Assembly: GCA_965287045.1 (NCBI GenBank) | Contig: OZ336893.1 | Location: 7,254,001-7,318,000 of the forward strand | Direction: 5' to 3' | Length of the DNA stretch: 64,000 nt | Source of the DNA: Carcharhinus amblyrhynchos | Lineage: Eukaryota | In this document: in pieces, positions 1 to 64,000 of the stretch | Layout: the number at the start of each line of letters is the position of its first letter | Numbering within the stretch: the first letter of the stretch is position 1 | Position numbers and translations under genes: made by a program | Notes under the pieces: generated by a model | What the model was told of the DNA's origin: nothing | Database searches by the model: none | What the model saw: the letters and a program-made list of their open reading frames with translations, nothing else

Positions 1-1767
1 TCCCCCCCCCTCCACTTTGCCGTCTCCCCCCCCCTCCACTTTGCCGTCTCCCCCCCCTCCACTTTGCCGTCTCCCCCCCCCTCCACTTTGCCGTCTCCCC
101 CCCCTCCACTTTGCCGTCTCCCCCCCCCTCCACTTTGCCGTCTCCCCCCCCTCCACTTTGCCGTCTCCCCCCCCCTCCACTTTGCCGTCTCCCCCCCCCT
201 CCACTTTGCCGTCTCCCCCCCCTCCACTTTGCCGTCTCCCCCCCCCTCCACTTTGCCGTCTCCCCCCCCCTCCACTTTGCCGTCTCCCCCCCCCTCCACT
301 TTGCCGTCTCCCCCCCTCCACTTTGCCGTCTCCCCCCCTCCCACTTTGCCGTCTCCCCCCCCCTCCACTTTGCGTCTCCCCCCCCCTCCACTTTGCCGTC
401 TCCCCCCCTCCCACTTTGCCGTCTCCCCCCCCCCTCCACTTTGCCGTCTCCCCCCCCTCCACTCCTCTGCCCTCTCCCCCCCCTCCACTTTGCCGTCTCC
501 CCCCCCCTCCACTTTGCCGTCTCCCCCCCCCTCCACTTTGCCGTCTCCCCCCCTCCACTTTGCCGTTCTCCCCCCTCCACTTGCCGTCTCCCCCCCCCTC
601 CACTTTGCCGTCTCCCCCCCCTCCACTTTGCCGTCTCCCCCCCCCTCCACTTTGCCGTCTCCCCCCCCTCCACTTTGCCGTCTCCCCCCCCCTCCACTTT
701 GCCGTCTCCCCCCCCTCCACTTTGCCGTCTCCCCCCCCCCTCCACTTTGCCGTCTCCCCCCCCCCTCCACTTTGCCGTCTCCCCCCCCCTCCACTTTGCC
801 GTCTCCCCCCCCCTCCACTTTGCCGTCTCCCCCCCCCCTCCACTTTGCCGTCTCCCCCCCCCCCCACTTTGCCGTCTTCCCCCCCCCCCACTTTGCCGTC
901 TCTCCCCCCCCCACCCCACTTTGCCGTCTCTCCCCCCACCCCACCCCACTTTGCCATCTCTCCCCCACCCACCCACACCCCCACTTGCCATCCTCTCCCC
1001 CACCCCACCCCACCCCACTTTGCCGTCTCTCCCCCCCCACCCCACTTTGCCGTCTCTCCCCCACCCCACCCACTTTGCCATCTCTCCCCCACCCCACCCC
1101 ACCCCACTTTGCCGTCTCTCCACCACTGCCGTCTCTCCCCCCCCACCCCCACTTTGCCGTCTCTCCCACCCCCACCCCTTTGCGCCTCTCCCCCCCACCC
1201 CCACTTGCCGTCTCTCCCCCCCCCCACCCCACTTTGCCGTCTCTCCCCCCCCCACCCCACTGCCTCTCTCTCCCTTTGCCGTCTCTCCCCCCCCCCCCCA
1301 CCCCACTTTGCCGTCTCTCCCCCCCCCCACCCCCACCCCACCCCACACTTTGCCGTCTCTCCCCCCCCCCACCCCCCACCCCACCCCACCCCACCCCACC
1401 CCACCCCTTTGCCGTCTCTCCCCACCCCCCACCCACCCCCACCCCACCCCACCTTTGCCGTCTCTCCCCCCCACCCCACCCCCCCCACCCCACCCCACCC
1501 CACCCCACCCCCACTTTGCCGTCTCTCCCCCCCACCCCACTTTGCCGTCTCTCCCCCCCCACCCCACTTTGCCGTCTCTCCCCCCCCACCCCAACTTTGC
1601 CGTCTCTCCCCCCCCACCCCACTTTGCCGTCCTCCCTCCCCCCACCCCAACTTGCCCGTCTCTCCCCCCCCACCCCATTTTGCCGTCTCTCCCCCCCCCA
1701 ACCCCACTTTGCCATCTCCCCACCCCACCCCCACCCCACCCCACCCCACCCCACCCACTTTGCCATC
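1..1767. repeat. C-rich minisatellite, ~23-26 bp unit (CACTTTGCCGTCT + C-run), grading into (CCCCA)n
   Basis: Tandem units of CCACTTTGCCGTCTC(n)T to ~860, then CCCCACTTTGCCGTCTCTC(n)A with interspersed (CCCCA)n. The array stops abruptly at 1767 and is truncated by the window start. Confidence 0.97.
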
Positions 1768-2311
1768 TGTATTAAATGCAATATTTGTCAACCACCAGTT
1801 AGCTAACAAATAACAATGGGTTTATTACTTCACAACTATAAGCTGGGCGCTACAATTGATGTGTTCATTCTTAGCTGTACGATCAATCTGGCTACAACAG
1901 TCCTCATTCTGCCTAGAGATCCCAGCTGTTTCCCCGTTGGGTGACTGAGTTACATTACCCTTCTGATGCACGTACCTTACAGAAGCTAGCTATTAGGTCC
2001 CTCCCTTTTAACTCCCAGTACATTGATAGCTTATACAATTATCAAAATATTAGCAAAAATTTACATTCTTAAACAAAGTTTAAATGAAACTCAGTCTGCC
2101 AGGGGACTTGTCTTTTTCTGGGAGTGATGTAGTTGAATGATTGGTTGAGGTTCAGCCAGAGGTAGTTTCAGTGGTACTTGCTTCATTAAGACTCACTCCT
2201 GGTGCCAGCACCTCACTTTCACTATTTCTTCCATTTCATTGAGAGCAGCACTTTGGCTTGCTACTGGCTGATCAGCCACTTCACTCCTTTGACAATCAAC
2301 AACACCAATAT

Positions 2312-2450
2312 TTTTTATTTACTAGTGTCAGAAGTAGGCTTATATTAACACTGCAATGAAGTTACTGAGAAAAATGCCCCAGTCATGCACTTTGGTGTAC
2401 TTGTTTGGTACACTGAGGGAGAGCTTAGCATTGCCAATGCACCTAACTAC
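2312..2450 (-). mobile_element. V-SINE tail-type A, 3' fragment
   Basis: Matches the 3' part of the complete copy at 16085-16390. Confidence 0.85.
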
Positions 2451-2611
2451 TTGGTAGCGTAATCAGATCAGATAGTAACACCGGCTTTTGGGACTACTCC
2501 CATCTCCGTGTTTCTTCAAAACTTGTCCTGCACTTTCACTTCATGGGACAATGGCCCTGTCCTGGCCACCACAACTCCTGGAACCCAACTTGGTTCTCTT
2601 ACAGCATTCAT

Positions 2612-2937
2612 TGAAATCCTAAATGCAGAAGGAGGCCATTTGGCCCATCTATTCTGCACTGAAAACAATCCCTCCCAGCCCCTATCCCCACAACCTCACA
2701 AATTTACTCCGTTTACCCCTCTAACCTACACGTCCCAGGTCACTAAGGGGCAATTTAGCATAGCCAATCAACCTAATCTGCACATCTTTGGACTGTGAGA
2801 GGAAACCGGAAGACACGGAGGAAACCCATGCAGACACAGGGAGAACGTGCAAAGTCCACCAGACAGTGACCCAATCTGGGAATTGAACCTGGGTCCCTGG
2901 AGCTGTGAGGCAGCAGTGCTAACCATTGTGCCACTGT
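2612..2937 (-). mobile_element. HE1-like V-SINE, tail-type B (CR1-like tail)
   Basis: tRNA-derived head (TGGCACAATGG..GGTTCAATTCC on - strand), V-core and a ...GGGCCAAATGGCCTCCTTCTGCA tail. Confidence 0.9.
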
Positions 2938-3213
2938 ATCTCCGTTCTTTTCAAAAGCTGGATCATCTGTCTTGAATGCTCTTAACACTTATGATGAATC
3001 ATTGTTCCTTTTCTGGCAACTCTGTCTTGAGTCCACCTTAAATTTGGAACTACCTGGCTCTCGAGCATCATCCCTGCAGCAGCTCAGCCGGAGCTATCAG
3101 CTATCAGGTTCCATAAGCTAACAGAAACCATGCTGAGGTCTCTATTTTGGGGATGGGGTAACCATGCAGTTTCACAGCCTGGTTTACCGCCAGCTTCTAA
3201 TTTCCAAAGCTAT

Positions 3214-3950
3214 TTACGGTCTTATCTGGTCTTGGCCACACACAAAGCAATCTGTTTCTCTAAATCTACATATTTCTGGGGAGTGACTTCCCTTGCATAG
3301 GTAGCACTCTACATTATTTCTAGGCCGTTGTCTAAATTTTAGATAGCTTTTGAGTCTTCTGGCTTCTGCATTTACTCTACTTAAACCAGTACCTTCAGTC
3401 CTGATCCTGATGCTGCTGCTGCTCGCAGCTTCCCACCCTAACTGGGCAACATTGTTGCTTTGTGCACTTTGTAGCTGCAGTATGCCTTTCTCAGCGCTCT
3501 CTATCGCTGATGCCATTTCCAGTGCCTTTTTAAAAGTTAACCCTGATTCAGGTGACAGTTTTCTCTGCATAGCTGCATTGTTTATACCTGATACCATTAG
3601 GTCCCTCAACATGTTGTTCAGACCCAAAATTGCAATGCTCTGCAATTTCTCTTAGCCTGGTCACAGTGTCTGCAATGGTTTTCCTTGGGACTGTATCTGT
3701 GGTGTATCTTTGTAATATTGCTGAGGACTTCGGTAGTATTGCCATTTTCCTAGGTCAACAAGTTCTGCAAATGTTTTTGTGCAAGGAGCATCTGGGGACA
3801 TTAAAGTTATATGTCTGGGTCCCACATGCAGTCAGTAATATAACTTTCTTCTTGTCCTTTCCCTCTATATCATTAACATGAAAAAAATATATCATACTGT
3901 ACCCAGTCTTCTGGAGCAGTGTTGAAAGCTTCTAATTTTCTGAAGAGAGG
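3214..3950 (-). pseudogene. Gypsy gag remnant (frameshifted) with zinc knuckle
   Basis: ORF pieces RLREIAEHCNFG, LRDLMVSGINNAAMQRKL..LTFKKALEMASAIESA and CYLCKGSHSPEIC resemble vertebrate Gypsy Gag. Confidence 0.8.
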
Positions 3951-4354
3951 CATGTCTACTTTTTTCTCTTTTGCAGGCTCAACTCAATTGGACTTCTTCG
4001 GCAACTCTTGCAAACAAACGTTTTGAGTTGCCATCATTTTCCTCATCACCAATGCAGTAAATACAATATTTAGTGACTACCAATTAGCTAACAAACAAGA
4101 ACAGTTTATTACTATTTGCAACTATATTGAGAATGCTACAATCGATGTGATTGCTGTCTGCCCTAGGATCAATCTGGCTGCAAAATCTTGCATGCTGCCC
4201 TGAGATCCCCATGCTTGTTCCCTGTTGTGTGATCGGGTCACATGAGATCAAAAGGCTAGCTACTGAACAGAACCATATGGACTCACCATTTGCCATCTCC
4301 CCATCCCCATTTACCCCAACTTAATCCATCCCCCCTTTCTCTCCACCTTTCCCT

Positions 4355-5107
4355 GGCCATGATTTTACATTGCTCGGGCTGGCACGCACCTGACCTGAAT
4401 GTGCATGAAAAGATATTGGACATGTTTCTTGGAATCATGGTACACTCATACAATATTTTGGCTGGTGGGCATGCAGGGGAGTTGGAAGCAGGCAATTTAT
4501 TCCATTAAGTGGCCAATGGAATACAATTTTTAGTGGCTTGTCTGCCTTTACAGTTGGTGGGTGGGCTGATTGGCCATGTGGCCTTGGCAGGACAAACTGT
4601 CAAGCTGAAACTAAATTTAAAAAGGTTTCCTGGGCCTCAGATTTCTGTTTCAATTTGCTGCCTAGGCTGTAAAGTTTTTCCAGAGATCTGAAGCTCCCTG
4701 AGACAGCTCTGCAGCAACTATCCCCCGAGGGATGTTAGAAATGGGTTAACAGTTACCTTCCACTTAAGTTCTAAATTGGATATTAATCATTTAATAGAAG
4801 TCACTGGGACCGATGGCACTGGGTGTTGGGGAGAATTGTATGTGAAGTTGAATCAGAGAAACAAAGATAGTTTATGAAGAAGCAGAACTTGACTCTCCTT
4901 TACTGAACTGCAAACTAGAGGCTCGTACAAGGGAGCACAGTAGAAATGCCCTCTCCCTGTCCTCTCCAGCAGCATTGAGTATTTCCCTACGTGCGTTTCA
5001 CACACCCGTTAATTGGCCAGCCAGTGTAAAATCTTGTTCCAGGGCCGACCATGGCTGGAAGGCCATTTTACACCCGCTTCCAGGCCCGATAGATAAAAAC
5101 TCAGGCC
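4355..5107. mobile_element. Putative non-autonomous DNA transposon (MITE-like)
   Basis: Imperfect terminal inverted repeats GGCCATGATTTT / AAAACTCAGGCC and internal GATTTTACA/TGTAAAATC, in the same style as other GGC/GGGC-ended elements here. Confidence 0.5.
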
Positions 5108-5304
5108 TCCATCTCTACTCTCAACTCCCCCCCCCCCCGCCCCCCACACATCTTTAAATTTAGCTTAATTGTAAAGTGTTATGTTGGTGCCATGTTTTGG
5201 ATGTATCTCAATCCTTTTTCCACCTTTTCTTTCATTTGCTTCAATTTATAGACCTCCATCTCCTGCTCTCCTTAGATTTAGGAGGACAAAAAGATCCAAT
5301 ATTT

Positions 5305-5875
5305 CGAAAGACCATAAAATGTGCTTGAGTAGACCATTTGGACTTTTGAACCTGTTCCACCATTCAACAAGATCAGGACTGATCTCCACAAATCTACCCT
5401 CCCACATTATCCCCATCTATTATTTTATGATTCCCTTAGTACCCAAAAATCTATTCACTTTTGTCTTAAACATACTCAGAAGCTGACTATCCACAGCTGT
5501 TGGAGATAGAAAATTTCCAAAGATATGAAGATCTTTGAAGAAATTTCTTCTTGTCTCAGTCTTACTTGGTGGACTATTCTGAGACTGTCACCCTGGGTTC
5601 TGGATTTCCTAGCCAGGGATTGCATTTACTGTGTTGAGCTCTTTCAGAATTTTATATGTTCTGATTATATTACCCCTCATTCTTCTAAACTCCAACTTAT
5701 ATCCATTGTGTTTACAGACTATCTCCCTTACCGCAGTAACTTGTCTAGTGAATCCTTGCTGCACTCCCTCAAGGGAAAGTATGTTTTTCCTCCTCTAAGG
5801 TAACCAAACTGCACACAGTATCTCAGGCATAGCCTCACCAATGCCCCGTATGATTGTTGTAAGACTTCTTTATTA
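5305..5875 (-). mobile_element. CR1 LINE 3' fragment
   Basis: Reverse complement resembles the RT C-terminus and 3' UTR of the CR1 at 13200-13850. Confidence 0.8.
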
Positions 5876-6619
5876 TTAGTGCCAGATTTTCATAGCGTTT
5901 TGGACCCAAATGTAGGAGACCTGTTCCCATTTCTGACAGATCCAGATTTCTCAGTGGGGGAAGGGGCGGGTCGTGATTTATGCAGCAGCACTATTTGCAC
6001 TCAATGTTCAATTCAAACAGTCCATAATTTGTGTAATTTCAATGGTGTCCATAGTTCACATTTTCCCAAGGGCTTTCCTAGTGGCATTATTAACATTTGG
6101 CTGAGTTTCTGAAGCTACAGTATCTCAGCAAGAAGTTCTGAGTTCATAGTTTGACTGTTTAAAGAGGCTATTACAGGATCAATTGTCTTTGATGTGGGGT
6201 TCATTTGGTTTGGGATTTGATCCATGGAATTTGTTTTTAAAATAGATTGACCACTTGAGATTTAATGAGCTCTAAATGAGAACTATAATAGATTGCTAGA
6301 AACTTACTGATTTTATTTTCATCTCCACATGTTTGTCCATCATGGATACTGGGTGAATGGCTAACGAGGTGGCATGACAAAAGTAGGAGAGTGGTGAGGG
6401 GGGAGGATTGGAGGGCCTAACATCCCAGTTGTTTCAGAAGTTGATTTCCCAGAGACCTGAGGCAGGCTTGTTAACCCGCTTGCCTTGAAGTTCTCCTGCC
6501 CTCATGGTTGCCTGTTTTTTAGGGTTAGTGGATCTGCACCCAGTGAAAATCACAAGCTTCGCAGTAGATTTACAGACGCTTTTCTTATGAATCCAGAAAG
6601 TCGGGTGCTACTCAACTCA

Positions 6620-6745
6620 AGTCATGGAAATGTGAGGAGAGAGTGGGAAAATGGCATTGAGGTAGACGGTCAGCCATGTGCTAATTGAGTGACAGATGCT
6701 CAAGGGGCTGAATGGCCAATTCCAGCTCCTATTTTCTATGTTCCT
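6620..6745 (+). mobile_element. CR1 3' tail fragment abutting the splice branch site
   Basis: ..GGTCAGCCATG..GGCTGAATGGCC..CTCCTATTTTCTATGTTCCT resembles the CR1 3' end at 13740-13845. Confidence 0.8.
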
Positions 6746-6758
6746 TGACGTTTTGTAT
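6741..6758 (+). promoter_or_regulatory. U12-type branch site (TTCCTTGAC) with non-canonical AT 3' splice site
   Basis: TTCCTTGAC at 6741-6749 matches the U12 consensus TTCCTTRAC. The branch A lies ~11 nt upstream of the exon start inferred from homology, and the intron ends ...TTTTGTAT. Confidence 0.75.
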
Positions 6759-6838
6759 GCGGTACAAGGTACAATACAGGATGGAGAATCGAATGACAGC
6801 CGTATTATAGGACTTGTGGAATGCAACAATGAATATGC
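6759..6838 (+). CDS. INPP5B: INPP5B coding exon (PH domain): AVQGTIQDGESNDSRIIGLVECNNEY(A)
   Basis: Similar to recalled human INPP5B AVQGVLCEGDSRQSRLLGLV...EHA. Donor GC|GTGAGT; 80 nt; phase 2 end joins the next exon in frame. Confidence 0.88.
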
Positions 6839-7109
6839 GTGAGTTACTTATTTTTCTTAACTTTAAAGTGTTATTGTGATACTAGTTTTTAAATTATATC
6901 TACATAGAGAAGTCTACCTGTTATTGACCCCACAGTGTAATCCTTCATAGTGGACGTTAAGTGGCAAATGATGGACAACCTAGCATCACATAATTCCATT
7001 TTAAGATTCCCGATAATATTAAACTGGGATTGAATTAGACCTCTAAATTCATGGGCTAATTTTCTGATGATTTTCTATCTTGGGAAAGAGACTGCCTTTA
7101 ATATCCTGC

Positions 7110-7540
7110 ACTTAGAATTATAAAATGACTGCTGCACAGAAAGAGACTGTTTGGATCATTGTGTCCTTGCGGACAATTCAGCTAGTCCCATTACCCTGCC
7201 TTTTCCAGTTAGCCCTCCAAATCTTGTCTCCAGAGATAATTATTTGATTGCCTTTTGAAAGGCATGGGGAATCTGCCTCCACCACATTATCAGGCAGCGC
7301 AAACCAGATCCTAAACATAGCTGCACTTAGAAGAAAAGGTTTTTTCTCATGATTCAAATCACTTTAAGTTGGTGTCCTCTGGTTATTGGCTCTTCCGCCA
7401 ACAGGAACAGTTTGTCTGTCTATTCTGTCCAGACCCCTCATGATTTTGACCACCTCTATCAAAGACTCCGTCAATCCTCTCTGAGGAAGATAATCCCAGC
7501 CTAACCAATCTATTCATCTAACTGAAGTGTTACATGTAAG
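7110..7540 (-). mobile_element. Degraded CR1 3' fragment
   Basis: AGACCCCTCATGATTTTGACCACCTCTATCAAA is the reverse complement of the CR1 RT C-terminal 'DLIEV.KIM.G.D' region. Confidence 0.7.
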
Positions 7541-8894
7541 GTAGCTGTTAGTTGCTGGGATTTCATTGATTCCATTAATTGGGCAGGGTGATTTCCAATC
7601 TCACTCTGTAACCCAGATGAATTATGCCCTTCAAATCAAGACTTTTTGTTTCAGTATTTTTCTTTAGTCTGAAGGACAGTGGTCTGGATTTTATGGTCAG
7701 TGGCAAAGTAAGGGTGCTCACTGCTGACCTCAAAAAAAGCTGTGCTGAGAGATCTTGTCATCTCTGTAGTGAGAACTTTACAATCAATTGCACATGGGGA
7801 AAGCTATTTCCAGTATCAAATTAATAGCATCAATTTGTCTAAGCGACATTCACAGCCAGCAGGAAATGCATTAATAATCAAGCCACTTTAAAAACAAAAA
7901 CTAAAGATTGGAGCATAGACATGAGGTGAAGATGGAAGCTAAAATAGCATGAATTTTTAAAAAATTTTTTAAAAACTAGCAATCAATATGTGTGTAGACA
8001 TTTAACAATAGTCCATATATTTTTCAGACCAGTTGTTGAGCAGCAGTTACTCAGATTTCTGTTTGAAAACCTTTTCATTGCACCTATTAAACAATGTTTT
8101 TATGTGGCTTTTCACAGCAATGAGAAGCTGGCTGAAAGGAGTTATTGTCTCCTGATTTCAGTGATTGTTGGCTGAGTTGGGTTTGGGTTCCATGGTGCAG
8201 CCCGTGATGGAGACATGTATAAGATACTGCAACATCAGGATTTCCATGTTCATCCTTAGCTTTGTTCAATCCTGTAGTTGAGGTCAGGTTCAGGGGCAAG
8301 GCTGGGGGAGCATGGGGGGAGAGAGGCTGCTGGCTGGTGGTGGTGATGATGCAAAGTCTAATGATTTGCTGTCAAAAGTCCCTCAAATTCTAGGCCATCG
8401 CTTTTACTGATTGTTGGAATGTTGTTGTTCCAACAGTTGCAAGTGATGTAAGTATCATCAATCAAGTTATTTCATGCTGATACTTAGAATGAGAAATCAA
8501 ATTCGGCCAAGTCCTATATTAGAAAGTTGCCTACGAGAATGCAGCATGAAGTTGGTTGCAAAGGTCATCATAGCGAGCTCCGTTAACTGAGGACTAGCTT
8601 TATTAAATCAAAGGTATTGACGCAAAGATCAGAAAGTATGCCTTTACTAAAAATATATATTTGAAAAATATACAGATTTCTATTTGGGGAAGTTCTTTTG
8701 ATTAGTTGAACATCTGTCTGATGGTTTCTGTCTTAGCTAAAGGACTTTTTAAACCTTTTGCCATGAAACTACAAGACATTTTGATTTTTCATTTCACTCA
8801 ACTTATTTCCACCACCAAACTGACATTTAGTTTCAGGGAGCTGCGACTGATTTTTGATTGATTGATTTTAAGAAGCATTACCCTGTTCGTCACA

Positions 8895-9265
8895 CTAGTG
8901 GCCATATTGCTGGATGTTTACCCCAGAACTTATCCAGAGATTGTGAGTTCAAATTGATTCGCCACTATTTAAGAATATGAATTTACTTTCTAAAAGAAAT
9001 CACAATATGAGAAAAAGACTTAACAGAAATGATCAAAATGTTTTCAAATTGTTATAAGCACATGATGACATCCTTGCCTGGTCTGGCCTGTGTGTGATCC
9101 AGTCCCACACAAACACTGTTGAGTCTTGGCTGCCCACTGAAATGACTAGAAAACCACCCAGTTGTATGAAACCACTGGGAGCATTTCAAGATAAATCTTG
9201 GCAACTCAGGCTCAGCGTTAAATATTGAACTTGTTCATGATGCCCACATCCTGGTAATGAATTTT
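8895..9265 (+). mobile_element. Old SacSINE1/Deu-domain-like SINE
   Basis: B-box-like GAGTTCAAAT, central CCTGGTCTGGCCTGTGTGTGATCCAGTCCCACA..GCCCACTGAAATG, and tail GATGCCCACATCC. The family name is from recall. Confidence 0.6.
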
Positions 9266-9333
9266 CAAAAGTTTATTTACTGTTTGCTTTGTTCATTTTT
9301 TTTCAATTTTTAAACATGACTCTGTCCCCTTAG

Positions 9334-9431
9334 AGTTTTTATGTACGCTCATCGAAGAATGGCAGTCATCGCAGAGGATGTTTCATTGCAAGAAATAGTG
9401 CCTGTGTCAGAAGATTTTGTTATTGAGGAAG
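9334..9431 (+). CDS. INPP5B: INPP5B coding exon: VFMYAHRRMAVIAEDVSLQEIVPVSEDFVIEE
   Basis: Strong match to recalled human LFLYTHRRMAITGDDVSLDQIVPVSRDFTLEE. Acceptor CCCTTAG|, donor |GTACTA; 98 nt. Confidence 0.95.
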
Positions 9432-9689
9432 GTACTAATTTGCTGCTCTTGTAATCCTAGATAGATGATGCGTGAGATGTGGCCTAACACTTTGGTCCTC
9501 CGGGAGGATAAATGTTTCTCTGCTTTTGGAAGCTTTCCCCAAATGGTCAAGCCAATACTGAGTTTATCTCTTTGCGAATTACACTGGATCATCCAGTGGT
9601 TACGTTGTACCCAGTAAAACTACTGAAATAACTTGATCTGCTCCTGATTCATAATTTTACCCACATTACAGTAAATGTCAAATAAGACT

Positions 9690-10085
9690 GTATGGGCTTG
9701 GGACTCTTTTCTCTAGAGGAGACCTACTAGAGGTCTATAAGGTTATGAAAGGCTGCAGTAGATGTAAAGATGTTTCCTTTGTTGTGTAGTCCAAAACTGG
9801 CAGTAATAAAAGTGAGACAGTCACTACTAAATCCAATAGGGATTTCAGAGAAACTTTATCACTCTGAAAGTAATAAGATTGCAGTACTTGTCACATTGAG
9901 AAGTTGAATCAAATAGCACAGACGCTGTTAATATGAAGCTTGATAAACACGAGGGAAAAAGGAAGGGAAGCACATGTTAAGATGGTGAGGTGAAGTAAGG
10001 GGAGATGATTTTGTGCAGCACAAGCACTGGCACAGACAAGTTGGGATTGAATGGTCTGCTTGTGTGTTGTAAATTCTATGTAATT
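9690..10085 (+). mobile_element. Degraded CR1 3' fragment
   Basis: GGAGACCT..TAGAGGTCTATAAGGTTATGAAAGG and a tail ending TTCTATGTAATTC. Confidence 0.7.
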
Positions 10086-10261
10086 CAATAAATGAAAGTA
10101 AGAAGAACTAGCCAATCGCTGAGTGCAAACACAAAATTGCTCTGATCCAATCACTTCTCTTGAACATTGTGCAGGTTGCGTCTAAGTGAACAAATATATC
10201 AACATTGTAAATGTTGAGCATTGCGCAGTATGCTAATATTGTTTTTCCATTTGCTTTTCAG

Positions 10262-10285
10262 TGATTCAAGATACACATGTTATTG
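10262..10285 (+). CDS. INPP5B: INPP5B 24-nt microexon: (V)IQDTHVI(G)
   Basis: Branch-like CTAAT, TTGCTTTTCAG acceptor and GTAAGT donor. Phase 1/1, in frame between the flanking exons, at the position of recalled human VSPDGELYIL. Confidence 0.85.
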
Positions 10286-10364
10286 GTAAGTCGTATTTCT
10301 TTTAGCTGCCTCACAGATATATTTCTAAACTGATAAATTCATACTTATACATAAATTCATACTT

Positions 10365-10700
10365 TTGCATTTATATACTGCCTTTAGCACAGTAACATGA
10401 TGTCCCAAGCTGCTGCCCAGAGACATAATTGAAAAAAGAATGCTGAGCCAAAGAAGGCAATATTAGAACGGATGCTCTAAAGCTTGGTCAAAGAAGTGGA
10501 TGAAAGGGAGAACTTGAAAGTTGAAACAGACTACACAGAAGGACTGGGATAGGACTTGAGAGTTTAAATGTGATGTTCAGAATTTTAAATTGATGGCATT
10601 CAGGTTCTTGGAGTTAAGGTTGATCACAATGGACATGAATGATGGATGAGCAGGACTTGAATAAAATATTTTGAATGCACTGAAGGTCACAATGTTTGAA
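10365..10700 (-). mobile_element. L2 LINE 3' fragment
   Basis: TTGCATTTATATACTGCCTTT..AAGCTTGGTCAAAGAAG is the reverse complement of the L2-type 3' end also seen at 24050-24200. Confidence 0.65.
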
Positions 10701-11979
10701 GTTATAACTGAGGACCTACAAACTTCCAGGGTTATGCTGTCCAACTGACTACGTTCATTCAGCTTCCTCCAGGAATCTGTTTGGCCTCAAGTCCTGGCTT
10801 GTGAGAAACCAGCTTTGCCACTTACACCATTTTTCTTTCTGATGGCAAACTATTGAGCTTTTCAAACAGTCTTGAGAGGAGGAGTAGGATTTTTAGGACT
10901 TGATTTCAAATAGCTGAAATTCAGTACGCTTCAGTTGCCCATCTCTGGGACAGTACAAAGTAATGCACTGACCATCCAACGGTTTGTAAAGCGATGACAA
11001 ACCTTGGGAGTCAGAGAGGTGTCAGAGCACAGAGGCCACAGCGAAAAGACTGAGATTCAGCAGCAGTAGCATTGTGACTGTACGTTTGTAAAGCTGACTC
11101 ATTTTTTCCTGTGTTCTGAAGCTGTGGTAATCTGCTAAGTTTGCTTATGAAGAAAAGGTAACAAACTTCTGAACCTTTATTCCATTAACAAACATTGAAT
11201 TTTAGTGATAAAGCAGCTCACACCCACTGGTGGTTGTTCAAAGGGGCTTAACAGTTTTTCCACCAGAGACTAGAATGGGCTAGATAGCTGCTAGTTTACT
11301 CACTGAAAGAGGCAAGAGCAATCTGGAGATGTGAAGCATGGAGGAGTATTTTCTCTCCTTGCTCCCTATAAACCAGTGCTGATCACTCGGCTTTGATCCA
11401 ATCTTTCAGATGGCCTGACTGAACTTGTGTGGAAAGTTACTGTCCACTGAACCTTTACTCTTGTGCAATCCACAAGAGGATATTGGCTCAGAAAATCTAG
11501 ATGTAGAATCAGTGTGGGTGGAACTAACAAGTGACAAGGGGCAGAAAACATTAGTGGAAGTTGTCTACAGGCCTCCAAACAGTAGTGGTAAGGAAGGGGA
11601 TGGCATGAAACAGAAAATTTGAGATGTATGTAACAAGGGCACTACAGTAATCATAAGTGACTTCAATCTACATATAGATTGGGCAAACCAAATTGGCAGC
11701 AATACTGTGGCAGATGAATTCCTGAAGTGTGTAGGAGATGATTTTTTTTTTTTGACCAGTATGTTTAGGAAACAGCTAGGGAATTTGCTATCCTAGATTT
11801 GGTATTTTGCAATGACAAGTGGTTAATTAATAATTTTGTGTAGTGTCCTTTCAGGAGCAGTGGCCATGACATGATAGAATTCTTCATTAGGATGGAAAGT
11901 GAAGAAGTCAATCTGAAACTAGGATCCTAAATTTAAACAAAGGAAACTACAAAAGAACCAGACTTGTATTAGCTAAGAT

Positions 11980-12765
11980 TAGGAGAGTGGGACAAAATGT
12001 TGCAGATGGAATTTAATGTGGCTAAGTGTGAGGTCACGCATTTTGGTCACAGAAACGGGAAGGCGACTTATTATCTAAATGGGGAGAGACTTGGGGTGCT
12101 CCGGTGTAGAGGGATCGAAGTGTCCTCATTCATGAGTCACAGAAAACTAGTATGCAGGTAAAGTGCAGATAATAAAGCAAATGGAATGTTGGCATTGAAA
12201 GCTAAAGGAATAGTATATAAAGGTAATAATTATATAATGCCTATATGAGGCATTTGTGCGGCCGCACCTGAATTATTGTGCACAGTTTTGGTCCCTGTAT
12301 TTGAGGCAGTTCAGTGGAGGTTCACCAGATTGATTCCAGAGATGAGGGGTTTGTTGCATGAAGAGAGATTGAACAGTTTAGCTTATACTGTCTGGAATTT
12401 AGAAGAATGAGGAGAAATCAAATTGAACAATATAAGATGATGAAAGGTATGAATAAAGTGGACATCGAGCGGATGCTTCCGCTGGTGGGGCTTTCTAGAA
12501 CGAGAGATCGTAGTCTTGGGATAAGGGATAGCAAATTTAAAACAGAGTTTTAAAATCCTCTCCCAATGGGTTGTGAATCCGTGGAATTCGCTACCCCAAA
12601 GTGCAGTGGATGCTGGAACAGTGAATAAATTTAAGGAGGAGTTCGACAGATTTTTAATTGGTGATGGGGAAAAGACAGGAAAATGGGGATGAGGAGCATA
12701 TCAGCCATGATGAAATGGTGGAGTGGACTTGATGAGCCGAATGGCCTAATTCTGCTCCTATATCA
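11980..12765 (+). mobile_element. 5'-truncated CR1 nested in CR1
   Basis: QMEFNVAKCEVTHFG region through the 3' UTR (..GCCGAATGGCCTAATTCTGCTCC). Confidence 0.88.
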
Positions 12766-13850
12766 ATGGGTGCTATTCTGCTCCGATATCAATGGGTGCT
12801 ATTCTGATTGGCGGTTGGTGACTAGTGGAGTGCCGCAGAGATCGGTGCTGGGGCCTCAGCTATTTACCATTTATATAGATGATCTGGAGGAGGGCGCTGA
12901 GTGTAGGGTAATGAAATTTGCTGTTGACACGAAGATGAGTGGGAAAAGCAAATTGTGCGGAGGTTGTGGAAAGTCTGCAGAGGGATCTGGATAGGCTGAG
13001 CGAGTGGGCGAGGACCTGGCAGATGGAGTACAATGTTAGCAAGTGTGAGGTTATCCACTTTGGCAGAAATAATAGTAGGAGGGATTACTATTTAAAGGGT
13101 GAAAAGCTGCAGCATGCTACGGTACAGAGGGACCTGGGGGTCCTTGTGCATGAGTCGCAAAAACCCAGTCTGCAGGTGCAGCAGGTGATCAAGATGGTGA
13201 ATGGAATGCTGGCCTTTATAGTGAGGGGGATAGAATATAAAAGCAGAGAGGTCTTGCTGCAACTGTACAGGGCACTGGTGAGGCCGCAGCTGGAGTACTG
13301 TGTGCAGTTTTGGTCGCCGCACTCGCGCAAGGATATTTTGGCTTTGGAGGGAGTGCAGAGGAGGTTCACTAGGCTGATACCAGAGATGAGGGGGTTGGAC
13401 TATGAAGAGAGACTAAATAGACTGGGTCTGTACTTGTTGGAGTTTAGAAGGATGCGGGGGGATCTTATAGAGACGTATAAGATAATGAAAGGGATGGATT
13501 GGGTAGAGGTAGAGAGATTCTTCCCGCTCAGAAAGGACAGCAGGACTAGAGGGCGCAGCCTCAAGATAAGGGGGGGGACAGTTTAGAACAGAGTTGAGGA
13601 GGAACTTCTTCACTTAAAGGGTGGTGAATCTCTGGAATTCTCTGCCCGTTGAAGTTGTGGAGGCTACCTCGCTAAATATATTTAAGTCACGGGTAGATAG
13701 GATTTTGACGGACAAGGGAATTAAGGGTTATGGGGAGAAAGCGGGAAAGTGGAACTGATCTGCTTCAGATCAGCCATGATCTTATTGAATGGTGGGGCAG
13801 GCTAGATGGCCTACTCCTGCTCCTATTTCTTATGTTCTTATGTTTCTTAT
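12765..13850 (+). mobile_element. Younger 5'-truncated CR1 (RT C-terminus, 215-aa ORF)
   Basis: SGVPQRSVLGPQLF.IYIDDL, LQRDLDRLSEWA..WQMEYN..KC, YCVQFWSP and a (TTCTTATG)n tail. Confidence 0.95.
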
Positions 13851-13954
13851 ATCTTATGAACTTATGTAGATCAGAGAACTTCATAAAAAGGCATGACACT
13901 GGCTAATATTTAAGGAATGAATTGCAATAATTATATATTCCTTCGTGGCGTTTT

Positions 13955-14100
13955 CTCTACTCCCTAGCTATGTCTGTAATACTACATCCTGCAATCTCTC
14001 ATTTCCTTCTCTATGAACGGTATTTGTCTGTATAGCGCGCAAGAAACAATTCTTTTTACTGTATGTTAATACATGTGATGATAATAAATCAAATCAAATC
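13955..14100 (+). mobile_element. Rex1/Babar LINE 3' tail
   Basis: Matches 20845-20990 and ends ATAATAAATCAAATCAAATC. Confidence 0.8.
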
Positions 14101-15424
14101 AGAAAAGTGGCCCAACCATGACTAACAAAAGAAATTAAGGATAATATTAGATCCAAGGAGGAGTCATATAAAGTTGCTAGAAAAAGTAGCAGCCTGAGAA
14201 TTGAGAGAATTTCAGTATTCAGCAAAGGAGGACAAAAAGATTATTGAGAGGGAAAATGGAGTATGAGAGTAAACTTGCGAGGATCATAAAAGTGAACAGT
14301 AAAACTATGAAAAAGATTAGTGAAGACAAATGTAGGTGTGTTACAGTCTGAAACAGGAGAACTTATACTGGAGACCTAGGACACGGCCGAGCAATTAAGC
14401 TACTTTAGTTCTGTTTTCATGAAGGAAGACAAATAACTTCCCAGGAATGCTAAGGAATCCAGGGTCTAGTGAGAAGGAAGAATTGTATTAGTAATAAAAG
14501 ACTGTTGGAGAAATTAATGGGACTGAAGGCCAATAAATTCCTAGGGCCTGATAATCTACATCTCAGGGTAGTAAAGGAGGTGGCTGTGGAGATAGTGAAT
14601 GCATTGGTTATCATCATCCAAAATTCTGTAGATTCTGGAACAATTCCACTAGGTTGGAGGGTGGCAAATGTAACTTGTCCATATGAAAGCAAAGGAGGAA
14701 ATTACAGACCAGTTAGCCTAACTAAGTAGTAGGGAAAATGCTAGAGTTTATTATGAAGGATGTGATAAGAGATCACTTAGAAAATATCAGTGGGATGAGA
14801 TAAAGTCAGCATGGATTTATGAAAGGGAAATAATGTTTAACAAACCTACTGATGTTTTTTGAAGATGATACTAGTAGAATAGATAAGGATGTGTTGATTT
14901 GGATTTTCAGAAAACTTTTGATGAATCCACATAAGAGGTTAGCATGCAAAATAAAAGCACGTGGGATTACGAGTAATATATTGGCATGGATTTAGAATTG
15001 GTCAGCAGACAGGAAATGAAGAGTAGGAATAAATGGGTCTTTTTTGAAGTAGCAGGCAGAGACTTGTGAGGTCCTGCAGGCATAAGAGCTTGGGTGCTAG
15101 CTATTCACAATATACTATCAATGATTTGGATGAGGGAACCAAATGTAATACTTCCAAGTTTGCTGATGAACAAAACTTGGTGGGAAGGTGAGTGGTGAAG
15201 AGGATGTTAAGAGGCTTCAAGGTGATTGATAAGTTGAGCGATTGGGCAGATGCAGTATAATGTGGGTAAATGTGAAGTTATCCACTTTGCATGGAGAAAC
15301 ACAATGGCAGAATATTATTTAATTGGATTGGAAAATATTGTCATATAAACGGACCTGGGCACCCTAGTACACTAGTCACTGAAAGCAAGCTTGCACATAC
15401 GGCAAGCAGTTAGGAAGGCAAATG

Positions 15425-15712
15425 TTTAAGTTTATTTATTAGTGTCACAGGTAGACTTACATTAACACTGCAGTGAAGTTAATGTGAAAATCCCCTAGTC
15501 ATCACACTCTGGGGCACTGTTCGGGTACACTGAGGGAGAGATTAGCATAGCCAGTGCACCTAACCAGCATGTATTTTGGATTGTGGGAGGAAATCTGAGC
15601 ACCCAGAGGAAATCCAAGCAGACACGGAGAGAACATGCAGACTTCACATGGTCAGTGACCCAACCCGGGAATCGAACACAGGTCCGTGGCGCTATGTTTC
15701 AACAGTGTTAGC
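15425..15712 (-). mobile_element. V-SINE tail-type A
   Basis: Reverse complement of the 16085-16390 type. Confidence 0.9.
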
Positions 15713-16084
15713 CAAATGTTATATTGACCTTTGTTGCACTTAAACACAAGAGCAAGGATGTCTTGCTGCAGCTGGACAGGGCCTTGGAGAAACCACGCTT
15801 GGAGTATTGTGTGTGGTTTTGATCTCTGTCTGAATAAGGAAATATTTGTTGTAGCGGAAATGCTGCGAAGGTTCACCAGACTTTTGCAGGGGGGTTTTCC
15901 TGATTTAGCTTTTGCTTTATGCACTTTTTTTTTAAGAGTCTTTTAACTGGTAACTTTTCAAGTTGCTAAAATGTGTGCATGTTTATAATTTTAAAGTTAA
16001 TTGCTCGGGAACAGAAACCACTTCAGAGTTCCTTGAACATTTCAGTGCAGTCTGAAAGTTTTATTTTAGTTATTACGCCATGAA

Positions 16085-16390
16085 CACAGTGGCACAGTGG
16101 TAAGCATTGCTGCCTCACAGCACCAGGGAACCGGCTTCAATCCCCAGTTTCTGTCACTGCCTGTGTGGAGTCTGCGCGTTCTCCCCATGTCAACATGGGT
16201 TTTTTCCATGTTCTCAGCATTCCTCCCACAGTCCGAAACACGTGCGAGTTAGGTGCATTGGCCATGCTAAATTCTCCCTGATTGTACCCAAAGAGGCACC
16301 GGAGTGTGGCAACTAGGGATTTTCACAGTAACTTCGTTGCAGTTTTAATGTAAGCCTACTTGTGACACTAATAAATAAACTTTAAAACTT
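16085..16390 (+). mobile_element. V-SINE tail-type A, full length
   Basis: A box TGGCACAGTGG, degenerate B box GGCTTCAATCCC, V-core, and tail TTTTCACAGTAAC..TTGTGACACTAATAAATAAAC. Confidence 0.92.
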
Positions 16391-16769
16391 TAAATCAGAG
16401 TTTCTAGAATAGGTGGTATTTGAAATGAGAGGAAATCCAGCCTGTAAAGTGCATTTGGGACGGTTTGTGATTTTGATGCCAATGCTGGTCCTATGGTGCA
16501 AATAACACTTTTGGTAGGCATCAGACAGAGACTGGTTTATGCCACTGGGGGTCAGTATTATCACAGGTTTTATATTGCAATTCACTGAGTTTTTATTTCA
16601 ATGGCCCAAGATGTAACCACAGCATTAAAATCCTCTGGTCTCAAAGAATGTCATTTTCTCATATTTGCACTCATATTTGTAGCTGTTTTAATTTAAATGT
16701 GCTTTCTTGTGCGAAAGTGTGGTTTTCTGAATGTGGTTGGAAAGGGTGAAATTTATTACTTAGAGTTTA

Positions 16770-17060
16770 AAATAGAACAGAATAGAATCCTACAGTGCAG
16801 AAGAAGGCCATTTGGCCCATCAAGTCTGCACTGACCACCCAGGCCCTATCCCCATAACCCCATGCATTTACCCGAGCTAATACTCCTGACATGCAGGGGC
16901 AATTTACCATGGCCAATCCACCTAACCCACACATCTTCGGACTGTGTGAAGAAACCCATGGAGACACGGGGAAAATGTGCAAACTCCACACAGACGGTGA
17001 CCCAAGCCGAGAATCGAACCCAGGTCGCTGGAACTGTGAGGCGGCACTGTGCCACCCTGC
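16770..17060 (-). mobile_element. HE1-like V-SINE, tail-type B
   Basis: Same structure as 2612-2937, with an (ATTCT)n tail. Confidence 0.9.
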
Positions 17061-17247
17061 CTCCCCGAAAGTTTGATGTCCATTTTATATTTCTAAGAAA
17101 GCAAAAAAAATTTAGCTCCTTGAGAAAGTTTTGCCCCATATACCTTTTCCCATGAGGGCATCAGCAAAACAATTGGGATTTCTGTCCAAATATTGGTGCA
17201 AGAAAGTAAACAAATTTCACCCCTATATATGGTGCATAAATCATACT

Positions 17248-17942
17248 GGGCATGATTTTCCTGCCCCATTTATGCTGGTGGACTAATGTAGTGGGGGCAG
17301 GAAATTTCAGCTGGGGAGGCCAAAAATCTGAATCCCGCCCAGCAGATTGTGATTCTCCCGAGCGTTTTTTTTGATGTAATCAGGCTGATGTTAATATTCA
17401 TGATCTTATTTAAATGGATTTAGTGAGTCTGTGGACACTGTTGCCTGGGTTCACTTGTCTCTCTGAGATTGCTGGTGGAGATTCACATCAGTGCGGATCA
17501 CAGCTGGTCCTCAGCAATGCAAACCAGATGTGATGACCTTGCTGGTGGGAGGCCCTCCAGGAGATCACGGGTCAAAGGAGGGCAGTGCCATGCTGGCACT
17601 AGCGGGGTGGGGAACTCTGCATCGGGGACTGGGGGGGCTAATCGTGGGGCTGGCGATTGGAGGTGTGGATGGAGGGTGTTCGGGAGGTCATCGATGTCTG
17701 GGGAGGGGTGATGGGGAGATACCCATGTGCAATGGTGCTCTGAGCATTCTGCTGCCGGCCTTTCTGGCGGGCTTAAGCCCCCTTTCCCCACCTACCACTG
17801 GCATGAATTGCCTGATGGCCTCTGAATTGAACAGAGTGCTGTAAATTACCGAGACTCAGCTTGCCAAAAAAGCAGGCAGGCAAACCTTTCATTTTCCCAC
17901 CTGTTGGTGACACTTTGAATTTTTTGGGGAAAACCTCCCCCC
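17248..17942. mobile_element. PHIS/Harbinger-like MITE
   Basis: Ends GGGCATGATTTTCC / GGAAAACCTCCCCCC, flanked by ACT on both sides. Confidence 0.65.
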
Positions 17943-18172
17943 ACTGTGTTTCAATAGTGAAAGTCATACATTGAAATGTAGACTGGCTTATACATGTTTC
18001 AAAGTAAGTTCTGAGTCTTCAACTAATGCAAATTTCACAGTGCGCTGTCATCTATGTTTATGATTTGTACTGTAATTAATGCATGGTGGTGGATTTGGCT
18101 TGTGTGCATACTGGTCTATGTGACCAACTTACAATCACATTGTTCTGAACTGCATATTGACACTCCATATAG

Positions 18173-18283
18173 GTTCTGATACCACAGTCAAAATAACATC
18201 AAGAGATGTTGATCTCGAACTTCAACTCCCCTTTGGTTCACAGACCAGGATATTCCTACAGGAAGCCCGCAAGGCATGTGAAG
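18173..18283 (+). CDS. INPP5B: INPP5B coding exon: (G)SDTTVKITSRDVDLELQLPFGSQTRIFLQEARKACE
   Basis: Matches recalled human GSDVTVQLDTAELSLVFQLPFGSQTRMFLHEVARAC. TAG| acceptor, AAG|GTAAGA donor; 111 nt, phase 1/1. Confidence 0.96.
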
Positions 18284-18719
18284 GTAAGAAAATGTTTATT
18301 ACTCATGCATTTAAAATTACTCAGGAATAAATTCCCAAACATACCAGTCAATTTGGGGCCAGTGGGGATGTTCAGTGCTGGAAGTAGGATCAGGACCAGG
18401 TTTAGTCAAGTTATTTTCTGAGGCGGGTGAGGCAGGCACTGATTACTCTGCAACATGCAATGTCAACATCATAAAAGTAGAGTGCATAATCTGGAGTCCT
18501 ACATGGATCTAGACATAGGTATTGTAGGTCAGGTGTTTCTCACATGTCAGTGCAGATTCGATGGGCCAAAGGGCCTCTTCTGCACTGTGAGATTCTGTTC
18601 CACATCTGATGCTCGCAATGTTTTGTAGACCTTCAAGGGGCTTTATAAGGCACATTCTTATGAGAGTTTGAGAAAGGGCACCTCTGAGGTTAAAATAACT
18701 TGGACCTTTGATGGATACT

Positions 18720-19745
18720 GAAAAATTAGATTTGTGCGAGATACACAGAATCAAGCTGAATCTGAAAAGTACAGGAGAGATATAAAAAAGAGGGAATAAA
18801 AGAGGGGCAAGGATAATGTATATGAATATATTAATGGGTAACAGAAAATGAAACCCCAAACGCGTTTACAAATTAACACAGTGAAAAGGAAAGTCAAAGG
18901 AAGGGTGCAGATTCAAAAAAGAAGATATGGACAAGAGAAGCAGAGAATATGGCTGAGCTATTAAATGAGTACTTGGGCAACATCCTCTTCTATAATGGAG
19001 AAAGATGCAAAGTCACAGAAATGAAGGAAGTGGTAAAAAAAATTGATCAGGATAGAGATAGCTAAAGATAAGGTACTTGAAAGGTTTGCGACACTCAGAA
19101 GTGGAAATGTCATCTGGTGAGATGCAATCCAAGATATAGAGGGAAGCAAGGTTGGATAAGATACAACCCAAGATGCAACAAAGGGAAGTAAGGTTGGAAA
19201 TTGTGGAAGCTGTTGTCACAAGATGGATATGGGGGAGGTGCCAGAGAATTATCTATGTTGTTCCAGTGTTCAAGAGAGGGTTAAATTTGATATTGATAGG
19301 CCAATTAGCCCTGTGATGGTGGTAAAGCTTTTAGAAATAACAGTCTTGGACAAAATTAGTTGACGTTTTGGAAAAATGGTCAATAAATGAAAGCCATTTG
19401 TTGACGACAAATCATCTGTGACTAACTCAATTGAGATCTTTGATGGAATACTGAGAGAGTTGTTGAGGGCTGGGTGGTTGATGTGGTGCTTGTAGTGGCA
19501 AAAGAACCAGGAACCAGAGAACACAGATAATTGGCTAAAGAACCAACTGTAATACAAGAATCAAATTGTTACATAGTGAGTTATGATGATTGTGAATTCA
19601 CTGTCTGAAAGAGCGGTTGAATTAGATTAATACTTGAGAGAAAAAAGTGCAGAACTCCAGAGGAAGAGAAAGGAAGTGACAAATAGGTAGCTTTTGCAAA
19701 GGGCTGCACAGTGATAATGGGCTGAATGATCTCCTATGCTGTATC
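18720..19745 (+). mobile_element. Highly decayed CR1 LINE
   Basis: Residual LN.Y..S, RPISP and SSVTNSIEIFD pieces and a CR1-like tail. Confidence 0.6.
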
Positions 19746-19751
19746 ATTTTT

Positions 19752-19918
19752 CCAAAGATGTGTGGGTTAGGTGGATTGGCTGTGCTAAATTGCCCCTTAG
19801 TGTCAGGGGGATTAACAGGGTAAATATGTGAGGTTACAGGGATGGACCCTGGGTGGGATAGTTGTCAGTACAGACTCGATGGGTTGAATGGCACTGTAAG
19901 GATTCCATAATTCTATGA
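19752..19918 (+). mobile_element. 5'-truncated V-SINE type B
   Basis: CCAAAGATGTGTGGGTTAGGTGGATTGGC core followed by the type-B tail. Confidence 0.85.
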
Positions 19919-19974
19919 TGCCCATATTGCAGTCAAATCTAATGGCATGGTGATGTATCTGGACTTAAAATATT

Positions 19975-21175
19975 GGGTAGCATTCTTCTATCTGGGATGA
20001 TGTCCTGTGGCGGGTGCGGGAACAAGGAATGTTTCCCGCTACGGAGACCAATGGGAAAGTCCACCTCATCTTCTGCCCCCGACTACATTAATTATGCATC
20101 CGGGGGTTTAGTGCCATATTTTGTGGCAGGGCGGGCTTGATTGCGTGCACCTGTCGTCATATCTGGGTGCCCATATTTAAAAGGCACTCAACGTCATTGT
20201 CGTGCTGTTGAAGAGAGAAGATGGATCTTCAGGAACACACTGAGGCCAGATAGTGAGCCTCCTCGATGACACTGAAGCTATAAGATCCACCTGATAGATG
20301 CTGTCCCTGCCCACTGCTGTGGTGTTCCAGGGTCACTGGCAGCCTCCATCCCGAGCTCCGAAGGCAGCCCCGGGCATTCTTCAGGCAATCCCTATTACTG
20401 TACACTGCATTGTTCCAGACATGTTCAGGGCCAGCGTATTTTCTGGCTGGCATCACAGCAAATAGGGGGGAAGAAATTTGACATGTCAGCTACGACTCTC
20501 ACCAACTTTTACAGATGCACCACAGAAAGCATTCTTTCTGGTTGTATCACAGCTTGGTATTGCTCCTGCTCTGTCCAAGAACACAAGGAACTACAAAAGG
20601 TTGTGAATGTAGCCCAATCTGTCACGCAAACCAACTTCCCATCCATTGACTCTGTCTACGCTTTCCACTGCCTCGGCAAAGCAACCAGCATAATTAAGGA
20701 CCTCACGCACCCTGGGCATTCTTCCTTCCACCTTTCTTCAGGAAAAAGATACAAAAGTCTGAGGTGACGTACCAACCAACTCAAGAACAGCTTCTTCCCT
20801 GCTGCTGTCAGAGTTTTGAATGGACTTACCTTGCATTAAGTTGATCTTTCTCTTGCTATTACTGTAAGACTACATTCTGCACTCTCTCGTTTCCTTCTCC
20901 ATGAATGGTATGTTTTATCTGTATAGGGCACAAGAAACAATACTTTTCACTGTATGTTAATACATATAACAATAATAAAACAAATCGAAGATTCTATTTG
21001 GCCCTCCTTCTGCTTCCAATTAGCAGGACGTAGATTAATTTTCACAGTGGTTTCCTGAGTTGCCATGGTGAGTACCAGTGGAAGATCCCATGGGAAATTC
21101 ACACTGGCTAAGAAAATGATACTTGGCACCTGCCCGCTATTGAAGCAGCTGCCGGGGCAAGGGAGAATTCTGCCC
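19975..21175. mobile_element. PHIS/Harbinger-like non-autonomous element containing a Rex1 insertion
   Basis: Ends GGGTAGCATTCTTC / GGGAGAATTCTGCCC; flanks ATT / ATA. Confidence 0.55.
20470..20990 (+). mobile_element. Rex1/Babar LINE 3' fragment
   Basis: TLTNFYRCTTESILSGCITAWY..LQKVV..A, followed by the Rex-type 3' UTR. Confidence 0.9.
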
Positions 21176-21344
21176 ATAGGCTCATTCATCCAGTGCTATC
21201 ACTGGAATAAACAAAACAATGCTCAAGCTAACTGCTAAGAAAGGTACAAGTAAAACAGGCTCTGTGAATTAAGCCTATGTGTGAAACAGTTTTTATACTC
21301 TCTAATTGCTTTGAATTCAAATACCTCTGAGCTGGCTTCTGGCA

Positions 21345-24030
21345 ATTTTTTTATTTGTTCACAGGTTGTAGCTTCATTAGCCAGGCCAGCACTTATTGCC
21401 CATCCCTACCTGCCCTTGAGAAGGTGGTGGTGAGCCACCATCTTGAAATGCTGCAGTCCGTGTGGTGAAGGAAGGGGGTTTCAGGATTTTGACTCTGACA
21501 GTAGAGGAATGGCAGTACAGTTCCAAGTCAGCATGGTGTGTGGTTTGGAGGGGAATGTTCAGGTTATAGTGTGCTTATGCGTAAGCTGCCCTTGTCCTTA
21601 TTGATGGTAGACTATGCGCTGTTTGGAAGGTGCAGTTAAAGGAGCCTTGGTGAGTTGTTGCAGTGCAAAATGTAGCTGGTACACATTGCTGCCACTGTGC
21701 ATCGATGGTGGGAGGAGTGAATGTTGAAGATGGTGGATGGGGTGCCAATCAAGTGGGCTGCTTTGTCCTGGATGTGTCCAGCTTCTTGTTTGTTGTTTGA
21801 ATTGCACTCATTCAAACAAATGCCTGAATATGTTTTGTAGATTGTGGACAGGCTTTGGGGAGTTTGGAGAGGAGTTATTCCACGTAGTGTTCCCAGCCTT
21901 GGACCTGTTCCTGTTGCCTTAGTATTTAGCTGGTCCAGTTCAATTTCTGTTCGATGGTAACCCCCCAGGATATTGTTGGTAGGGATTCAGCGCCACTAAA
22001 ACCGTTGAATGTTGAGAGGCAATTGTTAGTTTCTCTCTTGTTGGAGGTGGTCATTGTCTAGCTCTTGTGTGGTGCAAATGTTACTTGCACTTTCACCCTA
22101 AGCCTGAATATTGTCCAGGTCTTATTGCATAGGGAATAAACCTGCTTCAGTATCTGAGGAGTCTCAAATAATGATGAACATTTTGCAATCATCAGCAAAC
22201 ATCCCCACTTTTGACCATATGATGGAGCAGCTGAAGGTGGTTGAGTCAAGGATATGCTCTGAGGAACTTATGCAACAATGCCCTGTGATGATTGATCTCC
22301 AACAATGACAAATTCTTCCTCTGTGCTTGGTATAGCTCCGACTAGTGGCAGTTTTTACCCTCTGTTTCACACTGCCTTCATGCCACACTTAGTCAAATGC
22401 TACCTTGTTTTCAAGGGTAGTTACTCGCATCTCACCGCTTGAGTTCAGCTCTTTTGTCCACGTTTGTACCAGAGCTGTAATAAGGTCAGGAGCTGATTGG
22501 CCCTGGTGGAACTCAAACTGTTACTGAGTTAAGTGGTGCTTGATAGCATTGTCAATTATGCTTTCTATTACTTCGATTGCGAGTCAACTAATGTGTGTTA
22601 ATTGGCCAGACTGGATTTGTCCTATTTTTTTCGTGGACAGGATGTAACTGGACACTTTTCCACATTACTGGGTTAATGCTAATGTTGCAGCTATACTTGA
22701 ACAGCTTGACCAGGGATGTGGGCAAGTTCTGGAGCACAAGTCTAGAGTGTTAATTCTGGAATGTTGTCAGGACTCGAAGCCTTTGCAGTATACAATACCT
22801 TCAGCCATTTATTGATATCGCATGGAGTGAATTGAACTGGCTGAAGACTAACATCTGTAATGCTGCGGACCTTAGCTGAACATGGTTGTGAATGCATCAA
22901 CCTTGCCTTTTGTACTGATGTGCTGGGCTTCTCCATTACCGAGGATAGGGATAATTATGGACTTTCCTTCTCTTGTTTTTTTTACTTGTCCATCAACTTT
23001 TATGATTGGATGTGGCAGGACTGCAGAGCTTAGATATGACCCATTGGTTCTGGGATAACTTAGCTCTCTCTGTTGCATGCTGCTGTCCCTGTTTGGCATG
23101 CAAGAAGTCCTGTAGCTTCACCAGGTTGATACTTCAATTTTGTGTATGTTTTTGGCATGTTCGCCTGCTCTCTTCATTGAATCAAAGTTGATCCATGACT
23201 TGATGATAATGGTAGAGTGGGGAGAATGTGCTGGGCCTTGAAGTTACAGGTTCTGGTTAAATGCAGTTCTGCTGCTATGGACAGCCCATAGCATTTTACA
23301 GCTAGTTTTGAGTTTCTACATTTCATTGAAATCTATTCTACTTAGCATGGTGGTAGTGTAACACAATAGGGCATTCTCATTGTAAAAGACTTTGCCTCCA
23401 TAAGGATTGTGCAGTGGTCATTCTTAACAATACAGTCATGGACAGATGCGTCTATGACTGGTAGATTGGTGAGAATGATGTCAAATAGGTTTTTTCCTCT
23501 TTATGGTTCCCTCACCACCTGTTGCCAATCCATTCAAACAGCTATGTCCTTTAGGATGTGGCCAGCTTGGTCAATAGTGATGCAATATTAAATCTGACAA
23601 GTCCCCCACCCAGAATACGTTCTGTGTCCTTGCCTCCCTCAGTGCTTCTTCTAATCGGTGTTCGACGTGGAAAAGGACTGATTCATCAGTTGAACAGGAG
23701 ATGGAGTAGGTGGTAGTCAGTAGGTGGGTTTCTTGCCCATGTTTGACCTGATGCCAAGAAACTTTGAGATCTAGGCTCATTGCTGAGTCCTTGGGCAACT
23801 CCCTCCTGACCACATACCACCGTGCTTGACAAGGAGCAGCTCTCCCAATTCTGACTGAAGCCCCAAGATGTTCCTAAGGAGACTTTGCAGGGTTGAGGGA
23901 ATTGGGTTTGCCACTGGTGTTTCTGGGTAAATGCTGCTTGGTCCATCCGATTTAATGGTTTTTAGATTTCATAGTGGTTTGATGCAACTGAGTAGTTTGC
24001 CAGGCCATTTCAGAGGGCAGTTAAAATGAA
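21345..24030 (-). mobile_element. Decayed LINE of a second CR1/Jockey-group family (APE + RT)
   Basis: VSWHQVKHGQ..TTY..DESVLFHVEHRLEEAL..VGD (APE), MFADDC (RT) and a tail ..GGGATGGGCAATAA. Clade not certain. Confidence 0.85.
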
Positions 24031-24034
24031 TGTC

Positions 24035-24205
24035 CCTCCCTACACCTTTCCACCTGACCTTTCTTATTTAAGACTTCTTTGACCAAACCTTTGGTCATTT
24101 ATCACCCCAAATGGCTCAGTGTCATATTTTGTTTTGTAATACTCCTGTGAGCTGTCCTGGGATATTTTTACATTAAAGATGTGATGTAAATATAAGTTAT
24201 TGCTT
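24035..24205 (+). mobile_element. L2 3' end
   Basis: CTTCTTTGACCAAACCTTTGGTCA..CCTGTGAGCTGTCCTGGGA..TAAATATAAGTTATTG. Confidence 0.65.
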
Positions 24206-25034
24206 AGAACAATTAACAGACTCTATTATCGTCAGGTATGGAAGTAGTGGTGTGATTTAAAAGAATCAGGTTTAATAAAAGTAAATGTTTTTATGTTCTT
24301 TCATTATTGGAAAACTGACTGTTCCTCCAAATAAGTTTGCAAGAACTTGGCTTTTGTATTCCCTGTGAAATTCCTTAATAGCGACACACAGCCATTTCAA
24401 ACAATGAAAGCATGACTCACTGTGGGTATTGTAATTAGAGATATTATAATTCAGATATCAATAAGCCTGATTCCATGGGTAACTGAATATATTCCAGTGT
24501 GCTGGAATAAAGATTAACTGTTGCATCACACTAGCAATTTTTTGTGCAAAACAGAAAACAGATGAAAGGCATCAGATCTGCTTTTAGGCATCATTACTGA
24601 CTGCTTGAATAAGAAAGCAACGTTTAAACTGCTATCAAACTTGTAACATTGCATTCTGTAATTTGCTATCTACTTGTATTTTAACTTTCTTTATTTCCCT
24701 GTGTTATGACAGCCACCAAGGCCATGGCGGATCATCAGTAGATCTATCCATGGGCTTTGTGGAGTATGAGCTACCTTATTGAATGAGCAGAGGCTCGCCC
24801 AATGGAAAGCAGCCATGGGGGTTTTGCCTGTGGGTTTACCAGGACCAGGGTTCTTGGTCCTGAGGTGAAGAGTACCTGACTGTAGCTGTGGGAGTGGCCT
24901 TTTCCTTTCATTCACAATAAAGGATATTGATCACAGAAACCAGCATGTGGCTGGATTATTAACCCTGATTATATCAAATTTAATATCAATTTCCTGCATG
25001 CTTCTGCCACATTAACCTGATTTTGATGTAGGCA

Positions 25035-25195
25035 TTAGGTGTAAGTCCAACAAGTTTATTTGGAATGAGGAGCTTTTGGAGCATTGCTCCTTCATTAGAT
25101 GAGTGGACTTTTTCATCAGTGTTGGAATTTAACCTGATTTTATGAGATTTCTTACTGTGCCCACTCCAGTCCAACACTGGCATTTCCACATCATG
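25035..25195. mobile_element. Penelope pseudo-LTR fragments in inverted arrangement
   Basis: Two oppositely oriented pieces of the 37498-37630 terminal repeat, including a mutated hammerhead core. Confidence 0.75.
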
Positions 25196-26364
25196 GCGAC
25201 ATCAAAATGGAGCTCAAAGGCCATTTTAATACCAGGATAACACCCATAGTGCTGAAATTAAGGAGCCGAATTTTGCCGGCAATACAACATTTGGATGAGT
25301 AAATTTGTTCACTCTTAGTTCTTGCCATTTCACAACATATCTTACTGATACCTTGCCTATTTTTCTCCTTCCTGCTGGACATATTTTGTTTTAGTTTGGG
25401 TGATTATGATTTATTAATTTGAACAACATTTCTCTCTCAGATTGATTGTTTCCGTCTAGACTGTAGTAGTTCAGCACCCCACCCATGGGAGTGCCATTTT
25501 GGCTGTGTCGACAAATTAAATGTTTTTTTTCAAATTGACTCAATACAACTTTGTGGAATCAGTTTATTTGTTAATGTTGTAAGTAGGCCTACATTCACAC
25601 TGCAGTGAAAATCCCCTAGTGCTCATACTCCAGCACCTGTTTGGGTACACTGAGGGAGAATTTGGGAATCATCAGTTGAATATTTGGTACTTATACTCCC
25701 GTACTTAGTTACGCATCATGTTGTGTTGCTTTTGGTACCTTGCCAGGTTTTGTAGTTTATTGGCTAAAGTTTGGCACCCGATTGAAAATGTAACGCTTCC
25801 AATCCGTAATCACCACCACAAACCTCTGAATAAACATCCTTTCTTCTGGGAGCTCTTGCTTTGGTGGCTCTGGAATGAAACTGAAGCTGGCACGGCATTC
25901 CAAGAGAATGGTGACACCATATTATCATGATACTTAGTGAAGTTAATCTGTTTATTTATTTAGGGACCAAAGGCCCCAAGTTCAATTTCTGATTTGTGGT
26001 CAGTCTCAATTCGAGTCACATTTGGATGTTAAAGTTAGCTTTGTTGTTTTGGCTGTTCTTGATTACCACTGATATTTAAAAATATACAAATGTGAACATT
26101 AAGATGAACAGGATTGGATTTTGTTTGCATAGCCTACTAGCTAGACTTTGGTGTGCAAAAAGGCTCCTTTAGAAAATATTGAAGGGCTTTCAACACCTGA
26201 GGAATTGAGCCCACCAAGAATTGCCCCCTTCAAAAAGGGAGGAGAAAGTGTACAGCAAAACAGTACCAAAATCAGTCTATTACCTAGAAGCTCCTCTTAA
26301 TTCTCTGTCATTCTGGTATATTCACAATGCAAAATTGATTTTAAGTGTTCATGGTGAAGTGTAT

Positions 26365-26955
26365 GAGTCATACTTGGATGAATTGCAGCTGCAACAACAC
26401 TCAAAGTTCAGTGCCATCCAGAACAAAGCAACCCATTTAATGGTCCTCCATTCACAAACTTAAACATTCACTCCCTCCATAACAGGCACATAGTGACTGC
26501 ATCTGCAAGATGTACTTCATATCCGAAGATGTACTGGTTAAGTGCATTGGCCATGTTAAATTCTCCCTCAGTGTACCCGAACAGGTGCCCGTGTGTGGCG
26601 ACTAGGGGATTTTCATGTATCTTCATTGCAGTGTTAATGTAAACCTATTTGCGACACTAATAAATAAACTTCAAAACAACTCACCGGTGTTCCTTTCGTC
26701 AGCACTTTCCAAACTTGTGATCTCCACCACCTACAAGGCAGCAGATGAATGGGATCATTACTGCCATTAAGTTCGCCTCCAAGCCACACTATCCTCCTTT
26801 AGAACCAAGTTGCTTTTTGTGCTTCAAAATCATGTAATTCCCTTCTCTACACCGCTGTAGAGACACTGCCTATACCACATGAGTGGTTCAAGAGTGCGGC
26901 TCACCAACCACCCTTAAGGGAATTAGCAGTGAGCAATAATCACCTTCCCATGAAA
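26365..26955 (+). mobile_element. LINE 3' fragment (same family as 21345-24030) with a nested V-SINE type A piece (26525-26672)
   Basis: AIQNKATHL.. and CACTCCCTCCA.., plus a SINE tail ..GACACTAATAAATAAAC. Confidence 0.75.
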
Positions 26956-28009
26956 AGAACGCTTGACTTTTCCAGTTAGGTATGAAACACCGAGATCCAT
27001 TGCATATATGCATGATTCAGAAACTGGAGAATCACAGCTATAAGCTTCTTAATCATAACCACCTGGTTATACACCTACTGACATTCTTGAAACAGGCGTT
27101 TGTGAAAATTAGGTGTAATTCACATGTGGAAATGTCACCCAATTGTAAAATAAACAGCCTGCACATTTAAATAGTGCTATTGGTTAACATCTGGTGCTTA
27201 AAGTATTCTTTCAATTTGATTGGAAATGTAATTACATAGTCTTAGTAAATACTTTTAACAGCTCAACATGGTGCCTACGATAGTCTTGCTTTCTTCACTG
27301 CTACTGAAAATATAACACGTTTAATGTTGCACAATTCTGATTGGTACACTTTTAAGGCGTCAGTGTGTCTTGAAATTCGTATTTGATCATGAGCAGACTA
27401 ACTCCTTCAGTGCAGTAAACCCAAAGGAATTTCTGGTTCTGGAAGCTCTCCAAGGAGTGGAGCTATATTTAACCAAATTTTCAATATGCAAAGAAACATT
27501 TTCTCAGAGAATGAGTAAGTTACCTCAAGACTGAACAGTGGCTGTGGAATGGAGAGATTGAAAAAATACAACAAATTGTAATTAGTGTGCTGGGAGGAAT
27601 AAGCATTCAAATTCCCTGAACTGTTCTGACAACTATTGCCCTTTGTATTTTGGGTGTTCACTTTATTGGTTTGTAGACCTAATTTTAGCTCAGCTGTTGA
27701 CTTTTAGTTACTGTGTGCATAAGCAATCATTTATCAAAGGAACTCTTTGTATCTGGCACTACCATTCAGTGGTGGGCTCACTGCAGGCTTAAGGGAATAT
27801 GTGTGCAAAGTATTTGAATTTTTATAACAAATTGGTCAGAGGAAGTCAATTGCAGAGAGCACCTTTTCAGTTCCCTGCTGGAGATGGACACAGACCTAAT
27901 TTGAATGTGACTCAGGTCAGTAGCTGTGACTGCAGCCACACCTCATGGAGCAATCATTTGATAACAAAATTTGCCTAAAATACACACTGTTGTTGTATAC
28001 CAACTACTA

Positions 28010-28510
28010 CTTGACTGAAATAATAACAGAATGCAGTGGAAGCGGTGACAGATCAGGCAACATCAGTGGAGACATAGAAACAGAGTTAACATTTCAGGCA
28101 ATGATCCTTAGTCAGAACTAGTCAAAGATGTAACTGGTCTTCAATAAGTACAAAGGCATAGATGCAGGGGAGGGAGGAAAGAACAAATGGGAAGGCCTTA
28201 AATGACAAAAGGAATGATGATGATGCAAGGCTAAAGGAGAATATAATGGGAAAGTCAAGAAACAAAAGATTGGTCTGGAGAAGCTGTAAATGACAGGAGT
28301 AGAGAGAGCTATTAGCAGCACCCACTGTCTGGAAAAAACAGGAGAAGTGATTATGATCTGAAAATGTTGCATGCTGTAAAACGTCCAACTGAAAGTTGAG
28401 GAGGTCTTCCTTATGTTTCCATTGAGGTTTGGAGGACCATGTTAGTGAATTAAAATAGTATGCAACTGTAAACTCAGGGCCATGATGATGCACTGAATGG
28501 AAAGGTTAAG
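28010..28510 (-). mobile_element. Decayed Penelope-like 3' region
   Basis: KEDLLNFQLDVLQ resembles the PLE GIY-YIG C-terminus. TTCTGACTAAGGATCATTGCCTGAAATGTTAAC on - strand is a hammerhead-like remnant. Confidence 0.55.
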
Positions 28511-28554
28511 AAAGCAGTCATCTAATTTGTGTTTGGTCTCCTCCCTGTTGTCTG

Positions 28555-29430
28555 CTGCTGCACACTCTATTTCAAACCCATATATGGTGGATAAAGAACT
28601 GTGAATCGACTTCTTGTCAGTATAGTAATATTTATTGAAACACACTTAATATTAATCACCCACACAATTAACACTAAGTTATTTACAGGATGCAAAAGTT
28701 CAAGTTTAATACAGACCCTAACTTTTGCATGAGTGGCAAGTACCCAGGCAGATATTGGCCTTTATCTGCGTGCTAGTCTCTGCAGTCCTCAGTGAAGCCT
28801 GGTCTGATACTTTGGCTCTGGTCTTCCTTCCATCACTGGTGTGGTGGCTCTCCTCGTGGTGGTAGTTGCTGGTGGTGGTCACTGTTGTTGTTCGTGTGTG
28901 ACAGAGAAAATCTTCCGTTGTGCAGCACTTTTTATCCCTCATTGGTTTCGCGCTCTTTGGGCAGTCTCTCAATTAGCACCAATCAATTGATCAGGGCTTG
29001 ATCACCCTGATTGATAAAGTCCAATCAGGTACTGTCCCACCAATCTCCTGGGCATGTACCCAATGACAGTAAGAAGTTTGACAAGTTGTCAGACTTCTTA
29101 CTGTGTTTACCCCAGTTCAACGCTGGCATCTCCACATCATGTACCCAATGGCCATGCCCATAGGTGGTGGAAGCACGTAGGTCACTTACGTCCCTCCCAA
29201 ATAAGATGGTAAGGCACCCCTGTGTCTGGTAAACAACTCTGTTTGGCCAGACAGTGTGCATTGTCTTTGAGATGGCCTATATCGTGTGTATTTGGGAGTC
29301 TGAACTGCAGCCTGTTTATTTCTGTCCTTTAAGGCCGCAACCTGTCTGTTTCTGTACTTGGCCAATTATCCGAACGTGCGTTGTAAATCGCCATCTTAGG
29401 CAGCCCATTTGGCCACACTGTCAAGGGGAC
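28555..29430 (-). mobile_element. Possible solo LTR
   Basis: Repeat-like block with AATAAA on - strand (~28630), two CCAAT motifs and a palindromic segment at 28980-29015. Ends are not resolved. Confidence 0.35.
29066..29137. mobile_element. 72-bp Penelope terminal fragment with fold-back
   Basis: Flanked by the 13-bp direct repeat CATGTACCCAATG. Sequence matches the end of the Penelope pLTR. Confidence 0.8.
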
Positions 29431-30169
29431 TACACCCTGAACTGTGAATACAGTGTACTAAATTGAATTGAACATTTTGAGTACAAAACCATTGCTGCAT
29501 TCTGTGTCAAAAGCAGATGCTGTTAATGATTTTGCTGTTGTCATTTACATGTCCCTTAGGTCAGTAAACAAATGAGAGGCCTATTTAATTGCCCCTCCCT
29601 TTTACCGTATGGTACCATTCTTCTTGTTTCTTATAATCACTCTTGCTTTTAATTCTATAACAGGTCATCCCTTTTGTACTTTTCTCCCCACTTTTTTGCT
29701 TGCTGACAGCCACATCTCTAGCTCTTTCCAGTACATTTCAACCTGAAATGTTAACTGTTTTAATATCTCCTTGGACACTGCCTGACCAGCTCAATTATCC
29801 GAGTGTGTTTTGTTTTTATTTCAGATTTCTAGCATTGTGTAATTTTGCTGGTGCAGACAGGAAGGGCTGAATGGGCTCTTTGTGCATCGTAACTTTTCTG
29901 TGGTTCAAAATAACTTAGCGTTGATTGAGAATTGAGCCTTGAAGTTCAAACAGTCTACTTAGTTCCTATTACCTTCTGATCTTAGTCTAAGTCAGGATAG
30001 TGTGTGACTTGGAGGAGTTTCCCTTATTATTGAGTTTTGGCAATGGATACAGTCTGAACAACTTATCAGTTGTAATTGACAACCATGCAGTGTGGAACTG
30101 GAGTCATATTCGGGCTCATCATAGTGGAGTACCAGGTTCCCTTCTCTGAAATGATTGAAACGTGACAAT

Positions 30170-30710
30170 AACTTGTATATATACAGTATCTGTAGCACAA
30201 TAAGACATCTCAAGACCTCTCACTGGAGGGTTATGAAATAAAAATTGACACCAAGCCACTCAAGGTGATATTAGAGCAGACGGCTAAAAGATTGGTCAGA
30301 AAGGTAGGTTTTAAAGAGTGCCTTGAGGTGAGAGAGGTAGAGGTGGAGGACTTCAAGAAGCTGTCAAGCTTAGAAACTTGACGGCTGAAGACATTGAAAT
30401 AATAGATTCTGAGATGCTCAAGAGGCCATTCTTGGAGGAGTGCAGATACCTCAAGAGGATTGTGGAACTAGAAGAGATGACAGAGGTAGGGAAATGAGGA
30501 TGAGATTTTTAAAATTGATGTGTTGCTTGACTGGGAGCCAGTGTAGCTAGGCGAGTACAGGGATGGTAGGTAAATGGGACTTGATGTGAGTAAAAATACC
30601 AGCATTAGAATTTTGCATAACCTCAAATTTATAGCTGATGGAATGTCACAGGCTGGCCATCAGTTTATTGGAAACGTCAAACTAGAGGTTGCAATGACAC
30701 AAATGAAATA
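30170..30710 (-). mobile_element. L2 LINE fragment
   Basis: AAAAGATTGGTCAGAAAGGTAGGTTTTAAAGAGTGCC..TTGACTGGGAGCCAGTG (HWLPV on - strand). Confidence 0.75.
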
Positions 30711-32512
30711 AGTAAAATGTTTGCCATAGCTATTTGCAATGAAGTTGTTATTTGCAATAATTTCTATTCCTGCTCCTACATTGTTATCTCTGGAATCCTC
30801 CAAGGGTCTGTTCTACAATCTTATATCCCATCTACATGCTGCACTTGACAGCATTCAAAAATACAGTGTCCTGTTCAACATGAACATTGATGCCACACAG
30901 ATCTACCTCATCACTTCTTTCACCTTTCCACTGTCTCTGATTTGTCACACTACTTGCCTAACATCCAATATCAGGTGGGGATAAATTTCCACCCACTAAT
31001 TATTGAGAAGTAATTGCCATCATTCCTCATCATAAACTCCTTTTCGTGCCCATGACTGATGGGTTACTAGTCCCATAGGACCAGTACAATTGCCAAGACC
31101 CAGCTCACAGATACTTACTTGGTGATGGAGCAGCACTTCTAAGGCTTCTAATTCCAAATTAACCCATTGGACTTTAACCTGGTGTTGTGAGACTTTTTAC
31201 TGTGCCCACCCCAGTCCAACGCCAGCATCTCCACTTCACAGATATTTGATCCATTTTAAACAAGAGCTAGTATAAAAAAAACTGTCTTGCATTTAAGAAT
31301 AACCAATTTTGAATAGCTTAATTTTGTGGGCCTAATTCAAATCTGTGATGGGTGTAAACTGACCAGGATTGGGACAGCATTCAATCTCTTTTGCGTAGCA
31401 TAGAATTTAGAATGTCTAATTCAGCTTCTCACACAGCAGGAGGCTGCGAACTGAAATTATGATTGTCTGCCCTTCCCCTTTCCTCCATAAAAGGAGAGTG
31501 TTCTGCCACAGTGAGGTTATGCAGTTGCAGGCTGCAACTAGTTAGTTGTTCACAGCATTGGAGGTTGCGAGGTCAATGTCACATCACTGACACTTCTCTC
31601 ATTGCCATGCTTATTTAAGCAGTGATGACTCTCGCAAAAGCGTCACCTAATTGTGCATTCTTTCCTGAGCCTTTGAGTAACCAAACAGGAACATTTCCTG
31701 TTGCCTCAGTTTTGTTAAATTGTGGCTCGCTGACCATAGAAAGACTCTCAAATGTATAAGCAGCCCAAAAATGGCAATGGTGAGTATTGCTGTTAATGGA
31801 TCTGAAATGTTTGTTGCACAGGCAGCTAATGCACTGCACATTTGAAGAGTGTATCTATTGTACACTAAACTGTTGACAAGATTTGCCTCTGGATGCTGTG
31901 CATTTTGTGGCCGCTTTGTCATAAAAGCATTATTGAAATACGTTCTGTTTGTTTATTGTGGTTAGACTCAGTGTGAGGGAAATGAGCTAACACATCACAG
32001 ACACTGCTAGTATCGCAGAAGTGCTTGAGCAATTGTGTGCATTCATACAATGTCCTCTCCACTATCTACGCTACAAACGGCAGTTAATGCTTGATGATTG
32101 TTACTTTAAATTTTTGTTACTGAGAGGCATTTGGCGGTTTGGTCGATTTGGAGGTAGGTCACAGGTCAGTCATGATCTTTTTGAATGGCGGAACAGGTTT
32201 TCGGGGCTGAATGGCCACCCTTTGTCCCTGTGTTTCAAAGTTTGCTGAAAAATGCATTAATTGTTGTGGCACTTGTTCAGTTGAGCAAGGAAACAGTCAG
32301 GTTTGACCTTTGCTTGGATGTGTTTATGTATTTTTGGCTGGGGTGTGGGGCATTAGACTTTGTCTTAGAGTGAATGACTAAGATGGTGGACGGAATGCCA
32401 GTGAAGCTTGCTGTTCTGTCTTTGGTGGCATTGAGGTTCTTTAGTGTTAACGGAGCTGCACTCACTAGAGAAGTGGTGATTATTCCAAAGCTTCTTAGTT
32501 GTGCCTTTTACC

Positions 32513-33116
32513 GGGCAGCACAGTGGTTAGCACTGCTGCCTTACAGTGCCAGGTACCTGGGTTCGATTCCCAGGTTGAGTCGGTGTCTGTGCGGAGTCTG
32601 CATATTCTCCCTGTGTCTGCATGGGTTTCTTCTGGGTGCTCGGGTTCCCTCCCGCAGTCCAAAAGGTGTGCTGGTTAGCTGCATTGGCCATGCTAAATTC
32701 TCCCTCGGTGTACCCAAACAGGTGTCGGAGTGTGGCAGGTAGGGGATTTTCACAGAATCCCTACAGTGCACAATGAGGCCATTTGGCCCGTTGAGCCTGC
32801 ACTGACCACAATCCTATCCAGTCCCTATCCACATATTTACCCTATTAATCCCCTGGCACTAAGGGTTAATTTATCATGGCCAATCTGCCTGATCTGCACA
32901 TTTTTGGAGTTTTGGAGGAAACCAGAGCACCTGGAGAAAACCCATGCAGACATGGGGAAAACATGGAGAGACATGGGTTTGCAAACTCCACGCAGACAGG
33001 CAGGAATTGAAACCGGGTACCTGGCGATGTGAGGCAGCAGTAATAGATTTTCACAGTAACTTCATTGCAGTGTTTATGTAAGCCCACTTGTGACACTAAT
33101 AAATAAACTTTAAACT
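32513..33116 (+). mobile_element. V-SINE type A containing an antisense V-SINE type B (32756-33045)
   Basis: The inner element is flanked by the 11-bp duplication GATTTTCACAG (32745-32755, 33046-33056). Confidence 0.9.
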
Positions 33117-33544
33117 TCAGATGGTGGAGTGGTTTTGGAAAGTCGGGGGTGAGTTATTTGCTGCAAAATTCCCAGGCTTTTACCTGCGGTTGTAGCCACA
33201 CTAATATGGCTGGTCCTGTTCAGTTTATGGTCAGTGATAACCCGAGAATTTTGATGGTGCTCATCATTGACATAGTTCGCTATTTTTCACTGAGGGAATC
33301 TCTTGAATGGAAATTTGACAACAGAATATGTTGTCTCATCAGCAGCAGTTCAGTAAATTAAGAAAGAAGGTACTTGAATCAATTTAGATCTACTTATGGT
33401 GCTTTCCTCACGAATCTTGAGAATGAATGTGGTTGTTGATTGTCTGAGCTGCAGGTACAAGGAAAGTTGCAGGTTTAATCCCAGATCCATGTTGAATGAG
33501 CTGATATCAGTCTTTAACAGTTGGCCTCAGTAATCAAGAGTTGA

Positions 33545-34090
33545 GGAATACTGTGTCCAGTCTGGTCACCCTATTGTAGAAAGGATATTATCAAACTAGA
33601 AAGAGTGCAGAAGAGATTTACTAGGATGCTACCAGGACTTGGTGATTTGAGTTATAAGGAGAGACTGGATAGACTAGGACTTTGTTCTCTGGAGCATAGA
33701 AGGCTGAAGGGTGATCTTATAGAGGTCTATAAAATAATGAGGGGCATAGAACAGCTAGATAGTCAATATCTTTTCCCAGAAGTAGAGGAGTCTAAAGCTA
33801 GAGCGCACAGATTTAAGGTGAGAGGGGAGAGATACAAAAGTGTCCAGAGAGGCAATTTTTTCACACAGAGGGTGGTGAGTGTCTGAAACAATCTGCCAGA
33901 GGTAGTAGTACAGGCAGGTACTATTTTGTCTTTTAAAAAATGTTTAGACAGTTACATGGATAACATGGGTTTAGAGGGCTATGGGCCAAATGTGGGCAAT
34001 TGGGACTAATTTAAGGGTTTGAAAAAAAGGCCAGCATGGACAAGTTGGGCCGAAGCGCCTGTTTCCATGCTGTAAACCTCTCTGACTCTG
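33545..34090 (+). mobile_element. CR1 3' fragment
   Basis: QKRFTRMLPGL..LSYKERLDRLGL..RRLKGDLIEVYKIM and a tail GCCTGTTTCCATGCTGTAAACCT. Confidence 0.93.
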
Positions 34091-34919
34091 AGGAGATGGA
34101 AAATTTGCCGCAGTTCCTGCTCCTGATTACAAACCAGGAGCTTTCCTGCTTGAAAGTGCACGTGTGTGAGCTTCAAATGCAGACACCATTGACCCCAACT
34201 GTGTTACCTCAGCTGTCAAGTAACCCACTTTCCTGACCCACCTGCAGAGAGTGACCAATTGTATGAGGAACCAGAAGGCAGCTGGCACCTGTGAAACTAT
34301 TCCATTAAGACTGGCTATCTTTGAGAGAGGAGAGGGCAATCTCCAATGGCAGACTGGTGCTGCAATTGACAGATGTTGTCTCTGCTGATTTTTGATCTTG
34401 GATGTCTTAAATAGTTTAAAGGTGACATGGCTATGCTAAGTTAACATAACCTCCAACTTCAGTAATGCCGTGTGCAGAGAAGGAAGGAGCTTTAATGTTC
34501 ACATGGCTCTGCACCAAAAAGCAGATGAAAAGGAATTCCTTCTGAGTGCGAAGAAAATAGATGTTTATTATCAATCAGCATTACAATCAGGAGTGCAGGC
34601 TAGTTATCGATTACTCCCACATTGTCATGTGTCATTTTCTGCCACGGTAGTGTTTCGACAGTGAAGCTTGAGAAGCAATTAATGGTCACATTTATACATT
34701 GGAATGGCCATTTGAAAAGATGTTAGAAATTCAACAATCTTGCATGAAGACTTCTTCAAAATTTTTTCATTTGAGGAATTATATATATTTTGTTCATAAA
34801 ATTTGACAAAGTATTTTACATAACTGTTCAAATTTGACAATCCATAAAATGTAATATGGCCTGTTTCTTTTAATATGGTTAGTACATGAAATGCATTACT
34901 GCACATGCCAAAGGATATT

Positions 34920-35260
34920 ATACTTATATTGTACCTTTACATTTCATGTCAAAAGTCTGTGTTGCATAAAGCTGTAAGGTTTTACATGGTTTCCAGTCCC
35001 TTGGTATAATCTGATGAGAGGTCCTTACTGGTCTTTCGAACAGATTTAGTGCGTCCCTCAGCATGTGGTCTTGGAATTTCGATTGTGCAAGTCTGTAGTA
35101 CTTGGTCATTGACAGCTCTGTATGCTGGAATACCAGCAAGTTTCAGCAGACTGAAAAGCATGCTTTACCGAGTTGATGGTCTTTTAGCAGTAGTTGATAT
35201 TTAACTGGGAAAAAACCTGCAGTGCACAGAATCCAGCATTACAGAAGTAAAATAGCTTCT
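34920..35260 (-). mobile_element. Possible Tx1/L1-type LINE 3' remnant
   Basis: RLAQSKFQDHMLRDALNL. A related piece lies at ~56790-56870. Confidence 0.45.
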
Positions 35261-35294
35261 TGAATGCAGCAGAGTACCCTGCTAGATCACTATA

Positions 35295-35585
35295 TTTAGC
35301 AGTTAAAACTCAACAACATTGCTGTTTGTCTGGAGTCACATATGGGCGAGACCAGGACTGGATGGCAGATTTTATTCTCTAAGGACATTTCGTGAACGAT
35401 ATGTGCTTTTCAACAATCCAGTAGTTTCTTGGGCACCACCATGGTGGTAACTTTTTAATGCAGATTTGTTTAATTAACTGAATTTAAATCCCCATTGTGT
35501 TAAAATTTGAACTCTTGCTTCTAGATCACTAATTTAGGCCTTTGGATTACTAGGTCATTAACATAGCCACCACACTATCACTAAG
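35295..35585 (-). mobile_element. SacSINE1/Deu-like SINE
   Basis: Reverse-complement similarity to 8895-9265 (TCTGGAGTCACATATGGGCGAGACCAGG; ATTTGAACTC B box). Confidence 0.6.
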
Positions 35586-35733
35586 TGCTAGTGGGGCAGC
35601 GCAGGGGTCTAGATGTAAAATGTTTGAAAGCCATTTGTACATTTTTTAAATTTTATAAAGCCAAATATTGAACAGTGGAGGCTGAAAATCAAATGCAAGG
35701 TGTTCTGTTTGACACAGATGTTTGTAATTTCAG

Positions 35734-35904
35734 AATTACTCAAGCAAGCTGCCACTGGAGGATTCCAACCTCAATTTCTATGGCTATTGAAGTACAGACA
35801 AAATAAAGGTTTCCAGTTGGACAGATCCCTGGGGAGGAAATATGCAAATTGTATTCCCTCCTCACCCGATCAGAAAGGAAAGAAGATGGCCAGTAAAATC
35901 AGCG
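35734..35904 (+). CDS. INPP5B: INPP5B coding exon: (E)LLKQAATGGFQPQFLWLLKYRQNKGFQLDRSLGRKYANCIPSSPDQKGKKMASKIS(G)
   Basis: PQFLWLLKYR matches recalled human PEFLWLSRYR. TTTCAG| acceptor is in phase with the previous exon. Donor GCG|GTAAAG (171 nt, phase 1/1) is the best guess. Confidence 0.85.
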
Positions 35905-36017
35905 GTAAAGTCCTTTAAGTCTTTGACCTGTTTTTAATGCCAATTTTATCTCTTCTTCTCTTGAAGGATTTAACTTTGTTTTCTGGTATCATCCCAATGT
36001 GATTGGTCTCAATTGTT

Positions 36018-37080
36018 TTGATTTGATTTGATTTATTATTGTCACATGTGTTGGTGTACAATGAAAAGTATTGTTTCTTGCATGCTATGCAGACAAAGAT
36101 AGCAGAGGAAACGAGACTGCAGAATGTAGTGTTACAGTCATAGCTAGGGTGTAGAAAAGATCAACTTGGTGTGAGGTAGGTCCATTAAAAAGTCTGACGC
36201 CAGCAGGGAAGAAGCTGTTCTTGAGTCAATTGGTATGTGACCTCGGACTTTTGTATTTTTTTTCCGATGGAAAAAGGTGGAAGAGAGAATGTCCGGGATC
36301 TGTGGGGTCCTTAATTATACTGGCTGCTTTTCTGAGGCAGCGGGAAGTGTAGACAGAGTCAGTGGTTGGGAGGCTGGTTTGGGTGATGGATTGGGCTACA
36401 TTCATGACCTCTTGTAGTTTCTTGCGGTCTTAGGCAGAGCAGGGGCCATGCCAAGCTGTGATACACTAGAAAGAATGTTTTCTATGATGTATCTGTAAAA
36501 GCTGGCAAGAGTCGTAGCTGACATGCCAAATTTCCTTAGACTTCTGAGAAAGTAGTGGCGTTGGTGGGCTTTCTTAACTATAGTGTCAGCGTGGTGGGGA
36601 CCAGGGCAGGTTGTTGGTGATCTGGACATCTTAAAAACTTGAAGCTCTCAACCATTTCTACTTCGTCCCCATTGATGTAGACAGGGGCATGTTCTCCACC
36701 GAGCTTTCTGAAGTCGATAACAATCTCCTTCGTTTTGTTGACATCAAGGGAATGATTACTGTCACTGCACCAGTTCGCCAGATTCCCTACCTCATTACTG
36801 TACTGTGTCTTGTCATTGTTTGAGATCCGACCCACTGCTGTGGTGCCTTCGGCAAACTTGAGAGTCGAGTTGGAGGGGGATTTGGCCACGCAGTCTTAGG
36901 TGTATAAGGAATATAGTAGGGGGCTGAGAACACAGCCTTGTGGGGCAGCAGTGTTGAGGATGATCATGGAGGTGGTGTTGTTGCCTATCCTTGCTGTTTG
37001 TGGCCTGTAGTTAGGAATTTCAGGATCCAGTCGCAGAGGGAGAGCCTAGGCCCAGGCCACAGAGTTTAGAGATGAGTTGT
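36018..37080 (-). mobile_element. Rex1/Babar LINE (RT C-terminal half + 3' UTR)
   Basis: KFAEGTTAVGRI, NKTKEIVIDFR, VESFKFL, KKAHQRHYFLRSLRKF and an (AAATC)n tail. Confidence 0.93.
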
Positions 37081-37107
37081 GAACCTATTGTGAGCCTAAC
37101 TTGAAAC

Positions 37108-37490
37108 GCTTGACTTGACTTGACTTTATTATTGTCACATATATAGGGATACAGTGAAAAATATTATTTCTTCTGCGGTATACAGAAAAAACATACCATG
37201 CACAGAGAGAAGGGAAGGAGAGGGTGCAGAATATAGTGTTGCAGTTACAGATAGGGTGAAAAGAAAGAGCAGCTAAATACTATGGTAGGGCCATTCAAAA
37301 AACTGATGACAGCAGGGAAGAAGCTGTTCTTGAGATGGTGAGTGATTTCAGACTTTTAGGTGAAAGAGAACATGGTCAGGATACGTGGGGTCCTTGATTA
37401 TGATGAGAGTCAATGCGGACATGCTGAACTTCCTTAGCCTTCTAAGAAAGTAGAGGCGTCGGTGGGCTTTTTTAACGACTGTGGCATGGG
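37108..37490 (-). mobile_element. Rex1/Babar 3' fragment
   Basis: VVKKAHRRLYFLRRLRKF and an (AAGTC)n tail. Confidence 0.85.
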
Positions 37491-37497
37491 GAGTCAA

Positions 37498-39230
37498 GAT
37501 GTGGAGATGCCGGCGTTGGACTAGGGTAAATACAGTAAGAGGTCTCATAACACCAGGTTAAAATCCAACAGGTTTATTTGATAACAAAAGCTACTCGCTT
37601 TCGGAGTGCTGCCCCTTCATCAGGTGAGTGAGAGTTCTATTCATAAACAGGGCATATAAAGACGCAAACTCAATTTACAAAATAATGCGAGTCTTTACAG
37701 GTAATCAAGTCTTAAAGGTACAGACAATGTGAGTGGAGAGAGCATTAAGCACAAGGTTAAAGAGATGTGTATTGTCTCCATACAGAACAGTTAGTGAGAT
37801 TTTGAAAGTCCAGCTAAGTCATGGGGGTTACAGACAGTGTGATGTGAACCCAAGATCCCGGTTGAGGCTGTCCTCGTGGCGGAACTTCTGCTCAGCGACT
37901 CTGCGCCGTCGTGTGTCATGAAGGCCGCCTTGGAGAATGCTTACCCGAAGGTCAGAGACCGAATGCCCATGACCGCTGAAGTATTTCCCAACAGGAAGAG
38001 GACACTCTTGCCTGGTGATTGTCGAGCGGTGTTCATTCATCCGTTGTCGTGGTGTCTCCATGGTCTCCCCAATGTACCATGCCTCAAGACATCCTTTCCT
38101 ACAGCATATCAGGTAGACAACGTTGGCCAAGTTGCAAGAGTATGTACCGTATACCTGTGGATGCTGTTCTCACTTGATATAATGGCATCCATGTCGATGA
38201 TTCGGTACGTTTTGCAGAGGTTGCTGTGGCAGGGTTGTGTGGTGTCGTGGTCACTGTTCTCCTGAAGGCTGGGTAGTTTGCTGCGGGCAATGGTCTGCTT
38301 GAGGTTGTGCAGTTGTTTCAAGGCAAGGAGTGGGGATGTGGGGATGGCCTTGGCGAGATGTTCGTCTTCATCAATGACATGTTGAAGGCTCCGGAGAAGA
38401 TGTTGTAGCTTCTCCACTCTGAGAAGCACTGGATTATGAAGGGTACTCTGTCCACTGTGTCCCATGTTTGTCGCTGTGTTGCATTGGAACTGTCAATCGA
38501 TGAGTCGAATGCCGTATCCTGTTCTTATGAGGGCATCTTTCAGCATCTGTGGTTTCTGTTGCAATCCTCCTCATCTGACCAGATCCTGTGTATTCAGAGA
38601 GCTTGTCTAACGGGGATAGCTTCTTTAACAGCTCCCTTCTCCAGCTTTCACCTGGAGAAGGGAGCATCGTGAGATTATCCGTGGGCTTGTGATACGTGAA
38701 GTGCTGAAGTGACCGTCGTTACTGGAGATGCATGTGTCCAAGAATGCAGCTGATTCCAGACTGTAGTCTATGGTGAGTTTGGTGATGGGATGCAACTTGT
38801 TGATGTCATTATATAGTTGTTTCAGTGATTGTTCACCATGAGTCCAAAGGAAGAAAATGTCATTAATGTATCTAATGTATAGCATCGGTTGAAGGTCCTG
38901 TGCGGTGAAGAGGTCTTGTTCGAACCTGTACATGAAGATGTTAGCATATTGAGGTGTGAATTTGGTCCCCGTGGCTGCTCTGTGTGTCTGGATGAAGAAC
39001 TGGCTGTTGAAGGTGAAGACGTTGTGGTCCAGGATGAAGCGGAATAGTTGTAAAATTGCATATGGGAATTGGCAGTTGTAGGCGTTGAGTACTGAGGCAG
39101 TTGCAGCAATGCCGTCATCATGGGGGATGCTGGTGTAGAGTGCCGAGATATCCATTGTGACGAGGAGTGCTCCTGGTTCAAACGCTCCATGTGTGCTGAG
39201 TTGCCTTAGGAAGTCTGTAGTGTTATCCAG
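37498..39230 (-). mobile_element. Penelope-like retroelement (RT + GIY-YIG endonuclease, 3' pseudo-LTR), disrupted
   Basis: TTDFL..LVTMDISALYTSIPH..GTKFTPQYANIFM..RYINDIF (catalytic D>N) and NVVYLICC..YIGET..RMNEHR. Frameshifts present; pLTR at ~37498-37630. Confidence 0.95.
37592..37626 (-). ncRNA. Degenerate minimal hammerhead ribozyme in Penelope pLTR
   Basis: The - strand reads CAC-CTGATGA-AGGGGCAGCACTCC-GAAA-GC-GA-GTA. The core boxes are intact, and the cleavage site appears mutated. Confidence 0.65.
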
Positions 39231-41807
39231 GTGTTCCCAGGTTGAGTGAACTTCATCCAAATATTGGCTGGATAATAACCAGGAATGTAAACCCTAGCTG
39301 ACTTAACGTCACCTGGCCCAGACATGTTGAGGCACTGATTGGCACTCTCCTAATACAGCCCGCGCCCACTGCTGAGATCTTTTAACCCGATACAGATGAA
39401 AGATTGGACCTGAGAGTTTCCTGAACTATATGCTCAGTGAATTCTGCTACTCAGAATTGTGCTAGTGCACGGTCTTGATGATAGTCACTGGTGCAAGTGA
39501 CATTTTGCCTAGTCTTGTGTCAGTATAATTTTCATATATTTTCATGGTAAATATGACCTGAGGAGCCTCACAGGCTAAACTGGGGACATTTGTAATCGGG
39601 CAGCTAACATCAGCTAGTTTCTGCAGTTCATGGAGGGAAGCTTGTATTTGGATCAAGGAGGTTGCCTCAATTCAGGAAGTGTTAGAATCGTAGAATGTTA
39701 CTTCGCATCATTGAATTACTGTACTCGGCTCACTAAGTTGACAATGGTGCTTTTTTGCACAGTTTAATTCTGCTCTACTACATTTCTGCCAGATTGTTAA
39801 ATATTCAATTTTTTTCTGAAAGCAATTGCTTAATTCCCTTTAAAAGAAAACTGTACTTCAGCAGTGGTTATGGTTGAGAATTGCATATTCTAACTACTTC
39901 TGCGCCTTTACTGGATTTGAATTTAGAATGCAATGGGACTATAGTGCCAATTCCAAGCACTTGCTGTTGTCACCAATCAGTGATTTGAAATAAAGAAAGA
40001 GAGCACAGTACAATGATTACTAAATTTGTGCTTGAAACACTGGATAGTCCCTGCTGTCTCCCTGGCAATGCACTGGGGAACATTATGATATCACACACCA
40101 TCATTGTCACTTCACAGCATTATATAATCCTCATTCAAGCCACCTATTCTCAAACAAAAGTTGAAGATGCCCTTCAGCTATCCACTCAGGTAGACGTGAA
40201 GCAACGGGGACTGGGCCACAAATTAATGTGCTCCTGGAATTTTGCTTTCACTGATAAACTGTTAGCCAATTGCAAATCTGGATTTCATGATACTGTGTCT
40301 AATTTTAAATTTAATTTTAAATGTTTTGCAATTTTCCTTGATTGGGGTGGGGTTGGGGGGGTGGGGCGGGTAGTTTGCCTGGGTAAGATGCTCTTTCAGC
40401 GAGTGGGTGCAGACTCACTGGACCAAATGACCTTCTCCTGCACTGTCGGGAGATTCTGTTTTATATTAGGCTGTTTCATTTCCCCAAGCTTACCATCTTT
40501 TAATCCATCGTTTAGCAAATTGTGGCTACATTTGTTTGTTATGTCAAACACTAAATGAGTTGAAAGAAATAACAAATAACTGTGGTGCTGTTGTGCTGGA
40601 GTAGTACAAATAGTTTTTAATCCATCTTCTGAAGGGCGATTAGGGATGGGCGATAACTACTGGCTTAGCCAATGATAACTATACCCCATACATCACCCCC
40701 ATGATGTATCTGTGCAGAATGGATTAAAAGTGTAGCTTTACTGCACACAGTCTGTGCCATTTCATACAGCTGGAACCATATTTGTTTGATCTACTCCCAA
40801 CCCTTGGTTATGTAACTTGTGTTGCATTTGCGATTACAAGTATAAACCTAATATCTTCATGGATATGATTTTTTTTCTCCTTGGCCGCAAGCAGAATGAT
40901 CTTTGTGAAAAATGAAGGAATCATCTTCAGAGTCTAGTTTTATGTTTAGCCAAGTTCAAAAAAAGGTTGCTTACTGTGTTAATAAATTCCTATTCTGGAA
41001 ATAGTTGAAATTTAAGACCGGCTATGGAAGTTTAGGCTCTGTTTAACTGACAAACATGCAAACCTCTGAGAAAAACACAGTGATAAGGGTAGCACAAAAA
41101 TAAATGGAGGAGTTAAAAAAAACGAAGCAATTTGAAACAGGGGTTGAAGAAACCATAATAGAAAACAAGGCAAGGTGGAAAATGAAAGTAGTTAAAAACA
41201 TAATAGAAGTTTGTTAACAGCATAGTATAATGCAGCTAAGACAAATATAACCAAAATTAGTCTAAAGACTATTTTCATAATTCTCCTCAATTTATCTCCC
41301 TTATGTTGTTAGTTGTTAAATTGTATTTACGTATTTGTTGAATCAGCTATAGATAGCAAACTGAATTAAGATAAAATTGCTTTGCTGTTCTTAATTTAAG
41401 GATATTTATTGAAGCATTTAAAGAGGTGATTAGATGCTGTGTTGGGGACTAGGTTTCTGTGAAAGGATGAGCTATACCAGCTAAATAATGATCTTTACCA
41501 ACATTAATCTTTACAATCATTTGAGAATTTATCATTGTAACTCCAAATTGACAAAATGTTTTGAGTCTCTTAAGTCTTAAGGGCCTGACTGCCATTGCAT
41601 AGGTTGTTGCAAAGGCAGAGATTCCTTTGAAACAAACCATTACGGATTGAATTTAAACATCCCTGTTTGTAATTGAACCTGGTGACTGCTGGCTATTGCC
41701 TCCTCTGCACATTTTCCAGCAGGGCTCATTGAGTAATGATTGAGTGAATCGTGGCAATTTTTTTTTTGCTCTCCTCCCTACTTCAGGGATTCTTAGCTGA
41801 TGGTTGA

Positions 41808-42108
41808 AGTTTAAAGTTTATTTATTAGTGCCACAAGTAGGCTTAAATTAACACTGCAATGAAGTTACTGTGAAATTCCCCAAGTCGCCACACTCTGGCA
41901 CCTGTTCGGCAACATGGAGGGAGAATTTAGCATGGCCAATCACCTGACTAGCACATCTTTCAGACTGTGGGAGGAAACTGGAGTACCCGGACGAAACCCA
42001 CACAAACACAGGGAGAACGTGCAGACACTGCACAGACAGTGACCCAAGCTGGGAATCAAACCCGGGTCCCTGGCGCTGTGAGGCTGTGCCACTGTGCAAC
42101 CCTGTGCC
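41808..42108 (-). mobile_element. V-SINE type A
   Basis: Full reverse-complement copy. Confidence 0.9.
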
Positions 42109-42190
42109 TTTTATTGCTGACATTAGTACCACAACACAGACCAGGCCCTACAGTAAGTTTAGGAATATTTTGTTTGAAATTAAAGACACT

Positions 42191-42325
42191 GGCCAGAATT
42201 CTCCGACCTTGCCCGAGGCTGGGATTCTCCAGCCCGCTGCAGTAATTGGAGATTTGGCTGAACACCAGATTCTCTGTTCTCGCTGGCATCGATGGCGGGG
42301 CATACGAGACTGGAAAATTCCAGCC
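42191..42325. mobile_element. 135-bp MITE
   Basis: TIRs GGCCAGAATTCTCC / GGAAAATTCCAGCC; flanks ACT / ACA. Confidence 0.7.
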
Positions 42326-42689
42326 ACACTCTTTAGTTTGTTTGTCTCTGTAGAAATATTTTACTTGTTGAATAATTCACTCTCTTCTACCTTGCAATGT
42401 GTTTATTCCTGAGAACCATTGGTGGGGTGCAAATGCAAAGTCTGTGAGCTGTTTGCAATGGTATAATTTACAAAGCAGCTTTAGAAGAATAATAAGCATG
42501 CTTCAAAACGTGTAATAGTTTGCATGGGATAATGAGTTGTTCAACTTGCATACTGAAATAAATGAGTAATTAGAATTTGCATTTAAGATCCCTAAGTGCT
42601 ACTGTATTGACGAGAAAACTGAATGAATGTTCCTGATCACAGTGCACACTACTTATGTTGGATACAAAAACAAAACAATGCCTAAAATC

Positions 42690-43232
42690 TGGGGGAGTCA
42701 TGGTAGCGTATGCATGGTTAGCACTGTTGTCTCACAGCGCCAGGGACCTGGGTTCAGTTCTGGCCTTGTATGGAGTTTGCACATTCTACCCTTGTCTGTG
42801 TGAGGTTATAGGGTTAGGGTGGGGGAGAAGCCCTGGGTATGATATTCTGTGAGAATTGGCGCAGACTCAGTGGATCAGATGGGGGGTCTCTTTCTGCACT
42901 TTCGGGATTCTATGAAAACAAGAATCATAGAATCTACAGTGCAGAAGGAGGCCATTTGGCCCATCGAGCCTGCACTGACAACAATCCCACCCAGGTCCTG
43001 TCCCCATTTCCCACATATTTACTCTCCTAGTCCCCCTTACACTAAGGGGCAATTTAGTATGGCCAATCAACCTAACCCACATCTCTTTGGACTGGGGAGG
43101 AAACCACAGTACCCAGAAGAAACCTATGCAGACGCTGGGAGAACATGCAAAATCCACATAGTGACCCGAGGCCGGAATTGAACCTGGGTCCCTGGTGCTG
43201 TGAGGCAGCAGTGCTAATCAGTGTGCCACCGT
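42690..43232. mobile_element. Tail-to-tail pair of V-SINE type B copies (+ 42690-42915, internally deleted; - 42922-43232)
   Basis: The heads face outward and the tails meet at ~42915. Confidence 0.8.
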
Positions 43233-43795
43233 CCAAATGGTAATTTGTCTGATTACAGTATCGATCTTTGAAGCTAGCACTGCTCAGAAAAAAACCTGTT
43301 GCAAATGACTTGTTGGATGCATGCACAGAAAGTGCGGCATAATATACTGAAAAACTTGCTACAAGAACAAAAGCTTTTATTTATGTAGCATCTTAAGGTG
43401 CTTCGCAAGGGGATGTGAGTCTATCACCAGAAGCTTGGTGAAAGAAGTAGGTATTAAGACCTGCCTTAAAGGAAGTAGCCAGGTAGAGAGATGGAAGAGT
43501 TAAGGAAGGTAATTTTAGAGTTTAGCACCCAGACACCAATAATGGAAGGCTCAGCCACCAATAATGGAACACCTATAACTGGATACACTCAAGGTGCCTG
43601 AAATAAAAGAGTGCAGATATCTTTGAGGATGGTGATGCCGGAGGAATTACAGAGATTGGTGGACATGGCGGAATTGGAAAACAAGGATGAGAATTTTAAA
43701 TTGAGAAATTTCTTGACTGGTTTGGCAAGTGCAGAGGTGATGAGTTTGATTTGATTTATTATTGTTGCTTGTACTGGGATAGAGTGAAAGATATT

Positions 43796-44654
43796 GGGCT
43801 CTATTTTATCATTTCGATTCAAAGTGCTTGGGTGGACTTGAAGCTGGGAGTGTTTCAGATCTGACTTTTAGACCCATTCTGAGGTGCCCCCTTATTCACT
43901 CTGCCTGAAAAAATATCAGCGAGCCCAAATTACGCTGCACAAGTCTGTGGATTGGCTTAATGGGCCCGGAATCCTGCAGCTCCAGCACCTGTCCCATCGC
44001 TCCCGGGCTGGATAATGCCTCTGCCTGACTGCCCCCCCACCGCAGACATTTCTCTATCCCCACAACGTTACTGATCCTCTTATCCTTCCATCCCCTCCAC
44101 CACCCAGACTGATGGCAGGCCTCTGTCCCCCCCTCTTCCACCCCTACTGATCTCAGGTAGAATGGCAGCAGATCCCCCTTCCCCTTCATTGATCTCAGGC
44201 ACAGTGGCAGCGGATCCTCCCTCCCCCCTCATTGATCTCAGGCAGAGTGGCAGCGGAAACCACCTTACCCCCACCCCCTCCTTCCCCGCCGATCTCAAGC
44301 AGAGATCCGTCAGATGCTCGGCACTTATCTTCTCACTAACTGGAGCACCTGAATCGGACTTTTGTAGAGCATGTCTGTTTCGCGTTGATTCTGGATGGGC
44401 GAATGCGGTGGTAAAGGGGGAAGTGCCGGTAAAATTGGGTGTCCAGCCTATTAACTCAATTTAAATGCATGCAAATACATTTAAAAGGCCGTCTCGCCCA
44501 TTTTGGGCACGGTTCGGATCGTGGCCATTTTTGGGCCTTGATAAAGGGGGATCTGGCATGGAGGTGGGCGTAGATTACGCTATTCACCTCACGCCCAACT
44601 TTACCAAGTTTTCACGCCTGAAAACGGGTGCAGCTTGATGGTAAAATCGGGCCC
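43796..44654. mobile_element. PHIS/Harbinger-like non-autonomous DNA transposon, copy 1
   Basis: TIRs GGGCTCTATTTTATCAT / ATGGTAAAATCGGGCCC, ATT target duplication, and an internal ~38-bp tandem repeat (TGATCTCAGGCAGAGTGGCAGCGGA). Confidence 0.85.
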
Positions 44655-44884
44655 ATTGTTTCTTGTGTTGCCATACAGACAAAAATATGCCATTTATAGA
44701 GTACATAGTGGAAAAGGAAAGGAGAAGATGTGGAATATAGTGTTGCAGTTACAGATAGGGTGAAAAGTAAGAGTTATGACACAGGCAGCATCAGAGTTTT
44801 GGATGACCTCAATCTTATGGAATGTGGGAATGTAGCCAGCCGTGCATTAGAATTGTTAAGTGTAGAGATAAAAAGACATGAATG

Positions 44885-45552
44885 CCCCTTAACACTCAAT
44901 AGTGTTCTCATTGTTGAATCCCTCACTGTCAACATTCACAATGGAGCTACCATTGACAAGAAACTCAACTGCACTTGCCATGTAAACACAGTGGCTACAA
45001 GACAGAGGCTAGGAATACTGCGACAACTAACTCACCTCCTGACTCCCCGAAGCCTGTCTAACACAAGGCACAATTCAAGAGTGTGAAGGAATACTCCCCA
45101 CTTTCCTGGATGGGTGGAGCTCCAACAACACTCATGAAGCTTGACACCATCCAGGACAAAGCTTGATTGGCACCACATCTACAACCATCCACTCCCTCCA
45201 CCACCAACGCTTAGTAGCAGCGATGTGTACTATCTACAAGATGCAGTGTAGATCCTTAGCCAGCACCTTACGTATAGAAGACAAGGGCAGATACATGGGA
45301 ACACCACCACCTGAAAGTTCTCCTCCAAGCCACTCGTCATCCTGTCATGGAAATGTATCGCCCTTCTTTCACAGTCACTGGGTCAAAATTCTGGAACTCC
45401 CTCCCTAACAGCATTGTGGGTCAACCCACAGCACGTGAACTGCAGCGATTCAAGGAGGCAGCTCACCACCACTTTCTCAAGGGCAAGTAGGGATGGGCAA
45501 TAAACGCTGGCCCGCCAGCGATGCCCACATCCCATGAATCAATTTAAAAAAA
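44885..45552 (+). mobile_element. LINE 3' fragment (family of 21345-24030)
   Basis: TIDKKLN..HVNTVAT..QRLGILR, SLHHQRLVAA and a tail GGGATGGGCAATAAACGCTGGCC. Confidence 0.88.
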
Positions 45553-46009
45553 AGCTCTATGACAACAAATGAGTTGTGGCAAGTGTGGAATCAGGTGATG
45601 TTATGCTAACGTGGAAATAGGCAGTCTTGTGTGGATATATTGGTTGGAAGATCATCTTGGAGTCAAATATAACACCAAGATCGCAGACAGTTTGGTTCAA
45701 CCTCACACAGTTGCAAAGGAGGGGGATTGAGTCCGTGACTAAGGTTTCTGGCCATAACTGAAGACTATGGCTTCAGTCTTCCTAATATTTAGTTGGAGGA
45801 AATTTCTGATCCAGTATTAATTTCAAGGCAGTCAAGGGTTTGAGAGAGGTGCTGGTGAGGTAGAACTGGGTGTTGTCATTCTAAATGTGAAAACTAACAT
45901 TTTGGGCCAGATTTCCCAGAAGGTAGCTCTCCCATCTGTAATGTGTAAGAGTGCCTTTTTTTCAAATCAAAAGATTCCTCCTCCTAAACAAATTTTTGAA
46001 GGTGGCAGG

Positions 46010-46325
46010 GACAAGATGATAAGGCTCACCACCAAGCCCTTGGATTTCTAAGCAGAGCCATGGAATAAAACAAAACATGGAAGTTAAGTTAAACCTTCAC
46101 AAATAGCTGGTTTGGTCTCAGCTGAAGTATTGGGCAGAATTCTGGGCATCACTCTTTAGGGTAAATGAGTAAAGCCCTGGAAGAAATGCAGGAATTTATC
46201 AGAATGCTATCCAGGACGAGATGTTTCAGTATTTGAAGAGAGCTGAGAACTTTGTATTGTGCTCATTCGAGAAGATTAAGGGGCGATTTAATAGAAATGT
46301 TCAAAATTATTAAGGTTTTTTGATG
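46010..46325 (+). mobile_element. Decayed CR1 fragment
   Basis: AGATTAAGGGGCGATTTAATAGAAATGTTCAAAATT (RLRGDLIE.FKI). Confidence 0.65.
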
Positions 46326-46433
46326 AGTGCAACAAAAATGTGGATTTATGTTATGCCATAATGACATGTCCCAAGGTGTTTCACCGGAACATTAGAAAGC
46401 AAAATGTGACTCCAAGTCACATAAGGAGATATT

Positions 46434-47378
46434 GGGCTTTATTCTACTATTTTGATTCTAAGTGCTGGGCAGAATTAAAACTGGGAGTGTTTCAAATCCG
46501 ATTTTTAGACCTGTTCTCAGGTGCCCCTACATGCACTCTGCCTGTACAAGCACACGCCCAAAACCCTGTAGCTCCAATTGGTGCCTCCAACTGTGCATGC
46601 GCAGAAAAAAAATTATAGAATGCTGCTCCTCTGCCACATCCCTCCCAGGTTGGATAATGCCTCCCCCAGCCCCCACAGTCATTGCCCCACCACCATAACA
46701 TTATTGAACCCCTTATCTGCTCACCCCTCCGCCACCCAGGCTAATCATGGGCTCCTCTCCCCTGCCCCCCATGATCTCAAGCAGAATGGCAGCGGACACC
46801 GCTTCTCTCTCCACCCCTACCCCCACCCCTCACTAACCATAGGCAGACTGGCAGCAGATCCCACCCCCCCCCCCCCACCCCCAATTGATCACAGGCAGAG
46901 TGGCGGTGGACCACTTTCCCTTTCCCCACTGATTACAGCAAAGTGACAGCGGACCAACCAACCCCCCCACCCCAATCACAGGAGGGATGGCAGTGGCCAC
47001 CCCACTCATCCACTGATCTCAAGCATAGAGCGATCTGATGCTAGACACTTACCTCTTCACTAACCTTCACTGATGGAGTGCCCGAATTGGATTTATATGG
47101 AGCATGTCTATTTCGTGCTGATTCCGGATGGACAAATGCGATGATAAAGAGGGAAGTGCCAGTAAAGTTGGGCATGTTGCCCATTATGTCAATTTAAATA
47201 CATGCAAATACATTTAACTAGCTGTTTTGGTGCAGTCCCAATTGTGGCCATTTTTGGGTCTTGGTAAAGGGGGAACCGGCATGGAGGTGGCTGTGGATCA
47301 CACTATTCATCTCATGGCTGACTTTATCAAGTTTTCGTGCCAGAAAAACGGGTGCACCGTGATGGTAAAATCGGGTCC
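46434..47378. mobile_element. PHIS/Harbinger-like non-autonomous DNA transposon, copy 2 (inserted in L2)
   Basis: Homologous to 43796-44654 throughout, with ATT duplication. The flanks rejoin as L2 sequence (compare 30240-30320). Confidence 0.85.
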
Positions 47379-48261
47379 ATTCGATCAGATGATGAAAAGC
47401 TTGTAAAAGAAGTATGTTTCAAGGAGTGCCTAAAGGAAGGAAGCCAAGGTGAGAGGTGCAGAGGAAATGGGGATATTCTAATACTTGGGATCTGAGAAAC
47501 TAAAGGCACAGTCACCAATGGTAAAGCAACTAAAATTTGATTTATTATCGTCATGTTTGTTGATAAACTGTGAAAAGTATTGTTTATTGCACACTTCAGA
47601 CAAAGCTCATTTCAGGGTATGTTGGGGACAGCTTGCAAAAAGGTGCCATGAAATTGGCAATACACAAGAGACCAGAATGCAAAGAATACAGATAACTCGA
47701 GGGTTGTGAGACAGAGGGAGATTACAGAAATAAGGATCCAGGACCAATGAGGCATTTGGAAAAGAAGATGAGCATTTTAACATGAAGACTTTGCTTGACT
47801 GGGTACTAATGTTAGTCAATGGGCATAAGGGCGACAGGGGAATGGAATTTGTTGCAAGTTAAGACATGGGCAGCAGAGTACTGAGGAAAGAATATGGGAG
47901 ATCAGTCAGGATTGCATTCAAATGATCAAACCTTGCGTCAACGAAGGCATGAGTGCCTGAATGTCGAAAGTGAGAAACAGTATCCCCTGCTGAGGGGATG
48001 GGGTGGTGGGCTGTTGGGGGTTTGCAAGAAGCGGGTTCAGTAACCGGAGGACACAGATTTAAAGTAATTAACAATATAACCAGAGGGTGGGTGAAGTGAG
48101 CTGTGGGGAATTATTTTTGTGCAGTGTTACTCTCTGGAAAGAGTTGTCAAAGACAAACGGGAAATAGATGCAACAGTAACTTCCAAAAAAAAATTGGATA
48201 TATGCTCCTCGCATGCTGCATGATCCTATGACTCTTGATATTTAGTGACTGATTAGAGTAA

Positions 48262-48425
48262 AGACGTGCCCCAAACTGGTTAGTTGCATTGGCCACGCTA
48301 AATTCTCCTTCAGTGTACCCAAACTGGCGCTGGAGTGTGCAACAAGAGGATTTTCACAGTAACTTCATTGCAGTGTTAATGTAAGCCGCCTTGTGACACT
48401 AATAAATAAAAAAAATTTTAAAACT
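48262..48425 (+). mobile_element. V-SINE type A, 3' half
   Basis: Core and type-A tail. Confidence 0.85.
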
Positions 48426-49964
48426 TTTAAAAACCCTTTTCCCACAAATGCATCTCGCAGTTAGTCCTGGATCTCACACAGGCACTCTGAGGATTGTTTT
48501 CTTAGGAGCTCAAGAAAAGAGTGGATAATGCTTCTTCTACTTATGCGATTTTATTATTCCAGTAGTCCTTCACCAGTGATGCCTGTGTCTGCTAGTCGTT
48601 GTGTGTGCAGAGTGTTATGCATCGTGCATTTGTAAACAAAAAATTAGCATTCCCACAGCCCGAGAAAAGAGTATTGGAGATTAAATCACTATTTCATTTA
48701 TTTCTCCATTTTCCCTTCCAGTTGGGTTATATAAAAAGGCAGAATTGGAAAGTGACCAAGTTTTCCAGTGACATGCCTCATTTAATCTATTAAAGGTATT
48801 TGTTGTGAGTGATGCGTTTGGTGTTTGAGTAACTGAGTAACTCAGTGATTGACTAGTTCTGCCTGTAAAATGAGTACAGTGATGTCACAGGATCTTTGTA
48901 TAAGCAGGAACTTGTTAAGAAGCTGATGGCAGAATTCAGCACTGAGCTGTGAAATGTCCACAGAAGCAGAACCGTATTCAGGTAGAAGAAATATTTCCTC
49001 TTTTTACTTTCAAAAGTTGGTAAAATGGTTTTGCACTTCCTTGATGTTTTCAGTCATCAAGTGATCTACAAGGTACCTAATTTTAATTGAGGTAGGACTG
49101 CAGTTCGTGAGCAGTGTCTCTGTGGCTGTGAGAAAATTGTTGGGGCTAGCAGTATGTCAGGACCATTTAGGGGTGCAGAATTTACCAGGAATGCCTGTAG
49201 GAGTTGGACACTGACATTCCAGTTGTTTCAGGGACATCGAAAAAGATGCCTTTACTTTCAGGGAGACTGAATGTTAGTGCTGGCTTCAATTGTTTATGAT
49301 TTGAATTTCCATGGAAGAAACATTACCAAGGAAATCAAATGAAACTTTACCAAATCACTCTTTAAGAAAAGAGAAGCATGGAGATCTTTGACAAACTGAA
49401 GTACAAGCGAGATTATTTTCAGCAAAATCTATTGCCTGCCATAGGCTGGAATGTCACCGAAGTGCGTTTGAATTTGGGAGCCTGTAATGCTGAGGTATTA
49501 GAATTTGTAGTTTAAATCAGAGGAAATTCAGTGCTTTTTAGTGTTCTATTTTGTCCACTTGGCTGCTGCCCCCTGGTGATAGCGCTATTCTGTCAATGGA
49601 CCTGTTCTCTGATGGACTGTGTGGCTTTGAAGGTTTTGGGATTTTTTTTAATGTTGCTGTGGAATGAATGGGAAGCAGCAGTTGAAGTTTAAACATGTTA
49701 TATCCATAAAACAAACAGGTATGACTGTAAAGTTCTTGCTGCTTATGGCTGCAAGAAAACATGACAGCCAAATGTTTGCGCTGAGCCCGATCGCCAGTAC
49801 TGTACAATATCACTTCCAAAGTCTTTGGGATGCTGGGTATTGGTGCATTTTGGAGCATGAGGGAACAAGGCTGATTTGGGAGGGGAGGTGATCAGTCTGG
49901 GATGTAACAGCAGCCACCGGTGGAGTGATTGGTTAGTGACTGTTTCAGGGCAAACTAATCTTCA

Positions 49965-50345
49965 TAGAAACCCTACAATATCTCAGCATTACAGGCACCC
50001 AAATACAAACACCCTTTGGTGATGTTCCAGCCAATGGCAGGCAGTAGATTTTGCTGAAAGTAATCTCAGCCCATTGAGTTTGTACCGATAACATTCCCAC
50101 CCAGGCCCTATCCCAAAAGTCCCACATATTTACCCCACTAACCTCTCTAACCCATGCATCCCAGCACACTGAAGGGCAATTTAACATAGTCTATGCACCT
50201 AACCCAAACATCTTTGGACTGAGAGAGGAAACCTACGCAGTCACAGGGAAAACATGCAGACTCTGCACAGACAGTGACCCAAGCTGGGAATCGAACCCAG
50301 GCCCCTGGAGCTGTGAGGCAGCAGTGCTAACTACTGTGCCACCAT
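49965..50345 (-). mobile_element. V-SINE type B with an insertion in the tail
   Basis: Head at ~50345; tail interrupted at ~49980-50065. Confidence 0.8.
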
Positions 50346-51004
50346 CTTGCAGGGCCTACACCTGAAATAGTTGTCAGTTTCCTTATGAAAATTGACTAAA
50401 GCATTTTTCTGGCTTGGCCATTGCATGTTTAAAAATGTGTCTGGTTGCCTATATAGCAGGTAACATGTTGCAAAGAGCATTCATTTCTTGTCCATCATAT
50501 TGCAGCCCTATCAAATGCTAAAATGTCTGCATGGAATATATAAGCATTCACATCAATGAGAAGTACACACGTGCTATGGGACGGGTGCCTAAACTGAATC
50601 GTTGCATTGGTGACCTGGGTGAATGGTCTACATGTATTCTCCCTGTCAGGATACAGATCACTTGCTTATTTGTAATCCCGTTAAGGTTGGTACCATCATG
50701 TTAAATCAGTTATAGCCTTCAGATTACACCTTCCAGTAACTTTTTTTTATTGTAGTTTGTTCACCCTACGTGCTTCTGGTGACTTTCCTCTTTCTTAAAA
50801 GAGTGATTTGGAAAATTTTCACCTGATGTCCTTGCTAAAAAATCTTTGTGAAAATTGCTCTCTAAGAATTTAACCTATGGTTTTCTCCATCGTTTGAATT
50901 TCCTCTTTGAGAATCTGTTCAATACACCTTGGAATTTGCAAACAGTCTTTATGTTCCAGAAGTATAAGTCAAGTTCTTGTAAGCTTACTCGTCACCACAC
51001 ATCT

Positions 51005-52730
51005 GTTTTTATTCGCTCATGGGATGTGGGCTTTGCTGGCAAGGCCAGAATTGTTACTCATCCTTGAATCACAGAATTGTTAAGCTGCAAAAGGAAGCCA
51101 TTGGTCTGTTGTTGAGAAGAGAAGGTAGTGGTGAGTTACCTTCCTGTACTGCTGCAACTCGTGTTGTAGGAACACTCACTATGCTGTTTGGAAGGGAGTT
51201 TGAGGATTTTGATCAAATGACAGTGAAAGAATGGCGATATAGTTCCAGGTCATGATGGTGCGTGCTTTAGACAGGAACTTCCAGGCGGTGGTCATCTGCT
51301 GCCCCTGTTCTTCTAGGTGGAAGAGGCTGCGGGTTTAGAAGGTGCTGTAAAAGGAATCTTGGTGTATTGCTGCAATGCATCTTGTCAGTGATTCTCACAG
51401 CCCCCATTGTACATTGATGTTGGGGGAGTGAATGTTCAAGGTGCTGGAAGGACTGCCAGTCAGATAGCTGCTTTGCCCTGGATGGTGTGAGCTTCGAGTG
51501 TTGTTGGGGCTGCACTTATCCAGCGAAGTCCAGGGTATTCCATTATACTCCTGACTTGTGCCTTGTAGATGGTGGATAGGCATTAGTTTGAAATTTAGTT
51601 TGTTTATTTATTAGTGTCACAAATAGGCTTACATTAATACTGCAATTAAGTAACTGTGAAAATCCCCCAGTCGCCACATTCCGGCACCTGTTCAGGTACA
51701 CTGAGGGAGAGTTTAGCATGGCCAATGCACCTAGCCAGCTCATTTTTCGGACTGTGGGGGGGGAAACTAGAGGAAACCCACACAGACATGGGGAGAGCGT
51801 GCAGACTCCACACAGACAACGGCCCAAGCTGGGAATCGAACCTGGGTCCCTGGCACTGTGAGGCAGCAATGCTAACCACTGTGCCACTGGGAGAGAGTCA
51901 GAGGTGAGTTTCTCTCTGCAGGATTCCAAGCCTCTGACCACTCTTGTAGCCACAATATTTACATGGCTATGGTTCAGTTTCTGGTCAATGGTAACCCCCC
52001 AGGATGTTGATAGTGGATTATTCAGTGATGGTAATGCCATTAAATGTCATGGGAGATGGTTGGATTCTGTCTTTCTGGAGATGGTCATTGCCTAGCACTT
52101 GTGTGGTGCAAATGTTACTTGCCACTTATCAACCAAAACCTGAATATTGTCCACATCATGCTACAGACAGACACAGATTCCTTCAGTATCTGAGAATTCA
52201 CAAATCATATTGAAAATTATAAAATTATCAGTAAACATCCCACCCTCTGATCTTATGATGGAAAGAAGGCCATTGATGAAGCAGCTGAAGATGGTTGGGT
52301 CTAGGGCACTACCCTGAGGAACACTTGCAGTGATGTGTTGGGTTGAGATAATTGACCTCCAAGAACCATATCCATCGTCCTTTGTGCTAGGTATTACTCC
52401 ACCAATGGAGCTTTTTCTCCCTGATTCTCATTAGCTCCAATTTTGCTCGGGCTGCTTGATGCCAGACTTGGTTAAATGTCTTGTCTTAATGTCAAGGACA
52501 CTCATTCTCAACTTACCTTCTGTTCTTGGCTCTTTTGTCCATGTTTAAATTAAGGCCGTAATGAGATCAGGAGTTGACTGATCGTGGTGGAACCTAAATT
52601 AAGAATCAATGAGCAGGTTATTGCTGAGTAGGTACTGCTTGACAGCACTGTCAACGACATGTCCCATCACTTCACCGATCATTGAGTGTAGACTCATCGG
52701 GCAATAATTGGCCAGGTTGGATTTAACCGA
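51005..52730 (-). mobile_element. LINE fragment (family of 21345-24030) with nested V-SINE type A (51595-51888)
   Basis: Colinear with 21345-22620; GVTIDQKLN.SHVNIVATR. Confidence 0.88.
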
Positions 52731-52871
52731 CTTAATCGAAGTTCTCAGGTGGGGAAAAATATTTATCCGTTGTGAGTTTCCTATCCCCCTATGGAAATGA
52801 ATAATGCTGAGCTGCAGACTGGAATCCTTTCTCCCTGAAATTGTGTCTTCCTTTATCTCAATGAGTGCTCA

Positions 52872-53035
52872 AAGGAAGCCAAAATCCCTTTCTAACAGCA
52901 CCGTGGGTGTATCTACACAGCACGGATTGCAGCGATTTAAGGAGGCAGGTCACCACCACCATATTGAGGGCAATTTGGGTTGGGCAATAAATGCTGGCCT
53001 TGCCAGCAATGTCCATACCTCATGAATGAATTAAA
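52872..53035 (+). mobile_element. LINE 3' tail (same family)
   Basis: Matches 45390-45545. Confidence 0.8.
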
Positions 53036-54874
53036 AACAAGTTCTGGTGCTCACCTGAGAAGCACAAAGGAACTATGTTTCGACACATGACTTGTATTAG
53101 GACTTGGTCAGTGATGATAGATGACTGACCACTTCTGAACCAAAAATGGTCTCTCTAGCTAAAGGTAGAATTTACCACATCCCTCCAAATATCAACATGA
53201 AGCAACAATTTGGAAAAATGGCATTTCATGTCAGATCTTGGGAAATTCCACCTTGAATTATGCTTGCCACTGCAATTGGGGCAATCACAAAATCTAACTG
53301 ATTAGCCCATTACTGAAACAAATGAGGCGGAGCACGCTACATCTTTGGGTAAATTTGCGACCTTCACATCATCGACAAAGAAAACTTTGATCTTATGTGA
53401 AGTGCAAAATGTTATTGAGGGAAATGAATACTCAATGCTGCTTCTACTGCATATGAATCTCTGTCCCCATAGGTTGTTTCCTGGAACTTGTTGGTTAAGT
53501 TTAGAGTTAATTACGTTTGCTGAATTAGGGAGTTGAAGCATGTGTTGGGACTTTTGACCTTTTGGAGTATTTTTGTGAGACTCTGTGCTTGACATGGAGT
53601 ACAATAGCACTGGAGTCCTGATTATTTAGTTCTACACTTGCTATTAGCACATCATTTTGTTGAGAGCAACTTCTCTCAAAATTGCTCTGTCTTTCAGCCT
53701 GAGATATCGTATTTGCTTGTAATCACGAATAGCAGCATCTTGTTCTGTCATGAAGTGCGTGAGATGCAACAGCAACTTTTGCCACTCAAGGCTTTTGTTT
53801 ATCTTCTGAGTTACTTGGTGATCTGTAGGTAGAGAAGGTTTTGTCATCAGCTGCAGGTTTTTATTTTGGCAACCACTAGTATCCAAATAGAACTGGGTGG
53901 ATTATTAGTAGCAGCTGGGAGCAGCAGAATTTAAAAATAACCTTTTCTTTCCTATTGTGCAGGTGTCCAATATAGGTCGGCTTGTGTTCTCCAATTCCTA
54001 AAGACAGGAATTGAACAAGTATAGATATTGTGGCACAGAAAAAAGGTTTAGTTTACAATGACAGTGATGACAGCAAAAGAAGACCTCAGTGTAGACCAAA
54101 ATATTCTACAGTGGCACTTGGAGTAAATATACAGTTGGCTTTTGAAAAGTGTTTTATTGCCTTAAAGCTCATCAAAATTAATACAATTAATTGTTTGTTG
54201 AGTTGTATTGCCAGTTGGCATCCACAAAAGCTGCCTTGTTCCCAGTAAGATACCGTGAGCAGCACTGAATAATAACCAGTGAAATCCTTTGTTAATGTGG
54301 TACCTAGACAGAGAGCATATCTCTGAAGCATAATGAGATAGTGCCCATTCAGCATTTACTTTGTTGTGGAACTTGAAGCAATTGGTATCTGATCTTCATC
54401 TGTTGATTTTGATGTTGCTTTCCATGTGTGGAGTTTAAGGGGTACTGAATGAGTCACAAAGACTTTAGAGCTTTTCCCTTCCCGCTGGGAGAGTTGACCA
54501 TTAGTGGTTCAACTGTATTAAAGTTCCTAGATAGCGTTTGTCTTCCGGCTGTTCTTTAATTTGTTGTTGCTAAGAGACTACTTGCTAGTTTGTGCCTCCA
54601 CCTGCCACTCTTCATTTAACCCTGTCAGCATATCCTTCTATTCTTTCCTTCATCTTGCGCTTATCTTGCCATCAATATCCATCCATCTACGTGTAGTGAT
54701 GATCAAGAATCAAACCAAATGTACTTATCTGGCTTCTTCTTAAACGCATCTACGCTATTCACCTCACCACCTCCTTGTGGCAATCTTATTAAGGGAGCAA
54801 AGGGAGGGTTAAGTGTTGAATTATGAATAGAAGAAGTTAAGTTGTTGTCTTGGATCAACGTGTTATTACGCTAG

Positions 54875-55592
54875 AGACCTGGAATCTCTAGAAAGGTCAA
54901 ACAACTTTTTCATTGTTTATACTCGCCCCTTCCTGCTGCATGGGGATATTGACACAACTGGTTGGTTTATTTCCTTCTGGGGCTGGGAACCAGGATTCAG
55001 GACTATCCGGGGTGGAGGCCAAACTTAGCCCTATCAGGCAATAGTCACTAATTAGGATTTTCATGGAGGTGTCACCTCTTTGTCCAATTAATGGCAGTAG
55101 GTGGCATGTAGAGGACCAATTCTTCCAGGTTGTGAAGAGCAGTAAACTGCGATGGGTGGTAAATACTTTGCATGTGAGGTGCCCTCTCACTACCCTGTTT
55201 GAAACTTTAAATTTAAAAAAAATAGTTCTTGACAGCGAGGCCACCTGGGGTGTGGTGGCTATTCTCATACCCAGGAATACAGGCCTCTAAGCCTGCATTG
55301 AGTGCTCAAACAGTTCCCTCGCCCTTGGCCTGCTACCAAGTGCCCACCTCACTGAGAAATTCTAATTGGCCTCCTTGAATTGCTGTTAAACAAGGCTCTT
55401 AATGAGCCAATTCTGGTACCCGCTTCATGGGTCCGGGTAACCCAGCTGGTCCCAAAAAGAGTGGTAACTCTGCTGGTCACGAACCTACCTCAGCAAAAAA
55501 TATTCGGGAATGAAGTTGGAAACCAGCTCATTGCCCAGCTGGTAATTTCAGGCCTATCCCCCACTTCCACTGGGGCCTAAAAACCCTGCCCA
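54875..55592. mobile_element. Probable decayed MITE-like element
   Basis: The right end AAAACCCTGCCC resembles the GGGC..TTTT TIR family. The left end is uncertain. Confidence 0.4.
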
Positions 55593-56941
55593 GAATGTTC
55601 ACTCATCAAAATTCATCTGAACCTGATGAACACGAAATCTGAAACAGATATCCGAAGGCTCCACTACATGTGACATTTGATGAGACTGAAGGGGATTTAA
55701 GCACTATGGGAATGATAAGGGTTAGCCATGATCTTACTAAACTACAAAGCAGCCTCGAGAAGCTTTGTGTCCTACTCTTGGCACCTTCCTCTTGTGTGCA
55801 AAACCTATCTCTGGGGACAATAATTGATGTGTTGTTGATTTATGTTTTGCTTTAAGATAGTGTCAGCTTGGTTTAGTTGGTTGTACTGAATGACAGGTTT
55901 TAACTTCATACTCGGCCAGTGCTGTGTTGCAGATATTAGATTTCAGAAGAGGCAGTTCATTTTTGAGATGAATTTTGAAGGTCACCATTGCACTGTTCCA
56001 ATATTAAAGGTCTAGCCCTGTCTCCAATATTACCAAGGACAATCCACTTAACAATCTATTTAGTAAGCTGTTGATGCGATCTTTGTATCTACAATGTGAT
56101 CACCATTGCTAGCTGACAGAAGTCACTACGTTCCAAAAGTAACTGAGCTATCTCCGAGAAACACAAGTAACCACACAAATGCAAGCATTTCCTTTTTACA
56201 GCAGCGTATTCTTTGGGTTTTGCGGTTTAATGAAAATAGTGGGCTTTACATGGTTATGTGCAGCAAAGAAAATGTTCGTTACACAACTAAGCTCGACCCC
56301 ATTTTTTCTTTAATCACTTGACCTTCAGAAATTTAATTCGTAGATTTGCATAATGGAAACATTTGTAGCATAAAATTCAGTTTTGGCCCAAAACCTGGGG
56401 ACTCAGCCCAAAACACATGTAATATTGGGCTTTATCATTGTCATGGAGTTTGCAAGTTGCAGACACTTAACTTTTATTTACAAAAATATACACTATTCCT
56501 AAAATATCTGAAAGAACATGACGAACATTTTAAAGTGGCCATCACATGAAGTGCAATAATATTCAAGTTACTGACATAGATCATGTTGCTGCAACACAGT
56601 CAAAAATGATCATTGCTGTTGGCGCAATGATATTTTACTTGTCCATATTGATCAAGTTGTGCTCTGAGCTGCTTCAATACAGTTGTGATACATTGAATAT
56701 ATACACTGAATATTACATGCAAGTCATACAACCCGAGGAGGTTCTATACTATTCCACTCCATCATGGCTGACAGTAACCTTCTCACACTGCACTTCTGCC
56801 ATGTCTGCCCCAAGCTTTAGTGCATCCCTCAGCATGTAGTCTTGGTCTTTGGAATGTGCCAGTCATGACTTGTGGTCAAAGGTGTTTCTCTGCATAACTT
56901 TTTCCAAGGGGGACAGGTCCAACTACTTTGTGGTAAAGTGA

Positions 56942-57683
56942 CCAGACCCATCCTTCACAACACAGGACAGGTACAACCTCAGTATACAGTGACTCTTGGT
57001 GTTTGCCTACCTACTGAGAAACTATACACAGCTTGATGCAGCGACACACAAGATGGCCATCAAGATTAGGGCGGTGAGGGCCTTATCTTTACCCCCTTTA
57101 TTTATCTAGTGGTTTGTACATCACATTCATGTGAATGTAGTCCATTTTTGACCTCCAAATGGTGAGGTGATTGCCACAGCGCAGGAATAAGGAATGGGTC
57201 TGACCTTAATGTGTATAGCAACACCGAGGGTGTGTCTCGTGTGATGACCAAGTTTTTAAAATTTTTTATTCCATCCTTAAAATTATAAAACCAATGCTTA
57301 GAATGGACCGAGTAAACCCAAATCCATTCCTTGCTCCAAAAACCAAATTCAAATTCCAGTTGAATTCAATTCGTGGTCCCCATCAAAGAGACAAACAAGA
57401 TCCAAGTTGACAAGAAAATGCAGTATACTCTGTATTGGGTTTGATCTCATGTTTGACCTTAGTCAAAAGGCTGAGAAGAAATGACCAAGTTCTTACTTGC
57501 AATGAGATCTCACCAGGCAACTTGCTGGTTGCCTGGCAACTCACCAGGCAACACCGCCCTAATCTTGATGGCCATCTTGTGTGTCGCCGCATCAAGCTGT
57601 GCATAGTTTCTCAGTAGGCAAACACCAAGAGTCACTGTATACTGAGGTTGTACCTGTCCTTGTGTTGTGAAGGATGGGTCTGG
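56942..57683. repeat. Long inverted repeat: arms 56942-57076 and 57552-57683, 475-bp spacer
   Basis: The arms are reverse complements differing by 2 substitutions, a 4-bp indel and a 1-bp indel. Confidence 0.95.
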
Positions 57684-60277
57684 GCCTGAAGATTAGGTCA
57701 TTGCATAGGGAAGGGATCGCTGGATCCATGTTTGGGTAAATATACTTTAACCATTTAGTTTCCTTGTTCATTATGATCTGCACTGACCCTATTATTGGGC
57801 CACACATAGGTCATGAGGCTAAAACTGGCCCAAATTTATTAAAGACAACCTAAAATTTCAGAGTGCTCAGAAGGACAATAAGCCCCTTATTTGAGTATGG
57901 AAAGAGCCTAATGCCATAGTCCTGGATGCTTTTTATTTTTGCCTGTATCAGTCATGGTGGGTGCCACATTTCTGACTTATATGCAATGTGTGCTTCCTGC
58001 TCGCCATTTTGGAGATTTAGGAGTTTGTTCAGTGAAGGAAAAACAGATTGGTACTTGGTTTTCTCAACCAACTTGTTCCTATGCTTAAGTGGGCATGGAG
58101 GGACAAATACAGTCATGTTTTAACAGGACCGAGAATTGTTGTTATCTTGAATGCCTGGAGCCATTTCTGTGAACACAGAGGCAGGATGATGGGCAATTAA
58201 CTGAGGAACTCTAAAAATGCATTTATGAATTGTGAATGAATTTCTGATCAGTGAAAGCAATCCTACATTCTGTTCATACAAAAGAAGATTGCTGCCCAGT
58301 ACTAGCAGCAAATAATGTGTCCCAGTTGTCATCTGTAGGAGATGATTGACTCTTGTCTCTATTCTGAAAGCACTGGCTGCTTCATTAATTTCCCGCACCT
58401 TGCAGGGTTGAAGGCTAAGGTGGGATATGAAGATTCATAAAGTTGGGAGCAAACTTTAGTTCAGTATTATGATTGTAAAGATGAAAAGCGAGGCAAATGT
58501 TAAAAAAAACTCTAGTTTTATTCAGTTTTTCAGGTCTTAGTGGGGAGGAGACTCTTTCAAAACAGTCATCCTCTTCCTGAGTTCTTTGCTCAAAGGCAGA
58601 TCCTTGATGATTATTCGCTGAACCACAGCAGAGTGTCATGACTTTTTAAACTCTGGGTTGGACCAGGAGGCAAACCCCAAGTCTGCCTCAGCCGGAATGG
58701 AATCGAACCCCATGCTATTGCCATTATTCTGATCCAGATGTGGTGTACAGTATACTGGACGGGTAAACAGACAGGAGCTGGGCTTCTTAGTATTCTAAAC
58801 ATGAAGGTTTCCATGTCCTCATCTCAGTCAGACCAGACATTTTGATTATCCCACATTGATTGTGGGGAACAGGACAAGCGCATCTCAGCATGTGGTGAGG
58901 CACCACTCAGTAAGACTGGATCTTTATTAACCTTCAATCTTTCAGCTACTTTTTTGTTTTTAAGATTGAGGCTAAAACCTGCTTGGCAAATTTTAACACA
59001 ATAATATGGCATTTCCCTAAGGAAGAGTTGGACCTGAACAGGAGTTTGGAATGATTAATGGAGAGATTGGTGAAGGTCCAGCTGATGAGACTTGTTGAGG
59101 CTTTTGAAGAAGGGGAATAATGTCGCAAGGCTCCAAGTGTTGGGACATTAATGCCAGAGTACAAAGTGTAATCATTGCGCTGATGTGTATCTCATCAATC
59201 TGTGACCTTCAAGCTATCAATTTGAAACATAGGTTGTAAAACCTTTCTGTGTAAGGGGAGCGACTGACTACCATCTTGTCTACTCCAACAAATACATCTT
59301 CCATGGCAATTTCTGTGAAAGCGTTAATTTCAAGTAATGACCATTCTTAGGGATTGATTGCCCTGATGCTTACATTAGTCCACGCTGAATGCAGTGTGAT
59401 TAATTTTACATACAAGATTAAAGCTTAATCATCGTCCATTGTTTCTTGATTACAGTGCCTTGACTTTTCGCGCGTTGTCATTAATCTCCTCAGAAATAAT
59501 GAAGTCATAGACTGGCTTCTGACGTAGTTTCCTATTTTGAATTGTATTGGGGTCAAATCTAAAACAGACTTGTGCTATTTTATGTTTTACAAGAAAATAT
59601 TTGCAAATTATTGAATTTGACTGCCCTTTTGGACTTCAGTTTAATCCACTCTATGTCCCCTTTCCCCCAACCCAGAGAGCTCAGTGACCACGTGGGTTTA
59701 GTTCTTTGCTTTATTCCACACAGCCAACAAAATGGCCATTACTTCTAGTTTGCCCATATTGCGGATTAAAGGGACATAAAATTGGATACATAATGAAAAT
59801 TCAGTTGGGACTTTGGCAGTACGTTTCTCAAACTGAAATTACAGCAAATTAGACTCTTGCCGGAATTTTATTGCCTCACTTGCCCAAGGCTTGTAAGAGC
59901 CTGAAGCCAAGGGAGAATTCCATTCTGCAAGCTGGTAAAATTTCAGCATCTGTGTCTGTTGCTCCTCCTCATTATATTACTCCAAGATTTCAGGCAAGCA
60001 GCAAATGTCAGGAACAAGCACCAATTGCCATCCTTGGCAATGAGATGGGAGTTAATGTTCTTGTTCCTAGTCCTTAGCTTCATTTTCCTCCCACAGTTCC
60101 AATAGGATGGCCGTTTTGAGGGATGGCAGAAGAAGTGGCCTTTTGGTCCTTTGCCTCCAGCAGTTGCCTTGGGATACATAGCAAATAAAGCAGAAGTTAG
60201 GCAAATCTCCCTTAATTTGTCCCCAAGATGGGGAGTCAGCCCTGCCAGAGGTGGGTCAGTACTGGGGTGGGGGGAGA

Positions 60278-60351
60278 ATCTGTCCGTAAGGCGCGCAAGA
60301 AGTAATACTTTTCCCTATATACTAATAAATGTGACAATAATAAATCAAATC
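60278..60351 (+). mobile_element. Rex1 3' terminal fragment
   Basis: GCGCGCAAGAAGTAATACTTTTC..TGTGACAATAATAAATCAAATC. Confidence 0.75.
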
Positions 60352-61264
60352 TGCTTTATGTATGTGACCTGAATCCAGAAACACAGGGCTGGACAAGTGC
60401 ACTCTGCCTTCCCAGTGTCCCAGTGCTGAGAGGGAGGAAGTCAGTCCCAAAATCTAATTTCAAAGCAAGAACCAAGGAAAAAATTGCCATGTAGGACTAC
60501 GATCATTGGCAGGAGAGGGAGAGTCCTGCACAGGTCTAAAACTACTCTCGCCATCTATGTATGAATCTGTATTAAATGATTGATAGTATTGGAATATCCT
60601 GTAAGCTTGCTGGGATGTTTTCATGTGATGTTTTTCCAGATCTCCTTAGCCTATCTAAGTCTGGGTGTGTATACGAAGCACATTTGTGCAAACTATTCAC
60701 CCTTACCGTACGGAACTGTCGGGGAGGTTACTTTGCACACTTTAGGCTTAGAATATGACTACAGTACTGGTGTCAGACAATGCTTAACAAGTGTTCATGA
60801 TATCTTTTGAAATTCCTAGACGCTTTAAAAACCACGGCAGTTCCTTTAGTCTTCGCTCAAAGCATTTGTAATATCCCAGCTGGAATTGGAGTTTGTGTAA
60901 CCAGATGATGGTAGTGCTAACTTGCAGCTGCACGCAGCTTAAGTTGGGTGATAATTGAATGCAAACTGTTCTCTGCCATGACCAGACTAAGACCAGTAGG
61001 ACGATACCACAGGATTCTTAATTGCACATGTGTAGACAGCCAAACCTTTGCTCCAGGCTTCTTTATTGAGTTTCATTTTATGGTTGGGAAGATTAACTGC
61101 AACACACCTCATGTTGTATTGTATAAAGCAATTCATTTTCCACGACTTGTAGTAAGGCTACTGTCAATCTGAAAGTCTGCAAAAGCCAGAGAATCAATTT
61201 GCTTAGGTAGCTGAGACCTGTGAAGTTTCGTTTTTTTTGCCATCTACTTGTATGATTTTAACGA

Positions 61265-61376
61265 TGATGTCGAGATACTGGTGATAGACTGAGGTGGGCA
61301 AAGGAAGAAGTCTCGCAGCACTCCAAATGCTTGCTGTACCAAATAAACCTGTTGGACTTTAACCTGGTGTTGTGAT
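61265..61376. mobile_element. Penelope pLTR fragments, inverted
   Basis: GATGTCGAGATACTGG.. followed by CCAAATAAACCTGTTGGACTTTAACCTGGTGTTGTGA. A similar remnant lies at ~31120-31240. Confidence 0.7.
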
Positions 61377-61924
61377 TTTAATAAGATTGTGTTACCAACG
61401 TCCCTGTTTGCAAATCAATTCCAAACGATTGGGATCATTCATTTGCAATATTGACTCGTGCTAATTAAAGTGTTGGGATAGCACATTTTTGAATCTTGGA
61501 TCTGGATCAAGCACTCGCATGTGAAACTAATGTTGCCACATTGTGCCTAAGCTCCAAATGCATCTGTATGCACTTCTCAGTAGTCTGCCAGATTGTTAGA
61601 AATTGGTGCGTCATACATACTGACAATGCCCCAAAATTACTTAAGATTATTTTCTTAAAGGCTGATCATAACTTCTTGTAGCTTTGCTAAATGTGGCATA
61701 GCTTGCTTAGTTCTCTTTGCCTGTTTTGTTTCTGTGGTTGCCTTGTGCTGCAGCATCTGAGCTCATTTCCTGAAAGATTTTATTCTTTCTGTTGGTATTC
61801 AAAAAGAAACTTCTGGCTTTTAGTGCGTGTGGTTCTACTTTTGTATATTTCATCTTCATGTGGAAAGGAAAATCTGTTGGACTATTTACTCCATTCAGAA
61901 AAACAGTAGCCAAGCAATCAATAG

Positions 61925-62120
61925 GCAGGGAGAAAGAGAGGGAGAGAGATTGACTGACGAGTGGCTGGGGGTGGGCAGTGAGGTGGGGAGAAGGAGAAGA
62001 GGGGAGGAGGGAGCGAGAGAGACTGCAGAGCAGGGGAGAGAGCGAGACCGCCTGGTTGAGGTGGTGATGGGAGGTCAGGGGGAGGGGGGGTGTTGGCAGA
62101 GAGAGAGAGAGAGAGAGAGA
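61925..62120 (+). repeat. Purine-rich low-complexity tract ending in a (GA)n microsatellite
   Basis: Direct reading; (GA)~11 at ~62099-62120. Confidence 0.85.
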
Positions 62121-62569
62121 CTACCTGTCAAACAAGGTGTGGCACAGGGATGGGGGATGTCTGGCTGTCGGGTAGAGAGACTGAGAGAGACTTCTGGGGA
62201 GTGAAGTTGCCAACGGCGGGAAACAAGGCCCTCTGCATGAATCAGAATGGGAGGCAGCGTTTGCAGCAAGAATGGGACCTGGGCCGGTGGTAGATAGGGC
62301 AGGAAGCAAATGTCTCATGTGCTGAATGTCTTCCAACCAAATCAGTCACCAAACCACCTGGGATTGGCAAGCATGTGTGTGTGAGCGAGGAAGAGAGAGT
62401 GAGTGTGTTTGGCTCATTATCCAACTGTGTTCTCACTCAGTCTCTTCCCACAACACCACGTATTCACACTCACTCTCTCTGTGGGTGAAGGCATGTGAGT
62501 GAGAACCTGGATTGTTGTTGGAGCTGCACTCATCCAGACAAGTGGAGAGCACTCATCTCCCTCCTGACT

Positions 62570-63000
62570 CATGCCTAAGGAAGGATATAATTGCCTTGGA
62601 AGAGTTGCCACAAATGTTTAATAGTTTATCTGAAATGGGAGGCTTGAATAAATTGGGCCAATGTTCTCAGGAGTTTACATGTGATCTCACTGAAATATAC
62701 AAAATTCTGAAGGGGTTTGACAGGATAGACACTGAAAGTTTATTGTGCACTTGCTGGCGAATCTAGAACATAGAGGTTCAAGCTTAGGCTTTAGAGGGTG
62801 ATTATTTTGGGACTGAGGTGAGGAGATCTTTTTCCATTTGGAGGGCTGTGAGTCATTGAAATTTTCTACCTCAGAGGTTGTGGTTGTTCCATCATTGAAT
62901 ATATTTAAGGCAGAGATAGACACATCTTTGATATCTGGGAAATAAAGTGATATGGGGAGTGGATGGGAAAGTAGAGTTGAGGAAGAAGATCAATCATGAT
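62570..63000 (+). mobile_element. CR1 3' fragment
   Basis: RKDIIALE..DLTEIYKILKGFDR. Confidence 0.8.
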
Positions 63001-63002
63001 TA

Positions 63003-63875
63003 CAGTCATAAAGGTTTACAGCATGGAAACAGGCTTTTCAGCCCAACTTGTCCATGCCACCCAGTTTTTACTACTAAGCTAGTCCCATTTGGCTTATATC
63101 TCTGTATCCCAATCTTACACATGTAACTGTCTAAATCTTTTTAAAAGACAAAATTATACCCACCTGAATCTCTCCCCTCTCATGTTAAACATACGCCCTC
63201 TAGTTTTAGTCTGCCCTACCTTTGGGAAAAGATGTTGACTATCTACCTTATCTATGCCCCTCATTGTTTTGTAAGATCACCCCTAAGCCTCCTACGCTCC
63301 AGGGAAAAAGTCCCAGTCTATCCAGCCTCTCCTTATAACTCAAACCATCAAGTCCTGGTAGCATCCAAGTAAATCTTTTCTGCACTCTTCCTAGTTTAAT
63401 AATGTCCTTTCTATAATAGGGTGACCAGAACTGTGTGCAGTATTCCAAATGTGGCCTTACCAATGTCTTGTGCAACTCAACTCCTGCATTCAGTGTTCTG
63501 ACCATGAAATCAAGCATACCACATGTCTTCTTCATCTCTCTGTCCACCTGTGACTCCACTTTCAAAGAGCTATGAACCTGTACTCCTGCATCTCTTCATT
63601 CTATAATTCTCAACAATGCCCTACCATTAACTGAGTAGGTCCTATTCTGCTTCAATCTAGCAAAACGCATCACCTCACATTTATCTAAATTAAACTCCAT
63701 CTGCCATTCATTGGCCCAGTTGATCAAGATCCTGTTGTAAATCTAGATAACCGTTTTCACTGTCCACTAACTTGGTGTCATCTGCAAAATTACTAACGAT
63801 GCCCTGTAAATTCTTTTCCAAATCACTAATGTAAATAACAAATAACAGTGGACCCAGCACGAGCCCGGAGGCACA
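63003..63875 (-). mobile_element. CR1 3' fragment (family of 33545-34090)
   Basis: LVRPHLEYCTQFWSPYYRKDIIKLGRVQKRFT and GSCWVHCYL (VLGPLLF region). Confidence 0.92.
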
Positions 63876-64000
63876 GATTGGATTGATTCGTGATGCGGAC
63901 TTAAGGAACCATACGCTCTACACTTATTTCTTGTGCTGTTATGAACCAGTTGACTGGTAACAGTAACAAGCGGCAGAGTGGTCAACACAGCTGTCTCAGA

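Follow-up and report, generated by a model that had tools for sequence, protein, structure and literature searches.

A probable U12-type intron with GT-AT ends in shark INPP5B and the apparently differing ends of its counterparts in OCRL, birds and mammals

Introduction

Introns of the U12 type with GT-AT ends form a known, rare class. Table 2 of PMC1557818 gives 7 of 66 non-canonical U12 introns as GT-AT, and on sheet 1 of the supplement of PMC4176328, 6 of the 20 GT-AT rows are classed as U12; the human U12 GT-AT introns catalogued in PMC1557818 and in that supplement are found in ADAT2, ALG6, CACNA2D2, SLC24A6, OCRL and AP1M1. According to the mutational rule summarised in PMC4176328, introns with A as the first base can be spliced whatever the last base is, whereas those with G as the first base require G or T at the end. 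An excerpt of PMC3584512 places the optimum distance from the branch A to the 3' site at 11-13 nt and describes the choice of this site as error-prone, alternative U12 3' sites being rare and, possibly, errors. The ends of non-canonical introns are also labile: among the 24 human-mouse pairs of an excerpt of PMC1557818, 14 differ, each at one base.

The closest described introns are those of INPP5B and OCRL in mammals. In INPP5B, a U12 intron is AT-AG in human and mouse (PMC1557818, Table 3), and the supplement of PMC4176328 places the human one at chr1:38411522-38411923 (401 nt, U12, AT-AG). In human OCRL, the same supplement lists a GT-AT intron of the U12 class at chrX:128674455-128674720 (265 nt). 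An excerpt of PMC2974198 calls the OCRL GT-AT intron of human and mouse 'highly unusual' and numbers it 'intron 2', and an excerpt of PMC12142645 puts the odd acceptor before exon 2; in our reading, both papers refer to one intron and differ in how they number it. In human OCRL, c.40 is the first base of exon 2, which begins in phase 0 (PMC12142645).

The shark INPP5B intron described here is very likely a further example of this class. It shares GT-AT termini and the U12 class with the intron of human and mouse OCRL, as well as the homologous position of a phase-0 first coding intron, but resides in a different gene and lineage and is 7,152 nt long compared to 265 nt in human; moreover, the OCRL intron of the shark is itself AT-AA. 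Compared to human and mouse INPP5B, the gene, the U12 class and the non-canonical character are the same, whereas both ends differ (G instead of A as the first base, T instead of G as the last). The catalogued U12 GT-AT introns have the same termini and motifs, and none of them comes from a cartilaginous fish. What is new is the apparent difference in end letters of a single ancient intron across sharks, birds, mammals and OCRL: whereas the known lability concerns one base between human and mouse, here four end pairs are observed or deduced at one position in two paralogs across the shark-mammal split. Among the matches listed in our literature search, the scope of which ended short of subscription journals and intron databases, there was no report of the INPP5B intron in sharks. 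INPP5B is not named in the main text of PMC2831892, PMC7367187 or bioRxiv 2022.09.24.509304, and OCRL is absent from that of the first two.

Results

The window, i.e. the whole stretch of 64,000 nt that was analysed (G000:C24:7254001-7318000), lies within a 2.9-Gb genome. The proteins it encodes have their nearest matches in sharks, and the gene at this locus is identified by its protein matches as INPP5B. Shark INPP5B proteins align (tblastn) to 22 exon blocks, in order, from 450 nt 5' of the window to ~71 kb past it, and a profile search with Pfam INPP5B_PH matches two exons located 3' of exon 2. With the peptides of exons 1 and 2, the sole PDB match is the mouse INPP5B PH domain (2kig), at weak E-values (0.72 and 0.31); the exon 1 peptide aligns to the beginning of this structure. 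Coding exon 1 (57 nt, 19 codons, + strand) was located by scanning 100 kb upstream of the window; it lies 394-450 nt before window base 1 (with its donor, L003:9550-9614), and its peptide shares 79-95% identity with the first 19 residues in three shark proteins. Coding exon 2 (80 nt, 6759-6838, + strand, phase 0 to phase 2) belongs to the PH domain and is followed by the U2-type donor of the next intron, GTGAGT at 6839-6844, three RNA-type contigs ceasing to fit at 6838. Further along the same strand are coding exon 3 (9334-9431, a tblastn block with bounds from the adjoining AG and GT), the next mapped coding exon, also of the PH domain (18173-18283, Pfam and tblastn), and another approximate tblastn block at 35730-35906.

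The first coding intron (G000:C24:7253607-7260758, + strand, of which 1-6758 is inside the window) is 7,152 nt long, has phase 0, begins with GT and ends with AT. Its donor, GTATCCTT, directly abuts exon 1, 394 nt 5' of window base 1. Right after exon 1 stands GTATCCTTG, the U12 5' splice site RTATCCTT, with C at both +5 and +6, so that it reads GTATCC rather than GTRAG; such a match is expected by chance at a fixed place with a probability of ~5e-5 per position. The sequence-only reading had placed a U12-type RTATCCTT donor upstream of the window, which is where it was found, and had seen none in 1-6758, where our search of the + strand likewise returned no exact match, along with four one-mismatch matches. 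A U2-type upstream donor, one of the findings named there as fatal to the proposal, was looked for, and the donor turned out to be U12-type. The donor letters show no listed change in the X11 and X15 contigs (organisms E and F), both of which run through as DNA. About 35 nt 3' of the donor starts a C-rich tandem repeat of ~2.1 kb with a unit of ~20 nt (L003:9640-10000 and window 1-1770), the G-rich opposite strand of which could form G-quadruplexes.

At the 3' end, the order is TTCCTTGAC (6741-6749), GTTTTGT (6750-6756), AT (6757-6758) and the AVQG codons from 6759, all on the + strand; the coordinates and letters claimed earlier for the motif, the AT and AVQG are exact. TTCCTTGAC, which spans −18 to −10 relative to the junction, matches the branch motif TTCCTTRAC and pairs in silico with the U12 snRNA of this genome; A6748 (position −11) is the predicted branch point. 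This motif is not enriched across the window (4 found vs. 5.0 expected); the weight of the motif comes from its position. For TTCCTTRAY in a 10-nt window at a fixed place, p is ~3e-4, which is too optimistic because the tail of a repeat overlaps TTCCT. A polypyrimidine tract between the motif and the AT is absent, leaving only the 7-nt spacer GTTTTGT (a weak indicator of the U12 type). The distance between the predicted branch A and the end of the AT is 10 nt, whereas the two exonic AGs, also on the + strand, end 20 nt (6767-6768) and 31 nt (6778-6779) past that A; the former would cause a frameshift, and the latter is in frame and would remove AVQGTIQ.

The minor spliceosome is represented in the shark genome by a U12 gene (141.5 bits) and a U11 gene (109.9 bits), both far above the Rfam cut-offs. 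In silico, the U12-type donor of INPP5B pairs with U11 at −7.9 kcal/mol, compared to −3.7 for the neighbouring U2-type donor. Pairing with U12 was less discriminating: among 240 twelve-mers surrounding the site, TTCCTTGAC reached −7.1, whereas three repeat-derived windows at 6718-6720 reached −7.6. Thus, the energy alone does not single out the branch motif, and we discarded it as proof of the branch site.

The RNA evidence consists of contigs, not reads, of relatives at a depth of 4-17, and the junction comes from organism B, a close relative. The acceptor side was covered by four runs, namely X20 and X18 (organism B), X16 (organism G) and the DNA run X6, in which exon 2 is uncovered, and the donor side by X20 and X17 (both organism B but from separate studies), X11 (organism E) and X15 (organism F). 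The X20 contig (record 24) fits 6759-6838 exactly. On the donor side, X20 and X17 fit exon 1 up to L003:9607 and continue with 30 letters that reproduce window 6760-6789, the single change being T>C at 6770. Hence contigs from two studies join exon 1 to 6759, the 3' site at 6758/6759 that the sequence-only reading had proposed, and in this relative the intron is excised at these ends. One shared G permits a shift of the junction by 1 nt, in which case the ends would be TA-TG. The X18 contig (B) fits 6731-6838 and the X16 contig (G) fits 6742-6838, the sole differences being at 6770 and 6791, so both contain the branch-motif region and the AT. Thus, the donor letters are known from this shark and organisms E and F, and the AT ends from this shark and organisms B and G.

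In these two of the three RNA-type runs (X18 and X16), the intron end is kept and the fit is lost at the exon 2 donor; presumably, they represent partly spliced RNAs that still hold a slow minor intron, in contigs that carry no information on levels.

Of the 309 INPP5B and OCRL protein models examined, 153 contained the start of exon 1 together with the landmark in exon 2, and in 148 of these the spacing from exon 1 to exon 2 is that of the AT junction; the remaining 5 are read-through or shifted. The loss of seven residues that an acceptor at 6780 would cause was seen in none of the 153, and none of the contigs of the three RNA-type runs, with one exon 2 contig each, starts at 6769 or 6780.

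Taken together, these observations make us confident that a 7,152-nt GT-AT intron has its 3' end at 6741-6758, that the upstream exon is joined to 6759 in a relative, and that the intron is likely removed by the U12 machinery. The proposal of a U12 intron with non-standard ends is thus borne out for the GT-AT ends, the junction and the motifs, whereas dependence on the minor spliceosome is deduced from the letters. The GT-AT pair is allowed by the terminal rule for U12 introns, under which a first G goes with a last G or U. U11 and U12 would jointly recognise donor and branch motif, and the 3' site would be set mainly by the distance from A6748 (optimum 11-13 nt), so that splicing would take the AT at −2/−1 and skip the more distant AGs (20 and 31 nt). 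Since G in first place is compatible with G or U in last place, and A with any base, the end letters of an old intron could then drift by single changes.

Major-spliceosome introns with GT-AT ends, such as that of DGCR2, are known in human data (PMC1557818 and the supplement of PMC4176328), and the 73% pyrimidine content of 6719-6740 could be taken to point to an intron of this U2 type here. This stretch, however, is the tail of a repeat, and the DGCR2-like features given in an excerpt of PMC1557818, a GTRAG donor and a good polypyrimidine tract, are replaced in the shark by GTATCC and a 7-nt spacer. With a donor that is a perfect U12 consensus carrying C at +5/+6, a branch motif at U12 distance only 7 nt before the AT, and homologous human introns classed as U12 in the supplement of PMC4176328, we consider a U2-type intron very unlikely. 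Still less credence is due to an assembly error or a private variant at 6758 hiding a true GT-AG intron, even though most U12 introns are of the GT-AG subtype, as those of birds are likely to be at this position: the same AT is present in contigs from organisms B and G, and each of the 6 read-through models, which come from bamboo sharks and skates, contains a Tyr codon that is impossible from AG.

The third alternative accepts the AT site and adds a regulated acceptor at 6778-6779, yielding a PH domain without AVQGTIQ. The AG there is in frame, and the error-prone choice of U12 3' sites (PMC3584512, excerpt) would accommodate it, but its separation from the predicted branch A by 31 nt, compared to the 11-13 nt optimum, together with the absence of starts at 6769 or 6780 from the three RNA-type runs and of the deletion from the 153 models, makes such regulation improbable, and the earlier suggestion that the PH domain is altered in this way found no support. 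Neither 6769 nor 6780 is used in any of the relatives' contigs, which are of low depth, so a rare isoform from the 6780 acceptor could have escaped them. Nor was either of the other patterns named as refuting the proposal seen: instead of junctions solely to 6769 or 6780, organism B contigs use 6759, and instead of G or C at 6758, contigs of organisms B and G have the T of the assembly. The preferred reading is, accordingly, that of a GT-AT intron of U12 type ending at 6758.

A counterpart of this intron was identified in shark OCRL (G000:C4:95402894-95409976, minus strand; L032, L033). After a 14-codon exon 1, the donor ATATCCTT starts at 95409976 and the 7,083-nt intron, with the motif TTCCTTAAT, ends with AA before exon 2 at 95402893. 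An AG one base past the AA would cause a frameshift, and the in-frame junction is that of the shark OCRL models; by its letters, the first coding intron of shark OCRL is AT-AA and of U12 type. The ISF read in one OCRL model of a bamboo shark is consistent with an AT donor. In shark INPP5B and OCRL alike, exon 2 has a length of 80 nt and the same phases, and the two peptides align from residue 1 (11/27 identical, E = 6e-4); thus, the intron positions in the two genes are homologous.

Gene models that stray into the intron indicate its ends in other lineages. Among the 28 chondrichthyan INPP5B models with exon 2, 6 enter it from the intron. In all 6, AVQG is preceded by a Tyr codon (TAT or TAC), which means an acceptor of AT or AC, not AG. 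Translation runs through the entire intron in two scrub-jay models (VSF...FLDPQLQ), and one pigeon model ends with FLDTALQ; these peptides, as distinct from bird DNA, point to GT-AG as the likely state in birds, and we dropped the idea that the intron is non-canonical in every lineage. A stray Gln directly before AVQG is present in 10 of the 169 models listed, all mammalian. This fits a mis-shifted CAG end, and the AT-AG intron of human INPP5B is therefore very likely the same intron, judging from the models and the 5' location rather than from human DNA. Two coelacanth models differ at residue 19 (Tyr vs. Ser).

For INPP5B, the end pair at this position is thus GT-AT in sharks and AT-AG in mammals, and in birds it is likely GT-AG; for OCRL, it is AT-AA in this shark, whereas human and mouse have GT-AT. 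With these five states, a root with G first and T last requires 4 changes, whereas every other root needs 5 or more, but the first base is tied when the bird is left out and the last base is tied if the bird intron ended with AA. The comparison of end letters thus narrowly favours GT-AT predating the INPP5B/OCRL duplication, and is merely suggestive because end changes are frequent in non-canonical U12 introns. A fuller history, in which GT-AT is ancestral, older than the duplication and kept in shark INPP5B and mammalian OCRL throughout jawed-vertebrate history, with the position a natural hotspot that walked through GT-AT, GT-AG, AT-AG and AT-AA by single changes while the intron itself was retained, is possible, although it falls slightly short of what we would call probable.

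The sequence from ~6630 to 6745 is the 3' end fragment of a LINE-like, high-copy interspersed repeat on the + strand, which presumably belongs under the CR1/L2 label; 3 of the 5 copies examined have LINE ORF2-like peptides nearby. The tail of the repeat ends in TTCCT, the same letters that open the branch motif, and so covers its first five positions; 690 exact matches to the tail were found genome-wide. The gap between the branch motif and the junction is 9 nt here, compared to an apparent 12 nt in the gene models of skate, bamboo shark and bird, and the bird and skate models suggest that the branch motif is older than the repeat insertion and was then located 12 nt before the junction. We also considered whether the repeat targets U12 branch sites generally, and rejected this possibility: the strict TRAC continuation was observed at this locus alone among the 690, with ~5 expected by chance, and a shorter pattern gave 6 matches compared to 3 for the reversed control. 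These genome-wide tests of tail matches revealed no preference of the repeat for branch-like targets. One look-alike locus (L002) showed no exon and is taken as a chance occurrence.

Discussion

As a single intron, the one in shark INPP5B is an ordinary rare case, with practical use in annotation: AT ends trip gene finders, as in the chondrichthyan models that read part of the intron as coding ahead of exon 2. The interest lies in the position as a whole. The four end pairs, each of which fits the published rule for first and last bases, make it a compact natural test of U12 subtype switching and, should the walk through single changes outlined above be true, the position would represent a living series of the intermediates that have been proposed for switching between the GT-AG and AT-AC subtypes.

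The homologous position in human OCRL has a medical side as well. The Dent-2 variant OCRL c.40-14A>G escaped SpliceAI, with a score of 0.02, and was not evaluable by minigene, and U12 is unmentioned in its description (PMC12142645). The variant is in the homologous intron; disruption of a U12 branch adenosine would be the obvious reading and may be the explanation.

Two further observations concern the rest of INPP5B. A second intron of U12 type is found in the RhoGAP region, from G000:C24:7375541 on (position 121541 in window numbering), with the donor GTATCCTTTC, the motif TTCTTTAAC and the acceptor AG. In addition, many RefSeq isoforms of shark and ray INPP5B have their start Met in exon 3 and lack exons 1 and 2 (P0002, P0003, P0005, P0010, P0011, P0016, P0041, P0044 and P0056), which may mean that the minor intron is retained, that other promoters are used or that the annotation is faulty.
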